Numbered from the stretch's first letter, positions 1 to 64,000 are shown. The stretch is DNA of 64,000 nucleotides from Camelus dromedarius (GCF_036321535.1 NC_087436.1:13392001-13456000), one strand, 5' to 3'. The notes: generated from the sequence alone by a model not told the origin. Program-made: numbers and translations.

Positions 1-960
1 CCAAAAGTTGTGGGATGGAAATTAAGAAGGGCTTTGTGGATAAGATACTGCCTGAGGCAGAGCTTGAAGAACAGAGAGAATTTCAATGATCTGTGTATCT
101 GCCCGTGTCAAGACAGACTGGTTGAGATCTGTAGGATGTGTTTGGAGAATGATGAGCAGTTTAATTTGCTCAGTGTCAGAAAAGCTGAGAGGCATATGCA
201 CAGAACCCAGGATGGAATCAGAACATCTGATGGTTTTTGAGCAAGCAGGTGGCATGATCAGAATGTGATCACATGATGAATATGCTGACAAAAGCACAGA
301 AAATGGGCTGGAATAGAAAGCTGAAGGGGCAGGAACAGTTGGAAGGTGTCCTCATGACCTGGGCAAGACTGGTTGAAGGAACTGGGCAAGGGAGCACTGA
401 TTGCACAATAGTGCAGAATTAGACTTGATAGGACTCCAAGTGAGTTGGTCATTTATTGACTGTGGGGGCCAATAAATGAGGAGGAGTTGGAGAGGACACC
501 AAGGTTTTGAACTTGAGTGCTTGGAGGACATAGAGCTATTTACAGGTACAAGGACATTAAAGGAAGAACCTGGTTTGTGTCAAGATGATTTCTTTTTGAA
601 CATGTTGAATTAAAGATGCTTGAGGACATCCAAGTGAAATCCCCTAGCTGCTGGTTGGAACCATGGGATCAGAGGTTGGGAAAGGAGATATGGGTAAAGG
701 GGCAGAAATGTGGTTGTCTTTTTCACAGAGGAGTGATTAATATGCATAAAGTCTGATCATAGAACTTTGGTTAGAGAAAAACTTACAGAGAAAGAGATGG
801 AAGAATTGGCGATAAAAATCAGAGAGAGGGTTTAATGAGGGAAGCAAATGAGGGAGGAGTACTCAACAACAATGCCAAATGCTGAAAGACATACATGTAA
901 GTAAGAGAGCAGAACAAAGGGCTGGATTTAGCAGTTAGCGAGACAACGAAGAAACCTCAA
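1..960 (-). mobile_element. Ancient LINE L2 fragment (donor of the inverted duplication)
   Basis: Motifs such as TTTTTGAACATGTTGAATTAAAGATGCTTGAGGACATCCAAGTGAAAT and GGATTTAGCAGTTAG resemble the antisense strand of the L2 consensus. Confidence 0.7.
21..772. repeat. Left arm of ~750-bp inverted duplication (L2-derived sequence)
   Basis: Manual alignment to the reverse complement of 2361-3106: identical over 107-205 and 225-493, two indels of ~9-12 bp, scattered substitutions elsewhere. The ORF track shows the same 64-aa peptide at 258-452(-) and 2690-2884(+). Confidence 0.97.
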
Positions 961-1535
961 GACGTCGAGAAAATAGACCATCCTGAACCATCAATCGTGG
1001 TCTGTCTTGCTATGTTTAAACAGGAGGCTGTCAGCCTCTGATTAAGAGCATCGATTCTGTTTTCAGACTCAAATCCCTGATCTTTTAAAGAGTTAAAAGC
1101 TCTTGGACAAGCAAGGCAAGCTCCCTTCCTCATATAGGAAGCCTTATATATATAAGACAATTTTATCTTCTTCATCTGTGAAAATGCAGGTTTTGTCCAG
1201 TGATCTAGGTGTTATTATTGATAATGCTCACTGCACTGAATGGGCTGGACACCTGAATGTTCTACTTAGCTCATTACACCTCATAGGTTAAGAAATATTC
1301 TTAGGGAAGAACTATATAACCAAAGGGAGCCCATATGTATTTCTCACAGGTTAAACACATGTTTCATATAATGTGTGCCATCCTCTCATCCCTCTACTTG
1401 CGTTCATTCCCAAACCAAGGATTAAAAAAAAAAGAAGAAAGAAAAAAAAAGCAGAATACAGAGTACAAAGGCAAGAAATTCTAATTCACTGATTAAAAAC
1501 TAGATGACCTTTTAAGGAAGTTATAGGGCTGCATG

Positions 1536-1549
1536 GTTACTATGGAAAC
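1536..1549. promoter_or_regulatory. RFX X-box motif
   Basis: GTTACTATGGAAAC fits the X-box consensus GTYNCYATRGNAAC at every position. Sequence match only; function untested. Confidence 0.45.
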
Positions 1550-2245
1550 AAGCAAAATGCAGACCTATGGAGATGATTCTAACATAACAACTACAAATGA
1601 ACATTTCCAAATACAAGGAGGTGTTCCTTTTCTATTCAAATGTGTGGGAAAGGGCAAATATACTCCAATCATCAGCCAAACCTGGACAATGTGCAATGTA
1701 ACAAATTAGATAAAGATGTTTGACGTTTCTCTTCTATAGTAAACTGAAGTGGTCATAAAATGCAAAATACTTTATCCCAAATGCGCTACAATTTTACAGG
1801 CTTAAGGCAAGGAGGAGAATGGAGTCTATTTCCTTCTCATTCTTGTTTAATTTTTTTTAATGACTAAAGGGCTAGTGAGAGTACAGGCTGACTCTGGTAT
1901 ATTTCTGGTGGGGTGAGGGCAGGGTTAAGAGTTCAGCCATTTTATTTTGCTTCTTAAGTAATTCTTATATCGTGTTTTTGCTGTTGCAGAGTGTGCACAA
2001 CTTTAATGTTTGTAAAACGCTGGTAGGGAACTGATCTCGCAGGAAGATATTTTGAAGTCAGGAGGAGACAGAAGGCTTGCCAGGCACGAGGCTTTCTGAT
2101 CTGTAAAATCATACTTTGAAACAGATGGGCTTATCATGTGCTATATGCTGGGTTTAAGCCATGTTGGGGTGTATAAATGAGGGTTAGCTGACCATCACAA
2201 ATCACACAGACAAGTGAAATATTAAGAAAGAAGAAAGCATTATAA

Positions 2246-3200
2246 CAGGTTCCTCAGCCTCAGAAATACTGACATTTAAGCCTGGTAAAAAGAAAGAGGT
2301 TATCCTGTGCTTAGTAAGGTGTTTAGCAGCATCCTTGGCTTCTATTCACTAATCATTTCCAACCAAAGTTCTATGATCAGACTTTATCCACATTAATCAC
2401 TCCTCTGTGAAAAAGACAACCACATTTCTGCCCCTTTACCCATATCTCCGTTTCCAATCCCTGATCCCATGGTTCAAACCAGCAGCTAGGGGATTTCACT
2501 TGAATGTCCTCAAGCATCTTTAATTCAACATGTTCAAAAAGAAATCATCTTGACACAAACCAGCTTCTCCCTTTAACGTCCTTGTACCTGTGAAACCTGT
2601 GAATAGCTCTATGACTTCCAAGTCCTCAGGTTCAAAACCTTGGTGTCTTCTCCAACTCCTCCTCATTTATTGGCCCCCACAGTCAATAAATGACCAACTC
2701 ACTTGGAGTCCTATCAAGTCTAATTCTGCACTATTGTGCAATCAGTGCTCCCTTGCCCAGTTCCTTCAACCAGTCTTGCCCAGGTCATGAGGACACCTTC
2801 CAACTGTTCCTGCCCCTTCAGCTTTCTATTCCAGCCCATTTTCTGTGCTTTTGTCAGCATATTCATCATGTGATCACATTCTGATCATGCCACCTGCTTG
2901 CTCAAAAACCATCAGATATTCCTGATTCTGTGCATATGCCTCTCAGCTTTTCTGACACTGAGCAAATTAAACTGCTCATCATTCTCCAAACACATCCTAC
3001 AGATCTCAACCAGTCTGTCTTGACTCGGGAAGACACACAGACCATTGAAATTCTCTCTATTCTTCAAACTCTGCCTCAATACCTCATCCACAAAGCCTTT
3101 CTTAAATCCCCTCCATCATGAGAACCACAATGCCTCTAAGCATTGCTGAGCGAAGAGGGCGGGGTGGGGGGAGACTTGCTCCTGGCTTAAGAACCATTGA
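2246..3200 (-). mobile_element. MER20 (hAT-Charlie) split into two collinear halves (~2246-2353 and ~3107-3200) by the inverted duplicate
   Basis: CAGGTTCCTCAGCCTCAG...TCCTGTGCTTAGTAAGGTGTTTAGCAGCATCCTTGGCTTCTATTCACTA matches the first part of the reverse-complemented MER20 consensus; CATGAGAACCACAATGCCTCTAAGCATTGC...TTGCTCCTGGCTTAAGAACCATTG matches the rest, including the terminus. Confidence 0.8.
2361..3106. repeat. Right arm of ~750-bp inverted duplication
   Basis: Reverse complement of 21-772; 2649-2917 is perfectly complementary to 225-493. Confidence 0.97.
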
Positions 3201-3849
3201 ATATAGAAATAGGCTCACAGATGATCACTTGAAATCTTCCTTTTATAAAGATATTTTGCAAAAAATAATCACTTCTGTATTTTTTACGAAAGAAGTTGGG
3301 GAATTCAAATTTCTCAATATTTGTCATATTGGCGAAAGGATTCCTGTGTTTAGTCACCAAATCAAAGCAATAATCCTGGCATGTTTGCCATTCCCAACAT
3401 CGTCAAGAGATTCATACATACAATTCCACAACAAAACCCAGATGTTTCTTTACATTTTGAAATACCTTTTGTCACATTGGATGTCTGTTATCAAAGGAAC
3501 CTAAATTCTACACCCAAGATTTGAACTGTGGGTCAAGAGTCAGGGGACAAGGATTATAAAAATGAATCTTATTAAGTTTATTTAAGTCTATGGAGTAATT
3601 TTTGAAGAAATAAACTTGCACAATTCTTTCCAAAGATGGCACAAAGTCATTAATTAGATTATCATCGTATATTTTTATTTCTTGACTTGATGACTTTAGA
3701 TGTGGTTGGGATTCACAAAAACTATGGATGATTGACACTTCTTCCCTTTCTGTCTTGTAGTAATCATCTTTTGGGTTCATTCACAAAAACAAAAAATTAA
3801 TCAAACATAGAAAGCAGGAGAATTTGTAGAAGAAACCATTAGACTTATT

Positions 3850-3950
3850 GGTTCTCAACTCAATTTATCTGGACCTCAATTTCTCATCATTAAATGTTGA
3901 AGCTTAGATTATCTTATCTCTACAGCCCCTTCCCATGCTAACATTGCTTG
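3850..3950. mobile_element. MIR/MIR3 SINE fragment
   Basis: TCTGGACCTCAATTTCTCATC...ATCTCTACAGCCCCTTCC core-like motif. Confidence 0.5.
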
Positions 3951-6900
3951 TATTTTTTTTAAATCCAAGACACTGCATAGAAAATATTGGGTAAGGTAAG
4001 AATTCTTGAAACCATGTTTTCCATTCTGATACTCTTATATTCAGATTTGCCTAGGCTTTGTAGAGGCACTGTGTTCTGTTTCAGACAGGAGAGCAAAAAT
4101 CTCTCTGTGGAAATCTTGGGTCATGTAGTGTCTGTCTTTTATCATAGCACAGCAGAACACCTTTTCTTCCACTATGACAAGCCTATGAGTTGGTTATTCT
4201 GAAGAGAAAAAGAGGATTTAGTGTAGAAAAAGGGAAATCTCAAACTTCTGGCCTGGGGAGTTGGGGAAAGAAGGTATGAGATGATTAGTTTACTTAAAAT
4301 CCTTCCATTTCCCCAAGAAACTTCATTTCTGGTTTTGTTGTTATTGTTAAAACAAGAAAGAAAAAAAAAAGGAAGAGGTGATCTCCCAAATCAGAAAAAC
4401 TAGAAGATTCAATCAAGGCTACTTCTTTTCAAGGTGGTAAGATTTGGCACATTGTGCTAGTACCCTTATAAGTCCCTAGAATATGGCCATGTCCCAACCT
4501 GGATCCATAATATCACTTTGGCCATAATTTTGGCCAAAACCATCAATGGCTCTCTTTCTTTACAATGAAATGATTTCATGCAATTAAAATAGTTTATTAT
4601 TCAAACTTCCTCTCCTTGAAATCAGACCAGCTGATTGGAGAAAAACCTCTGCTGATAGGAATGAAAATGCATCCCAAGCTACGAAAGGAGAAAGCTGTGG
4701 TCTTCACCACATGACTTTGTCCAAACTGAAGTTTTTATTTCCCCATACAAGGATTTCTTATATACTTTAAAGTAAGGTCTTTGTGTGGAGCAGGCTCACT
4801 GATGAGTCCCGAAAGTAAAGGAACCCAAACAGGCAAAGATTCTTTACTAGGTGGGGTGGATTCACAAAGGTGGAGTGGATTCACAGACCCTGCCTTAAGG
4901 TTTTTTGCAGAGGTTTTGGGAAACTTCTTAGGACTATGACAGAATCTTACTCTTTCCACTTTTTGTCCCCCGCCCCCACCCGACCAGCTGTCCCACAGCT
5001 TTCAAAACATCCTGATAATTTTTTATGTAGTACTACATATTTTTATTAGGATCTTTCAGTGTATTAGGATTTGTTTAGAGCTCTTGGGTTTTCAGTGTTT
5101 TGGTTGGGACTTCACTTTTATGAGGTGTTAGGGCCGAAGAGGGGGTATGTTTTGTTTTTATTTTGATTGCCACACGCTCTTCTAACCCTTCCCCGGTGTT
5201 GACCCCTCTAAAAAGATGATAATCTCATTTCCTGCTTTGCAAGAGAAATACTTACCAGGTCAAGAATTGTAATCAGGTTTAGACAGTTATTTTAGCCTTC
5301 CTTTTTCATCCCACTGACATTAAACCAAGATGAATCAAAATATGTGTTCCACGCATTTTTTGCAAATATTCTTGAAATAGGCACATGGGTTCAGTTCTGT
5401 TCTGGAATGGTCTGTTCCAAAGAATCGCAGCGTTCTGATCCTCCTTCATTGTTAGCATTGTGTTTCTAGCAAGTACACCAAAGAAACCTTTCCACTGGAC
5501 ACAACCTTAAAAAACTAAATTTCACCTGAAAGTAGATGACCTGAATAAGGAACATTAAATGTTTTTCCTTCCAAGACCCATGGAAGAAGAAAGCTATGAA
5601 GCTCAAATATATTTTTTAAAATTTCAAAACCACTTGCTTACAGATCCAAAGTGGGAATCTAGTTTCTTTTCTCACTCTGAAACTGGTGAAAAGGACCAAT
5701 TTAATTGTGTAATCTGCTACCCTACTCTTGTGATTGAATCTGAACCAGTATGACATATAAGAAGTCTCAAAGGAGAACAGAACAGTAGTTTTCTTTATGC
5801 TGGGAACACCTGTTAAGAGGTTATAGTTGGGTTTATATACAGCAAGTAGAACGCCAGTCTTCTCTCCCTCCGTGTAAAAAAAAAAAAAAAGCCTCATTAA
5901 AACATATTCTTTGCCAAAGTTTCATTGCTCAAAAGAGTCTAGGTAACTTTTTCAACCCACAGGAACTCTACAAATCGTGCTTTCAAACTCTGCAAAAGTG
6001 TTCTTGTAAATTCTGAGCTTAAATATATTGCCCATCATTTTCTAGGCTAATGTGGTTTCTGGATTCATATCTATTTAGTGACAATAGTGATTCAATAAGT
6101 TATTCCCTAATTAGCCAGCACTTTACATACATATTCTGCTACCACTCTACATATTTATCTCCTAAGTGTAACTAAGAGGTTAGCATAACATACGTTCAGG
6201 AAAGTCGACAGGTAACCAGATCATTTAAAACAGAATGAAGATATCACATACTCCACCACAGGAAACTTCCCGCCAACATGGAAGACAGAGTCAACACAGA
6301 GGAAACCTCCATTCTACTCCAAACACCTAGACGTGCTGGAAAAAAATAATAACAATAATAACAAAAGAAAATGAGGCTGAGTGTGCAAACAGGAAAGAGA
6401 AATTTCCATATAACGGAAAAAAAAGAGAGAACTCAAAACCAGAGTGATGAGCTGAAAGCAAATGACCACACACGATCAGTTTCAGATCTGGGTTCGAGGG
6501 CTGAGGTCTGGGTTTAACATACAAAATACAAGGACTCAGTCCCAAGAAAAATGGAAGGATTGAACTGTGCCTTCCAAATAAAGCTGGGGGCATAAAGGGC
6601 TGCCCTGTATAAGCACAAGATAAGGAATGAAACACCTCTGCCCACCTTCCTGGGCTGGCATCAAGGTCTTAACTCCAGGCCATGCTCAGGAGTGCAGTCT
6701 AAATTCTACTCCCAAGAGCCACAGAAATCCAAGAGTGACACATTAACCTAAACAGTAGGCTGAAACACTGAAGTCGGTTGGGTCCTCACTCACACCAACT
6801 CCAAGCCACTCAACAGGGAAACAATGACCCAGGGGACATGAGGCTCCCAAGGCAACCTCTGTGGCAGGTCAGTGAACAACAAAGTCTGACCAGTCATACT

Positions 6901-7835
6901 TTGAGGAGCAAACCACCAAACAATGGGAGAAATGGCACCTCAACGGTTAGAGGGTATGGGTCCACTTGAAAAAGTATTTAAAACAAATGTTTATGATATT
7001 CAAAAAGATAAAGAGAGAAAAAGATGTGGTACCACTGTCTTCAGATTTAGAACATAGTTCTGTCCATCAAAGGACCAAGGAGAGGGCAGAGTCTAGCTCT
7101 GATGAAAAGTACTACATGCACTTGAGAAGAGTCACTTCTCTAGCCTGAATACACAGTTTGTTTTCAGAGTAAAACACCCATGTCAAGAAATGCTGTTAGT
7201 TCATACGAGTGACATCAGGAATTATGTCGAACCACATATGGTTTGATAGTCTTTTTCCTCGAGCTAGAAAGATTGCACTGACAAGAGTAAAAAAACCATG
7301 CAATCTTCTTTGACTTTTTGGCAGACTTTAGGCTGGAAGTTTTATTTGCTACATACCAGCTTTAATCTTCTTCCAAAGGTGAAATGAGGGGCCTTGGGGA
7401 GAATTTTGATTCTCTGCTCTTCCTCTCTAGTAAAATTTCTCATTTGTTGTAATTTTTTCCAGAACTGATAAACTCTATAAAATTTTTTTTCCAATCATGA
7501 TGACCAAGTAGTTTCCTCTTTCTCTTGTTTCCGGTAATTTTCAAAGTGGAAAGAAATTCCCTAAAGAGAGCCAGGATTGCTATTCCTAAACAAGTCACTC
7601 CAGAAACCCAAGTCACAACGTTAGTCTTGTCCCTAATGAGATTCCTGACCTTAAGCAAATTATCATCAAAAAAATAGAATTTTCCCTAAAAATGTTACTG
7701 GAAGGTTAAGTGATAGCATACTCCTAGCAAATGCTGGTTTCTTACCTGCCTATCAGCTTTCAATCAATAATATTCAATTGCATTGGCTTGGTTCACTTAT
7801 GAATTTTAAGATGTTATTCATCTAAAGGATAGTCA

Positions 7836-8465
7836 AACCCAGCAATTCCACTCTTGGGTGTACAACCAGAAAAAAAAACAAAAACACTAACTTAAAAAGA
7901 TACACACACCCCAATGTTCACAGCAGCACTATTTACAATAGCCAAGATATGGAAACAACTGAAGTTCCCATCAACAGACAAATGGATAAAGAGGATGTGG
8001 TGTACATACACACAATAGAATATTACTCAGCCATTAAAAAGAATGAAATTCTGCCATTTGCAGCAACATGGATGGACCTAGAGAATAGTCCATATGCATA
8101 GTGAAATAAGTCAGACAAAGAAAGACAAATACTGTATGGTATCATTTATAAGTGGAATCTAAAAAATAGTACAAAAGAAGGTACATAGCAAAACAGAAAA
8201 AGACTCACAGATATAGAAAACAAACTAGTGGTTACCAAAGGGTAGGGAGGAGGGACAAATGAGGGGTATGGGATTAAGCAATGTGAAGTATTACATATAA
8301 AATACATCAGCAACAAGGATATATTGTACAACACAGGAAGTTTTAGCCATTGTCGTCTAATACTTTCTATTAACTCTAAAAATACTGACTCCCTATGCTA
8401 TACACCTGAAACTAATATAATATTGTAAATCAACTACACTTCAATAAAAAATAAAATAAAATAAA
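7836..8465 (+). mobile_element. L1 3' end (ORF2 C-terminus + 3'UTR + A-rich tail)
   Basis: CCCAGCAATTCCACTCTTGGG...CCCAATGTTCACAGCAGCACTATTTACAATAGCCAAG...TGCCATTTGCAGCAACATGGATGGACCTAGAG; ends CTTCAATAAAAAATAAAATAAA. Confidence 0.93.
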
Positions 8466-9909
8466 CAGCCAAAAATATACAATAGCGCAGTTGCATTTGC
8501 AGAATCTCCTTGGAATGACTTGGTCCTCAGTTATTTTATGATACTGCCTGTTATTTAAATCTGGGTAATTTGTAGTTTGGCCATTGTTCAACCAGAAATG
8601 CAGGAAAAAGTAGTCCTCAGAAAAATCCTGAAGGACCACTATATTAACTATCTCCAGAATAAAAACTGAATATTTTCAGAGGGTAGTTGATTTTCACACC
8701 CTAAAGGTATAATAGAAATATGTAATTAAAGATTAAATTGCAGTGACTACTCAGGAGGGTAGCCACCCAACAAAAGGCTCCATATTTCTTATTGTGAACC
8801 CAATCATCTTCTTGAATACAGAGAGCTAACCCAAAATACGGAGCGAAAAATGAAACTTAGGTGGGAGTGATTAATACAAAGTCAATACTCAGCATTACAG
8901 GGAATGTTGATGAAGATAGTTCACTAGATAGCCATTACAGTATCATGTTATAAAGACAAATGTCCACTTGGTAAAAAGAACTTTGAGATAAGACGAAGCC
9001 CAGTCGTCATGATGAAACTGTATGCAGGAATAATCTGGTGGCAAGAGCTGCACATATTCAGTTGAATCTCAAAAAACTTGAGAAATAACAGTGCTTCAGA
9101 TTTCAACCTTAAAAAGCTTCAGAAAATCGCAGAGGAACCCTGCAATTAACAACCAAAGCAAAACAAGAAAAAACAGCATTAGAAGAAACATTTCCCCTGG
9201 GAGATACATGGTATCATGTCATATATTTACCATGTCATGTATACCATTGCACATCACTCATAGCACAAGAGGTGCAAAATAATGACATAGCTACAGAAAC
9301 TTCTAGAGAATTCAGCTTAATTTACATTACTGTCCTTGCTTTAATAGTGATGCTACCCTAATAGACCCTCAAATCTTTATTTGAGACTTTTCTAAGACAA
9401 TAACAAAGAAATTCCATGTTCTTTCATGACACCAAGTAAGATCAATCAAAAGATCTATTGAATATATGAAGGTTCAGGGAAAACCAGGCCTCAGCATTCT
9501 CTTAAAACTCTGAGAAGGCAGTGGAAAACAAAATCAAAACTACTCCCCAAAGTACCTCCATCCATAGTTCTTAAATGATCAGGCTTCACCATCTGGAATC
9601 AGTTGCCCTGTGATGGGGAAACAGATGTTCTATCAAAGTTGCTTTGTGATCAAACAGGCCAGGAGGAAGGGTAGGGCAGCTCCTGAAACACGCAGAGCCC
9701 TGGACTGAGATGAGAAAGGAAAGGGAAGATGAAGTACATGGTCGTAGGTCAGAAGTGAAATAAACAAGGCTAGGGATTATACTTTGGCCCCACTTATAAG
9801 CCAGCAGTCCTGCAGCAGACCAAGAACCACCACCACAGTTAGTCCTTGGGTTTCTGATCTAAAATGGCAAGTTTAAGAGAAAGATAAGCTTATTATTACG
9901 ATGTGTAAT

Positions 9910-10030
9910 CCCACTAGAATCTACATCTCAGAAGGGAAGTGGCTTTCCTCAGTTTTGTGCCTTGGGTGCAGTACGCCCTCACTATTTAAGTGCATGGATG
10001 GATGAATGGATGGGTGGGTGGATGGATAGA
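9910..10030 (+). mobile_element. L2 3' end with (GGAT/GAAT)n tail
   Basis: CCCACTAGAAT...; tail ATGGATGGATGAATGGATGGG. Confidence 0.5.
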
Positions 10031-10469
10031 GAAAGTTACTGCCCATTGAACCACACTCCTGATTTGGATGCTTCTCTATGACCTTTTAGGTTGACCCCAG
10101 CACATCCAAAGGCCCTCACATTCCAGTATCTTGGACAGACACTGTGGAAGCCCACTTCCGGCAGGCTAAGGATGGAAAACACAGCTGTAGGAGTTGCTCA
10201 TATGGATGTGGAATTTATTCCTGATCCAAGTTGAGGTCCAATTCACCCCTAGAATGTGAGTTATTAGGACCTTTATAAACTTTCCTCTATATGCTTTTAA
10301 AAAATTAAGTCTAATCTTTATGGACAAATCATCTTAGAGTTTATTAAACTAAAGTAGAGCTTATCTTTATTCTGTTTTCCTTCCCTTTTCAAAATAAAGG
10401 AACATAAAGTTCAGAAGTATGTAAAGAAAAGCAAAAGATCAATTTTGCACCTATTTAAAAGATTATATG

Positions 10470-10830
10470 ATTTTTCTTTTTTATATTGGTAAATGTGAAT
10501 TATATTCACTGCCTTTCAAGAATTAAAGGAAACTTGCATTTCTAGGATAACTCCTACTTTGTCATATCTTTTTACATGTTATTGGATTTAATATGCTGAT
10601 ATTTTATGAAATCTTTGGTATCTATGTTCATGAGGGATATTGGTTTGCAGTTTTCTTTGCTTTTTTTGCAAAATTTTGACAGATTTTAGCATCAGGGTTA
10701 TGTTGGTCTCTAAAGCCCATAGGGACGAAGTCAAATCTTCTGTTTCCTGAAAAAGTTTGTGTAATATTGATCTTTCTTCCTCAAATATTTACTAAAATTC
10801 ACCACTGCAACCCTCTGGACCTGGATATTT
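10470..10830 (-). mobile_element. Old L1 (L1M) ORF2 fragment
   Basis: TCTATGTTCATGAGGGATATTGGTTTGCAGTTTTCTT...TTTTAGCATCAGGGTTATGTTGG is the antisense of the L1 RT region. Confidence 0.8.
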
Positions 10831-11754
10831 CTTACAGCCAAAGACAAGTTTTGAGAACACATTTTATTCTAACCCAATTCACCTGAGAGATAGTACAGTA
10901 AACACCTCCTCTTGGTGTCCCATTTAAAATTTTTGAACCACTTTTTATTCAATCATCAGTCATAGTGACCATGAATAAAATTTCCTGTTTTTAATGAGAA
11001 ATGACCTGATCAGACCAGAGAATTAGAAGCCCAGTTTGGTAATCCAAACCCAAAGCCAGCAAGTCAAGCCTTGGGGACCAACACTTCCAGTGCTTTCCAA
11101 AGCACATTCAGTATAATTTGTCTTTTCTATCTCTGACATTCTAATCACTGCCCGTGTTCCTAATTTCCAGCAAAAAATAAAAGATCCTCAAGCCTGCCAA
11201 TGCACTGAAATCAGTTCAATGAAGTAAAAACTGCCAAGAGCAGGCAGATTTGAATTATTAACAGATACATATATACAATTTTTGCTTTTAATCCCTGTAT
11301 TGCCAAATCCAAGTTAGACTTTCAGGACTATTTCACTTACGTACAAAGCCAATGAAGGCAGATGACTCCATAAAGAAGAGATACATGTACTTTCAATGCG
11401 ACATTTTGTATTTTTCCATTCTCTCTTACAAGTCTCAACAAAGAATACATTTGCTCTACCTAACAGACTATGAAAATGTCATAGGTTATATGGATCAAAA
11501 GCCATTCAAATGTTTTCCAATCAAAAGACAAATCATGACCATAAAGGAATAAGGCTGAATTGTGAAAAAAAAATAAACTAAAACATATTCATTTCTTCTG
11601 ATGGCTGCATACTTACTCCAGTAGGTTTACATTCTTGGTTTATGTAAGAGACCCTTCCCTTAAAGCTGCCTTCAGAAGCCACACCCCATCCTCCAAAAGT
11701 CCTCAGTGGAGTGAGCTAGATTACTGTTAATAGATGAAAGTCATAAATGGCTGG

Positions 11755-12130
11755 GCTGCATGGTCTCCATCTGCCCCTCCAGTACCACTCTTCACGCCTC
11801 TCCACTCTGCTCTGTGTCCTGGGAGGCTGATCCACATGGGCTGTCCCAAGGCTCCCCAGCTCTCTGGCTTTCTCTCAAGTTTGACCAAAGGGAAACACCA
11901 TCAGAAATTGGCAGTCAAAGAAGAGTGTAAGCTCAGAGATGTGGCTGCCTTCCTCCTCCAAAGTCCCCAGCTCCATGGAGCACAAGGGCTCCCCTCTATC
12001 CCTTGTTGATTTCCCATTATCCTCACATCTTTTGTAAATAGACCCTTTATTAAAGACTCCTCAGTCACACACACACAAACACACACAATGTGAATCAGTA
12101 ATATGTTTCTGGCCCAAACCCTGACTAATA
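11755..12130 (+). mobile_element. ERVL solo LTR (LTR33-like)
   Basis: CCCCTCCAGTACCACTCTTCACGCCTCTCCACTCTGCTCTGTGTCCTGGGAGGCTGA start; CCCTTTATTAAA...CCCTGACTAATA end. Confidence 0.7.
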
Positions 12131-12179
12131 AAGGAGTCAAGTCTGCTGCACAAGGCAGATAATCAAGCTAGGTAACATG

Positions 12180-12400
12180 TCTTTTAGGACAAAAGATAGA
12201 CTGTATAACCATGAGAGCAATTTTTTGGAATTGCTCATTCATTGGCTCTGAAGTACTTTCCAAAAATGGAAGTTCAAAAATTGTTTGGAGCATATTCCAA
12301 ACATCTTGTCTCCAAAGATGACTGCTTTGATGGAAACACTATTCATTTCACTTTTAAATCTCTACATGTTTGTTATTTTTAAACATCTCATGACATTGTC
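12180..12400. mobile_element. MARNA-like (TcMar-Mariner) fragment
   Basis: GGAAGTTCAAAAATTGTTTGGAGCA...CTCCAAAGATGACTGCTTTGATGGAAACACT resembles the MARNA 3' region. Confidence 0.5.
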
Positions 12401-14374
12401 ATCACATTTTGTGATATCTGTTCATCACTTGCCATAAAAAAAACAGGTACCTTGGAATGTCTGAATACATAATCAAATTTTGGGGTGATCCCGGTTCAGA
12501 TAGTAAGAACAGGAAACAGCTTATTACTAAAAAGGGAGAGGGAGAGAGGGAGAGATTCAGAAAGAGATATTGGGAGGATTGGACTTCAACAAGACGCTGA
12601 GAAAGAAATAAAATTGTTTCCAAAAATCATTGCATTAAGTAGATGTGTGTCCAATTATGTTCATGTTGTGAGGGGCAGAGTGTCCATGTAAACTATGCAT
12701 GTGCTTGGGGCATCGCTGAGCTCCTTCGACTCTTCAAGAATCAATTTTCTTTTTTTTGAAAAGACTATTAATACTTAAGACAAAAACTTGGAACCTGACC
12801 TGGTAGCTAGTTCTCTATCTGGAGTCAGTTAATTTCATAAAGCTGGTATTAAGTTATTTTCTCTCTCTTCTCTGTACATAATGTACTACATTGAGCTGTT
12901 ATTGTGGCTTAAAAAATACATGACGAACATTTTGAATGTTCCCAATGTTTTTAATTTTAGATTTGCACAATCGTAGAAATTAGAGATGGAAAAACTAGGA
13001 TTCTTCCACTTAATGTGAACCGTAGTCCTTGGTCGGGGCTTGGGTCTCTTTTTCTGATTAATGAAGCCGGGGTAGGGGTGAGGCATGAGAAAAGCCCTCT
13101 GGGCAATTGTTCCCATCATTTCAGAATGTCTGGACTAGCCTTATCTCTTTAATGGAGCCCCGTTACGCTAGTGATGTATCCTGGAGACCTAACACACGCT
13201 GTCCCTCTCTTGGCATTACGCGTTCAGCTTACTGGTTGACAGACACTTTGTCCCTATCAGCTGCAGTATATTTGCACAAAGGATGTTGTCACTGCAATTA
13301 ACCATAGTATCAAGATTGGCCTGAAAAAGGCAGCAACATAGAACTCTCCAATCCCTTGTGTTTGGGACCATGGAGATAACCAAATTCAGCCAGACTTGTA
13401 GTCATATTTAATTCATGTGATGGAATATTGGCACACACAGAAGCCTATGTAAGTTATTTTATTGACAATGATCTATGTCTGTAATTCCTTTAATCTGCTC
13501 ATAACTTAATGTTTCTATTTTTTTTTCCACTCAAGAGGCAAAATGGTCTTTTAAATCCTATATGACTGTGGAGATGTTCCTGGTTTTGCTTTTTTTCTCA
13601 AATACAGCTCCATACTAGATTCATATCTCTGAAAGGAACTTTGTAAATCATCTAGTTGCTAATCTCATTTCAGATATGAGGAAACTACACTCAAAAAGTG
13701 ATGCACCATTATCCCTTCAAACTTTCTCCTGATCATCACAAACAAGATAACAATACATTGCACTTTTAACAATAACATTTGAAAAAGAATATGATCTCCT
13801 TTCCAGGAGCTGAAGCCAAGTTGGTTTTATTTTTTTAATATTTGAAATTCTACTAAAATGTCCTATTTATTTCAAATCCATTATTTCAAAACCAAGCTCA
13901 TTGTTGAGACTGCCTTAGTCCAAGGTAAACAAACTGAGAGCACATCAGGGCTAATCTAGTCCTTATCAAATGCTGCGTTAGCTAGCTATTGATAATGCCA
14001 ACCTCGATTTGGGGAAAAATAAATTAGTATTTATTTTGCTTTAAATATACACAGAGGAATGAGTTTATTGTTCTTAGCAGAAAGAACCCAACACATATTG
14101 GTGAAAATGTTACAGAGCCTAAAAGCAAGCACATGATTTGAACACGGGCATGGGAAGAACCCAAGTAACTCGCAAACATCCTCTGGGATGGGTCAGAATT
14201 GTCCTACTGAGTGTCCAGCCTAAGACTAGTACTTATGACCAATCAGTACAATAAAGCCTATAAAATGTTTCCACTTCAACTTAACCTGTAAACTCACAAG
14301 AATAACCTATTTGCTCTCTTTGGCTAGAAAAACTGCAAAAGGGTGAGTCAATGGAATAGAGGGTTTTTTTCCCT

Positions 14375-15427
14375 CTTTTTTTGCATCTCCATTTTTTAAA
14401 TTGAAGTATAGTCAGTTTACAGTGTTGTATTAATTTCTGGTATACATAGTGATTTAGTTATCCATATACATACATATATTCCTTTTCATATTCTTTTTCA
14501 TTAAAGGTTATTATGAGATATTGAATATAGTTTCCCATGCTGTACAGTAGAAACTTGTTGTTTATCTATTTTATATATAGTAGTTAGTATCTGCACATCT
14601 CAAACTGCCAGTTTATCGCTCCCTACCCCCTTCCCCCCCAGTAACCATAAGTTTGTTTTCTATGTCTGTGAGTCTTTCTGTTTTGTAGATGAGTTCATTT
14701 GTCTCATTTTTTTAAGATTCCATATATGGGTGATACCATATGATATTTTTATTTCTCTTTCTGGCTTACTTCACTTAGAATGACAATCTCTGGGTCCATT
14801 CATGTTGCTGCAAATGGCATTATTTTATTCTTTTTTATGGCTGAGTAGTATTCCATTGTATAAATATACCACAGCTTCTTTACCCAGTCATCTATTGATG
14901 GACACTTAGGTTGCTTCCATGTCTTGGCTATTGTAAATAGTGCTGCTGTGAACATTGGGGTGCTGGTGTCTTTTTGAATTAGAGTTTCTTCCAGATATAT
15001 GCTCAGGAGTGAGATTGCTGGATCATATGGTAAGTCTATTTTTAGTTTTTAAAGGAATCTCCATACTGTTATCCATAATAGCTGCACCAAACTAAATTCC
15101 CAACAGTGTAGGAGGGTTCCCTGTTCTCCACACCCTCTCCAGCATTTATCATTTGTGGACTTTTGAATGATGGCCATTCTGACTGGTGTGAGGTGATACC
15201 CCATTGTAGTTTTGATTTGCATTTCTCTGATAATGAACAATATTGAGCATTTTTTCATGTGCCTGTTGGCTACTTGTATGTCTTCACTGGAGAATTTCTT
15301 GTTTAGGTCTTCTGCCCATTTTTGGATTGGGTTGTTTGTTTATTTGTTGTTAAGTTGTATGAGCTGTTTGTATATTCTGGAAATTAAGTCCTTGTCAATC
15401 GCATCATTTGCAAAAATTTTCTCCCAC
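14375..15427 (-). mobile_element. 5'-truncated L1 (ORF2 C-terminus + 3'UTR)
   Basis: Minus-strand ORF 15049-15258 [53 protein letters not shown] is the L1 ORF2 C-terminal region; poly(T) at the left end. Confidence 0.95.
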
Positions 15428-17717
15428 AGAAAAGACTTATTTTTAATCACACACATTTCTTATATTTTATGTAGTTCACTTTATACTTATTTTTCTGCTT
15501 CTTTGTTTAAATAAACAGAGGTCTGCATCATAAGAACCTCGATTTGTCTAATATATTAATTAGATAAAACTAAAAATTGTTTCCCTCTGTATTATTTGTC
15601 TGACATCCTTTGGAAAGAATTTTTAACCAATAGGAAAAAAATTAAGTTTATAATGAAGAATATTTTCTAAGTCCATTTGGCAAGGTCAGTAAATTTGGAA
15701 TTTGGCAGTGACTATAAATTTTATTTAATTTCACTTCACTTTGAAATTTTGCTGAGTGAATAGAACTAAGGGAATCAGAGAATGATTGATTATAGGCTTT
15801 TTAGAAATATTGCCTAAAATACTGAGGAAAAGACAGGAAGTGGAAGACAAGGGAACCATTCAGTAGATTAAACAGAATTTTGAAAGATGGATACTGACAA
15901 AATTTACAGAATGAAAAGAAAGTGTCAAAAATTACTTTATTCTTCATTGATATAACTGATATTTTCTCCTATAGAATATAGGAAATATTTAGAATTTACT
16001 AAAGGGACATTTTAGTAATAAAAGCATAAATTGGAATTAAAAGAGTGAGATGAGACGTTTGAAGAATTTACAAAAAGTATTCCATGTCCTGACCACAAAT
16101 GGATTCAACTTTGCGTCATCTGAGGAGCGAAACCATTTCCTGTCTCCGTGGACATCTTCATTTCCAAACTTGGCTTCTTAGAAAAGTCGTCTACCGCACA
16201 ATTTTTTATAAACCGAGAGCCTCTAAGAACAATGTGGCAATAAACATAGACAAAAACAACGTTTCAATATATAGAATATTATGGTGGGGAAAGACTGACT
16301 TGAGGACCTTGATCAACTGTAATGTGAATTTCCCTCTAGACGTTTTGGAGCAAGTGCCTGCTACAAATCAAAGCTGGTGGGAAGAATGGACCTGTTTCCT
16401 CCAAACAAGTGTGGGAGACTTACAATGGCGGACATCCCAGCAGCAGTGCAGGAACTTAAAAGTTCTCTTTCTTTCTGCTCAATCACAGGCAAAGGAAGTG
16501 TAAGTGAAAGTGAAGGATAAATACCTCTTTCTAGGAAATCTCCTACAGGCATATTGACATGAGATGGGAGTCCCATCGGGTGGAGTGACAAAGAAAGAAT
16601 TTGCCATTGTGAGACAACGGGGCCTAGCAGAGTATTAAAAAATTCATCCCAGGTTAGCTTCACAGACTCCTTTTTTTTTTTTTTTTTGATTCCCTACTCT
16701 GTAGCAAATTCTATAACACAATTCAAGGCTCAGTGGAGGAGAAAAATAAAAAACAAAAGAGCAACAGGAAAGGTAGTTTGCCCCTTGCCTCCCTCCGCCC
16801 CGGAAATGGAGATAAAATCAGACAAACCACTACCTGCGCTGTTTCTGTCTTCCAAGGAAAGAGTATTGCTAAGAGCACAACGCTTTTGGCTTGAATCACT
16901 AGCTCGGAAACGCTTATTCTGCCCTTTGGCCGGGACCCCTGAGCCCAGACTCCAGCTCTGGTCCCCCAGTGATCACAAAACATGGCAGTCCTCTCAAGGG
17001 GATTAATGAGACCAAGAACAGCTTTCTCAAAGCTGTGCCTGGAAACTTCATGGAGAGAAAGCGTGATAATTTCAATGTGTAATAGGCAAAAGGAGGCATG
17101 AAATCAGCAGTACTCACTCAGAAATTATTGTAACTCTGGACTTAGGAAAGGGTATTTGACAATTTAACTCATGACATTTATTTGTCAAATTAATTCAGTG
17201 TGGCTCAGATATGAGCGTAGCCATATGAATGGAAAATAACCAAAAAGCAGGAAGAAGGGGGGAAAAAAAAAGAGATCTCTCCTGCAAGGATGAAATAATA
17301 GCTCTTGGGGGAGCCATAAAGCCCTGGATTTGTTGCATTTGCTTTATGTCATGGGACTTAGGTGTCCTGACTTTGTGTGACAGCCTGCTGAGTATTTTGT
17401 CCTGTGTGTACCTTGAGCATCTAAAACGCAACATGTCCAAAAACAGATCCATTATTTTAAAATTCCAATATAAAGTAATAGAATTAAGGTTTATTCCAGG
17501 GTGTCTAGGAGCTCAAAGGGAGAACTAATTACGTTGAAGATGTCAAAGCAAGCTTCACAGAAAACCATCAGCCACATGTTGACGAGTGAGTAGGAGTGCA
17601 CAAGGTGAAGGAGGACCTGAAGAATATTCCATGCAGAGAGCAGAGCACGGGTAAAAGCAAGCAGGTGGGAAGAACGTGGGGTGTTTCAAGAACCTCAAAG
17701 AATGTAGTCGGTTATAA

Positions 17718-18930
17718 TCTGTTTCTCCTCACTTCTGGCACCAAGTAGGGGTGAAAGCGTGTTGGTTTCTTCACACCAGTCCTCCAACTCTCTGAACACC
17801 AACTGGGTGTCCTACATTTCAATTCAGTTCTTACACTAACCACCCCGAATGAGCTCAGACCCCATAGATTAAGGGCTCAGTCCACAAGACTGCCCCCACC
17901 CCAGATGTCAGATGCAAGTCCTCAGCCTCCTGCGCTTCTGCTAAACAACGAGCTGTAAATCGGGGCTTCCTACAACTTCATCCCTGGGTTTGACCATTTG
18001 CTAGAATGGCTCACAGATGGTCATTCTAAGTGTGGTAAGCCAGAAAAAGAAGGAAAATACCATAAGATAGCACTCATATGTGAAATCTAAAAAGAAAAAA
18101 AGAGGACACTAATGAACTCATCTACAAAACAGAAACAGACTCACAGACACAGCAAACAGTCTTACGGTTACGGGGAGAAAGGGGATGGGAAGGGATAAAT
18201 TTGGGAGTTTGATATTTGCAAATGTTAAGCATAACATATAAAACTAGATGAAAACAGATTTCTTCTGTATAGCACAGGGAACTATAGTCAATATCTTATA
18301 ATAACTTTTAATGAACAAGAATATGAAAACAAATATATGCATATATATGCATGACTGGGACATTGTGCTGTGCACCAGAAATTGACACATTGTAATTGAC
18401 TTTACTTCAATTAAAAAAGAATGTACTTACTGTTACGAGTTTACTATAAAGGATACAAATAAGCATCCAGATGAAGAGGTACAATGGGTGAGGTGTGGAA
18501 GGGTCCGGAGCATAGCAGCTTGTGTCCCTGTGAAGCTGGGCTGTGCCCCTCCCCTCCCAGCCTGTGGATGTGTTCACCATCTAGATGCTCTCTATTATTT
18601 AGGGGGTTTTATGGGGTTTATGTAGGCATAATTGGTTAAATCATTGGACATTGGTGATTAACTCTCCAGAGGCAGAGGGGTGGGGTTGAAATTTCCAACC
18701 CTCCAACCACAGGGTTAGTTCCTCTGGCAATGAGCCCCCATCCAGAAGCTGTCTACGGGCACACTAAGGGTCATCTAATTAGCATAAACTCTGTATGGTT
18801 GAAAGGGGCTGATTGTGAATAACAAAAGACACCCCATCACTCAGGAAATTCCAAGGGTTTTGTCCCCTCTTGTGTCAGGAACCAGGAACAAAGACCAAAT
18901 AGACATATCTTATTTTATCTTGTATTACAT
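17718..18930. mobile_element. MER21C-like LTR interrupted by an L1 3' fragment
   Basis: CACCAACTGGGTGTCCTACATTTCAATTCAGTTCTTACACTAACC...TTAAGGGCTCAGTCCACAAGACTGCCCCCAC; resumes after 18420 (TATAAAGGATACAAATAAGCATCCAGATGAAGAGG...ATCACTCAGGAAATTCCAAGGGTTTT). Confidence 0.75.
18017..18420 (+). mobile_element. L1 3' fragment inserted into the MER21 LTR
   Basis: GTCATTCTAAGTG...AACAGAAACAGACTCACAGAC...CACCAGAAATTGACACATTGTAATTGACTTTACTTCAATTAAAAAA. Confidence 0.9.
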
Positions 18931-19570
18931 TGGTACACAAGGGGTGATGAGAGACGAAACAGTAGAGGAAACAAGTTCAATTATGAAAGATCTTATCAAA
19001 GTTAATTGCATCCAGTAGTCAATAAAGAGTTACTGAGAGAGTCAAAGGAGAGTGATACGGTCATATCTGCGTTTTCAAGAGATCACTCTAGGAACAGTGT
19101 AAAGACAGGATTGGAGACATGCACAACTGACAGCCAAACACCATACGGACTGGAATAGAGCTGTGACAATGACACTGAAGAGGCGTGGTCAGATGGGGGA
19201 GACAGTACAAAGGGCGATTTTGTGGGACTTCATAGGATATCTGATAAGAGCAGTAAGGGAGAGGAAGAAATTAAGGATAATGTTTGGATTTCAAGCTCGG
19301 GTGACTAGTTGGGCAGAGAAGAAGGACTAGGCATTGGGATGGGGCAGGAAGCAATGAGAACTCTTCTGGACATGCTGACATCCCCGTGGGTCATGCTGGT
19401 GGAGACGCCAAAGAGGAAACTAGAGAAACAGATCTGGAGCTCAGAAGAAATGTCTCACAAGAGATGAAGTTTTGCAAGTTACCGACCTGGCTGTGGTTAG
19501 CCATGGAACTTTGAGTACTTCTAAGTGAGGCTAAGGTGAAAAGATGTGAGACAGCATCCTTGGGGCAGGC
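18930..19570 (-). mobile_element. L2 fragment
   Basis: TCTGCGTTTTCAAGAGATCACTCTAGG, TGGACATGCTGA, GATCTGGAGCTCAGAAGA are L2 antisense motifs. Confidence 0.65.
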
Positions 19571-19881
19571 ATACATAGATATTCACCTCTTCACCCATAA
19601 GAAGGGAGCTTAATTGGAGAGAGAAAAGGGCGCGTGCCTGGGATGGGTCCCCACTCTTGGTAAAGCTCTGTGGTTAAAAGATCAGGAGACTTTCAGTAAC
19701 ACAGCTATTAGGAAATATGTGCACTTCAAGGAATGGCTTTTGTGGGTGCCTGGGTAGAGGCTACCACCATAACTACACCACCCATGTGGAGTTGAAAGGG
19801 CTCCCTGTGGAACCAGATTTAAAAGCTAAAAAATAATGAATGAGATTATGGTATGCGGTGATATATGTAAGCTTTTGTATA

Positions 19882-20520
19882 CAATCAGTCCTCATTATTC
19901 ACAAACTCTGTATTTGCAAACTCACCTACTAAAATTTATTTGTAACCCTCAAATCAATACTCACAGCATCTTTTGTGGTCATTTATGAACATGCATGGGG
20001 TGTTGAAAATTTGAATCCCCAACGTACAGGATCCCAGGTGAGGCTGAACCAGCCGACATTCTGCCTTCTTGTTTCAGCTCTCAGACTACAAGCAAATGTC
20101 CTTTTCAAGGTAGTTGGTGTCATGGTTTTTACACGTTTGTGCTTCTGGTTGGTTATTCAGCTATTTAAAATAGCCTTCAAGCAGAGTGCTGAAATGTTGT
20201 CAAGTGTTTCTAAGCACAAGCCCGATGTGCCTTACAGAGAAAATGTGGGTGTTAGGTAAGTTTCACTCAGGCATGAGCTATAGACCACTGTTGGCTATGA
20301 GTTCAATGTCGGCTAATCAATAATACATATTAAATAAGGTGTCTTTAAGCAGAAACATACGTAAAACAAGTTGTGTGTTCATAAGTTGATGAGAATGTGA
20401 CCAGAGGCTCACAGGAACACAGTCCTGTACTTCCCTTAGGAGCAGTGGTTTGGTATTCACCAATTCACTGTCACCATGACTTTATAGGACATAGTTACTG
20501 CAAATAACAAGGACTGACTT
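19882..20520. mobile_element. MER82-like TcMar-Tigger non-autonomous DNA transposon, near full length
   Basis: Imperfect TIRs (TCAGTCCTCATTATT ... AATAACAAGGACTGA) flanked by TA at 19880-81 and 20521-22; internal CTAAAATTTATTTGTAACCCTCAAATCAATACTC and TAAATAAGGTGTCTTTAAGCAGAAAC match MER82. Confidence 0.85.
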
Positions 20521-21586
20521 TATATTCCAGAGGCTAGAATGAGCCAAGAGTCACATCAGTCCTAAATGGAGCTCCTAATTTATTCAGAACGATTCCTTAC
20601 ACACTCACACAAGGTTCAGGGTAAGGTATTGTGTTTTGAGCTTTTATTTGGGTTTCAGAGGCCAAGGCTGAGATTTTTCTCTTTGAACCACCTGATCATT
20701 GATTGCAGTCACATGACCTGGAGAGGGAAAGCACTTCCTGGAATCCAGGGTCCCATCCTGCCGTACACTTGCCCTGTGACCTCGGACAAGCGTTTGCCCT
20801 CTCTAGTCCTCAGTGATGCCACATGACCCCTCAGACCCCCATCAGCTTTGACAGGCCATGATTTTGCAGCAGGTCTCCAAGCCAGAGACACTGCCCTCAG
20901 CTGTGACATTAGGACAACATGACTTACACAGGAGGATTTCCTGGAGTGCATTTCCTGTATTTCTTAGAGCTATCTGAGGACAGAGTCATTAGATGATTGA
21001 TTTCAAGATTTCTGCAATTCTTGTCTAATTTTAACTTTTATGCCAGGAATAAACCCAAAGGAAAACTGTAAACCTGAAAGAGTAAAATATCCTCAGTTAT
21101 TTCCAATTTAATGGCATTAAAAATAGAAAGAAGGCAAGAAGAGAAGAATGTCTAATTGCAATTATTTAAAGCAAATGGCTTGAATGATCAGGGCTGGACC
21201 CAAATGTTGTGCATGCCAGTCTCCCTTGAGCACCCACTCGGCCTTTTAGGTCTCTCCAGAGGACGCCGGCAGAGCTCACCAGCCATTGCATGCTCTGTTA
21301 AGCACTTGGCAGAAGACTGGATGGACATGTGTGACCCAGACATTTCCATGGAAGATTAGGCCTTCCAGATGGAGTCCTTATTTTAAGAATGTGTGTAGGA
21401 TAAAGATATAATCCATTGTTTCAAAGAATACAATGATGCACAAAATAAGGGCTCTAGTTTCTTTTTCCTCCAAAGTCTTCAACTATAGAGGATAAACAGA
21501 ATCATTTATTTAACAAAAGGTATCTTGCTTCCATCTAAATTGTCCGAGGGTAACTCTGGGTAGGAATGGAAAAAGTTGAAAAGATT

Positions 21587-21588
<2 letters not shown>

Positions 21589-21626
<38 letters not shown>
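21589..21626. repeat. (CA)n microsatellite
   Basis: About 19 AC units read directly. Confidence 0.95.
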
Positions 21627-21628
<2 letters not shown>

Positions 21629-23104
21629 AAGAAAATCACCTTGCCTTCTCTTGTCCCTTAGCCAAATGAGAAAATCACCAGGCTACACGCAGGTTCATAT
21701 CTAACATCTGAAGGGGTCCAGCCACCACCTCTTCACCCCGTCTCCATCTTATACTTGGAGGGGGTCTTGTATGCATGGGTGCACACACCAGCACCCGGGG
21801 ACAGCACAGTCATCATTCTAAGAGACAGACCTATGGAAGAAGCCCTTGCAGGCACTAGCAGTGGACTCAGGGCCACTGGTCTAGGGAATTCTGAGATTAT
21901 GGGTCCTCAGGATGTGGACCAGAAGCAGAGTGTGGGCTCCGGGCAAGCACCTCCCCGTAGTTCCTCAAGTTCGTCACCCCGGTGGGGAGGGACACAACTG
22001 AACTGGCACGTGTGCACCTCTCTCAAGATGCAGTTTTATTCTTTCTCCACATGTGATAATGCACATGTCTTTTCATGGTTTTCCTAAGCACCCCTCCAAC
22101 TCTAAACGCCTCAGCACATTGAAAGCTGTTCCTCTTGGAGGATTTAAAGCATACCATTATATTGCAGTGTGTATAAAACACCTGTAAGTGCATGAGAACA
22201 CACTGGACTGGACTTTTGGAGGTAAGAGAAAACAGTCTCTCCTATGTTGAAGCAGCTCAAGATATAAAATGAATAAAATTAACGTCTCACTGAAAAATAA
22301 CCATACATTCCTATTCACGTTTATGACAGATAGAAATTGCATCATCACTGTGCTACCTCCCTTCACTAATCTCCTCCCAAAGTACCATGAAAGCTCTATG
22401 ACTCTGGGACCTGGTCTGCCTCTGGCACCCTGCCTAGTGCCTGTCGTCTATTGAATGGTCAGTGAATGTTTGTTGAATAAATAAATGTAATTCACCCTTT
22501 GAGTCTGCAGAACTTCAGCGCCTCAGCTCTAAACAATTGGTTCGATTTCAAAACCCACATAAGAAAGTAGACCTGTGTTTCCCCGTCCTGTGTCACTTTC
22601 TGTGGCTGGAGATGTTTCGAATCTTGGGAGATGCGCGGAGCCACTGGGATGTACCATTGTCTGCTTAGCTAGTCTTCGTGGCGAGGACCCAGCTGCCTTC
22701 ATCGTGCGCCGCAAAGTCATGTGAGCAGCTCAGCTATTGACTGTAGGCATCAGACCGGGCCCTGGCAGCAGCAGCGGTGAGGGGACAATCCCGGACAGCA
22801 GGGCCGCTGAGGGCGGGGAGACCCAGTCATCACCGCTCCTTTTGAGCATCATCACGATGCACCAGAACGTCCCGCGGCTTCGGTTGGGAAGCCACCAGGA
22901 TCCACAGCCTCTCGAGTTAGTTTACTCTGTTCTTGTCATCTTTTCCTCCTTCAATGTCACGGCACTCAGAAGTCTGCACGCCAAGCCAGCAGCTGCCGAA
23001 ACGGAAGCAAGAATTGCGTGAACTCTGTTAGGAGCTGAAGGACAGAGGAAAGGCGGAATCTTTGTGGTTGCTCTTCCCAAGTATTTAAAGCATTTAGACA
23101 CTTT

Positions 23105-23266
23105 TTTACATTTTTACTTTTTACTTTGATTTGAATTTTGTTGAAGGAGGGGTAGGTAATTAGGTCTACTTATTTTATTTTTTAATGGAGGTACCGGGGT
23201 TTGAACCCAGGACCTTGCACATGCTAAGCATGTGCTCTACCACTGAGTTAGCTAAACCCTCTCCCA
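23105..23266 (-). mobile_element. Camelid Vic-1-type tRNA-derived SINE
   Basis: Antisense tRNA-like head (TCAGTGGTAGAGCACATGCTTAGCATGTGCAAGGTCCTGGGTTCAAACCCCGGTACCTCC) plus ACCTAATTACCT tail; degenerate TSD AGACA(C/T)TTTTT. Confidence 0.85.
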
Positions 23267-23554
23267 CAGACATTTTTTAATTGGTGTTTGTAGTCCCATA
23301 ACTAAAGTGAACATCCAAAATAAAAATACTTAAAAAATTACAGACATCAGAAAGGAAACACTAGATTTGAAGGAATAAATTGACATCAACCTCAAGCACC
23401 TGGCCTTGAGAAGTGAAGGGCTACCAAGAGCAAGCTGACTTGTTGACTCCAGGGCGCTTCTGTCATCTAAGTACCTCACACCTGTCATTACAATTTTGGG
23501 TACCGGGCAATTTAATGTCTTAGTTTCTGGCTATCAGCTAAGGTTCCCTCACTA

Positions 23555-23690
23555 GAACTAGACTTGAACTCAGGCTTCAGGTGCATTATCTCTGTGACCC
23601 TGGGCAAGTTATTCAACACCTCTGAGTCTTGGTTTCCCCATCTACAAAGTGGGAAGATTAGTGGAGCCCACCAGAAGGGATGGAATGAGA
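23555..23690 (+). mobile_element. MIR SINE
   Basis: CTGTGACCCTGGGCAAGTTATTCAACACCTCTGAGTCTTGGTTTCCCCATCTACAAAGTGGG core. Confidence 0.85.
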
Positions 23691-25445
23691 GAGGGAACAC
23701 AGAACACTTTCCCCAGAGCCTGGAAGGGAGTAAGAGCTTGGCTGGGCGATGCTGGCTGAGCTGGGAGGAGAGGAGCACAGATGTGATGTCTGTCAAGTGC
23801 AGCCTTGTATGCCAATTCATCTCCCTCCCTCCCCCTGGGGTCTCCGAGCACAGAGCCTGCTCCCCGCACACCTGCCTTTTATCAGGTCCTCTGTGTGCAA
23901 AGCTGTAACTGCACAGCAGGCAGAGACATTCCCAGCAGCCACTGCTGTGTAAGACACGCATCTTTCCTAGCCCCCACCCACAGTCCTCCCGGGAGAGCCA
24001 GGCCGGTCCCTGTAATCTCACTGTGCCTGCTGGACAGATGTGAGCAGAACAATTGATGAAACTTGAGTGGGTCGAGTGTGATCAGTGAGTGAAGATGTCC
24101 TCAGTGTCCCGGGAACATGGAGAGCTCCAACTACACACAGCCCTGTTTCCCTCCCAACCTCCCCCCAAACCCGGCCATGTTTGCAGAATATTCCTGGAAC
24201 TGCTTGTCTCGAGGAAAGAATCCCCAAAGTGACAAGATACCCCTGCTACCATCGGGAGACCCTCCAACAGTCACTTTTCTCATAAAGGGGAAAACAGCCT
24301 TCTTAATCCTTCACCATGCCGAGCTGCGAGGGGTGCGCCTGGAGTTGAGAGAGTTTCCAATACTCTCACGAAACAGTTTTGAGAAGGACATAGGGAAGAA
24401 TGATAGCCTTTTCAAGAAATCAGTTTGACCGGAGCATCAGAGCCACGGTGTTTTCCTAATTAAGGCTCCGCTTTCCTTGGTAGTCCTCAGAGAAATGAGG
24501 AAAACATATGCTCCGCAGATTTCTTGAGGTCCCTGTGTGGGACAACAGAGGTTAACTATCTTCTTTGTCCCAAAAAGAACAGTTGTTTGTGGTGTCAGAC
24601 CACCCGTGTTAGCATCTCCCCGGCCCTCCCTGGGCTCGGGCATGAGACTGTCAGCTTGTAAAACATTTCTATCCCCAGAGTCACAGTCAATCACTAGAAA
24701 TTCAGTTTTATTTCTGCACTTGTCCAGCCCCTCAGGCGACACATGACTTAGTCACAACAGCTAGCACATCCATTACATCTATTTTCTCTCCAAGCCAAGC
24801 AAAAACTCAAATAATATCGGGAGTCTAAAATGAGAAGAACCCATTCTAATTTCCTGACCCCAGAACTGAATGCATTTTTAATACAATTTTGAATCAAGTC
24901 TTTCTCTTTTTCTTTTTTAGCTTTCTTGAAACTGTCTAAAGCAGAACTAAATCTAGTTTTCTAATTATGAACCTGGGACTAAACTAGAATAAAAAGACTA
25001 TTCCTTGAACCAAATGTGCCAAAAACCAGCTCATGGTGCCATTGGAGTAAAACAGGTGTCACATTCCTCTGTTGGAGTGGGTGGGGAGTAGAGGCCTGAA
25101 AACTTGATGTTACAAAGTGAAAAGTGCAAACAGTGGTGGAAGATGCAACCTGAAGCCACTGGTCCAAGTCAAGTCAGTGTCTGAAATAAATGAGACCACA
25201 GGTCCCCGGGAGTAACACGCCCCAGTTAGGTAACATCGGAAGTAGGGCACGTGTCAGCACCAGGTAAGCCCACAGGAGCTCAGACGTAGGTGAGAGGAAG
25301 GACCAGCTTAAGTGACGAGCTGGGTCGGCAAGAAATGACCAGGCAGATCATGCAGAAGGGCAGAAGGCCAGCTGAGGGAAGAGTTCAAGAATCTGGATCA
25401 GGAACCTGGGGGTTAACAGGAAATGGAGGAAGAAAGCGTATAATA

Positions 25446-25580
25446 TTTAAGGGGCTTTTTTGGAGGGGGGGAGGTAATTAGGTTTACTTTTATTTTTTTT
25501 AGAGGAGGTACTAGGGATTGAACCCAAGACCTCGTGCATGCAAAGCATGCACTCTAGCACTTTGAGCTACACCCTCCCCC
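25446..25580 (-). mobile_element. Vic-1-type SINE with perfect 15-bp TSD
   Basis: TSD AGAAAGCGTATAATA at 25431-25445 and 25581-25595; antisense GGGGAGGGTGTAGCTCAAAGTGCTAGAGTGCATGC...GGTTCAATCCC. Confidence 0.9.
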
Positions 25581-25604
25581 AGAAAGCGTATAATAAAGGT
25601 AACA

Positions 25605-25705
25605 AAGTAGATGTATGTATATGCATGACTGAAACATTGTGCTGTACACCAGAAATTGACACATTGTAACTGACTATATTTCAATAAACAAACAAACAAA
25701 AAGAA
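25605..25705 (+). mobile_element. Very short L1 3'UTR tail
   Basis: ATGCATGACTGAAACATTGTGCTGTACACCAGAAATTGACACATTGTAACTGACTATATTTCAATAAAC. Confidence 0.85.
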
Positions 25706-25748
25706 TCAATGCCCCAAATGACACTGATAATAGTGGAAAGTTCTCTGA

Positions 25749-26412
25749 TTTTTTTTTTAATTAAAAAAAATTTTTTTGGTATATAAATTTTTATTGACGT
25801 ATAGTCAGTTTACAACATTGTGTTGATTTCTGGTGTACAGCATAATGCTTCAGTCTTACATGAACATACATATATTCATTTCATAATTTTCCACCATAAG
25901 TTACTAAAAGATACTGAGTATAGTTCTCTGTGCTATATAGAATGAACTTAGTATCTGCAAATCTTGAACTCCCAATTTATCCCTTCCCACCCTCTTCTCC
26001 TCCTGGTAACCATAAGTTTGTTTCTATGTCTGTGAGTCTATTTCTGTTTTGCAAATAAGTTCATTTGTCTTTTTTTTTTTTTTTTTAGATTCCACAAATA
26101 AGTGATATCATATGGTACTTTTCTTTCTCTTTCTGGCTTACTTCACTTAGTATGACAATCACTAGGGCCATCCATGTTGTTGCAAATGGCATTATTTTAT
26201 TTTTTTATGGCTGAGTAGTATTCAATTGTACAAATATATCACATCTTCTTTATCCAGTCCTCTGTTGATGGACATTTGGGTTGTTTCCACGTCTTGGCTA
26301 TTGTAAATAGTGCTGCTGTGAACACTGGGGTGCATGTATTTTTTGAATTGTTTCCCTCTGGATATATGCCCAGGAGTGGGATTGCTGGATCATTTGGTAA
26401 GTCTGTTTTTAG
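25749..26412 (-). mobile_element. 5'-truncated L1
   Basis: Antisense ORF2 C-terminus (DLPNDPAIPLLGIYP...[30 protein letters not shown]) plus 3'UTR and poly(T). Confidence 0.93.
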
Positions 26413-27504
26413 TCCTCTGAGTTCTCTGGTTATCAAAAAGATCAGAGCTGGCCAGCCCAGCCAGGCTGGCTTAAGCTGAGTTGGCCAGGAGGTGGCCATG
26501 GTTTTCTGAAGGCTACCCTGACCTGCAAACTGGGTTTCAAGAGCCCGCTTCTTGCACATAAGACATGTGCTTGAAGCATGCTTTTTGAAGGAGGGAAGGA
26601 ATGAATGAACAAACAAACAAATGGGTTCCTGCAGATCTGAGTAATGAGTCCGTTATTTTTTCTTATATGTACAATGTGCAGCCCACTCAGACAAGAGTAA
26701 GACTTGCGAAGATAACAGTTTTTCTCCTCTAGGCCCTGGACTCTCAAATCTAATAATCAGGTAAATACCATCTGGTATGTTTCTCTAACACTATCTAAAG
26801 GGGATTTTTTTATTCTAAACTTAACACAAGTGATCAAAAGATGGTTTAAGAACAATATGCAAGCTACTCTCCATGCTTCCATACCCCCAAGCACAAAGCA
26901 CGAGCAGAGGCTTTGGTTTGGATACTAACACCTGGCTCATCTTCACTACAGAGCATCCAAAAGACCACTTGTGGTATCACTGGGAGCCTTCTCTGGATGC
27001 CCCAAGTATTCTTGACCCCAAAGCCTGGTTTGTCTTCCACGATTATTCTTCTGGAAGCACATTTCAGATCATGTCTCACTAGCTCAGAAATGAGTCAATG
27101 TTCTACCACCATCAATAAATAGCATCCTTATTTTGGCAGACCTTCGAGTCTTGTGCTACACTATCTGCCCCCCACCACTAATAGGTGTCACACCAGCCAC
27201 GTGGACCACCATTGCTTTCACCAGTGTCTTGAACCTTCCAACCTCTCTACTGGGCTCACACACTTCCTCAACCTGGGTGTCCTTTTCTCACGTCCATTCC
27301 TTGGGTTTAAATCCCACCTACCCCAGGTCTCAGGCTTTCAGAACTATTGCTCCCTTTCAGCAGCTAGATCCATGATCTCAAGTGCTACTCTAGCAAATGT
27401 TCTGCACACCTCACCTTTGGGTCATATGATCATACTCAATCCAATCCCATTTAGTTTGGGAGAAATTTGTCACTTGTATAATCCACTCAAGAAGATGAAC
27501 TGAC

Positions 27505-28220
27505 AATGGTGCAGCCATTATGGAAAACAGTTTGAAGACTCCTCAAAAAACTAAAAATAGCCTTACCATATGATCCAGCAATCCCACTCCTAAGCATATA
27601 TCTGGAGGGAACTCTAATTCAAAAGACACCTGCACCCCAATGTTCATATCAGCACTCTTTGCAATAGCCAAGACATGAAAATAACCTAAATGTCCATCAA
27701 GGATGACTGGATAAAGAAACTGTGGTAAATTTATACAATGGAATACTACTCAGCCATGAAAAGGAATAAAATAATGCCATTTGCAGCAACATGGATGGAC
27801 CTAGAGATTGTCATTCTAAGTAAGCCAGAAAGATAAAGAAAAATACCATTGATAACACTCATATGTGGAATCTAAAAAAGAGAGATAAAAGAAGACACTG
27901 ATGAACTTATCTACAAAACAGAAACAGACTCAAAGACGTAGAAAACAAACTTACGGTTACCAGGGGAGCAGAGGGGATGGGAAGAGATAAACTGGGAGTT
28001 CAAGATTTGCAAATATTAGCTAATATATATAAAATAGATACATAACAAATTTCTTCTGCATAGCACAGGGAACTATATTCAATATCCTGTAGTAACCTAT
28101 AAGTGAAAAAAATATGAAAATGAATGTATGGATGTATACGCATGACTGGGACATTGGGCTGTGCACCAGAAATTGACATTATAACTGACTATACTTCAAT
28201 TTAAAAAAAAAAAGAAGAAG
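27505..28220 (+). mobile_element. 5'-truncated L1
   Basis: TGGTGCAGCCATTATGGAAAACAG...TGATCCAGCAATCCCACTCC... through TATACTTCAATTTAAAAAAAA. Confidence 0.93.
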
Positions 28221-28319
28221 AAAGATGAACTGACCATACCAGCAAACTGCCAAGATGAGCGAGAGAGAGCACACTTCTTTGATGATCCAGAAGAAACTGC
28301 TTAGGGACAGGTTTCCATG

Positions 28320-28500
28320 ACACACAATCCTTGGCACAAAAACTATAAAAATATCCCACTGGACGGAGGATGGGTGTGACTGGGGAGGGAGAGCACAGGG
28401 AGGTTTTAGGAGTGAGGAAACTGCTCTGTAACCTGACTGGGGGGGGGGGGAGGTGGTAACACAAGCCTATAAATGGAAAATTCATGGAACTAAACACCAA
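28320..28500 (+). mobile_element. Old L1 (L1MB/ME) 3'UTR fragment
   Basis: GACTGGGGAGGG...CACAGGGAGGTTTTAGGAGTGAGGAAACTGCTCTGTAACCTGA...AAAATTCATGGAACT. Confidence 0.55.
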
Positions 28501-29883
28501 ACAAAGGAAAACTCAACCTTTCTATATTATCTTAGTTGTTTCTTTTTTTTTTTTTTCCATTTTAAGTGTTCTACCAGAGAAGTGAACTATGCATGAATAA
28601 TCAGTCATTATTTTTGGAAAATAGCTGTCAAGCAGGGTCAAATTAATGACCTACCTTTGACAGGAGTCCAGCTCCAAGATGATAAACAGCATTGGTTTTG
28701 TGTTTGAGGGTGAGGGGAGGGAGTTTAGGAAAAAGAACGTTTTAATGCCAAACAATACTGTACAGTCTGCAAACTTTGGCTTTGGTATATGTCGCACCAG
28801 ACTTAATTTGCAATTTCCTTTCTCACGTACCTTAAAACAAGACCTTAATACAAATGTAACATAGCGATTTTATATACAGCTTTTCTTCACCTGACCTGGA
28901 GCTTTATATTTCTTTTCATTCTTGATTTCTTATCTAATTAGTTTAGTTATTTCAACTAAACCTGGCTTCAGGTGATGCAGGCAATTTGTTTTGGAGCCAT
29001 AAAACTCTGTGTTGTTTTTAATGTTACTAGAGTTTTCCAAAATATGCCCTAATTTCATCATTTGTGACCTGCTTTGTCAGGTTAACAATTCGTTTCTATA
29101 TTCATAATGACTTGATGCCTACAGTAAAATCCAGTGTGAAACATAGATTATCTAATGTGGTATCTCTTCCATTGTTTCTTCACATTAAACTAATTTCCAT
29201 CCTCACGTAATTCTGTAACAATCCCAACTGAAATCCACCAGGGGTTGGTGAAAATTCAGGTTCAAGTGAAAAAAGATTGAAATGAGTTCTTAGTGGAACC
29301 CGGAGACCTGACAAATTTAAAAGCTGCCTAATTCCTAGCCAGGTTATAAAAGACTTTCAACACTGAGAAGATGCCGCCCAGATTCTCAGCAGATTTTGCT
29401 GAGGGCTGTGGTGACCAGGCCAACTTTGGGAGTATGGGGGGTTTGGGGTTATAATCCACAGAGAATGCAAAGACAAACAAAAAGTAAAAACTCTCTGCTT
29501 ATTAATTTCTAAAAAGCCCTTGCACTCAGCCAGGTTATATACACTGTACGTTTTATGGTGTGCTCCCGATTTCACATGCCAGAATTTGCGGGTATACACT
29601 CAACAACAAAAATGAATACAACGTGACGTTTGAAAAATTCTTAGCAACCCGTTCATGCGGAGTTAACTTCCAGGCAATGTACCCTCTGCACGTGAAGTCG
29701 CTGGGTCTTAGAAGGGTGAAGTTCTAAGTCTCAATATTAAAAAAAGTTTCTGTTGAGGACAAAACTGTTACCTCAGTTCTCTGCCTCAGTTAAAATTGCT
29801 TTAATGGAGGGCAATTTGACCTAAGGGAAAGTAAGTAGAGGCTGGGATTAAAACTAAAAATCAATATACAAGAAAGAGGGGGC

Positions 29884-31498
29884 GGTCTCATTTGCAAAAA
29901 TTTTTTCCCATTCAGTAGGTTCTCGTTTTGTTTTACTTACGGTTTCCTTCACTTTGCAGAAGCTTGAAAGTTTAATTAGGTCCCACTTGTTTATTCTTGC
30001 TTTTATTTCTATTGCTTGGGTAGACTGCCCTAGGAGAGCATTTTTGAGATGTTTGTCAGATAATGTTTTGCCTTATTTTCTTCTAGGAGGTTTACTGTAT
30101 CTTGTCTTATGTTTAAGTCTTTGATCCATTTTGAGTTGATTTTTGTGTATGGTGTAAGGGAGTGTTCTAGCTTCATTGCTTTACATGCAGCTGTCCAGTT
30201 TTCCCAACACCATTTGCTGAAGAGACTGTCTTTATTCCATTGTATATTCTTCCCTCCTTTGTCGAACATTAGTTGACCAAAAGTCTATGGGTTCATTTCT
30301 GGGCTCTCTATTCTGTTCCATTGGTCTATATGTCTGTTTTTGTACCAGTACCATGCTGTCTTGATGACTGTAGCTCTATAGTATTGTCTGAAGTCTGGGA
30401 GAGTTATTCCTCCAGCCTCTTTCTTTTTCTTCAGTAATGCTTTGGCAAGTCTAGGTCTTTTGTGGTTCCATGTAAATTTTATCTCCAGAATATATAAGCA
30501 GCTCATATGACTTAATAAGAAAAAAACAAACAACCCAATCCAAAAATGGGCAGAAGACCTAAACAAGCAATTCTCCAAGGAAGACATACAGATGATCAAT
30601 AGGCACATGAAAAAATGCTCAATATCACTAATTATCAGAGAAATGCAAATCAAAACTACAATGAAGTATCACCTCACACCAGTCAGAAGGGCCATCATTC
30701 AAAAGTCCACAAATGACAGATGCTGGAAAGGCTGTGGAGAAAGGGGAACCCTCCTTCACTGCTGGTGGGGATGCAGTTTGGTGCAGCCACTGTGGAAAAC
30801 AGTATGGAGATTCCTCAAAAGACTAGGAATAGACTTACTGTATGACCCAGGAATCCCGCTCCTGAGCATATATCCAGAAGGAACCCTACTTCAAAAAGAC
30901 ACCTGCACCCCAATGTTCATAGCAGCACTATTTACAATAGCCAAGGCATGGAGACAGCCTAAATGTCCATCAACAGATGACTGGATAAAGAAGAGGTGGT
31001 ATATTTATACAATGGAATACTATTCAGCCATAAAAACTGACCACATAATGCCATTTGCAGCAACATGGATGCTCCTGGAGAATGTCATTCTAAGTGAAGT
31101 AAGCCAGAAACAGAAAGAAAAATACCATATGAGGTCGCTCATATGCGGAATCTTAAAACAAAAACAAAACAAAACAAACAAACAAACAAAAAACCATAAA
31201 TACAAAACAGAAACAGATTCATAGACATAGAATACAAACTTTGCCAGGGGGATGTGGGGTGGGAAGGGACAGACTAGGGTTTCAAAATGTAGAACAGATA
31301 AACAGAATTGTACTATGTAGCACAGGGGAATATATACAGGATCTTGTGATAGCTCACAGCAAAAAAAAAAAAAATGTGACAATGAATGTATGTATGTTCA
31401 TGTATAACTGAAAAATTGTGCTCTACACTGGAATTTGACACATTGTAAAATGAGTATAACTCAATAAAAAATGTTAAACTTTAAAAAAAGAAAAAAGA
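29884..31498 (+). mobile_element. L1 with 5' inversion (29884-~30478 antisense; ~30479-31498 sense), 14-bp TSD
   Basis: Minus-strand ORF2 peptides [13 protein letters not shown]...[26 protein letters not shown] and [24 protein letters not shown]; plus-strand ORF 30592-31224 with the ORF2 CCHC motif ([18 protein letters not shown]). TSD AAGAAAGAGGGGGC (29870-29883) / AAGAAAAAGGGGGC (31499-31512). Confidence 0.93.
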
Positions 31499-34400
31499 AA
31501 GAAAAAGGGGGCAATTTCTTTCTAATCACATACCTCTAAACTTTCACAGCTTTAAAAATACTTAATCATATTCTCCAATTTTGACTTGTTCATTTTCTCT
31601 CTCTGGGAAAGATTTTAATGGTAGGGTTACCAGAACCCTCTTCTCCATAACAGCTTCTTCTACCAATTTCTCACTGAAAAATTCTAGATTGAAAATCTGC
31701 AGCAACTCCTGCCCAGAAAGGAATAAAGCTCTGGAAACTTTCAAACTCATAGCTTGATGGTATAACACACAAATAATCATCACGTACTGATAAGGGAGAA
31801 CTGCCTTCAGTCGAGAAATTGTAGTAGTGTAAAGTATAATAATAGATCATAACTGGAGAATGGAGGTCACATTTGGAGCCTTTCTTCCTGGAACTGCTAC
31901 ACTGGGGAGCAAGCATCTTGCTCTGCAGGAGTATCTGGGACTCGGTAAGCATCCGTTCCGGTACACTAGTCGTGACTAGACATTGTTCTATGTCCAGCGG
32001 TAGAAAACAATCAGGGTGGATCTGAAGGAACTCAGACAAGAGAAGCAAGAGAAGCGGCCTCACTCTGCTTCCCTTCACCAGCTCTCTGCATGTGACTGTT
32101 ATTGGGGGAAGCTAAAACAATTTTTCCTGGCAAAATCTCATATTTTCTTAGCCTAACAACAATGATCTCATTATTACCGACCCATCATCAGAAGGGGAAA
32201 GCCCACTTCGAACTGTTGTTTCCAACAGTGGCGGTGGATTTGCACAGAGCCATCCATATTCCCCTGGGCTCGCTTGTGACCAGTGGTGGAGAAAGGGCAC
32301 TGGCTCTGGCCGAAGAACAGGTCGGAAGGGGCGTCACATCCACAGTCCCAACAGCACATGCTACCACTGGCCTCCCGGAGGTCTCCGAGAACTGAGCACA
32401 GGACAACAGTAACAAGAACAGCTCATCAAGAGAGACAAGGACCTGGGGAGTTGAACACGAATGAATAGGCACTTAAGATAAAGAATAATACAGTATGCTT
32501 CTAGAGAAAAGCATGAAAATTAAATGAATGTATTATAAAATATTAAAAAAAAAAAAACCTATCCTAGTTCTGTGGATGGTGTGGTCTTCGTTTTAAAAAA
32601 AATAAGTCAAGAATTAAAGTAATATCTAGCAATTTCAAGTAAAATATACACACACACATTCCCAAAATGCCCTTGCCACAGCTAACGGCAGATAGGAAAC
32701 TCTTCCAATTACTTACCTAATAAGGAGTCTAAACTCTAACTTTTTAAACTAAACAGAGATTTGTGTGTGTATGTGTGTGAGTGTGTGAGCACGTGCACTC
32801 TAATGTTGGTTTTTCAAACAAAAAAGTCTTTGGTTACTAGTTTTCGAATGGCCTCGGCTCTCTGCTTGGTTATCTCAGCCTTGCATTGATGGAAGGGAAC
32901 TTGGAGGTTATCCCCGTCAACCTCTTCAGTTTAGAAGGAAAAGACCTGGATGGCTGTGCACTTTGATGAGGGAGGACCAAGAGGTGAGCACCTGACATCA
33001 AGCCAGCGCTCACTGAGCTCTTCAGGCCAACTCTGCTGATTTCACAGCTTAATTATCTAACAAAAGAGAGTGAGCAGTAGAGAGAAAAAGGTGTCCATCC
33101 CTGTGACTTGACCACTAGGGGAACGTCACTGTATCCTCTTACAGTTTTGGAGTCTAAGATCCAAGGCAGATCCATCTGTGCCCAAGCAGCCTGAAGTAGA
33201 GACTAGGAGGCAGTTTATTTGAGCACCTTGAGCAGCCTTGAAATAGACACTGAAAGTGTTTGCTTTAGAAACCATGTCTTGGTAAGTTGAGATTTGAGTA
33301 ACGGCTGGGGACCTGTTATCCTTCAAGCCAGCCAGTTCCTTCAGTGCTTCTGAGAGCAATGCCTGTTCAGAGAGGACAACCAGGCAAAGGCACTCGTTAC
33401 CCAGAGGCCTTTGCTCTAAACCCCATGATCGTTCTTCTATTTATGTCAAGGCTAGAGGGAGGGCGGGGCCTCTGGTCCCCAGCCCACATGGAAGGCTCGT
33501 CTCCATCCTATCACTCTGATGACAAGCAAAGGTCAGTGAAGGAAATGTGCTGAGGGTAATGAAGGGAAAGCGAGAGTTGCTTTACAGAGCCTAGAGCTGG
33601 TCTGACGTCCTCTCAAGGGCAGGACAAGCTAGCTAAGAAGGACAAGTCCAAGAGGAGACCACTGCAAGTCCAGACCTTGAACTCATTCTCCAATTAACAC
33701 CAAAGCACCACAGCCTTGTACTGTGGGCCACGTGATATCCTTGACCTTGATCCATTTTGATCAGAACTCCTTCCCTTGGATGGACACGGGAGAAGGAAAA
33801 GAAAACACAAAACCTGGTACTTGCACCAAAATCAAACCCCCCATTCCTCTGTGTGCAGCGTAGACACATCGCAAATGAGACCAGACCTAAATAGAAGCCT
33901 CCACGGCAGATGTCCAGCACCACCTCTCCCCTGATTTGGGTCAGTAGAAATGATCCCTCCACCGCCCGCAGATAGCCATTTGCCTGTGCTCGGGCACAGA
34001 GGAGGAACCCACCATCACTCCAAAAATATATTAAAATCCTACACTCGGCCTGGGACTTTTAAACTTCCTTCCAGTTCCCTGAGCATCAGCCATAGTAAAT
34101 GGGAAAGACATGTAATCTAAACCACTGAGGACAAAAGCCCCAAAAGTTCTGACTCCTCCCCTTGGATCACCATCCCTTACTTACTGTTAGGTGTCTCTGG
34201 TTAGCGTTAGTGCGTCGGGCTGCCTCCCTCCCAGTGGGGTTCAAGCTATCTTGATACCACGATGGACTAAACACTGAGCAATAACCCACAGAGCATGCCG
34301 CCTAGTCCAGAAAGGCACGTGGCTGGGTTCTGTCCTCCCCTCTCCCATAAGCCCACCCTTACTTGCTGAAAGCTCTTTCCATTCAGGGGAAACCTTCTGA

Positions 34401-36214
34401 GTAAAAACTGGACAGCACTTTGCTAGGTCAGGTGGCTCTTCCCTTGTCAGAAAGGAAAGCCAACAGGTGAATAGTCTCACGTCCCAATTGTCTCTATGGA
34501 AAGTGATTTCTCCCTTGAAAAGTTCCAACAGGCTAGTGTAAAAGCCCACATAGTCTAGGCTCTGAATATACGTGGGTCATGTTGGGTCTCTGGTCCTTCA
34601 AGAGCTGCTGCCCCCTGAGTAAAAGGACAACTTCATTGAAATGTGTTGTTCTTAGCTGACCCAATTTTGCCTCTTGCAGATCCAGAAAAGCAAGACGATT
34701 TTAACTATTTAGGTTTGCAATCAATGGCAGATAGTCATTGAGTTGATTGTGGGATCATATCATATAATGTAATTGAGATATTTTTTGAAAGAGATGGATC
34801 CAATCTGTCGACATGTGGAAGGGTCTATTTCCCTCTCCAATGCGTGGGCTGTACTTATCCCAACTGATGGCTCTCAGAAGAGTTACAGTTTAACAAACTT
34901 CTTCAGTCCTTGAGATGTAGGTACCTGAAAATCACCAAGATGCCATCCTTCCTGAGAATTAAGACCGCTCTCTTCACCCCATTCATTAGTAGACTATTTT
35001 AACTCTATTCAATGTAGAAAAAATTCTCCCTCGCTGTCCTTTGCGAAGTGGTAGAGCTGAGAACAGGACCCCAGTTTCCTGGCTCTTGTGATTTTGTCCA
35101 CAGTTCCTCTCGGTTTTAGAATTACATATACACTTCTGGTGTGCCTCTTTGGCTCCAGCTATGTTATTAAACTATTATTACCTAACAATACTCCCATTAA
35201 TCACAGTGACAGATGGAAACCAGCCCTGGTCATGTTCTCTGAACTCCACGTCAAACAGTCCCAATGCTAATGGAGATGACGCCAGCCATGAATTAGCCCT
35301 AAAAGCTTCTGTTTATCCTCCCCCAGCCCCTTTCCAATTACTGTTCATTGCAATGCCTTTTTCTCGTCACAAGACTCCATGCTTCTATATGGAGCGACTC
35401 CGTATGGAATTCTGGGAAACGGTTTTCTGTTGACAGACACCATATAATGATGATAAACGATGGACGAGTCAGCCGTCTTAAAACTGTTATTCCCTTAGCA
35501 GCCCACTTCCAAATACACGGAGCATTTCTACAGGCTTCAGCAGCAGAAAGCTGCAAACCTGGAAAAAATTCTCCATTCAACCCCCTTTCACAGACTGAGG
35601 GAAAGAAGTGATACTAAACAGAAAATGTAAATCACCTGTGAGGTAATACACCCCAAATGATGCCTTGAAAGTGTCGAGGGTGCATAAACAGTTTCTTCAC
35701 AAAAGACCTTTGTTCTGACTGAACTACAAATGGGGGTGTTGGTTCCCCTCGCTTTCCCTGAATAAATTGCACCTTAAAGTTAAGGGTTCCATGTAACCAT
35801 GACTGTCTCTCTCGGAAAAGATGCAGAATTTTTTAAAACTCAGTTGTGCGTTTGGGCTCTTGTCACTGAAAGCCATTTGCTATCCCATCTTTGAAGAAGC
35901 TGTTAGTTATATAACTCCACACAATTCATAGGTTATTAACAGAAGCAAAATGTATAATAAAGAGGCTGGCCCTGGAAAGCATAGAGCAGCTAATATAACT
36001 CTCTGCTGCTCCCATTGACGGATGCTAAAAACTGAATTTCAAAAGGTGGGTTTGCGTGAGTTTGTTGGATGTTGTTCTACCCCCACTGATCCCACTGAGA
36101 GATAAAAAGAGAAAGTATCATTAAAAAAAAAAAAAAAACACTCCAAAGTCGCTACTGCTCTTGCTATTAACCCCATCTTGCTGTTGATTTGATCACTAAG
36201 CACCAAAGGCAGAA

Positions 36215-36665
36215 TAGAATTGCTCTGACCAATACGGTAACCGCTAGCCACATGTGGCGATTTAAAATTTCAATTAATTAAAATTAAGCAAAACTTGTAG
36301 AATAGATAAACAAGATTATACTGTATAGCACAGGGAAATATACACAAGATCTTATGGTAGCTCACAGAGAAAAAAATGTGACAATGAATATATATATATA
36401 TTCATGTATGACTGAAAAATTGTGCTCTACACTGGAATTTGACACAACATTGTAAAATGATTATAAATCAATAAAAAAATTTTTTTAAAAAGAAAGAGAA
36501 ATAATAAAATAAAATAAAATTAAGCAAAACTTAAAATCCAGTTGCTTAGTTACAAAAGCCACATTTCAAGTGTGTGAGAGGCACGTGTGACTTCGTGGCT
36601 GCCATATTGGATGGTGCAAACATAGAACATTTTCATCACTGCAGAAAGGTCTATTGGACAGCAGT
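36215..36665. mobile_element. MER3 (hAT-Charlie) split by an L1 tail
   Basis: CCAATACGGTAACCGCTAGCCACATGTGGCGATT ... AGCCACATTTCAAGTG...ATAGAACATTTTCATCACTGCAGAAAGGTCTATTGGACAGC. Confidence 0.8.
36297..36515 (+). mobile_element. L1 3'UTR tail with 17-18 bp TSD
   Basis: TSD TAAAATTAAGCAAAACTT at 36279-36296 and 36515-36532. Confidence 0.92.
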
Positions 36666-36677
36666 GGCATAGAGTAT

Positions 36678-37170
36678 TCACTCACTTATCCACTGAGAAA
36701 ATATTTGTTGAGTACGGTAGTGACCAAAACAAAGTTTGTGCTCAAGGAAAGAACATTCTACAAGGGAGAAACAAACAAATCAGTGAACAAGATTGTCTTA
36801 CCTAGCATGAGTTGCTGTGAAGAAAATGAAACCAGGTGATAAGGTGGCAATGATCGGACTGGAGGTGAAGTGGGGGTGGGGGGTTTTGAATCAGGTGGCC
36901 ATGGAAGCCCTCTCTGTGAAGGTGACATCTAAGCAGAGCCTCAAATGACAAGAAAGAGGCAGCCACAGAAATCTGGGGACAGAGCATTCCAATCAGAGGC
37001 AAGCGGAAATGCTCAGGCTCTAACATGGGAACCGCTGGGAGCCTCTGTAGGGCAGAGGGAAGGCAGGGTGGCTGGCACGTAGAGTCAGGGTGGTGGGCGA
37101 TGATGTCAGATCTGTCAGCCCAGGCCAGGTCCAGTAGGGCCCTGTCAGTCACCAAGGACAGCTCAGATTT
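36678..37170 (-). mobile_element. L2 3' region
   Basis: ATTCACTCACTTATCC...AAATATTTGTTGAGTAC, and GGAAGCCCTCTCTGTGAAGGTGACATCTAAGCAGAGCCTCAAATGACAAGAAAGAGGCAGCCAC. Confidence 0.8.
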
Positions 37171-37787
37171 AAGGAACCAAACATAACACTCCCTTAAAGC
37201 TCTCAATTTGAAGGAAAAAAATACACTTTGAGAAATAACTCATTGTTACTTCTCCAAAAGCAATTAACATCAAGGGCATCACACAGCTTTGTAAGCAGCT
37301 GCTGCTGAAAGTAACCAAACTTCACTGCGGCTGCTCTGAAAACCATGCAGAATTTTACGACCATCCCACGACTTCCCCCAATACTTCTTTGGGGAAACTA
37401 TTAAGTATTGTTCATAGAGGGATGAGTAACTAAAAAAAAATACATACATACGTGCATACATAAAAATGAAAATTCACTTAACAAAGACAGTGAGTGGCTT
37501 AGAAGTCACCTCCACACTGACAGCTCAGTGCCCTCATGAGACTGGAACAACTAGCAAGGCCACCCAGGTAAGGAGCAGAATCACCCTGATCATTTACTAG
37601 AGAAAATACGATCATTTGTTTGGATTAGCAATAAACTAAATGTAGCCTCATATTGTCTCCAGATGGGAAGAAACTTGTCAAATCCTTCTTTTACAGTTGA
37701 GGAAACTGAGACCCAGAAAAGGTAAGTTAACCTTCAGTGCCACCTGGCAAATGATTTTCTAGTCTTATCTAAATGAATTAAATATCC

Positions 37788-38063
37788 TTTTTTTAATTTT
37801 ATTTTACTGAGTTATAGTCAGTTTACATTGTGTCAATTTCCAGTTAAAGCACAATTTTTTAGTTATATATGAACATATATATATTCACTGTCACATTCTT
37901 TTTCACCGTGAGCTACCACAAGATCTTGTATACATTTCCCTGTGCTATACAGTATAATCTTGTTTATCTATTCGACATATGCCTGTCAGTATCTACAAAT
38001 TTTCAAACTCCTAGTCTGTCCCTTCCCACCCCCTTCCACCCAGCAACCACAAGTTTGTATTCT
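37788..38063 (-). mobile_element. L1 3'UTR fragment
   Basis: Reverse complement of the same subfamily as 39778-40140; degenerate TSD AAATATCCTTT / AAACATCTTTT. Confidence 0.9.
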
Positions 38064-38562
38064 ATAAACATCTTTTAAAAAAGGAAAAATTGGCTTTATG
38101 AATGAACTGAACAAAGATATTAACACATTAGATATAAAATTGGTTATTCAAAAATCCCATGTGAATGAGCATGCCATCCACCTCCCCATTTTCCAGGGTC
38201 TGTTAGCACCGTCATGCCCTTGTGGACACAGACGTTGCCCCAGGGTGCTCCCAGGGATCAGTGCGATGTGAGAGGCCGGAGCAAAAGCCAAGGAGACTCA
38301 CTGATTTCACACAACATCTCAAGGGACAGAGGTTCACTAATGACAGGAGGAAAGTGAGCACAAGCGAAGCGATCCCTGTAAAATCTTCTCCAATGGGGCT
38401 GGGCGACGGGGCTGGGAAGGCCCAGACACTGACTGGGTAACTGACCGATCCAGGATGTCAGCTGCTGGCTGGGTTCCAGGTGGAATGTTGGGGTTTTCCC
38501 CTGGGGCTTGTTGTGGCCGGTGATCCACAGTAACTGGGCAGAGTCCTGGGTGGGTCAGTGCC

Positions 38563-39188
38563 CTGGAGGGGCTGCCGTCCTCTGTGGAGCTTGGCTTTGG
38601 GCAGATCCTTAGGACTCTGAGTGCGGTCCTGGTGTTGCTGCTGCCCAATGGCCTGTGTTCTCAGCTCATGTTCCAGAGCCTCCACTGGGAGACAGCGTTG
38701 AGGTCTGTCCTCACCTTGTTGGTGGGTGTGTTATTTACTTGCAGACTTGTTCAATCCGTTAGAAGTCAACTTAATGGAAGACATGAAAAGCAACTGGCAA
38801 AAACACTGGCTGCACAGACTGAGGAGAAATGCCACCTCATTGACAAGCTTTGTGGGCTAAAAAGGAGTGCGCCAGGATGGAGACAACTGTAAGGAACGCC
38901 AGGCTGGAGGAGGAGCCAGTAAACATACCCAGCCTCGCTGACACTTACAGGAAGTTGACGATGGTCAACCTGAGCTTGAGGAAGGAAATCAATTTTCTTG
39001 TCTAAGAACTGAAGAGAGAGAGATCCCTGCAGTCTATATGAGAAGAGATGGCGGAGATGTTAACAGTGCTTAAGTTTCTGGAAGAGGTCATGAGAATCAG
39101 CACATCACAAGGGGCTTTTACAAACCAGCTAGGGGACCAAGCACCGAGTCCTGATGGTCCCTTTCCCAGGAGTGGGCCCTTGTGTTAA
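38563..39188 (+). pseudogene. Intronless, disabled cTAGE-family (MIA2/cTAGE5-related) copy
   Basis: Translation (L)EGLPSSVELGFGQILRTLSAVLVLLLPNG...LHWETALRSVLTLLVGVLFTCRLVQSVRSQLNGRHEKQLAKTLAAQTEEKCHLIDKLC/AKKECARMETTVRNARLEEEPVNIPSLADTYRKLTMVNLSLRKEINFLV*ELKRERSLQSI*EEMAEMLTVLKFLEE aligns collinearly with the recalled cTAGE5 N-terminus (LPEG..FPWE..TM..RSVRSRL..REKKLA..EEKSKL..KE..SLE..KL..ELKEEKS..ELMA). CTG stands where ATG is expected (38563); -1 frameshift at ~38854; stops at 39003 and 39039; no introns. Confidence 0.85.
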
Positions 39189-39777
39189 AGCTGTGCTGTC
39201 CCCTCCCCTCCACTCAGGCCTCCCAAACTGCCCGGCTGCACTCACTCACTCAGTCAGATCTCCACCTGAGCTGCACTGAGGCCAGTGGTTGGAGGGCAAT
39301 CCCCTCCTTTGGACCAGAGTTCCTCCAACTTTACCAGTGAGCACAGCAGTGAACTCCTTCAGGGTCAACATCTCTCAAGTAAAATATATTGGAATTCCCA
39401 GAACATACCATGAAGCATGGGACATTTTTATATTCAGCAAATGTTTGGATTATCTCTTATTAGTTGTGAAAGAAATGTTGTAATTGAAACTGATCTTCTA
39501 CTTAGTTTGAATCTATATTAAACCTCATTTCTCAAGACAGTTTGGGTAACTATTATATACCAGCAATGTAAGTGAAGTTATATATATGTAGTTATTCTGT
39601 GTACAAATATTGCATTATAATTTGAAAATGTATGCAGTTTATCAGTATAAACTTTTAGATGGCCATAGCATTTATTTCTAGAGTTTAATTCTGAAGTCAT
39701 GAGTTTAACTCTGAATTCGTAAGTTTAAGTCAAAGAGCCTTTTTTCACCTGAGTATGTATAGTTTTTAAAAAATAGA

Positions 39778-40140
39778 TGAAAAAAAAAGAAAAGAAAAAG
39801 ACAAAATGAACATAAGTACAAAAAAGAAACAGACTCATAGGCAGAGAATACAAACTTGTGGTTGCCAGTGGGGAGGGAGGTGGGAAGGGACAGATTGTGA
39901 GTTCGAGATTTGTAGATACTGACAGGCATATGTCGAATAGATAAACAAGATTATACTGTATAGCACAGGGAAATATATACAAGATCTTGTGGTAGCTCAC
40001 AGTGAAAAAGAATGTGACAATGAATATATGTATGTTCATGTATCACTGCAAAATTGTGCTCTACACTGGAAATTGACACAACAGTGTAAACTGATTATAC
40101 CTCAATAAAATAAAATTTTTAAAAAATTAAATAAATAAAT
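39778..40140 (+). mobile_element. L1 3' fragment inserted downstream of the cTAGE-like CDS
   Basis: AGAAACAGACTCATAGGCAGAGAATACAAACTTGTGGTTGCC...ACCTCAATAAAATAAA; degenerate TSD AAATAGAT(G/A)AA. Confidence 0.9.
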
Positions 40141-40264
40141 AGATAAACTTTTTTAGGATGAAGTTAAATTGTACTCTTAGAAGAAACTTTCATCATTTAA
40201 TTTTATATTTTGCTATAACAATATCCATATTAAAAATAAATTTGCTAAATTATAAACAAAATAA

Positions 40265-40502
40265 AGGGGCTGGAAGGGATAAATTGGGAGTTCAAAATTT
40301 GCAGATACTAACTACTATATATAAAAAAAGATAACAAGTTTCTTCTATATAGCACAGGGAACTATATTCAATGTCTTGTAGTAACCTATAATAAAAAGAA
40401 TATCAAAACGAATATATGTATGTATATATATGACTGAAACATGATGCTGTACAGCAGAAACTGACACATTGTAAACTGACCCTACTTCAGTTAAAAAAAA
40501 AA
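40265..40502 (+). mobile_element. L1 3'UTR fragment
   Basis: GGAAGGGATAAATTGGGAGTTCAAAATTTGCAG...TATAGCACAGGGAACTATATTCAAT...CTACTTCAGTTAAAAAAAAAA. Confidence 0.9.
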
Positions 40503-41707
40503 GATTTCAGACAGGCCTTGTTTATAACTAACCTCGGCATCTGCCAAGACTGGGGAGAAAAAAACAAAACATGCAAAAACGAGCTTTTACCTTCTTTCTC
40601 TTTTCTCCTTCTCTCATGACTCAGTGTCTCACACAATCAGACCTTAGGGCTTTCTTCCTTTTCCTTTTCAACAAAGTTATGTAACTGCCCGATGTATAGC
40701 ACATTGATTACACCCGCTGTTTCTTTTTCAGACATTTTATATAAAACTCTCAAGGTTGAAACTACAGGCACCTAAAGTAAATAAGAAATACTTTTTCTTC
40801 TTTCAAAAAGCCTTGTTCTGATTAGGCGGTTCATTTTTATGTCCAGATGCTGTTGGAAAGGTCTCCCACACCCTCCCCCCCACCACCCCTTGTAAGAATC
40901 AGATGTGCCAAAAAGTATAAGTTCTGATTTTTTTTCAATGTCGTATTTTCTGTTTGTTACCTGGCTGATGCTTGTGGAGCGTGAACTGAAGGCGGTCATG
41001 GAAGATACACGGTTAGTGATTAAAGGAATAATATCTATAGGTTAGGAGACCAGACCCTCCCACAGGCTGAAGGGCTTGTCCTGGCCATGAGGTAAGATGC
41101 TGGTGTCTGAGCAACCAGTCTCCTTGCTAAAATGAAGATAGCACTGACTATTGGCTGGGTGCTAAAGGAGAATCAATGCTTAAAACACGAAGCAAGGTCT
41201 TTAGAAATGTTGTTAAAATAGATGAACACACCAACAGGAGTTAACTCTTTCTTCCTACTTATTTTTGAAATACAGTCAATTTCTTCTAGACATATTTGGG
41301 GACCCAAAATGTGATCTCAGTGAAGAGTCATGCTAGATCATGGGTGCAAAGGAATAAAGTGTCATTACCAAACTACTCTAGGGAAGGACACAGGGCTTCA
41401 GGGAACCAGACTGGATTCCACTGAGGGCTGAGCCCTGTAACTGAGGGTTACCACCTGCAAGTGAAGAATAGACCCACTGTTGGGTCAGCATGTGCGCACA
41501 AGCCACGCACACGTGTGCGATATCAGACCCCAGGTCTGAGTCGCCAGGCACAGTGGACCCCAAACCAAACTCCAAATGGATTTCGCCACAGACTTTGGAC
41601 AAAAGTGGAATATTCGAGCTGGATAACCAAATATCTCCCACTGAGTGCAACAGTGTTGAGATGCTTGAAATGGTGGGAGGAGTAGTTCCTGTCCTGTGGT
41701 ATGTAAA

Positions 41708-41972
41708 CTTTTTTTTTTAATTTTTTCATTGACGTGTAGTTGATTTACAATGTTAGTTTCAGGTGTGCAGCAAAGTGATTCAGTTATACATATACATACA
41801 TACACATCTTTTGCTTTTCAGATTCTTTTCCATTATATGTTATTACAAGAAATTGAATATAGTTCCCTGTGCTCTACATTAGGTCCTTGTTGTTTATTTA
41901 TTTTATATATAGTAATGTGTGTCTGTCAATCCCCAACCCATAATTTATTCCTCCCTGCCCTTTCCCCTTTGG
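41708..41972 (-). mobile_element. L1 3'UTR fragment (artiodactyl type)
   Basis: TAGTTGATTTACAATGTTAGTTTCAGGTGTGCAGCAAAGTGATTCAGTTATAC...ATAGTTCCCTGTGCT. Confidence 0.88.
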
Positions 41973-42642
41973 CACAATCAGTCGTTATTTAAAAAAAAAA
42001 AAAAGGATGACCACGGAATGCCCCTTACAATAGGTGCAGTAAGAATTGCCCCTTTTTGCAAAGATCATCTAGTGCTAATAATCCTAAATTAAAATGCGTT
42101 AGCCCTCTACACGACGAGCAGACAGGAATGAAAATGACACATCTTCTAGCACCAAACACTTCACTGCGCTCGCTCGGGTTTTGATCTCTGCAATCCTGAT
42201 GATTGGACCAGGAAATAAAATCTCTCCCACACCCAAGTTTCATATTTTCTGCAGAGGATGTGGTTTTATCCATTGTCAATCCAAACTCTCGCTGGAACAC
42301 ACTTTTCCAATTTGTCCAGAAAGCTGTCAACAGGTGGCCTATAGTTGCCCTCTCCTTCCTGGGCCGCTGTGCCTTGTATTTTGCAATAACTCATAAAGAA
42401 CTTGCCTCGCCACTCTCTCTGCTCCAAAAAGTAAACTGCATTTTTCTTCTGTTTTGGAAAAAATTAAAGTTTTTCAAAATGATGGAGTTACCAGATCAAA
42501 GAAGGCTGATCATGTATACAAGTCCAGGAAAGCCACTCCTCAGTGAGTCAACAGATCATGAATGAACATTTTTGAAAGTGTCCTTTTCCATCGATGCAGC
42601 AGAACACAATTTAGACCCAGATCCATTGGCTCAAGTCTTGCA

Positions 42643-42670
42643 TGTGTGTGTGTGTGTGTGTGTGTCTGTG
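42643..42670. repeat. (TG)n microsatellite
   Basis: Read directly. Confidence 0.9.
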
Positions 42671-44449
42671 CAAGCATACGTGTGTACAGACAGAACGAGA
42701 AAGAGATTATATTCCACCAAATGCATAACCTTTACAAGACAATAACACTTAAGATTCTTAATCTCTACTTGGAGGATGTGTTTGTTGATGGAGAAGACAC
42801 AGAGAGAGATGCTAGAGAAAGTCAGGCATCAAGTAATAAGCACGTCCAACCCTTATGATCCCTCCTCAAGTCAGCTACCTTGTTCATTGGTGCTCGAAAG
42901 GCTCTAACATCAAGGAGAAATAAAGAAAGATAGAATGTAGAAGTGGCCGATGCTGGGACCAGTCAAGACCAGAATCTCTCAAAACGTGATCATTTCCACA
43001 AGCTCCAATATGAGAATCGATTTCTGCGGTCAGAAGCATTTCGAACCTCTCTAGCTGAACTCCATTCTTTTCCTCACACAGACTCCCCAGCATCCCGGCA
43101 CTCGGCTGGGGGGGCGGGGGCGGGGCGGGGGGGGGCAAGTCTGTGTCTGCCACTCCCAGGCCCTGGGCACTGCGCTTGGTCCCAGTTGGTGGCATCTCTT
43201 CTCACCTTACTTTGTATTCATCCTTCTTCCCTGGTAAAGCGCTTTACTTCTCACCTCTGACTATTTTTAAATACACATTATTGAGCACCTACCATCATCA
43301 GTTCCTACATTAGACGCTGTTGCAGAGACATAAAGATACAGCATTTTAAGGAGCTGACAGTCTACTGAGAGCAGTAAATAAGTAAAGAATGACTATGGTG
43401 CAAGACAGAAAAAAAGTGCAAGCAGAGAATGACAGGAAAATAAATGACTTACGCCTACTGGGTTAATCTGAGCTTATCTTGGGTGGTGATCAGCCAGTAC
43501 GTGACTGATCAAGAGGATTTCACCTGGACAAGGCGTGAAGGGCACCCTAGACAGGAAACAGCATCAGCACTTTGCACGTAAAGTGCCAAGAAATGGCCAA
43601 GAGTCCAGGGAGAGTGGTAAACGGTGAAATAAATGGATAAATGTAGATGAGGAGATTCGGGACAGAAGAGGGAGATGCTGTGCTCAGGATGCTCTGCTCA
43701 AGAGATGTGGAGCCACTGAGAGATTTTGAGGCCAACGATTCAGGGCAGCAGAGGGAAGGAGGGTGTGAGGGGGTCTCCCAGGGAACAGAGCTGGATGGCT
43801 GACAGTACTTGCGGGGCGAGAGCCGACCAGTCCTAAACTAGGTCAGGAGCAATGAGCGGGATGGAAACGAGAATGGAGTAATGAGACTGGATGACTGGCA
43901 AGCTGTGAAAGACAGAGGGTGACCAGATAAAGGGTGCCTATAAGTAAGAATATTTGGGTGAATGATGTCCAATTCTGTTATGGGCATATTGAATTTGAGC
44001 TAAGAGCATCCTTTAAAAACTGCCCAACGACTAGTCGAAGTGTTGGAATTCATCTTCATGGAGATGGTGTTTGAAGTTAGTCGGGTGAAATCAGAGGAGA
44101 AGCAGGCTGGACTTGTTCCCTGTTGTTGGATTACAAGTAACCAGCATAATTTCTAGGAGCAGTAAACAAGTAAAGAATTACTATAGTGCAAGACAGAAAA
44201 AGTGCAACCAGAGAATGACAGGAAAATAAATGACTTATTCCTACATAATTCCTAGTGTGTATTCAGTACCCATTAAATATTTGTTTAATAAACAAATACA
44301 ATCTAGAAGGAAGAATTAAGCAGAGAATGAATATGGAGGAAGGTCTATATTTAGAAGATATGCCCAAAAAAAGGAGGGGGAAATTAATAAGAAATACAAG
44401 GAGATCACAACATCTCAGAAACCAGGGAAAGAGCAAACCTTAAAAAGCA

Positions 44450-44690
44450 AAGGAATAAAATAATGCCATTTGCAGCAACATGGATGGACCTGGAGATCGT
44501 CATTCTAAGTGAAATATCAGAAAGAGAAAGAAAAATGCCATATGATATCACTTGTATGTGGAATCTAAAATAAAAAAGGGACACAAATGAACTTATCTGT
44601 AAAACAATAAAGCAGAAACAGATTCACAGACATAGAGAACAAATTTATGGTTACCAGGGAAGGAATTAATTGGGGATTTGAAATTTGCAC
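44450..44690 (+). mobile_element. L1 3' fragment
   Basis: AATAATGCCATTTGCAGCAACATGGATGGACCTGGAGATCGTCATTCTAAGTGAA... Confidence 0.88.
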
Positions 44691-44778
44691 CTCTTGGGGA
44701 GTGGTAGAAATGATAGCTGTCTTGATTATGGTGGTGGTTTCATTGGTGTGTACATCTATCAAAATTCATCAAAGTGTT

Positions 44779-44925
44779 GGGGGAGGCTATAGCTCAAGTG
44801 GTAGAGCGCATGCTTAGCATGCACGAGGTCCTAGGTTCAATCCCCAGTACCACCTCTTAAAAAAGTAAATAAACAAACCTAATTACCTCCCCCAACCCCC
44901 CAAAAAAACTAAAAAAAAAAAAAAT
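44779..44925 (+). mobile_element. Vic-1-type tRNA(Ala)-derived SINE
   Basis: GGGGGAGGCTATAGCTCAAGTGGTAGAGCGCATGCTTAGCATGCACGAGGTCCTAGGTTCAATCCCCAGTACCACC (Pol III A/B boxes) followed by AAACCTAATTACCTCCCCC and poly(A); degenerate TSD AAAATTCA..AA.TGTT. Confidence 0.92.
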
Positions 44926-45604
44926 TCAAAAAAATGTTTTTCAAATTGTACATCTGAAATATATGTAGTTTACTGTACAGGAATCATAACATAATAAAGG
45001 TGTTTTTAAAAAGAAGCAAACGTATTCAATCATTTATTCAATAAATATTTATTAATACCGCCTCATGCCAGACATCATTCTGTGTGTTTGGGACACGGCA
45101 CAAAACAAGACAAATGACCGTCCTGCTCATACAACAGAGCTCAGTTTCTAGGGAGTAGTGAGCAGTGCCCACTGTTTCTGAGGGTGAGTGGGATGTGGAT
45201 AAGCAAACAGCTACCAGGTTTGGTAATTAGAGAGTCTTCAGTTGTCAATCTTCAGTGACCTTTAAAGAGCAGTTTAGTGGAGCTGTGGCAATAAAAGCCA
45301 CATTTACCATTTACATGTCCATTTTTTTTTCCCACAAGCTCTCAAGGTCAGAAAACCTACCTGTTGCTAGATTCACACGATGTCTGTCAAAGCCCGGTTG
45401 GATGCAGTATGTATGAATTCATGAGAAGGGATTAGGAAGCAAGTATTTGGTCATGAAGACGAAAGCACAAAATGAACTCTTCAGTTAAATGAATTCCATC
45501 ATGTAACATCTGTCTGTGAAACGAAGTAGAAAAATGAAACATTGTCTTGCAATTTATATTGGTCAGGGTTTGGTTTGAGAAAAAAAAAAAAGATTGCATC
45601 CGTT

Positions 45605-46220
45605 TGTATTAGTCAGGGTTTAACAGAGAAGCAACACCACCATGAGTGACAGGAGAAATTGATTTATTATAGGAAAAGACCTTATGCAGTAGAACTGGTT
45701 AAAAAAAATCCAATGGAAGGGCAACGGTCCCTGTGCATCTAGTGCAGGCCTGAAACTGCCGCAGGTCTGAGGACCAGCAGGCAAAGAAAAGATGGTTGTG
45801 AAGCTGTGAACTGGCAAAGGCAAACCGGAAGCTGTGCCTGTTCTCACCACCTCCCACCTCAATGATGCCACTGACAGACGGAGCTGGTGCCCTTCGCTAG
45901 CGAGCTGTGCACACACCTGTCCTACAATTCCGAGAGACTGAAAGTGGAGATCTGAGAGAAGCTGGGGGAATGTGGGCCCAGCAGCTGCCCCGTGCCCACA
46001 AAGTGAACCAGCACGTCAGCCTCCCTGTGCGGGGGCAGCAGGTGCCGCCACCGCCCCCGCCAACCTCAGATCACTTGACTCCCGCCTTCCAGACTGCATG
46101 CATACTTCTTCTTCAGCTGTAACCTCGTCCTCACCCCAAACCACAGAGGAAACAAATTCGGGGAAGCTTGGTTCTCACCTAGTCGGCACACGACAAAGCC
46201 ATCACAGTCCGCCTTGAGTG
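45605..46220 (-). mobile_element. MLT2-type ERVL LTR
   Basis: TGTATTAGTCAGGGTTTAACAGAGAAGCAAC...GATTTATTATAGG; lies next to ERVL internal sequence. Confidence 0.65.
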
Positions 46221-48170
46221 CATACCTCTTTTAATTATATTTAACTTCCAAATAAAGAGAATTTCAAAGGCATGCCTCTACCTAACATGCTGCAACTCTT
46301 GTCTAATCGAAAACACTAACCCTCTCTCCCAAAAGAGGACACAAAGTCCCTTTGTCCACTTTTAGGTGATGCTCGTTCTTCTTCTAGCTGAGTCACACGT
46401 CCCCTTTGATACCCTATCCCTTAACTACTGAGATATAAGATATAAGGTTATACGGTAGGAAAACGGAAGTGGGGTGATGAATTTGTATGTGTTTATATAT
46501 ATATGGAAAAATCCTCACAATATTATAGTCCTTTTCACTGAACTAGTCCTGTGGTCTAAGGTGACATTTATTACTCTCTTCTGCTACTACCTGTTCCCCA
46601 TTCCCTTCACCCTCAGCAGGCACCTTAGCTGCTCATAGTTCTCTGCCTGGTGAGGTGACCCAAAACTTCCTTCCCGGAGGGTCTGGCCTAATGTCATAGT
46701 CGTCCACTGACTTTTATCACCAAACATAAGAGTCCTAAGAGGCTCCCCAGGGAATCATCTGAACTCCAGACGTGTTCTTCCTTACCCCTGTTGTTTACGA
46801 GCTGATCTCAGTGGTCAGAACCAGTCCCCTCACCAGTACAGTATTCCCCCTACCAGTACAGTAATCCCCCTGCCAGTATAGTAGTCCCCCCACACAGTAA
46901 TCCTCCCATACAGAAATCCCCTCAGCAGTATAGTAACCCCCCCACCGGTATAGTAATCCCCCCACCAGTACAGTAGTCCCCTCATACAGTAATCCCCCCA
47001 GAGAGTAACCCCCCACCAGTACAGTAATCCTTATAGTAATTCTTATTGATTCACAGGCATGAGGAGCCCCAGTGGCCAGGTGGCACCTTCACCTTGCAGC
47101 TTAATGGAACCCTCGCTGTATCCCCTCGTGGGACCCTTCTTCCTTTGGGAATTAAGCCTTCTATGCTAGCAGCACCCGAAGTCTCAAGGATGGGAAGCAA
47201 ACATTTTGCTAGCAAAACACCAGGGATAGCAGCAAAAGGAGCCTCTCCCATTTCCACTCCTTGACTTCCTAGACACATGAATCCTGCTTATGGGAGAGAA
47301 AACACCCTGTCTTAGGTGCTGAATTAGAGCATAGTCATCACTTTGAGGACATTCCCGAGGCCAGGCAAGATGTTTCTTCCCAGCTGGCACCACAAGTGAC
47401 TCGTCAAAAGGCCACCATTCTCCCAGCCTGCTGCTTCGGGGAATCAGAGACCTTGGTAAGACCAGCGAAGCACATGAGGGGAGCCCATTGCTGCTTCATC
47501 TGCCATAAAATGAGGGGTTCGGTCAGAAGTAATGCTGCGTGGAGTGCCGAGATGGTGAGTAAGGCATTCTTAAATTCACAGACGGTGATTTGGGCAGAAG
47601 CAGGAAAGGCGAATTTGTATCCAGAGTAAATGTGTATGTTCATAAGAACCAGTGCCGCCCCTTCTCTCATAGACGTGGTCCAGTGTGATCAATCTGCCAA
47701 CAGTGGCAGGCTGATGCCCTGGGGATGGATGCCGCCCTGAAGTCTGGGTGCTGGTCTCCAGTGCTGGCAGGCTGGGGAGTCGGTCCCTGCTGCACGGCCG
47801 TCCACTCTGCTGAGACCACACGTCACCCCGCAGCTGCTGCTTCAGCCACCTTATCCATGAGTTCACTGAACAAGGACAAAGGTGCCCGGCGAAAGAAACA
47901 GACCGAATTCTATAGAACCAACCATCGTATCTACGATAATTGTTTAGATCGTGCTTACTGAGGCAGCTCTTTTTTAAGTATTCCTGTAGGACACAAATAT
48001 ATTTAGGCTCTGCCTGTTTGGGAAAGTCTCCTCACATATCTCTTCCTCAGACCTCCTTGTCACCTGTTTACCCATCACACTCCTTACAAGTACTCAAGAA
48101 TCTAACCAAACCATTAGTTCCGTGAATCAGGACATCTCTTCTTCCAGGTCAAAAGTGCAACCACGTACAG
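46220..48170 (-). mobile_element. ERVL internal remnant: degraded pol (RNase H/integrase) and dUTPase
   Basis: Minus-strand peptides LVLMNIHIYSGYKFAFPA (integrase core, cf. ERVL VLTGIDTYSGYGFAFPA) and IEGLIPKGRRVPRGDTARVPLSCKVKVPPGHWG (ERVL dUTPase, cf. LVPKGG.LPPGDT..IPLNWKLRLPPGHFG). Confidence 0.85.
46826..47040. repeat. Minisatellite, ~12 units of 14-21 bp (consensus CCCCCACCAGTACAGTAAT)
   Basis: Units read directly, e.g. CCCCTCACCAGTACAGTATT, CCCCCTACCAGTACAGTAAT, CCCCCTGCCAGTATAGTAGT, CCCCCCACACAGTAAT. Confidence 0.92.
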
Positions 48171-49772
48171 TGGTCAGTGAGTGGTCAGCCCACTAGGAGA
48201 CCCTCCCTCCCCCACTGTCCTCTTGGCCCCCCAGGAGGGGGCTACAGTGCTGTGACCATCCACATTGCAGGCGATGCCAGCCTATCATACAGAAGCCTCC
48301 GAAGACCAGGCCCAAATCTGCTAGCCAGTTTAAGTAGAAGGGGCATTTTTATGACAAATTATAAGTTGACTGGCAAAAAAAATGGGAAGTTTGAAAGGGC
48401 AGATTCAATCAAACTTTCCAGAAATAACTCCCAAAGCCATGACACAAAACCAGGTCACCAAGGAAGCTGCTGCACCTGCCATGACCAAGATGCCGTAAAA
48501 CCAGGAGGTTCCCAGATGAAACTGGAAGCCATCACTCTGGCTGCTGGCCACAGAAGCCCGTCATCTCTGCCACGATCCACTCTGGCGAAGTGGGTCTTCT
48601 GTCCTCGCCTCTCAATAACCAGGAAGGTAGACACGCAACATGGACGCCTCTGCTACAGCTGCCCCCGGAGAAGCAACCATCTCCAGCACTGTGGCTCGCC
48701 AGGGAAGGAACCGAATTGTGATTCTCGCCTCATGTCTCCTTTAATTTCCATTTCCCACATCTCATGCAGGCACCTCTAATTGACAGAACCTAAATCATAT
48801 CCAAAACCTCGGTTTCAAGGTACTCAGGCAAATGTAGCCTTTAACCTCCCAAACTCTACAGAACAGGAAGGAACACAAGGCGGAGGTTGGAGCTGATGTT
48901 AAGCAAAAAGCCAGTTCATCCACCACCCAGGGAAGCAGTGAGGTTGGCTCACTTTAGCAGCCACGTGAATGTGCTTATAGGAAAAGAACAGGAACACACA
49001 ATGGGGAGGATAACTGATGGAGCAAAATCATAAAGAGGAAAGAAAGGCATGAGGTTCGCACACAGGTGGACGGTTAAGCCTTACAAAGGAGGAAGCGCAC
49101 TTGTGTCTCCAGAATATCAGAAGGACGCACAGGAATGTTGAGGTAAAACAGAAACGTTCTGCTGGGTGACCTCAGCACGTTCAGTGAAACAGGAGGCAAA
49201 GTCATCTGCCCTCAGTGGGTGGTGAGATTATGAGGGTTTGCGTGGAGTGAGACGGGTTGGAAGTGTGGGAGACGAACTGAGAGTTGATTACAGATAAGTG
49301 AGAGAAGATATGCACATTTTTGTGTGTGGGATTCAAATATTTAATAAAAGTCAAAATATTGGGATTTTTGCCAGTTCCCCCATTCAAACTGATAAGGCTT
49401 AATGGATGCCTATACCAGAGACGGCTATATTCCAACCTTGTTGCATTCCTGGACTCCTCTCACCATCTTTCTTCTCTCCCAGGTGTAGGTACATTTTAAC
49501 AGGAAACAAGAAATCTTCCATTTAAGCTCTAAAGCTCGAAATGTTAACCTCTAGTCATCAAAAGCATCAGTTTGGAAGGATACTCCGTGGGCTACAATAC
49601 TTTCTCGGGGCCAGCCACACTGAAAGTGACAGGATCTAAGGTAAGTAATTCCCAGAATACGTCAATTGAGACAACAATTTGGGAGCATAATTTTTTTTAT
49701 TATTTTTTTTAATTCGGTGAACCAACAGATATTTCTTGGGTGCATACTATTTGTTCTAGGCTTATGGGAGGG

Positions 49773-49811
<39 letters not shown>

Positions 49812-49859
49812 CAGGTCTGAGACAAAATCCTGCTTTTGACAAACTGACTTACTCTGCAG

Positions 49860-50470
49860 ATAAAAATAAAATGAAATCCTTATCCAGTATTACAGCAAAG
49901 GTAGACTCATGATGGATAAAGACCTAATGGAAAGTTCTAGAAACTTAATAGAAGAAAATATAAAATATTTTTATAACCTAAGTGAAGAAGTATTAAAGAA
50001 AATCCTAAAATCACAAACCAAAATAATAAGAAGAATAAGTTAACAATTTACTTATATAAAAATTTTAAAAGTACACCATTTGAGAAAGTTAACAAACAGA
50101 TGAGAAATCAAAGGAAAAACATGTGTGTCTAAAACCAACTGGTATATATTAGGAACCCCTAAAAATCAACAGAAACAGACCAACAAAGAACACTAATAGA
50201 AAAAAAAAAAATGGACAAAAGATATGAATGAACAATTTATAAGAGAAGAAACCCAACGGACTACAAGCTTTTGAAGAGCTGTGCAAACTCATTAGTCGTC
50301 TGGGAAATGCAAATTAAAGCAACAGTGAGCATTCACTTCACACCCATTAGACTGACAACATTTTGAAAGCTGGACAACAGGAGACTGCAGAGAATGTGGG
50401 GACAAACAGAGGAACCTTTCATGAACTGTCAGTGGGAACAGCCCTTTCGGAGAGCAATTTGGCAGTAGTC
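49860..50470 (+). mobile_element. Old L1 (L1ME-like) ORF2 3' fragment
   Basis: AAATGGACAAAAGATATGAATGAACAATTT...GGAAATGCAAATTAAAGCAACAGTGAG...CACCCATTAGACTG. Confidence 0.75.
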
Positions 50471-51014
50471 AGTGTGTTAAGCCACTGAGGTTTGTAAATA
50501 AATCATGATTTTTGTCTATCTTGACTAAACACGTAGATTGATACCCAGCGTGGGATGCTGATGTTTAACACAAAGAAACAAACAAACAAATACGTGACAC
50601 TGATGGTCAAAGAGCAGTCACTGAAAAAACTGCTACCAGAGGCTGGGAAATTGGTGATGTTATTACATTTGGTTCACTGTTCCTGCAGTGACCTGGGACA
50701 TAGACCCCCATGTACCTAATGACCTTGTGAGGGAGGGGCTGAAAAACAGAACCTTAGTCATACCTGTTGGTTGTTATTGATTCTGTTTAGCAAGGAATTA
50801 AAAAGAAAGAGATGAACTAGAGAAAACTGCCTGAGTTACAAATTGATTCTTGAGAAATTCAGGTGGTGTTGCAAAATTGGAAAAGCATACAGTTTTCTTG
50901 ATGCCAGATCAGAAGAGATGAAGAAGGCTTTTGAGCAAGAAGGGCCCAAAGTGACACAGAGCAAAAGATCAGCCTAAGAGTGTGGTGCTGTATAAAATCT
51001 TTTAGTAGCAAAAG

Positions 51015-51210
51015 GGAAAGAAGAAAGAAGGAAGGAAGGAAGGAAGGAAGGAAGGAAGGAAGGAAGGAAGGAAGGAAGGAAGGAAGGAAGGAAGGAAGGA
51101 AAAGAAAGAAAGGGAGAAAGGAAGGAAGAAAGAAAGAAAGAGAGGGAGGGAGGGAGAAAGGGGAGAAAGAAAGGAGGGATGGAAGGAGGGGAAAGAAAAA
51201 AAAAAACAAA
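51015..51210. repeat. Polypurine tract with ~18 consecutive GGAA units (51030-51101)
   Basis: Read directly. Confidence 0.95.
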
Positions 51211-51839
51211 CAAACTCAGGGCAGAGTTCAGTGCATTAAGGGGTGTGACCTTCTATTTTCCAGGTGGCCAGGAGGTAGCCCCATTAGGCTGAGAGAGGTA
51301 GGAAGCAAAGTAATCAACACATCTGAAAATTATGCCTCACAAAGAACTTAGGTATAGTTACTGGCTCACAGAACTGATTAGAAGTAAGTAGAATTTTATG
51401 AAGTGTTTGAGATATTTGCATTACCAAAGAAACAACAGAGAAAAGGCCTTTGAATGTTTGAGGCTCAAATCACCCTTCCTTGCGAAGGACAAAATTTAAG
51501 AAAGCTACCCAGCCCCCAAGGAGAACACGTTCCTCAGTTCCCATTTCCTGTATTGTCAAGAGGGAAGGAGAAAAGAAAGATCTTCCAGAAGGTCAGGGCT
51601 GGGTTCATAACAATCCTGGACCTACTCTTTGATCCTGACTATGGTCTAGACCATACCAACCCTCCCGTTCCCCACACAAGGCTCCTCCAGGTCTGCCTGA
51701 AACGCCAACCTCCATATTGATTCTCTAAACCCCACCCTTCTTGAAGACCCAACCAAGACACCACCTCCACTATGAAGCCCTTTGGTCTTCAAGCTCCCGT
51801 AAACTCTGAAAAATAACTGAAAACCTCAAAAAGTTTTAA

Positions 51840-52250
51840 TTCATGTTGACTATATCTATGGATATTTACTGAATTCAAAATGGAAATGTACATTTGAAAT
51901 ATTTATTTATTTTTAATTTCTATAATAAACCATTAGATGTTAACCTAAATGACATTACTGATGAAACTTTAACTGTCTTTGTCAAAGCAAAAGAAAATGA
52001 GTGAGAAAAGTGGCATTGTTTTCATGTTTGCAAGTCTCTTTAATGTCTGACTTAATCAAAAGCAGCCGACTTTTCACATCTGCTTCTGCCCTCAATCTGT
52101 GTGATAACACATGTTGGGCAGCCACGGGAAAACTCCACTGTACACTCGTGTACAAGGGGACTTAAAAGGGCAAATTATGCCTTGGAACTATAGGGCCTTC
52201 TGTAAATGGTTTTGACCTCAGGAACCCTTGAGAATATGTAAAATATATTG
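51840..52250. mobile_element. hAT-Charlie (Charlie1-like) fragment
   Basis: AGTGAGAAAAGTGGCATTGTTTTCATGTTTGCAAGTCTCTTTAATGTCTGACTTAAT...ATCTGCTTCTGC. Confidence 0.65.
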
Positions 52251-52367
52251 AGCACAATTTTTAAGCTAATATGTTCATGGATTCTATGTCCAGAGCACCA
52301 GTTCTCTATTTCACCCAATTTGAATGTCTCAGGGGTGACTGAAGTGTCTTTTTTAATGTAGAGAATC

Positions 52368-53630
52368 TGAAACGGAGAAGGACCCTGTGGGGTCCTTCCT
52401 GGTGATACAGGAAAAACGAATGTGGGGCTAGAGGAGGGCTGTGTCCCAGGTCTTGGTTGAGCCCCTGGGACGTGCCCCGCCAAGTGTGGGTCCTTGGCTT
52501 CATGCAGGAAAGAATTTGAGTGTAAGCGACAGTTGAATAAAGGCAGATTTATTTAGAGAAATAAGTACAGCATAGAGTGTAGGCTGTCTCAAAGGCAAGA
52601 GAAAGGCCATGAAGTGTGGGAGTTGGGTGCTCAGGTTAAAGTAAAAGTAGATACACACTCCGTAGACAGAGTGCAGGCCGTCTCTGAAGATGAGGAGCGA
52701 AAGAGGCCTCTGCGAGGTGTGGTGCTGCCATTTCTTATGGGCTTGGTAGCTTCATGTGCTAACAAGTGGGAGGATCATTCCAACCACCCTGGAGAAGAGG
52801 CTGGGATTCCCAGGAATTTGGCCACTGCCCACTCTTTGACATTTTGTGGTTAACCTTGGAACTATCAGGGCGCCTGTGGGCATGTTATTTACCATGTTAA
52901 TGTATTACACTGAACATACAATGAAGCTCAAGTTCTGCTAGAAGTCAGATCTCCCACCATCTTGGGCCTCAAGACCTACTGGGAATTGAATCTTCTGCCT
53001 TTTTGGTGTTAACTGCTGTGTCATTCCTTGAATGGCTGTGCCCTGCCCCCTTCCTCCCTGTCTCACTGGTACAGATCCTTTGTGTGTCCCCTGTTTCTTG
53101 TTTGTAGGAAATAGGCTTCACTCAGCCTCCTTGACCTTCCCTGAGTTCCACAGGGCAGATTCATTCAATTGCTCATCAGAGAAGGGAGGGAAGGCAGAAA
53201 CAAAGAAGGGGCAGTCAAGAAACAACAGTGCAGCCTCAGGGCAGGTCCCGGTTCCTCCTCAAAGAATATACATAACAATACCGTTGAGTCCTTCTGTAGG
53301 AACTAAGGCTCCCACCCAGGCAGAGGATTGTTACTTCCAGCAGAGCACAAGATTCCAGGAGCATCGCCCTGCTACCTCACCACCAGCCAATCAGGAGAAA
53401 GTTTGCCCACAGTGAAAAGACAAAAAGACTCTGACCCCCTCCTCAAATGATTCTCCCTTTTAAAATTTTCATGATCAAGCAGAATCTTTGGAGTTGGTTT
53501 TTGGACACAAGACTGTCATCTCCCCAGGTTGCCAGACTCTTAAATAAAGCAACTTTCCCTTTCCAGCCAACACTCATCTCTTGAGTATTGGCTTTCGGGC
53601 CATGAGCAGCCAAACCTGAGTCTGGTAACA
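52368..53630 (+). mobile_element. Solo ERV1-class LTR (outer; 52368-52402 + 53066-53630)
   Basis: TG...CA termini, 4-bp TSD AATC/GATC, AATAAA at ~53544 ahead of a typical U5 (CTCTTGAGTATTGGCTTTCGGGC...GGTAACA). Confidence 0.75.
52403..53065 (-). mobile_element. Solo ERV1-class LTR nested in opposite orientation
   Basis: TGATAC...GTCTCA termini, perfect 4-bp TSD CTGG (52399-52402 / 53066-53069), minus-strand AATAAA at ~52548-52553. Confidence 0.8.
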
Positions 53631-55279
53631 GATCAATTAATCGTGAGCGAGCACTCCCCCACCCTTCCCAACTCTGTGACAGGGGCTATGCCTCCTGTCA
53701 TGTATTTTGAGGCTACTGTATCATCACGTGTGTGTGCATGTAATTTGTATCTACACATTGTGTGTCTGTGCGTGTGCACCTTCAATAAAGAGTCCAAATA
53801 CAAAATGATAAGGACTTGGGCTTCTTTCCTTAGTAAAACGAAATGACTGAAGGATCAAAACTTTGGATGCCTTTATTGGCATCATCTTCACAAAGGGTGA
53901 CTAAAATAATGTGGCATAAAAGATATATGATGTAGAAATTCTCCTGTTTTCATTGGTGACTCAATCAAACATGACCTTTCCTTTCACCTTCATTAATTTG
54001 AACATGGACCATGTCATTTCAAAAGTTATCTTCAGAAGGATAGTTTGAAGCAGGATCTAGTAACTGAAACCTGTGTTTGAATATGTTGAATGAATCTGTG
54101 TTTCAGGATACACGGATTCTTTGGGTACTAATCTACTCCAGCTCCTCCTGGTCTGTGCGTGAAATATGCAGCACATTCCTTTGGGGTCTCTTGGAAAATT
54201 CGTTCCTTATGAGAAACTTGGAACCTAGCATTTACCAAATACAACATTCAAAGAAAAATGCCTTATTATCAATAAAAATCATTGTTACCTTAACTTTACT
54301 TCATATGGTGATTAAGATTCATTCTCAAATGTCTAGAGTCTAGAGCCAAAAGAAACTCAGAAGATAATGGAAGATCAAAAAAATGCAGGATCAAGATTCA
54401 GTGTTATCTCCCCCGAACAACTTTATTTTCAGTACCTCCCCCTCAGCTCCACACACACCACCCCCAGCAATGAGTCTGATACCAAATAAACAAAAGGCAG
54501 CAGAAACTAAAGTCAGGACCTATGGCGCGGAGTGGAACGTTAGGGAGCCCTGTAGCTTGATTTTTCAGTGCTTATACACAACGTTGTAACTCTGTCAGTT
54601 CAAGAAATCTTACTTAAGTCAGAGCAGAGGTTGCCTCCTACAGCCAGCTCCAGGATGGAACCCTTTCTGTCCTCCCAGGACACTGCACACACACCTTTAG
54701 GACAACTCAGCTGTGTTTTAATGGCTAGTTTAGGATCCTAGTCTTTTCCTACCTAAACTGTGAACCCCCAAAGGGGAAAATATTTAATATAATGCCTTGC
54801 ACATAGTAAGTACTTCTTGAATTTAATTTACAATATCTTCACTAAAAATTAAAAAAAAAATAGGGCTTTAACAATTAAATGCCAAAAGACCTGACTCTAA
54901 GACTAAAGAAAATTTTCTTAAAGCATGGAATCACCATAAGAGCATAGTTATTATGGCTAAAGTCAAAATTTTAGTATACAAGAAGGGAAAGAAGATAGAT
55001 GTAGAACTTTAAAATGTATACAAGCCTAATTTTTTTAAATTGGCCAAGAAGATCCACCTTAAGAGTCCTGTAGAGTGAGGACTCCTCTGGAAAGTTGCTG
55101 AGATTTACCTCATACACTACAGTATGCCCAGTGCATGCCGGAATAGTTCCTAGGCCTGTGGTACACCCATGAGAAATACCTATTGGATGAATGCACAAAT
55201 AAACCATTTGTTTCAAAGCACTTGGTGACCATTTTGACAGAGCTTTCTGCTCTCTAAAGCTCTCACTAGAAAGCTGCAT

Positions 55280-55373
55280 AGTCCAGCACATCATAATCAC
55301 CTAGAGTGCTGGTTAAAATGCAGATGCCTGAGCCCCACCTCAGGTCCTCCAGAAAAAATAGAATCAATTAAAT

Positions 55374-55410
<37 letters not shown>

Positions 55411-56245
55411 GAGAGAGAAAGGTAGAGACAAAGATATCTATTTTCAGGAGTCGAGTCAACTCACAAGATTATGGTGGCTTGCAAGCCCAGAAGACTGGAA
55501 AGTCAGGTAAAAGTTGAATCCACAGAACAGGCCAGCAGGCTGGAAACTCAAGCACGTTTCCTCTGTTGCAGCTTTGAGGCCAGATCCTTTCTTTCGGAAA
55601 TGTTGGTCTTTGGTCTTAAGACCCTCAACTGATTGGATGCGGCCCACCCACATTATGGAGGGTTATCTGCCTTACCCAAAGTCTACTAATTTAAATGTGA
55701 ATCACAACAGAGAAAGACAACTACCGTATGATATCATTTAAATGTGGAATCTAAAAAACACAACAAACTAGTGAACACAACAAAAAAGAGGTGGACTCAC
55801 AGATATAGAGAACAAACTAGGGGTTAGCTGTGGGAAACGGGGGGGGCAAGATAGCGGTGGGGGAGCGGGAAGTACAAACTATTGGGTGTAAGATGGGCTC
55901 AAGGATGTACTATACAACATGAGGAATGTAGCCAATATTTTGTGATCACTGTTAATAGAAAGTAACCCATAAATTCTTCTTTTGTTTAAAAAAAATAAAG
56001 TATTTTTTAAAATGTAAATCCGATCTTGAAAATATCTTCACAGCCAACATCTAGACTGGTGTTTGACCAAACAACTGAGCACCATAGCCTTGCCAAGTCG
56101 ACACAAAATTAATCATCATAGCCGTCATGGACACTCACCTAGAAAGTTTATCTGAAATGCAAATTTGTCTGGGGGTGAGACTCAGGAATGCGCATTTTAA
56201 ACAAGCCCTCCAAGTGATTCCGATTCAAGTGCTCTGTTGAACTAC
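55280..56245. mobile_element. Nested stack: MER5-like > MLT2 LTR (~55345-56120) > L1 3' fragment (~55705-56010)
   Basis: AATCACCTAGAG...AAAATGCAGATGCCTGAGCCCCACC resumes as CAGGAATGCGCATTTTAAACAAGCCCTCCAAGTGATTC; MLT2 motifs CAACTGATTGGATGCGGCCCACCCACATTATGGAGGG and CCAAGTCGACACAAAATTAATCATCA; L1 GGAATCTAAAAAACACAACAAACTAGTG. Confidence 0.75.
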
Positions 56246-56387
56246 AGCCAAAGAAAGACAGTAGTTTATGTGCTTCCTGGATAGCTTTTAAAGCACATGA
56301 TAATACCCACATTCTGGGATTCGAAGGCCGTAGCAGAGTGCTAATATCACTAACAGCACACTTGTCACAGTGAGATGGACACGGCTG

Positions 56388-56990
56388 GTATCAGGGTTCA
56401 GTCAGAAAAGCAAAAACCCAAAAGGTGCTCTTTCAACAGACAGAATTTAATACAGGGAGTTGTTTAAATATGGAAGGACTGAAAAAGCAAAGGGAACCCT
56501 GAGGTAACCCAGAGATGTTACTGCAGGAGGCAGTGGCCACCCCGCAGGCTGTGGGGACAAAGGGAAGCAAGTGGAATGATTAGAAACTAGAAGCCTGGAA
56601 TAGTAACCCTGCAGAGTGAGGACCCAGACCTCCAAGGAAGTGTGTTGCTTGACTAAGCGCTGGTGTCTCTGGAACTTGGAGAAGGGACCCCGTGGAGCTA
56701 GAGCCCAGATCTCTGAGGGAAAGGGCACCGACTGTCTGGAGTTCATCCCTGAGGGGCTTCAGTGAGCATGATTCTGAGAGCGGGGAAAAAACTGGACACT
56801 GGACCCAGCTGCCATTGCCAGAATGAACAAGGGACGACACTGACAGGAACAGGAGTAGACCAGAAGGAGCAAATCCTTCCCCCTCCATCCTCAAAGCTGC
56901 CCTCTAGTGCCTCCTATTGGCATAACCCAGCAGAGAGGCAGCCTGCCGAGTTCCAGCCCCCATGTCATAGGGCACAGCACAGGAGGGTAA
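56388..56990 (-). mobile_element. LTR41-like ERVL LTR
   Basis: TATCAGGGTTCAGTCAG...GAATTTAATACAGGGAG...GAACCCTGAGGTAACCCAGAGAT...TGCCCTCTAGTGCCTCCTATTGGCA. Confidence 0.6.
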
Positions 56991-57305
56991 TAGTCAATAC
57001 CTTGATAATCAAGATACTGATGCTACCAGGTGAGCACATCACCAGTCCAGCCTGAATGAGACAACAGCATCTAAAAGAGAACAGACAACCTGGGCCGTAT
57101 TTAATAAATAACCTCTCCTGCTTGGACCAGCACATCTTCTGTTTTCACAAAACGAATGCCAGACTTTCAGTCCAGTAGTCCAAAAGCATACGTCAGCTTT
57201 AGCCATTTATAAACCAGAAGACTTGATGAATTTTAAGTAAATTTAAACACAATGTGACACAGATGTGATGTCTATAAATAGCAAAGCCTGGAGATGTCCT
57301 AGAAC

Positions 57306-57492
57306 AGCGGTTCTCAAAGGGCAGTCCCTGGGCCAGCAGCATCAGCTTTACCTGGGAGCTTGTTAGAAATGCAAATTCTTGCCCCACCTCCAAACCTACT
57401 GAATCAGAAACTCTGGGGACAGGACCCAGCAACCTGTGTTTGAAGAAACCCTCCAGGTGATTCTGATGCACACGACAGTCTGTGATCCACTG
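57306..57492 (+). mobile_element. MER5A (hAT-Charlie MITE), full length
   Basis: CAGCGGTTCTCAAAG...CCTGGGAGCTTGTTAGAAATGCAAATTCT...CCCTCCAGGTGATTCTGATGC...CCACTG; CTAG-containing 8-bp flanks. Confidence 0.9.
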
Positions 57493-58084
57493 TTCTAGTG
57501 CGTTTAATAGCTTAATTCATCAAATTTCTGAATTGAAGCGTCTTTGTTTACCTGATATAAGGTTTCCATATGACTTCTCTGGTTTTCATCTATCATCATT
57601 TTCCTGCTACAATCGATTGATCACTTGTCAAAGCCAAGCAGAGCATAAATTATAACAGGTCTCTGTTTCTTTGGGCACATGCAAATATCTTGCTTGTCTG
57701 TATTTATAATTTTTTTCAGACTTGCCCTGTAGAATAAGGGCCAGATTTAGAAAAAAACAAAGTACACTATTTTCCATTTTATTTTTAGTCATAAGCTAAG
57801 TAATTAAGTCTTTTCTGGTTCCTGAAGCAATCCCACTTTCCAGAGAACTTGAAAATGAACGAAGAAAATTCAGTTAATCGGCGTGGACAGAAGGGAATCC
57901 ACTTACTAAAATTAAAGTCCTGGAGAGGTCACAGCATAGAACCAGGCTTAGAAGGATTAAACGCATTATTGTGCTTCCTTTCTCCAACTATGCATGTTAT
58001 TTTCCATATTAATGTTTTTCTCCAGAGTTATACCAGGAAGGGAAGATCTGACATGGGAAGATGTGAGGATAAACTTAAGCCCCA

Positions 58085-58350
58085 AATCAGAACTTACAGA
58101 CTGGTGCCCAGAGGCCAGGTTCTGCCAACAGACATACCTTGTTTGACTCATATGCTGTTTTTGTTTAATATTTGCCAACCTTTGAAAACTGGAAGATTTC
58201 ACACGAAAATCCAGAATTCTGGCTTCCCTTGACCTAGCCACGCTGGACCTCCGGTCTTCCATGACAAGTATGGCGGGAGCCCTGAGGCAGCTGCTGCCTT
58301 CTGAGGACACAGACTCTCCAGACGGCCAAGGCCCTCCACCCACCTCCTGC
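58085..58350. mobile_element. MER102-like hAT fragment
   Basis: ATTTCACACGAAAATCCAGAATTCTGGCTTCCCTTGA motif. Confidence 0.45.
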
Positions 58351-58984
58351 CACTCACACTAGACTGTGTTCTGCCTTACATCCCACCCAAAGGGTTTCCA
58401 GGTTGGGAGGGGGGTGTCCTCTGTCCCTTTGGATGCCAAAAAAGAAAGTTTCCCTCTACAGACAAGGCCTATCCAAACGGCTTCATTGGAGTGATGTCCA
58501 CCATTTTGGAAGTCCTACTGGTTCACCTGGACCCTTGCCTCTCATCAGCCCCCCTGCTTTACCTGAATGCCCCCCTTTCATCCCCCCAGCTCATCCCCTC
58601 TCCTTTTGCTTTTGGAGAATTGATAGTCGTGTACCTGGCTGATGTCACTCAGGGGCCCCCAGTCACCAAATCTGGTGGACTTGTTTCAGTCTGGATCCTG
58701 ATCCCACCATCCCTGTGGGTCTTTTCTTAACCTCCCTCATCTTCCAAGGGTCGTTCAGGCCTCACCCCCAACTCAGAACCTCACCAGGGCCCTCAGCTGG
58801 GTTGAACACCCTCTGTTGAGCTGGGGCTCTCCTGTCATCTTGTTCTTGTCTCTGTCATCTCATTCCAAACATCATATCACACCTCTTGCTTATGCATCTG
58901 TCTTCCCCACGGGCAAAGACTGGACCTCATTCACCCCTCTGTGTACAGTGATGGACATACAATAAGTATTTGACACAAATGTAA

Positions 58985-59180
58985 AAAACGAGTTTCTTCT
59001 GTATAGCACAGGGAACTATATTCAATATCTTGTGCCAACCTTTAATGAAAAAGAATATGAAAAATAATGTATGTATGGATATGTATGACTGGGACGTTAT
59101 GCTATACACAGGAAATTGACACATTATAACCAACTATACTTCAATAAAAATAAAAACAAAAATAAAAATAAAAAAGAAAC
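58985..59180 (+). mobile_element. L1 3'UTR tail
   Basis: TTTCTTCTGTATAGCACAGGGAACTATATTCAATATCTTG...TATACTTCAATAAAAATAAAAAC. Confidence 0.9.
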
Positions 59181-60522
59181 AAATGGATGAATGATTAAAT
59201 GAACCAAGAATTAAAATACAGGAAAATTATAATATTTGATGATACGGAACTTGATCTCCAATATCTCTCAGCTCCTAAATGTCAGTGCTGGAAACAATTA
59301 CATTAATCATTAGGTAATCTGGCCTCAACTTGCTCAGATGCGGAAGGGCACAGCATTCAGTGCCCCCCACTGGGTTCAGCAGGCTGTCCGGAAAGGGCGG
59401 GGCTGAGTACCATGATCACTGTGCCAATGGGGGGACACCAGGGTTGGCTTCAACCTCAGCTCTACCAAAATCAGCCGCCCTGCCTGAGCATCTAGTCCGC
59501 AGAATGTAACTGTTGGCCTGGTGTCTTCCAAAAGCCTTCTCCTCCCTCAAGACACTTGGGGCAGAGAGCTGAGAGATGAAAAGATTTGAGAATCCAGGGA
59601 GGAGTCTGACATCCTGACTTCTGGCAGCTCCCATGCCTTGTTTCCATCCAGCCCGCCTAGCGCTGAATCAGCGATGAGTGCTAGGAAGCCACTCCGCATC
59701 CTTGAAACCTCTCTACCACATGGTTTTCTCAGAGCGCCATGCACACTGTCTCGGTGGCGTACATTTGCATGGGGAATTTTCTGGATGCAATTATCCTTTG
59801 CAACTAATGAAGTCAGATGTAATCACAGATGTACTGTGAGCACTTTGCATCTAGGCTGATACGTGTGTGGCTCTCTGGAATGCCAGATCTCAGAGCTGTT
59901 TACCTCTTCCACCCACATGTTGGTACTGGGGTCGGCACTGCACAGGATGAGAGCCTTCTGGGGCACCACAATCACGCTCTTTGGGGGGCCTGTCTGCCTC
60001 CTGGGGCTCCCTGCTCTTAGCTCCCAGCTGCAGTTTGGACCTTCTCCCGAGCAGCGTACAATAGATCATTCAGCCCAACCAAAGCCCCTGGTCGCCACCC
60101 CGAACCCACAGTCTAGTGACCTGACTCTGAATTCAGTCTGTTCGTCTACCGATTTCAACAAGGAGCAGAGATTTACAGACAGAGCCCTCAATCAAAAATT
60201 TCAGAAAGAACCCACTTAGTCTTGGACAACTTCACATTCTCTACCATAAGCACACATAATTTAAAAAAAAAAAAAAAACAGAAAAACCATACAATAAAGG
60301 TCATATAAAGTCTGGAGGAGGGGAGAGCCTTCCTTGCGAGACCCCGCCTGGTGGGAACTCTGGAGGCACATGAGGACTTACCCTGGGGTACATGGACTCA
60401 TGGAAATTTGAAGAGAATTCACTTCTTGAAACTCAGCTTCCTATATCAGGTTCTTACTGAAAACTGTGCCTGAAGATGTGTGTATTCACTGTATGCAAGC
60501 TATGTCTCAGCATAAAAAAATG

Positions 60523-60691
60523 CCAACTGTTATTTTCTGAACCCTCTTCAACAATTCTTAAAAAGAATTAAACAAGTTTAATTTTTATAAATTATAAATT
60601 ATAACATTATAAATTATAAAATTACACAATTTAAATAAATTTAAAATTTATTTTAAAAATTGATGAACAGGGTTCAGAAAATTACAGCTGG
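60523..60691. repeat. AT-rich palindrome: 41-bp inverted arms around a (TTATAAA)n-like centre
   Basis: 60523-60563 vs reverse complement of 60651-60691: 36/41 identical. Confidence 0.88.
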
Positions 60692-61369
60692 AGGACCGCC
60701 TGCCTAGGGTTTCTCTGGGCTCTGAGGCAGCACAAAGTGTCCTCAGCGCCTGGCACAGGTGTATCCGTCAGAAAGGTGTACAAGTCTTACCCCGAGCACA
60801 CCTGTGAGGCCGTCTAGCCTACGAGGACAGTATCCCCTCACAGACAAGCCAAGCAGTTTGCTCTCATGCTGCGCATCAAATGAACAAGGTGGACCAAGAG
60901 ATTCGGCGCAGACAGGTGAGAAGGAAGTCGGCAAACCTGCCTCAGAGGACCGTCCCCCTGGATGGCTAACACCTGGAAACAGTTGAGACCCCTGGGACAA
61001 ACCAGCCAGGGGAGGGAGAGGTCTCACAGAGGACCAGGGAGGGGGAGGGTCCAGCCCGAAGAACCCTGAGGACAGAGCAGCCCACAGGACAGTTAGCGCA
61101 GCATCCAGAAAAAACTGGACGGAAGAACCGCTCCAGCAAAGGAGCCCGGGGATATGGGACTGGGACCCGTGGCCAGCGGGGGCCAGGTTGCTGAAGGCAT
61201 GGAGCCCAGAGGCAGAGTCCTGCAGCCGGGAAGTTCTGGAAAGGGCTATAGGTAGGGACGTGACAGTGACATGGGGTGGGAGAACAGCATGCGAGCAGGA
61301 GCACCCACCCTGACCTGGGATAGCCGGGACCGGGGTTCCAGCTCCGCCCACCTGCTGTGGGAACTGAAG

Positions 61370-61510
61370 CAGTCAAGTCCATGGTGCCTCAACTTCCTTC
61401 CCTGTAAAATGGGCTTCGTGGTAGTAGTCCTCTGACAGACTGTTGTGAGAACTAACCAGTCATTCAGGGGAAGCAATTACCACAGCGTGTGGCAGGCACA
61501 CGATGAGAGG
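61370..61510 (+). mobile_element. MIR fragment
   Basis: GTGCCTCAACTTCCTTCCCTGTAAAATGGG...CTGTTGTGAGAACTAA. Confidence 0.7.
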
Positions 61511-62559
61511 CCAGCTGTCAAAATTCAGATTATCTGTTCCCAATCCTTTCAGGCAGAGGAAAATGTCAAGTCAAAGCTGTGGAGCTTTTTCAAGGGGTTC
61601 CTACCCTTCTCTTTCCCAGGACACCAAGTGGGCCAGTCAGCAGCGGACCCTCAAAGATGGTGACTTGCCTAAGGAGCGGGTTGTGGACCAGAGGGCACCA
61701 GGGACTCAGAGGACAACCAACACCCCAGAAGTGGATGAGACAGCTCCTGTTGTGTTCAGTGGGAATGCCTCACTGGGCCAAGACGAATTCATTCAGATAC
61801 TTTTTTCTGCGAATTCAGTCCTTCACTAAGCATGTGCTAAGCATGGATCACATGCCAAGCACTGTGTGAAGGGTGCAGGTTGTAAAGATTTTTAAAGCAC
61901 GTACATGTGCATGCACACGTGCACACACACACACACACAGCTCCTGCCTTCAAGAAGAGTGCAGTTTAACGGTGTATGAGTCAAGACAGACGTTAACAGA
62001 TTGACTCTTGAGACTTCAGAAGTCAAACATGCTAAAGGTTTATTTTTCCCTCCTGTCTGCAGGTGGGAAGGGGCTTGTGGCGGGGCGGAAGGACCCAGGG
62101 ACCTAGACTGATAGATGCCCAACTCACAACCCTCGGCTAAGTTAACCTTATCTTTTTTTCCAATTCTCATCTGATAGAAAAGCGTCTTTGGTAACTGCTA
62201 AAACTTAGGAAATTGTTTTTTGTGAATGATGGAAATCTCTGAGATGCTAACTGATGCAGCACGCAACCATCATGAGCATTTCTAGGTCAAGTCACCGGGA
62301 CAGGGACACTCATTTCTCCCTTCTGGTAGGTTTTAGCTAAAATTCCAGTGATTATTAAGTTGAAAAGGCAGAGCAGTAATGTTTTAAAAATAAAGAAAAT
62401 TCAGATCAAAATATGACTTTAATAATCTAGTAATCAAGGCCACGTACTTCTTACCTTCTAAAAAAAATATTGTTACTGTCAACCACAAAGTGACAATACA
62501 CAATGCCACAGCATGGCTCTTTGACCTCATGGAATCACCATTAACTTCACACAGAAAGT

Positions 62560-63400
62560 CCCAAAGAAGAAAGTGAAATCCACTGGGAGATGCGCCCAGC
62601 CTTTTCCCTTCCCCAGTACTTCCTGCTCCTGCTGCTTCACCAACCAGCTCCCCACGATACCATCTTCTCATCTCTCCTCCTGGGACCACAAGTGCCCTCC
62701 ATCCTCAACCACCTGAGTGGCCCCTCAACCTCCTCATCTTGAGAGAAGCCTGGCTGTCCTTGAGGACATGGCTTCCTCTGCCCCCCTCCCTCTGGTAGAG
62801 GCTGACATTCTTCCAGCACCTTTAAGGACAAGGCTGGGAGACAGCATGAGTCTTATTTCTTATTCCCCATTACACCTTCCAGATCATTTCTCCCCCAGTT
62901 TTCTGGGAAAACCGCACACTGCTCCAATGTTGCCACCTTTACCTGCCATACTTTCCCAGTCATTCCTCTCATTCATTTAACACTTTCGTACCTGTTCTCT
63001 GCAAAAACTCATAGCCGAGTCTCTCAGTTTCTTGATCTGCCTACTCCTTGGGGTTGAAGAGGTGATGAGAGATTTTACAGATTATCAAATCTTGAGTAGG
63101 CAGACATACTAATGTAGAATAACTATCTTTATTTGTGATCATGCCATTTCTGAAATATTAAACTCTAACTTCTGCCCTAGTTCTCTCGCTGAGTTCTTCC
63201 CCGCACTCCTACCTATCAGCCCCATCTGACTGTCGCTACACACAGCCAGCCTCGATTCTGTCATCTGATCACTCTCTCACCAGTATCATCAACCTATTTG
63301 CCCAACTGGTCTTCCATCACATCTCCCTGGAAAAACCTGGATCTGTGCACATCCAACTTTCCACCTTCTCCATGCCACATCTGTGCTGCTTAGCACTAGC
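62560..63400 (+). mobile_element. Degraded L2 fragment
   Basis: Pyrimidine-rich L2 ORF2-like sequence (CTCATCTTGAGAGAAGCCTGGCTGTCC..., ACCTGGATCTGTGC...CCACCTTCTCCATGCC). Confidence 0.45.
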
Positions 63401-63419
63401 TAAGGACCCAAATGGTAAA

Positions 63420-63420
63420 A

Positions 63421-63457
<37 letters not shown>
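63420..63457. repeat. (AAT)n microsatellite
   Basis: Read directly. Confidence 0.95.
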
Positions 63458-63458
<1 letters not shown>

Positions 63459-63484
63459 CAATAATGGAAAATATTCAACAATAT

Positions 63485-63735
63485 TAATTCTTCCAATACA
63501 AGAACAAATGGTATATCTTTCCATCTGTTTGTGTCATCTTCCGTTCTTTCGTCAATGTCCTATAATTTTCTGAGTACAGGTCTTTGGCCCTTAGGTTTAT
63601 TCCTAGGTATTTTATTCTTGTCAGTGTAATGGTAAATGGGATTGTTTCCTTAATTTCTGCGTCTGATAGTGAATAGAAATGCAACAGATTTCTGCATATT
63701 AATTCTGTATTTTGTGAATCTATTGAATTCATTGG
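63485..63735 (-). mobile_element. L1 ORF2 RT-region fragment
   Basis: Minus ORF EIKETIPFTITLTRIKYLGINL..KDLYSENYRTL is an L1 RT-region peptide. Confidence 0.9.
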
Positions 63736-64000
63736 GTTCACCTATTCTGTTCAAAGGCAAGTGAGAGTGTCAAGAACATAGTGGGGGAGTAGAATAGATG
63801 ATCTAATTTTAAAAATACTAAGATAAAAATTCTTTCCTTGGAAGAGAAGTCAAACTAAAAGACATCTCAGATTCATCCTTCTCTGAGAAGTCATGGAAAC
63901 TCCATTTCCTCACTCGTAGAACGTGAAGAGAGGTATTTGACTCAGTACCTCTAAGGTTGCTCCTAATTCCAAAGTGCTGTGACTATGGCACAGAATTCAA

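What the first reader, a model, noticed from the sequence alone, without database searches (positions are those of the whole stretch)
21..3200. 750-bp inverted copy of neighbouring L2 DNA pasted into the middle of a MER20 element
Seen: 21-772 and 2361-3106 are inverted copies at roughly 95% identity, far higher than two independent ancient L2 copies would share. The right arm is bracketed by the two collinear halves of one MER20 (~2246-2353 and ~3107-3200), while the left arm runs on into more L2 sequence. There is no poly(A) tail, and only a weak flanking duplication (AATCATTTCCA 2351-2361 / AATCCCCTCCA 3105-3115). Inference: the right arm is the derived copy, made by local templated insertion (replication template switch or break repair copying from 1.6 kb away on the opposite strand) rather than by retrotransposition. 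The split MER20 polarises the event.
Basis: partly seen in the sequence, partly recalled or inferred. Interest (0 to 1): 0.7.

Follow-up and report, generated by a model that had tools for sequence, protein, structure and literature searches.

The report
Inverted repair copy, later partly homogenised
A 745-base piece of old repeat DNA was copied backwards into a dead transposon 1.6 kb away, most likely during break repair, and the two copies later swapped sequence so that their middles are identical again; both steps are known, ordinary kinds of genome change.

Summary
The inverted pair is real: 22-772 and 2361-3105, 29 substitutions and 4 indels. Both arm versions exist in independent data: 14 of 24 listed runs from 6 studies hold 0.97 of the sampled words, where a fake arm would cost 13%. 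Two perfect tracts (269 and 99 nt) sit inside flanks about 8% diverged (permutation 1 of 200,000). Best reading: an old repair-mediated duplication (Pace 2009; single-copy Pack-TIR of Tan 2021) into a MER20-like element, roughly 8-19 My ago, then recent gene conversion between the arms (under about 1-2 My). The proposed target-site duplication is not above chance. The labels MER20 and L2 are recalled and only indirectly supported (terminal inverted match, summed length 209 vs 219, purine skew). No reads were laid and no outgroup was available, so an assembly origin of the tracts is not excluded. The spacer is in ancestral orientation here. Ordinary class, tidy example; interest low.

The parts
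22..772 (-). Left arm, inferred donor; L2-like relic in antisense (label recalled). Similarity may reach to 13 and 775.
   Evidence: weak matches to other old relics in the window (3 of 11 hand-picked intervals with 0 of 200 shuffles)
776..960 (-). Probable continuation of the donor element beyond the copied part
   Evidence: purine share 0.72 and G/(G+C) 0.68 continue the arm's skew and fall to 0.50 and 0.46 after 960; no significant match to 6 candidate relics; L2 reading recalled
225..493 (.). Perfect tract 1 in left arm (269 nt, identical to 2649-2917 reversed)
107..205 (.). Perfect tract 2 in left arm (99 nt, identical to 2926-3024 reversed)
206..224 (.). Unlike patch between the tracts (one substitution, 1-nt indel, 12-nt indel; counterpart 2918-2925)
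773..2360 (.). Spacer between the arms (about 1.6 kb), single-copy in the window; would flip if the arms crossed over
2246..2360 (.). First half of the interrupted DNA transposon relic (MER20 by recall), 115 nt including a few unassigned junction bases
   Evidence: terminal inverted match with 3182-3199
2361..3105 (+). Right arm, inferred 745-nt insert; carries a 9-nt tandem duplication near 2586-2594 and the shorter form of the patch
2649..2917 (.). Perfect tract 1 in right arm
2926..3024 (.). Perfect tract 2 in right arm
3105..3114 (.). Ambiguous outer junction: 7 of 10 matches to donor 13-22, possible imperfect microhomology
3106..3199 (.). Second half of the interrupted DNA transposon relic (MER20 by recall), 94 nt

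Best explanation
Two events. (1) Inferred: a break in a long-dead MER20-like relic was repaired by copying 745 nt from an L2-like relic 1.6 kb to the left, in inverted orientation, with loss of about 10 nt of the target. The simplest route is that the resected left end, whose 3' overhang is the top strand, folded back and primed on its own strand near 772-775, copied outward to about 22, and rejoined the other end, perhaps through the imperfect 10-nt match at 3105-3114; invasion of the sister chromatid gives the same product. Flank divergence (JC 8.4%) dates this to about 8-19 My on two assumed rates. (2) Shown as a pattern, inferred as mechanism: much later (0 differences in 368 nt, upper bound 0.8%, under about 0.8-1.8 My) one arm was used as repair template for the other, a non-crossover gene conversion that made 368 nt identical, either as two tracts stopped by a 12-nt indel or as one tract with one later complex mutation. 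The spacer has its ancestral orientation in this sequence. No function is implied.
For: Inverted pair and counts. Mosaic: longest difference-free run reached in 1 of 200,000 permutations; P(0 in 269 at 8%) = 2e-10; second run P = 0.014 after removing the first. Both arm versions are in independent data: 14 of 24 listed runs, 6 studies, at 0.97; absence of the right arm would cost 12.8% of words. Target looks like one split element. Donor skew continues to 960. No poly(A/T). Class features match Pace 2009 (donor within 5 kb in 824 of 1,136; deletions 1-15 nt; no poly(A) in 39 of 39 proximal cases) and Tan 2021 (median gap 4.6% of the element, 37 MER20 rows). Tract size fits a mean non-allelic conversion tract of 250 bp (Harpak preprint). 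A block of 99.9% inside 94% inverted duplicates is described in human (Aguado 2014).
Against: No outgroup and no reads were laid, so neither the empty site nor the tracts were seen outside this one sequence. The 0.97 share cannot clear the tracts: an overwritten tract would cost only 1.8-2.6% of words, the same size as the 3% missing in all top runs (also explained by about 4 private SNPs, the A-rich run at 1.8%, or a collapsed patch at 1.2-1.5%). MER20 and L2 labels were not confirmed by any library: no second MER20-like copy in the window, Pfam no true hit in 6 frames, no homologue, continuation matched 0 of 6 and 0 of 3 candidate relics. The insert is longer than Pace's human proximal maximum of 619 bp. 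Conversion slows as copies diverge, so a tract arising at about 8% divergence is less expected. The species and both rates are assumed.
Confidence: 0.72

Rival explanations
1. Same duplication, but the perfect tracts are scars of crossovers: the arms recombine and flip the 1.6-kb spacer, recurrently, with an even number of net flips in this haplotype and the inverted form segregating in living animals.
For: Human inversions arise by recombination between >90% identical inverted repeats from 654 bp up and are often recurrent (Giner-Delgado 2019; Aguado 2014); a 269-nt perfect tract is a ready substrate.
Against: Both element halves flank the same arm in order, so this sequence is in ancestral orientation; one flip would have moved the first half next to the left arm. 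Non-crossover conversion needs fewer events. No read evidence of an inverted allele was obtained.
Confidence: 0.12
2. The duplication is real but the identical tracts were made by the assembler or gap filler, which wrote one arm's sequence into the other.
For: All 14 top runs stop at the same 0.97, and an overwritten tract would remove 1.8-2.6% of words.
Against: Copies 8% apart are easy to tell apart by reads, and gaps usually form because a repeat is already identical (own knowledge). The window has no N. A spared 19-nt patch with a 12-nt indel in the middle is odd for a fill. Other causes explain the 3% as well.
Confidence: 0.08
3. Two independent ancient L2 insertions (one nested in the MER20), or an RNA-templated insertion, later homogenised end to end by conversion; or the left arm is the derived copy.
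For: L2 relics are common in the window (by eye); conversion has acted here at least once.
Against: The right arm has no unconverted remainder: similarity to the donor ends at the element halves on both sides. Other old relics are only 60-70% alike, too far for conversion. No poly(A) or significant target duplication. The donor's skew continues past the arm, the insert's does not beyond the flank.
Confidence: 0.05
4. The identical tracts are kept by selection on a long RNA duplex or a duplicated regulatory element.
For: If transcribed, the arms would pair over about 750 nt (follows from complementarity).
Against: Selection on pairing tolerates G-U and compensatory change and would not give 269 nt of perfect identity in a decayed repeat. 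No Rfam family in the region; no Pfam hit above cut-off in 35 of 117 long frames tested across the window.
Confidence: 0.03

Closest known systems
Repair-mediated duplications (Pace, Sen, Batzer, Feschotte 2009, PMC2671141)
   Same: Insertion of nearby chromosomal DNA into an old transposon, donor under 5 kb away, no poly(A), small loss at the target; opposite orientation occurs (ACSBG2 case); also found in cow and dog.
   Different: 745 nt against a human proximal maximum of 619 bp; the captured DNA is itself repeat-derived, and their pipeline removed inserts identified as transposons; the main text has no occurrence of 'conversion' or 'homogeni'.
Single-copy Pack-TIRs made by gap filling (Tan et al. 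2021, PMC8277862)
   Same: TIR element with both ends holding a 100-5,000 bp capture of >90% identity from a near donor, break inside the element, small gap; MER20 is a frequent host (37 of 370 rows).
   Different: They excluded donors with transposons in the flanking 100 bp, which would probably drop this case. None of the 4 alpaca rows is a MER20; 26 of 37 MER20 rows were seen and none is a camelid.
Non-allelic gene conversion between close paralogues (Harpak et al., bioRxiv 10.1101/135152; camelid LTR pairs, PMC8605555)
   Same: Identity tract of a few hundred bases inside diverged copies; mean 250 bp; about 1,800 LTR elements per camelid genome show such tracts.
   Different: Here the pair is a short non-coding inverted repair copy at about 8% background divergence, above the under-5% range used for their rate estimate.
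Inversions mediated by inverted repeats (Aguado 2014 PMC3961182; Giner-Delgado 2019 PMC6748972) and local opposite-orientation duplications (Frith and Khan 2018 PMC5829575)
   Same: Inverted repeats >90% alike and from 654 bp up can flip the spacer; high-identity blocks mark likely breakpoints; non-tandem inverted local duplication is a recurring pattern.
   Different: No inverted allele was shown here; this sequence is in ancestral orientation.

Membership tests
Repair-mediated duplication (Pace 2009) | Insert of at least 50 bp whose donor lies more than 50 bp and under 5 kb away | tested here: met
   745 nt, about 1.6 kb between arms
Repair-mediated duplication (Pace 2009) | Insert interrupts one transposon whose halves are adjacent in the consensus | tested here: inconclusive
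Repair-mediated duplication (Pace 2009) | No poly(A/T) tail | tested here: met
   longest A/T run 3 near both ends
Repair-mediated duplication (Pace 2009) | Junction marks: microhomology, deletion or filler | tested here: inconclusive
   about 10 nt missing by length; 7 of 10 outer match (chance 0.007 unadjusted); 2 of 3 at the inner end; TSD not significant
Repair-mediated duplication (Pace 2009) | Only one other copy in the genome | tested here: inconclusive
   single partner within the 64-kb window; no genome held
Repair-mediated duplication (Pace 2009) | Empty orthologous site in an outgroup | not testable with these tools
   no mammalian genomes held
Single-copy Pack-TIR (Tan 2021) | Capture 100-5,000 bp, at least 90% identical to parent, length ratio 80-120% | tested here: met
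   745 vs 751 nt, 92.5% with gaps
Single-copy Pack-TIR (Tan 2021) | Both terminal ends of the same TIR element present | tested here: inconclusive
   inverted match of the two ends; family label recalled
Single-copy Pack-TIR (Tan 2021) | Parent copy without transposons in its flanking 100 bp (their filter) | tested here: inconclusive
   donor appears to lie inside an L2-like relic (recall), which would fail the filter; so it works like a Pack-TIR but is not filed as one
Non-allelic gene conversion tract | Run of identity far longer than background divergence allows | tested here: met
   269 nt, 1 of 200,000 permutations; 99 nt, P = 0.014
Non-allelic gene conversion tract | Tract real in the animal's DNA and discordant with orthologues (arms closer to each other than to a sister species) | not tested
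   no reads laid, no orthologue; word share cannot decide
L2 (LINE-2) relic | Match to an L2 consensus or L2 reverse transcriptase | tested here: inconclusive
   Pfam and homologue searches blank; only weak DNA matches to other relics; label recalled

The most novel reading that the evidence does not exclude
A chance repair copy has become a self-renewing recombination switch: conversion rebuilt a perfect 269-nt tract in arms already 8% apart, and the arms now flip the 1.6-kb spacer recurrently, with tract borders and orientation polymorphic among living animals. More widely, repair copies whose donor is itself repeat DNA are a large uncounted class, filtered out of both published catalogues and misread as nested transposon insertions (an L2 'younger' than MER20); each gives a donor/acceptor pair of known polarity for measuring ectopic conversion at high divergence. 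A second probable case lies 41 kb away in the same window.
Probability: 0.15. Interest if true: 0.5.

Novelty: new member of a known kind. Interest (0 to 1): 0.27.

Why it matters
As one locus it matters little: both steps are described classes and no gene or function is touched as far as tested. Its use is as a clean worked example. The split element polarises the copy, and the mosaic shows that average identity (95%) would misdate the event by about half. It also shows a blind spot: catalogues of repair duplications filter out captures of repeat-derived DNA, and such captures mimic nested insertions used to order transposon ages (inference). If the spacer proves polymorphic, it would show a small repair copy seeding a recurrent inversion.

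Tried and rejected
Own-genome search: no genome held. Other copies of the split element or of the arm in the window: none by nhmmer or BLAST except one 54-nt weak match. Tile scan for L2-like relatives: best score 2263 against a null maximum of 2197 in 60 shuffles, marginal; 11 intervals picked afterwards gave 3 with 0 of 200 shuffles, 1 with 1 of 200, 7 weaker; continuation 0 of 6, across-boundary 0 of 3. Pfam on 6 frames of the arms: one sub-threshold chance hit. Protein homologue search of residues 105-195 of one frame: 21 candidates, none at E <= 10. Pfam on 35 of 117 long frames of the window: 3 sub-threshold hits, no gene context found. Rfam: nothing in the repeat. Target-site duplication rejected as not above chance. 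My first figure of 110 nt for the second tract counted indel columns and was corrected to 99 nt. Earlier notes of this scan: nothing by place or words. Paper searches for a report of conversion after templated insertion, or of this camelid case, gave 0, 0 and 4 unrelated or only general listings; the library lacks most subscription journals, and Pace's Table S1 and 11 of Tan's 37 MER20 rows were not read.

Full report
Observation. Self-comparison of the 64-kb window finds 13-775 against 3114-2358 as its strongest match, 92.5% over 772 columns with gaps; the repeat finder returns the same pair in four ungapped pieces. A local alignment gives 33 substitutions (23 transitions) and 4 indels in 773 columns. 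The clean core is 22-772 / 2361-3105, with about 1.6 kb between the arms. The next best self-matches of similar length, between younger L1-like ends (label recalled), are 84% or less. Only 12-21 bases lie left of the left arm, so its outer context is unseen.

Is it in the animal? Of 24 runs listed, 14 from 6 studies hold 0.97 of 335 sampled 31-mers of 1-3600; 6 hold 0.05-0.25 and 4 next to none. One of the top holders may be the source of the assembly. If the right arm did not exist, 409 of 3,204 distinct words (12.8%) would be missing, so both diverged arm versions exist in independent data.

The differences are not spread evenly. There are exact runs of 269 nt (225-493 / 2649-2917) and 99 nt (107-205 / 2926-3024), separated by a 19-nt patch with one substitution, a 1-nt and a 12-nt indel. 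The flanks carry 29 substitutions in 363 sites, 8.0% (CI 5.4-11.3%), JC 8.4%; inner and outer flank do not differ significantly (P = 0.16). A run as long as 269 came up in 1 of 200,000 permutations; the 99-nt run has P = 0.014 once the first is removed; runs of 60 and 58 nt in the inner flank were not tested and are within what 8% allows. One copying event followed by neutral drift cannot give this. With 5e-9 per site per year (2.5e-8 per generation, five years; PMC8605555, passages) or 2.2e-9 (recalled), the flanks date to 8-19 My and the tracts to under 0.8-1.8 My. The camelid assignment is a recalled guess from the look of the SINEs and L1 ends and comes from no call.

Polarity. The target's family (MER20) and the donor's (L2) are recalled labels; no repeat library was available. 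Indirect tests: the outer ends at 2246 and 3199 match as an inverted repeat, 10 of 12 columns, reached by 244 of 40,454 window tiles (the ends were chosen from recall); the halves sum to 209 nt against 219 for MER20, a hAT element (Tan 2021 supplement), implying about 10 nt lost. The left arm's purine and G skew continues through 776-960 (0.72; 0.4% of 1,210 tiles are as high) and drops after 960, while the right arm shows the mirror skew and 3200-3600 shows none. Against: direct matches of 776-960 to other relics failed in 6 of 6 and 3 of 3 trials; Pfam and the homologue search were blank; there is no second copy of the target element in the window. The balance favours the right arm as the insert.

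Junctions. No poly(A/T). The proposed target duplication is 8 of 11, matched by 13% of random pairs in an equal scan. At the outer end 3105-3114 matches donor 13-22 in 7 of 10, more than chance (0.007 unadjusted) and less than the copy's usual identity (0.036), so it may be an imperfect microhomology. At the inner end the overlap is 2 of 3 bases.

Mechanism. Step 1 (inferred): break in the dead element, resection, priming on the L2-like relic, synthesis of 745 nt, rejoining with small loss. Fold-back of the left end's 3' top strand onto itself gives exactly this product, as would invasion of the sister; the sequence cannot tell them apart. Fold-back inverted insertions at breaks are reported in yeast but at 5-34 bp (PMC11724301, search listing only). 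Step 2 (pattern shown, mechanism inferred): a later non-crossover conversion between the arms. Because both element halves still flank one arm in order, the spacer has its ancestral orientation, so there was no net inversion. The direction of conversion is unknown without an outgroup.

The artefact rival. Simulation shows that overwriting the tracts in one arm would remove only 1.8-2.6% of words, about the 3% absent from all top runs; about four private SNPs (3.1%), the A-rich run at 1422-1450 (1.8%) or collapse of the patch in a k = 31 graph (1.2-1.5%) would do the same. The word share therefore neither supports nor clears it. I put it at 0.08 because copies 8% apart are rarely confused and the spared patch is awkward for a gap fill.

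Comparison with what is known. Pace et al. 2009 (PMC2671141; abstract, sections 6, 7, 12 and passages) found 1,136 such inserts in interrupted human transposons, 824 with donors within 5 kb, mean 162 bp, maximum 619 bp, with deletions of 1-15 nt and no poly(A); 202 in cow. Tan et al. 2021 (PMC8277862; abstract, sections 8 and 14, passages, 26 of 37 MER20 rows and 4 of 4 alpaca rows of Supplementary Data 1) describe the same product as single-copy Pack-TIRs made by gap filling, median gap 4.6% of the element. Frith and Khan 2018 (PMC5829575; passages and section 22) list opposite-orientation local duplication and conversion as recurring patterns. Harpak et al. (bioRxiv 10.1101/135152; passages) give a mean tract of 250 bp and a rate that falls with divergence. 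Aguado 2014 and Giner-Delgado 2019 (passages) describe high-identity blocks in inverted repeats and recurrent flipping from repeats of 654 bp up. Camelid LTR pairs often carry conversion tracts (PMC8605555, passages). So it works like, and most likely is, a repair-mediated duplication; it differs in being long, repeat-derived (hence probably filtered from both catalogues) and secondarily converted. I found no paper on this locus or on conversion after such insertion in three searches, a weak negative.

Context. No Rfam family in the repeat; the only two hits in the window are tRNA-like heads. No protein family above cut-off in 35 of 117 long frames; short exons would be missed, so whether the pair lies in an intron is unknown.

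Verdict. New member of a known kind; interest 0.27. The boldest reading left open, a polymorphic recurrent inversion and an uncounted class of repeat-derived repair copies, has probability about 0.15.

Noticed in passing
window 43369-43458 and 44157-44244: Second probable repair duplication: direct 90-nt copy at 91%, 0.8 kb from its partner; the right copy is bracketed by an 11-of-12 direct repeat (44145-44156 / 44244-44255) and sits in what looks like an L2 3' tail (label recalled).
   Followed up: partly
window 252-285 (and 2857-2890): A 34-nt imperfect palindrome with a perfect 12-nt core lies inside the 269-nt tract near its edge; could be chance or a break-prone site that started the conversion.
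   Followed up: no
window 29892-31500: L1-like element whose 5' part is inverted against its 3' part at about 30480, the usual twin-priming form (by eye; label recalled).
   Followed up: no
window 38100-39780: Looks like a decayed processed pseudogene ending in an A-rich run; recalled resemblance to the cTAGE5/MIA2 family. Five frames gave no Pfam hit above cut-off.
   Followed up: partly
window 25503-25576, 44783-44855, and a relative near 23111-23266: tRNA-like heads of a short interspersed repeat (Rfam tRNA hits at 36 and 34 bits; mutual 77-85% matches).
   Followed up: partly
window 46825-47030: Short tandem array of roughly 20-nt units inside an LTR-like stretch (by eye).
   Followed up: no
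window about 60520-60690: About 32-nt inverted repeat around a very AT-rich, internally repetitive 100-nt spacer; possibly a miniature DNA transposon (by eye).
   Followed up: no
window 4849-4885: Two 18-nt direct copies 19 nt apart, 94% alike; small tandem duplication.
   Followed up: no
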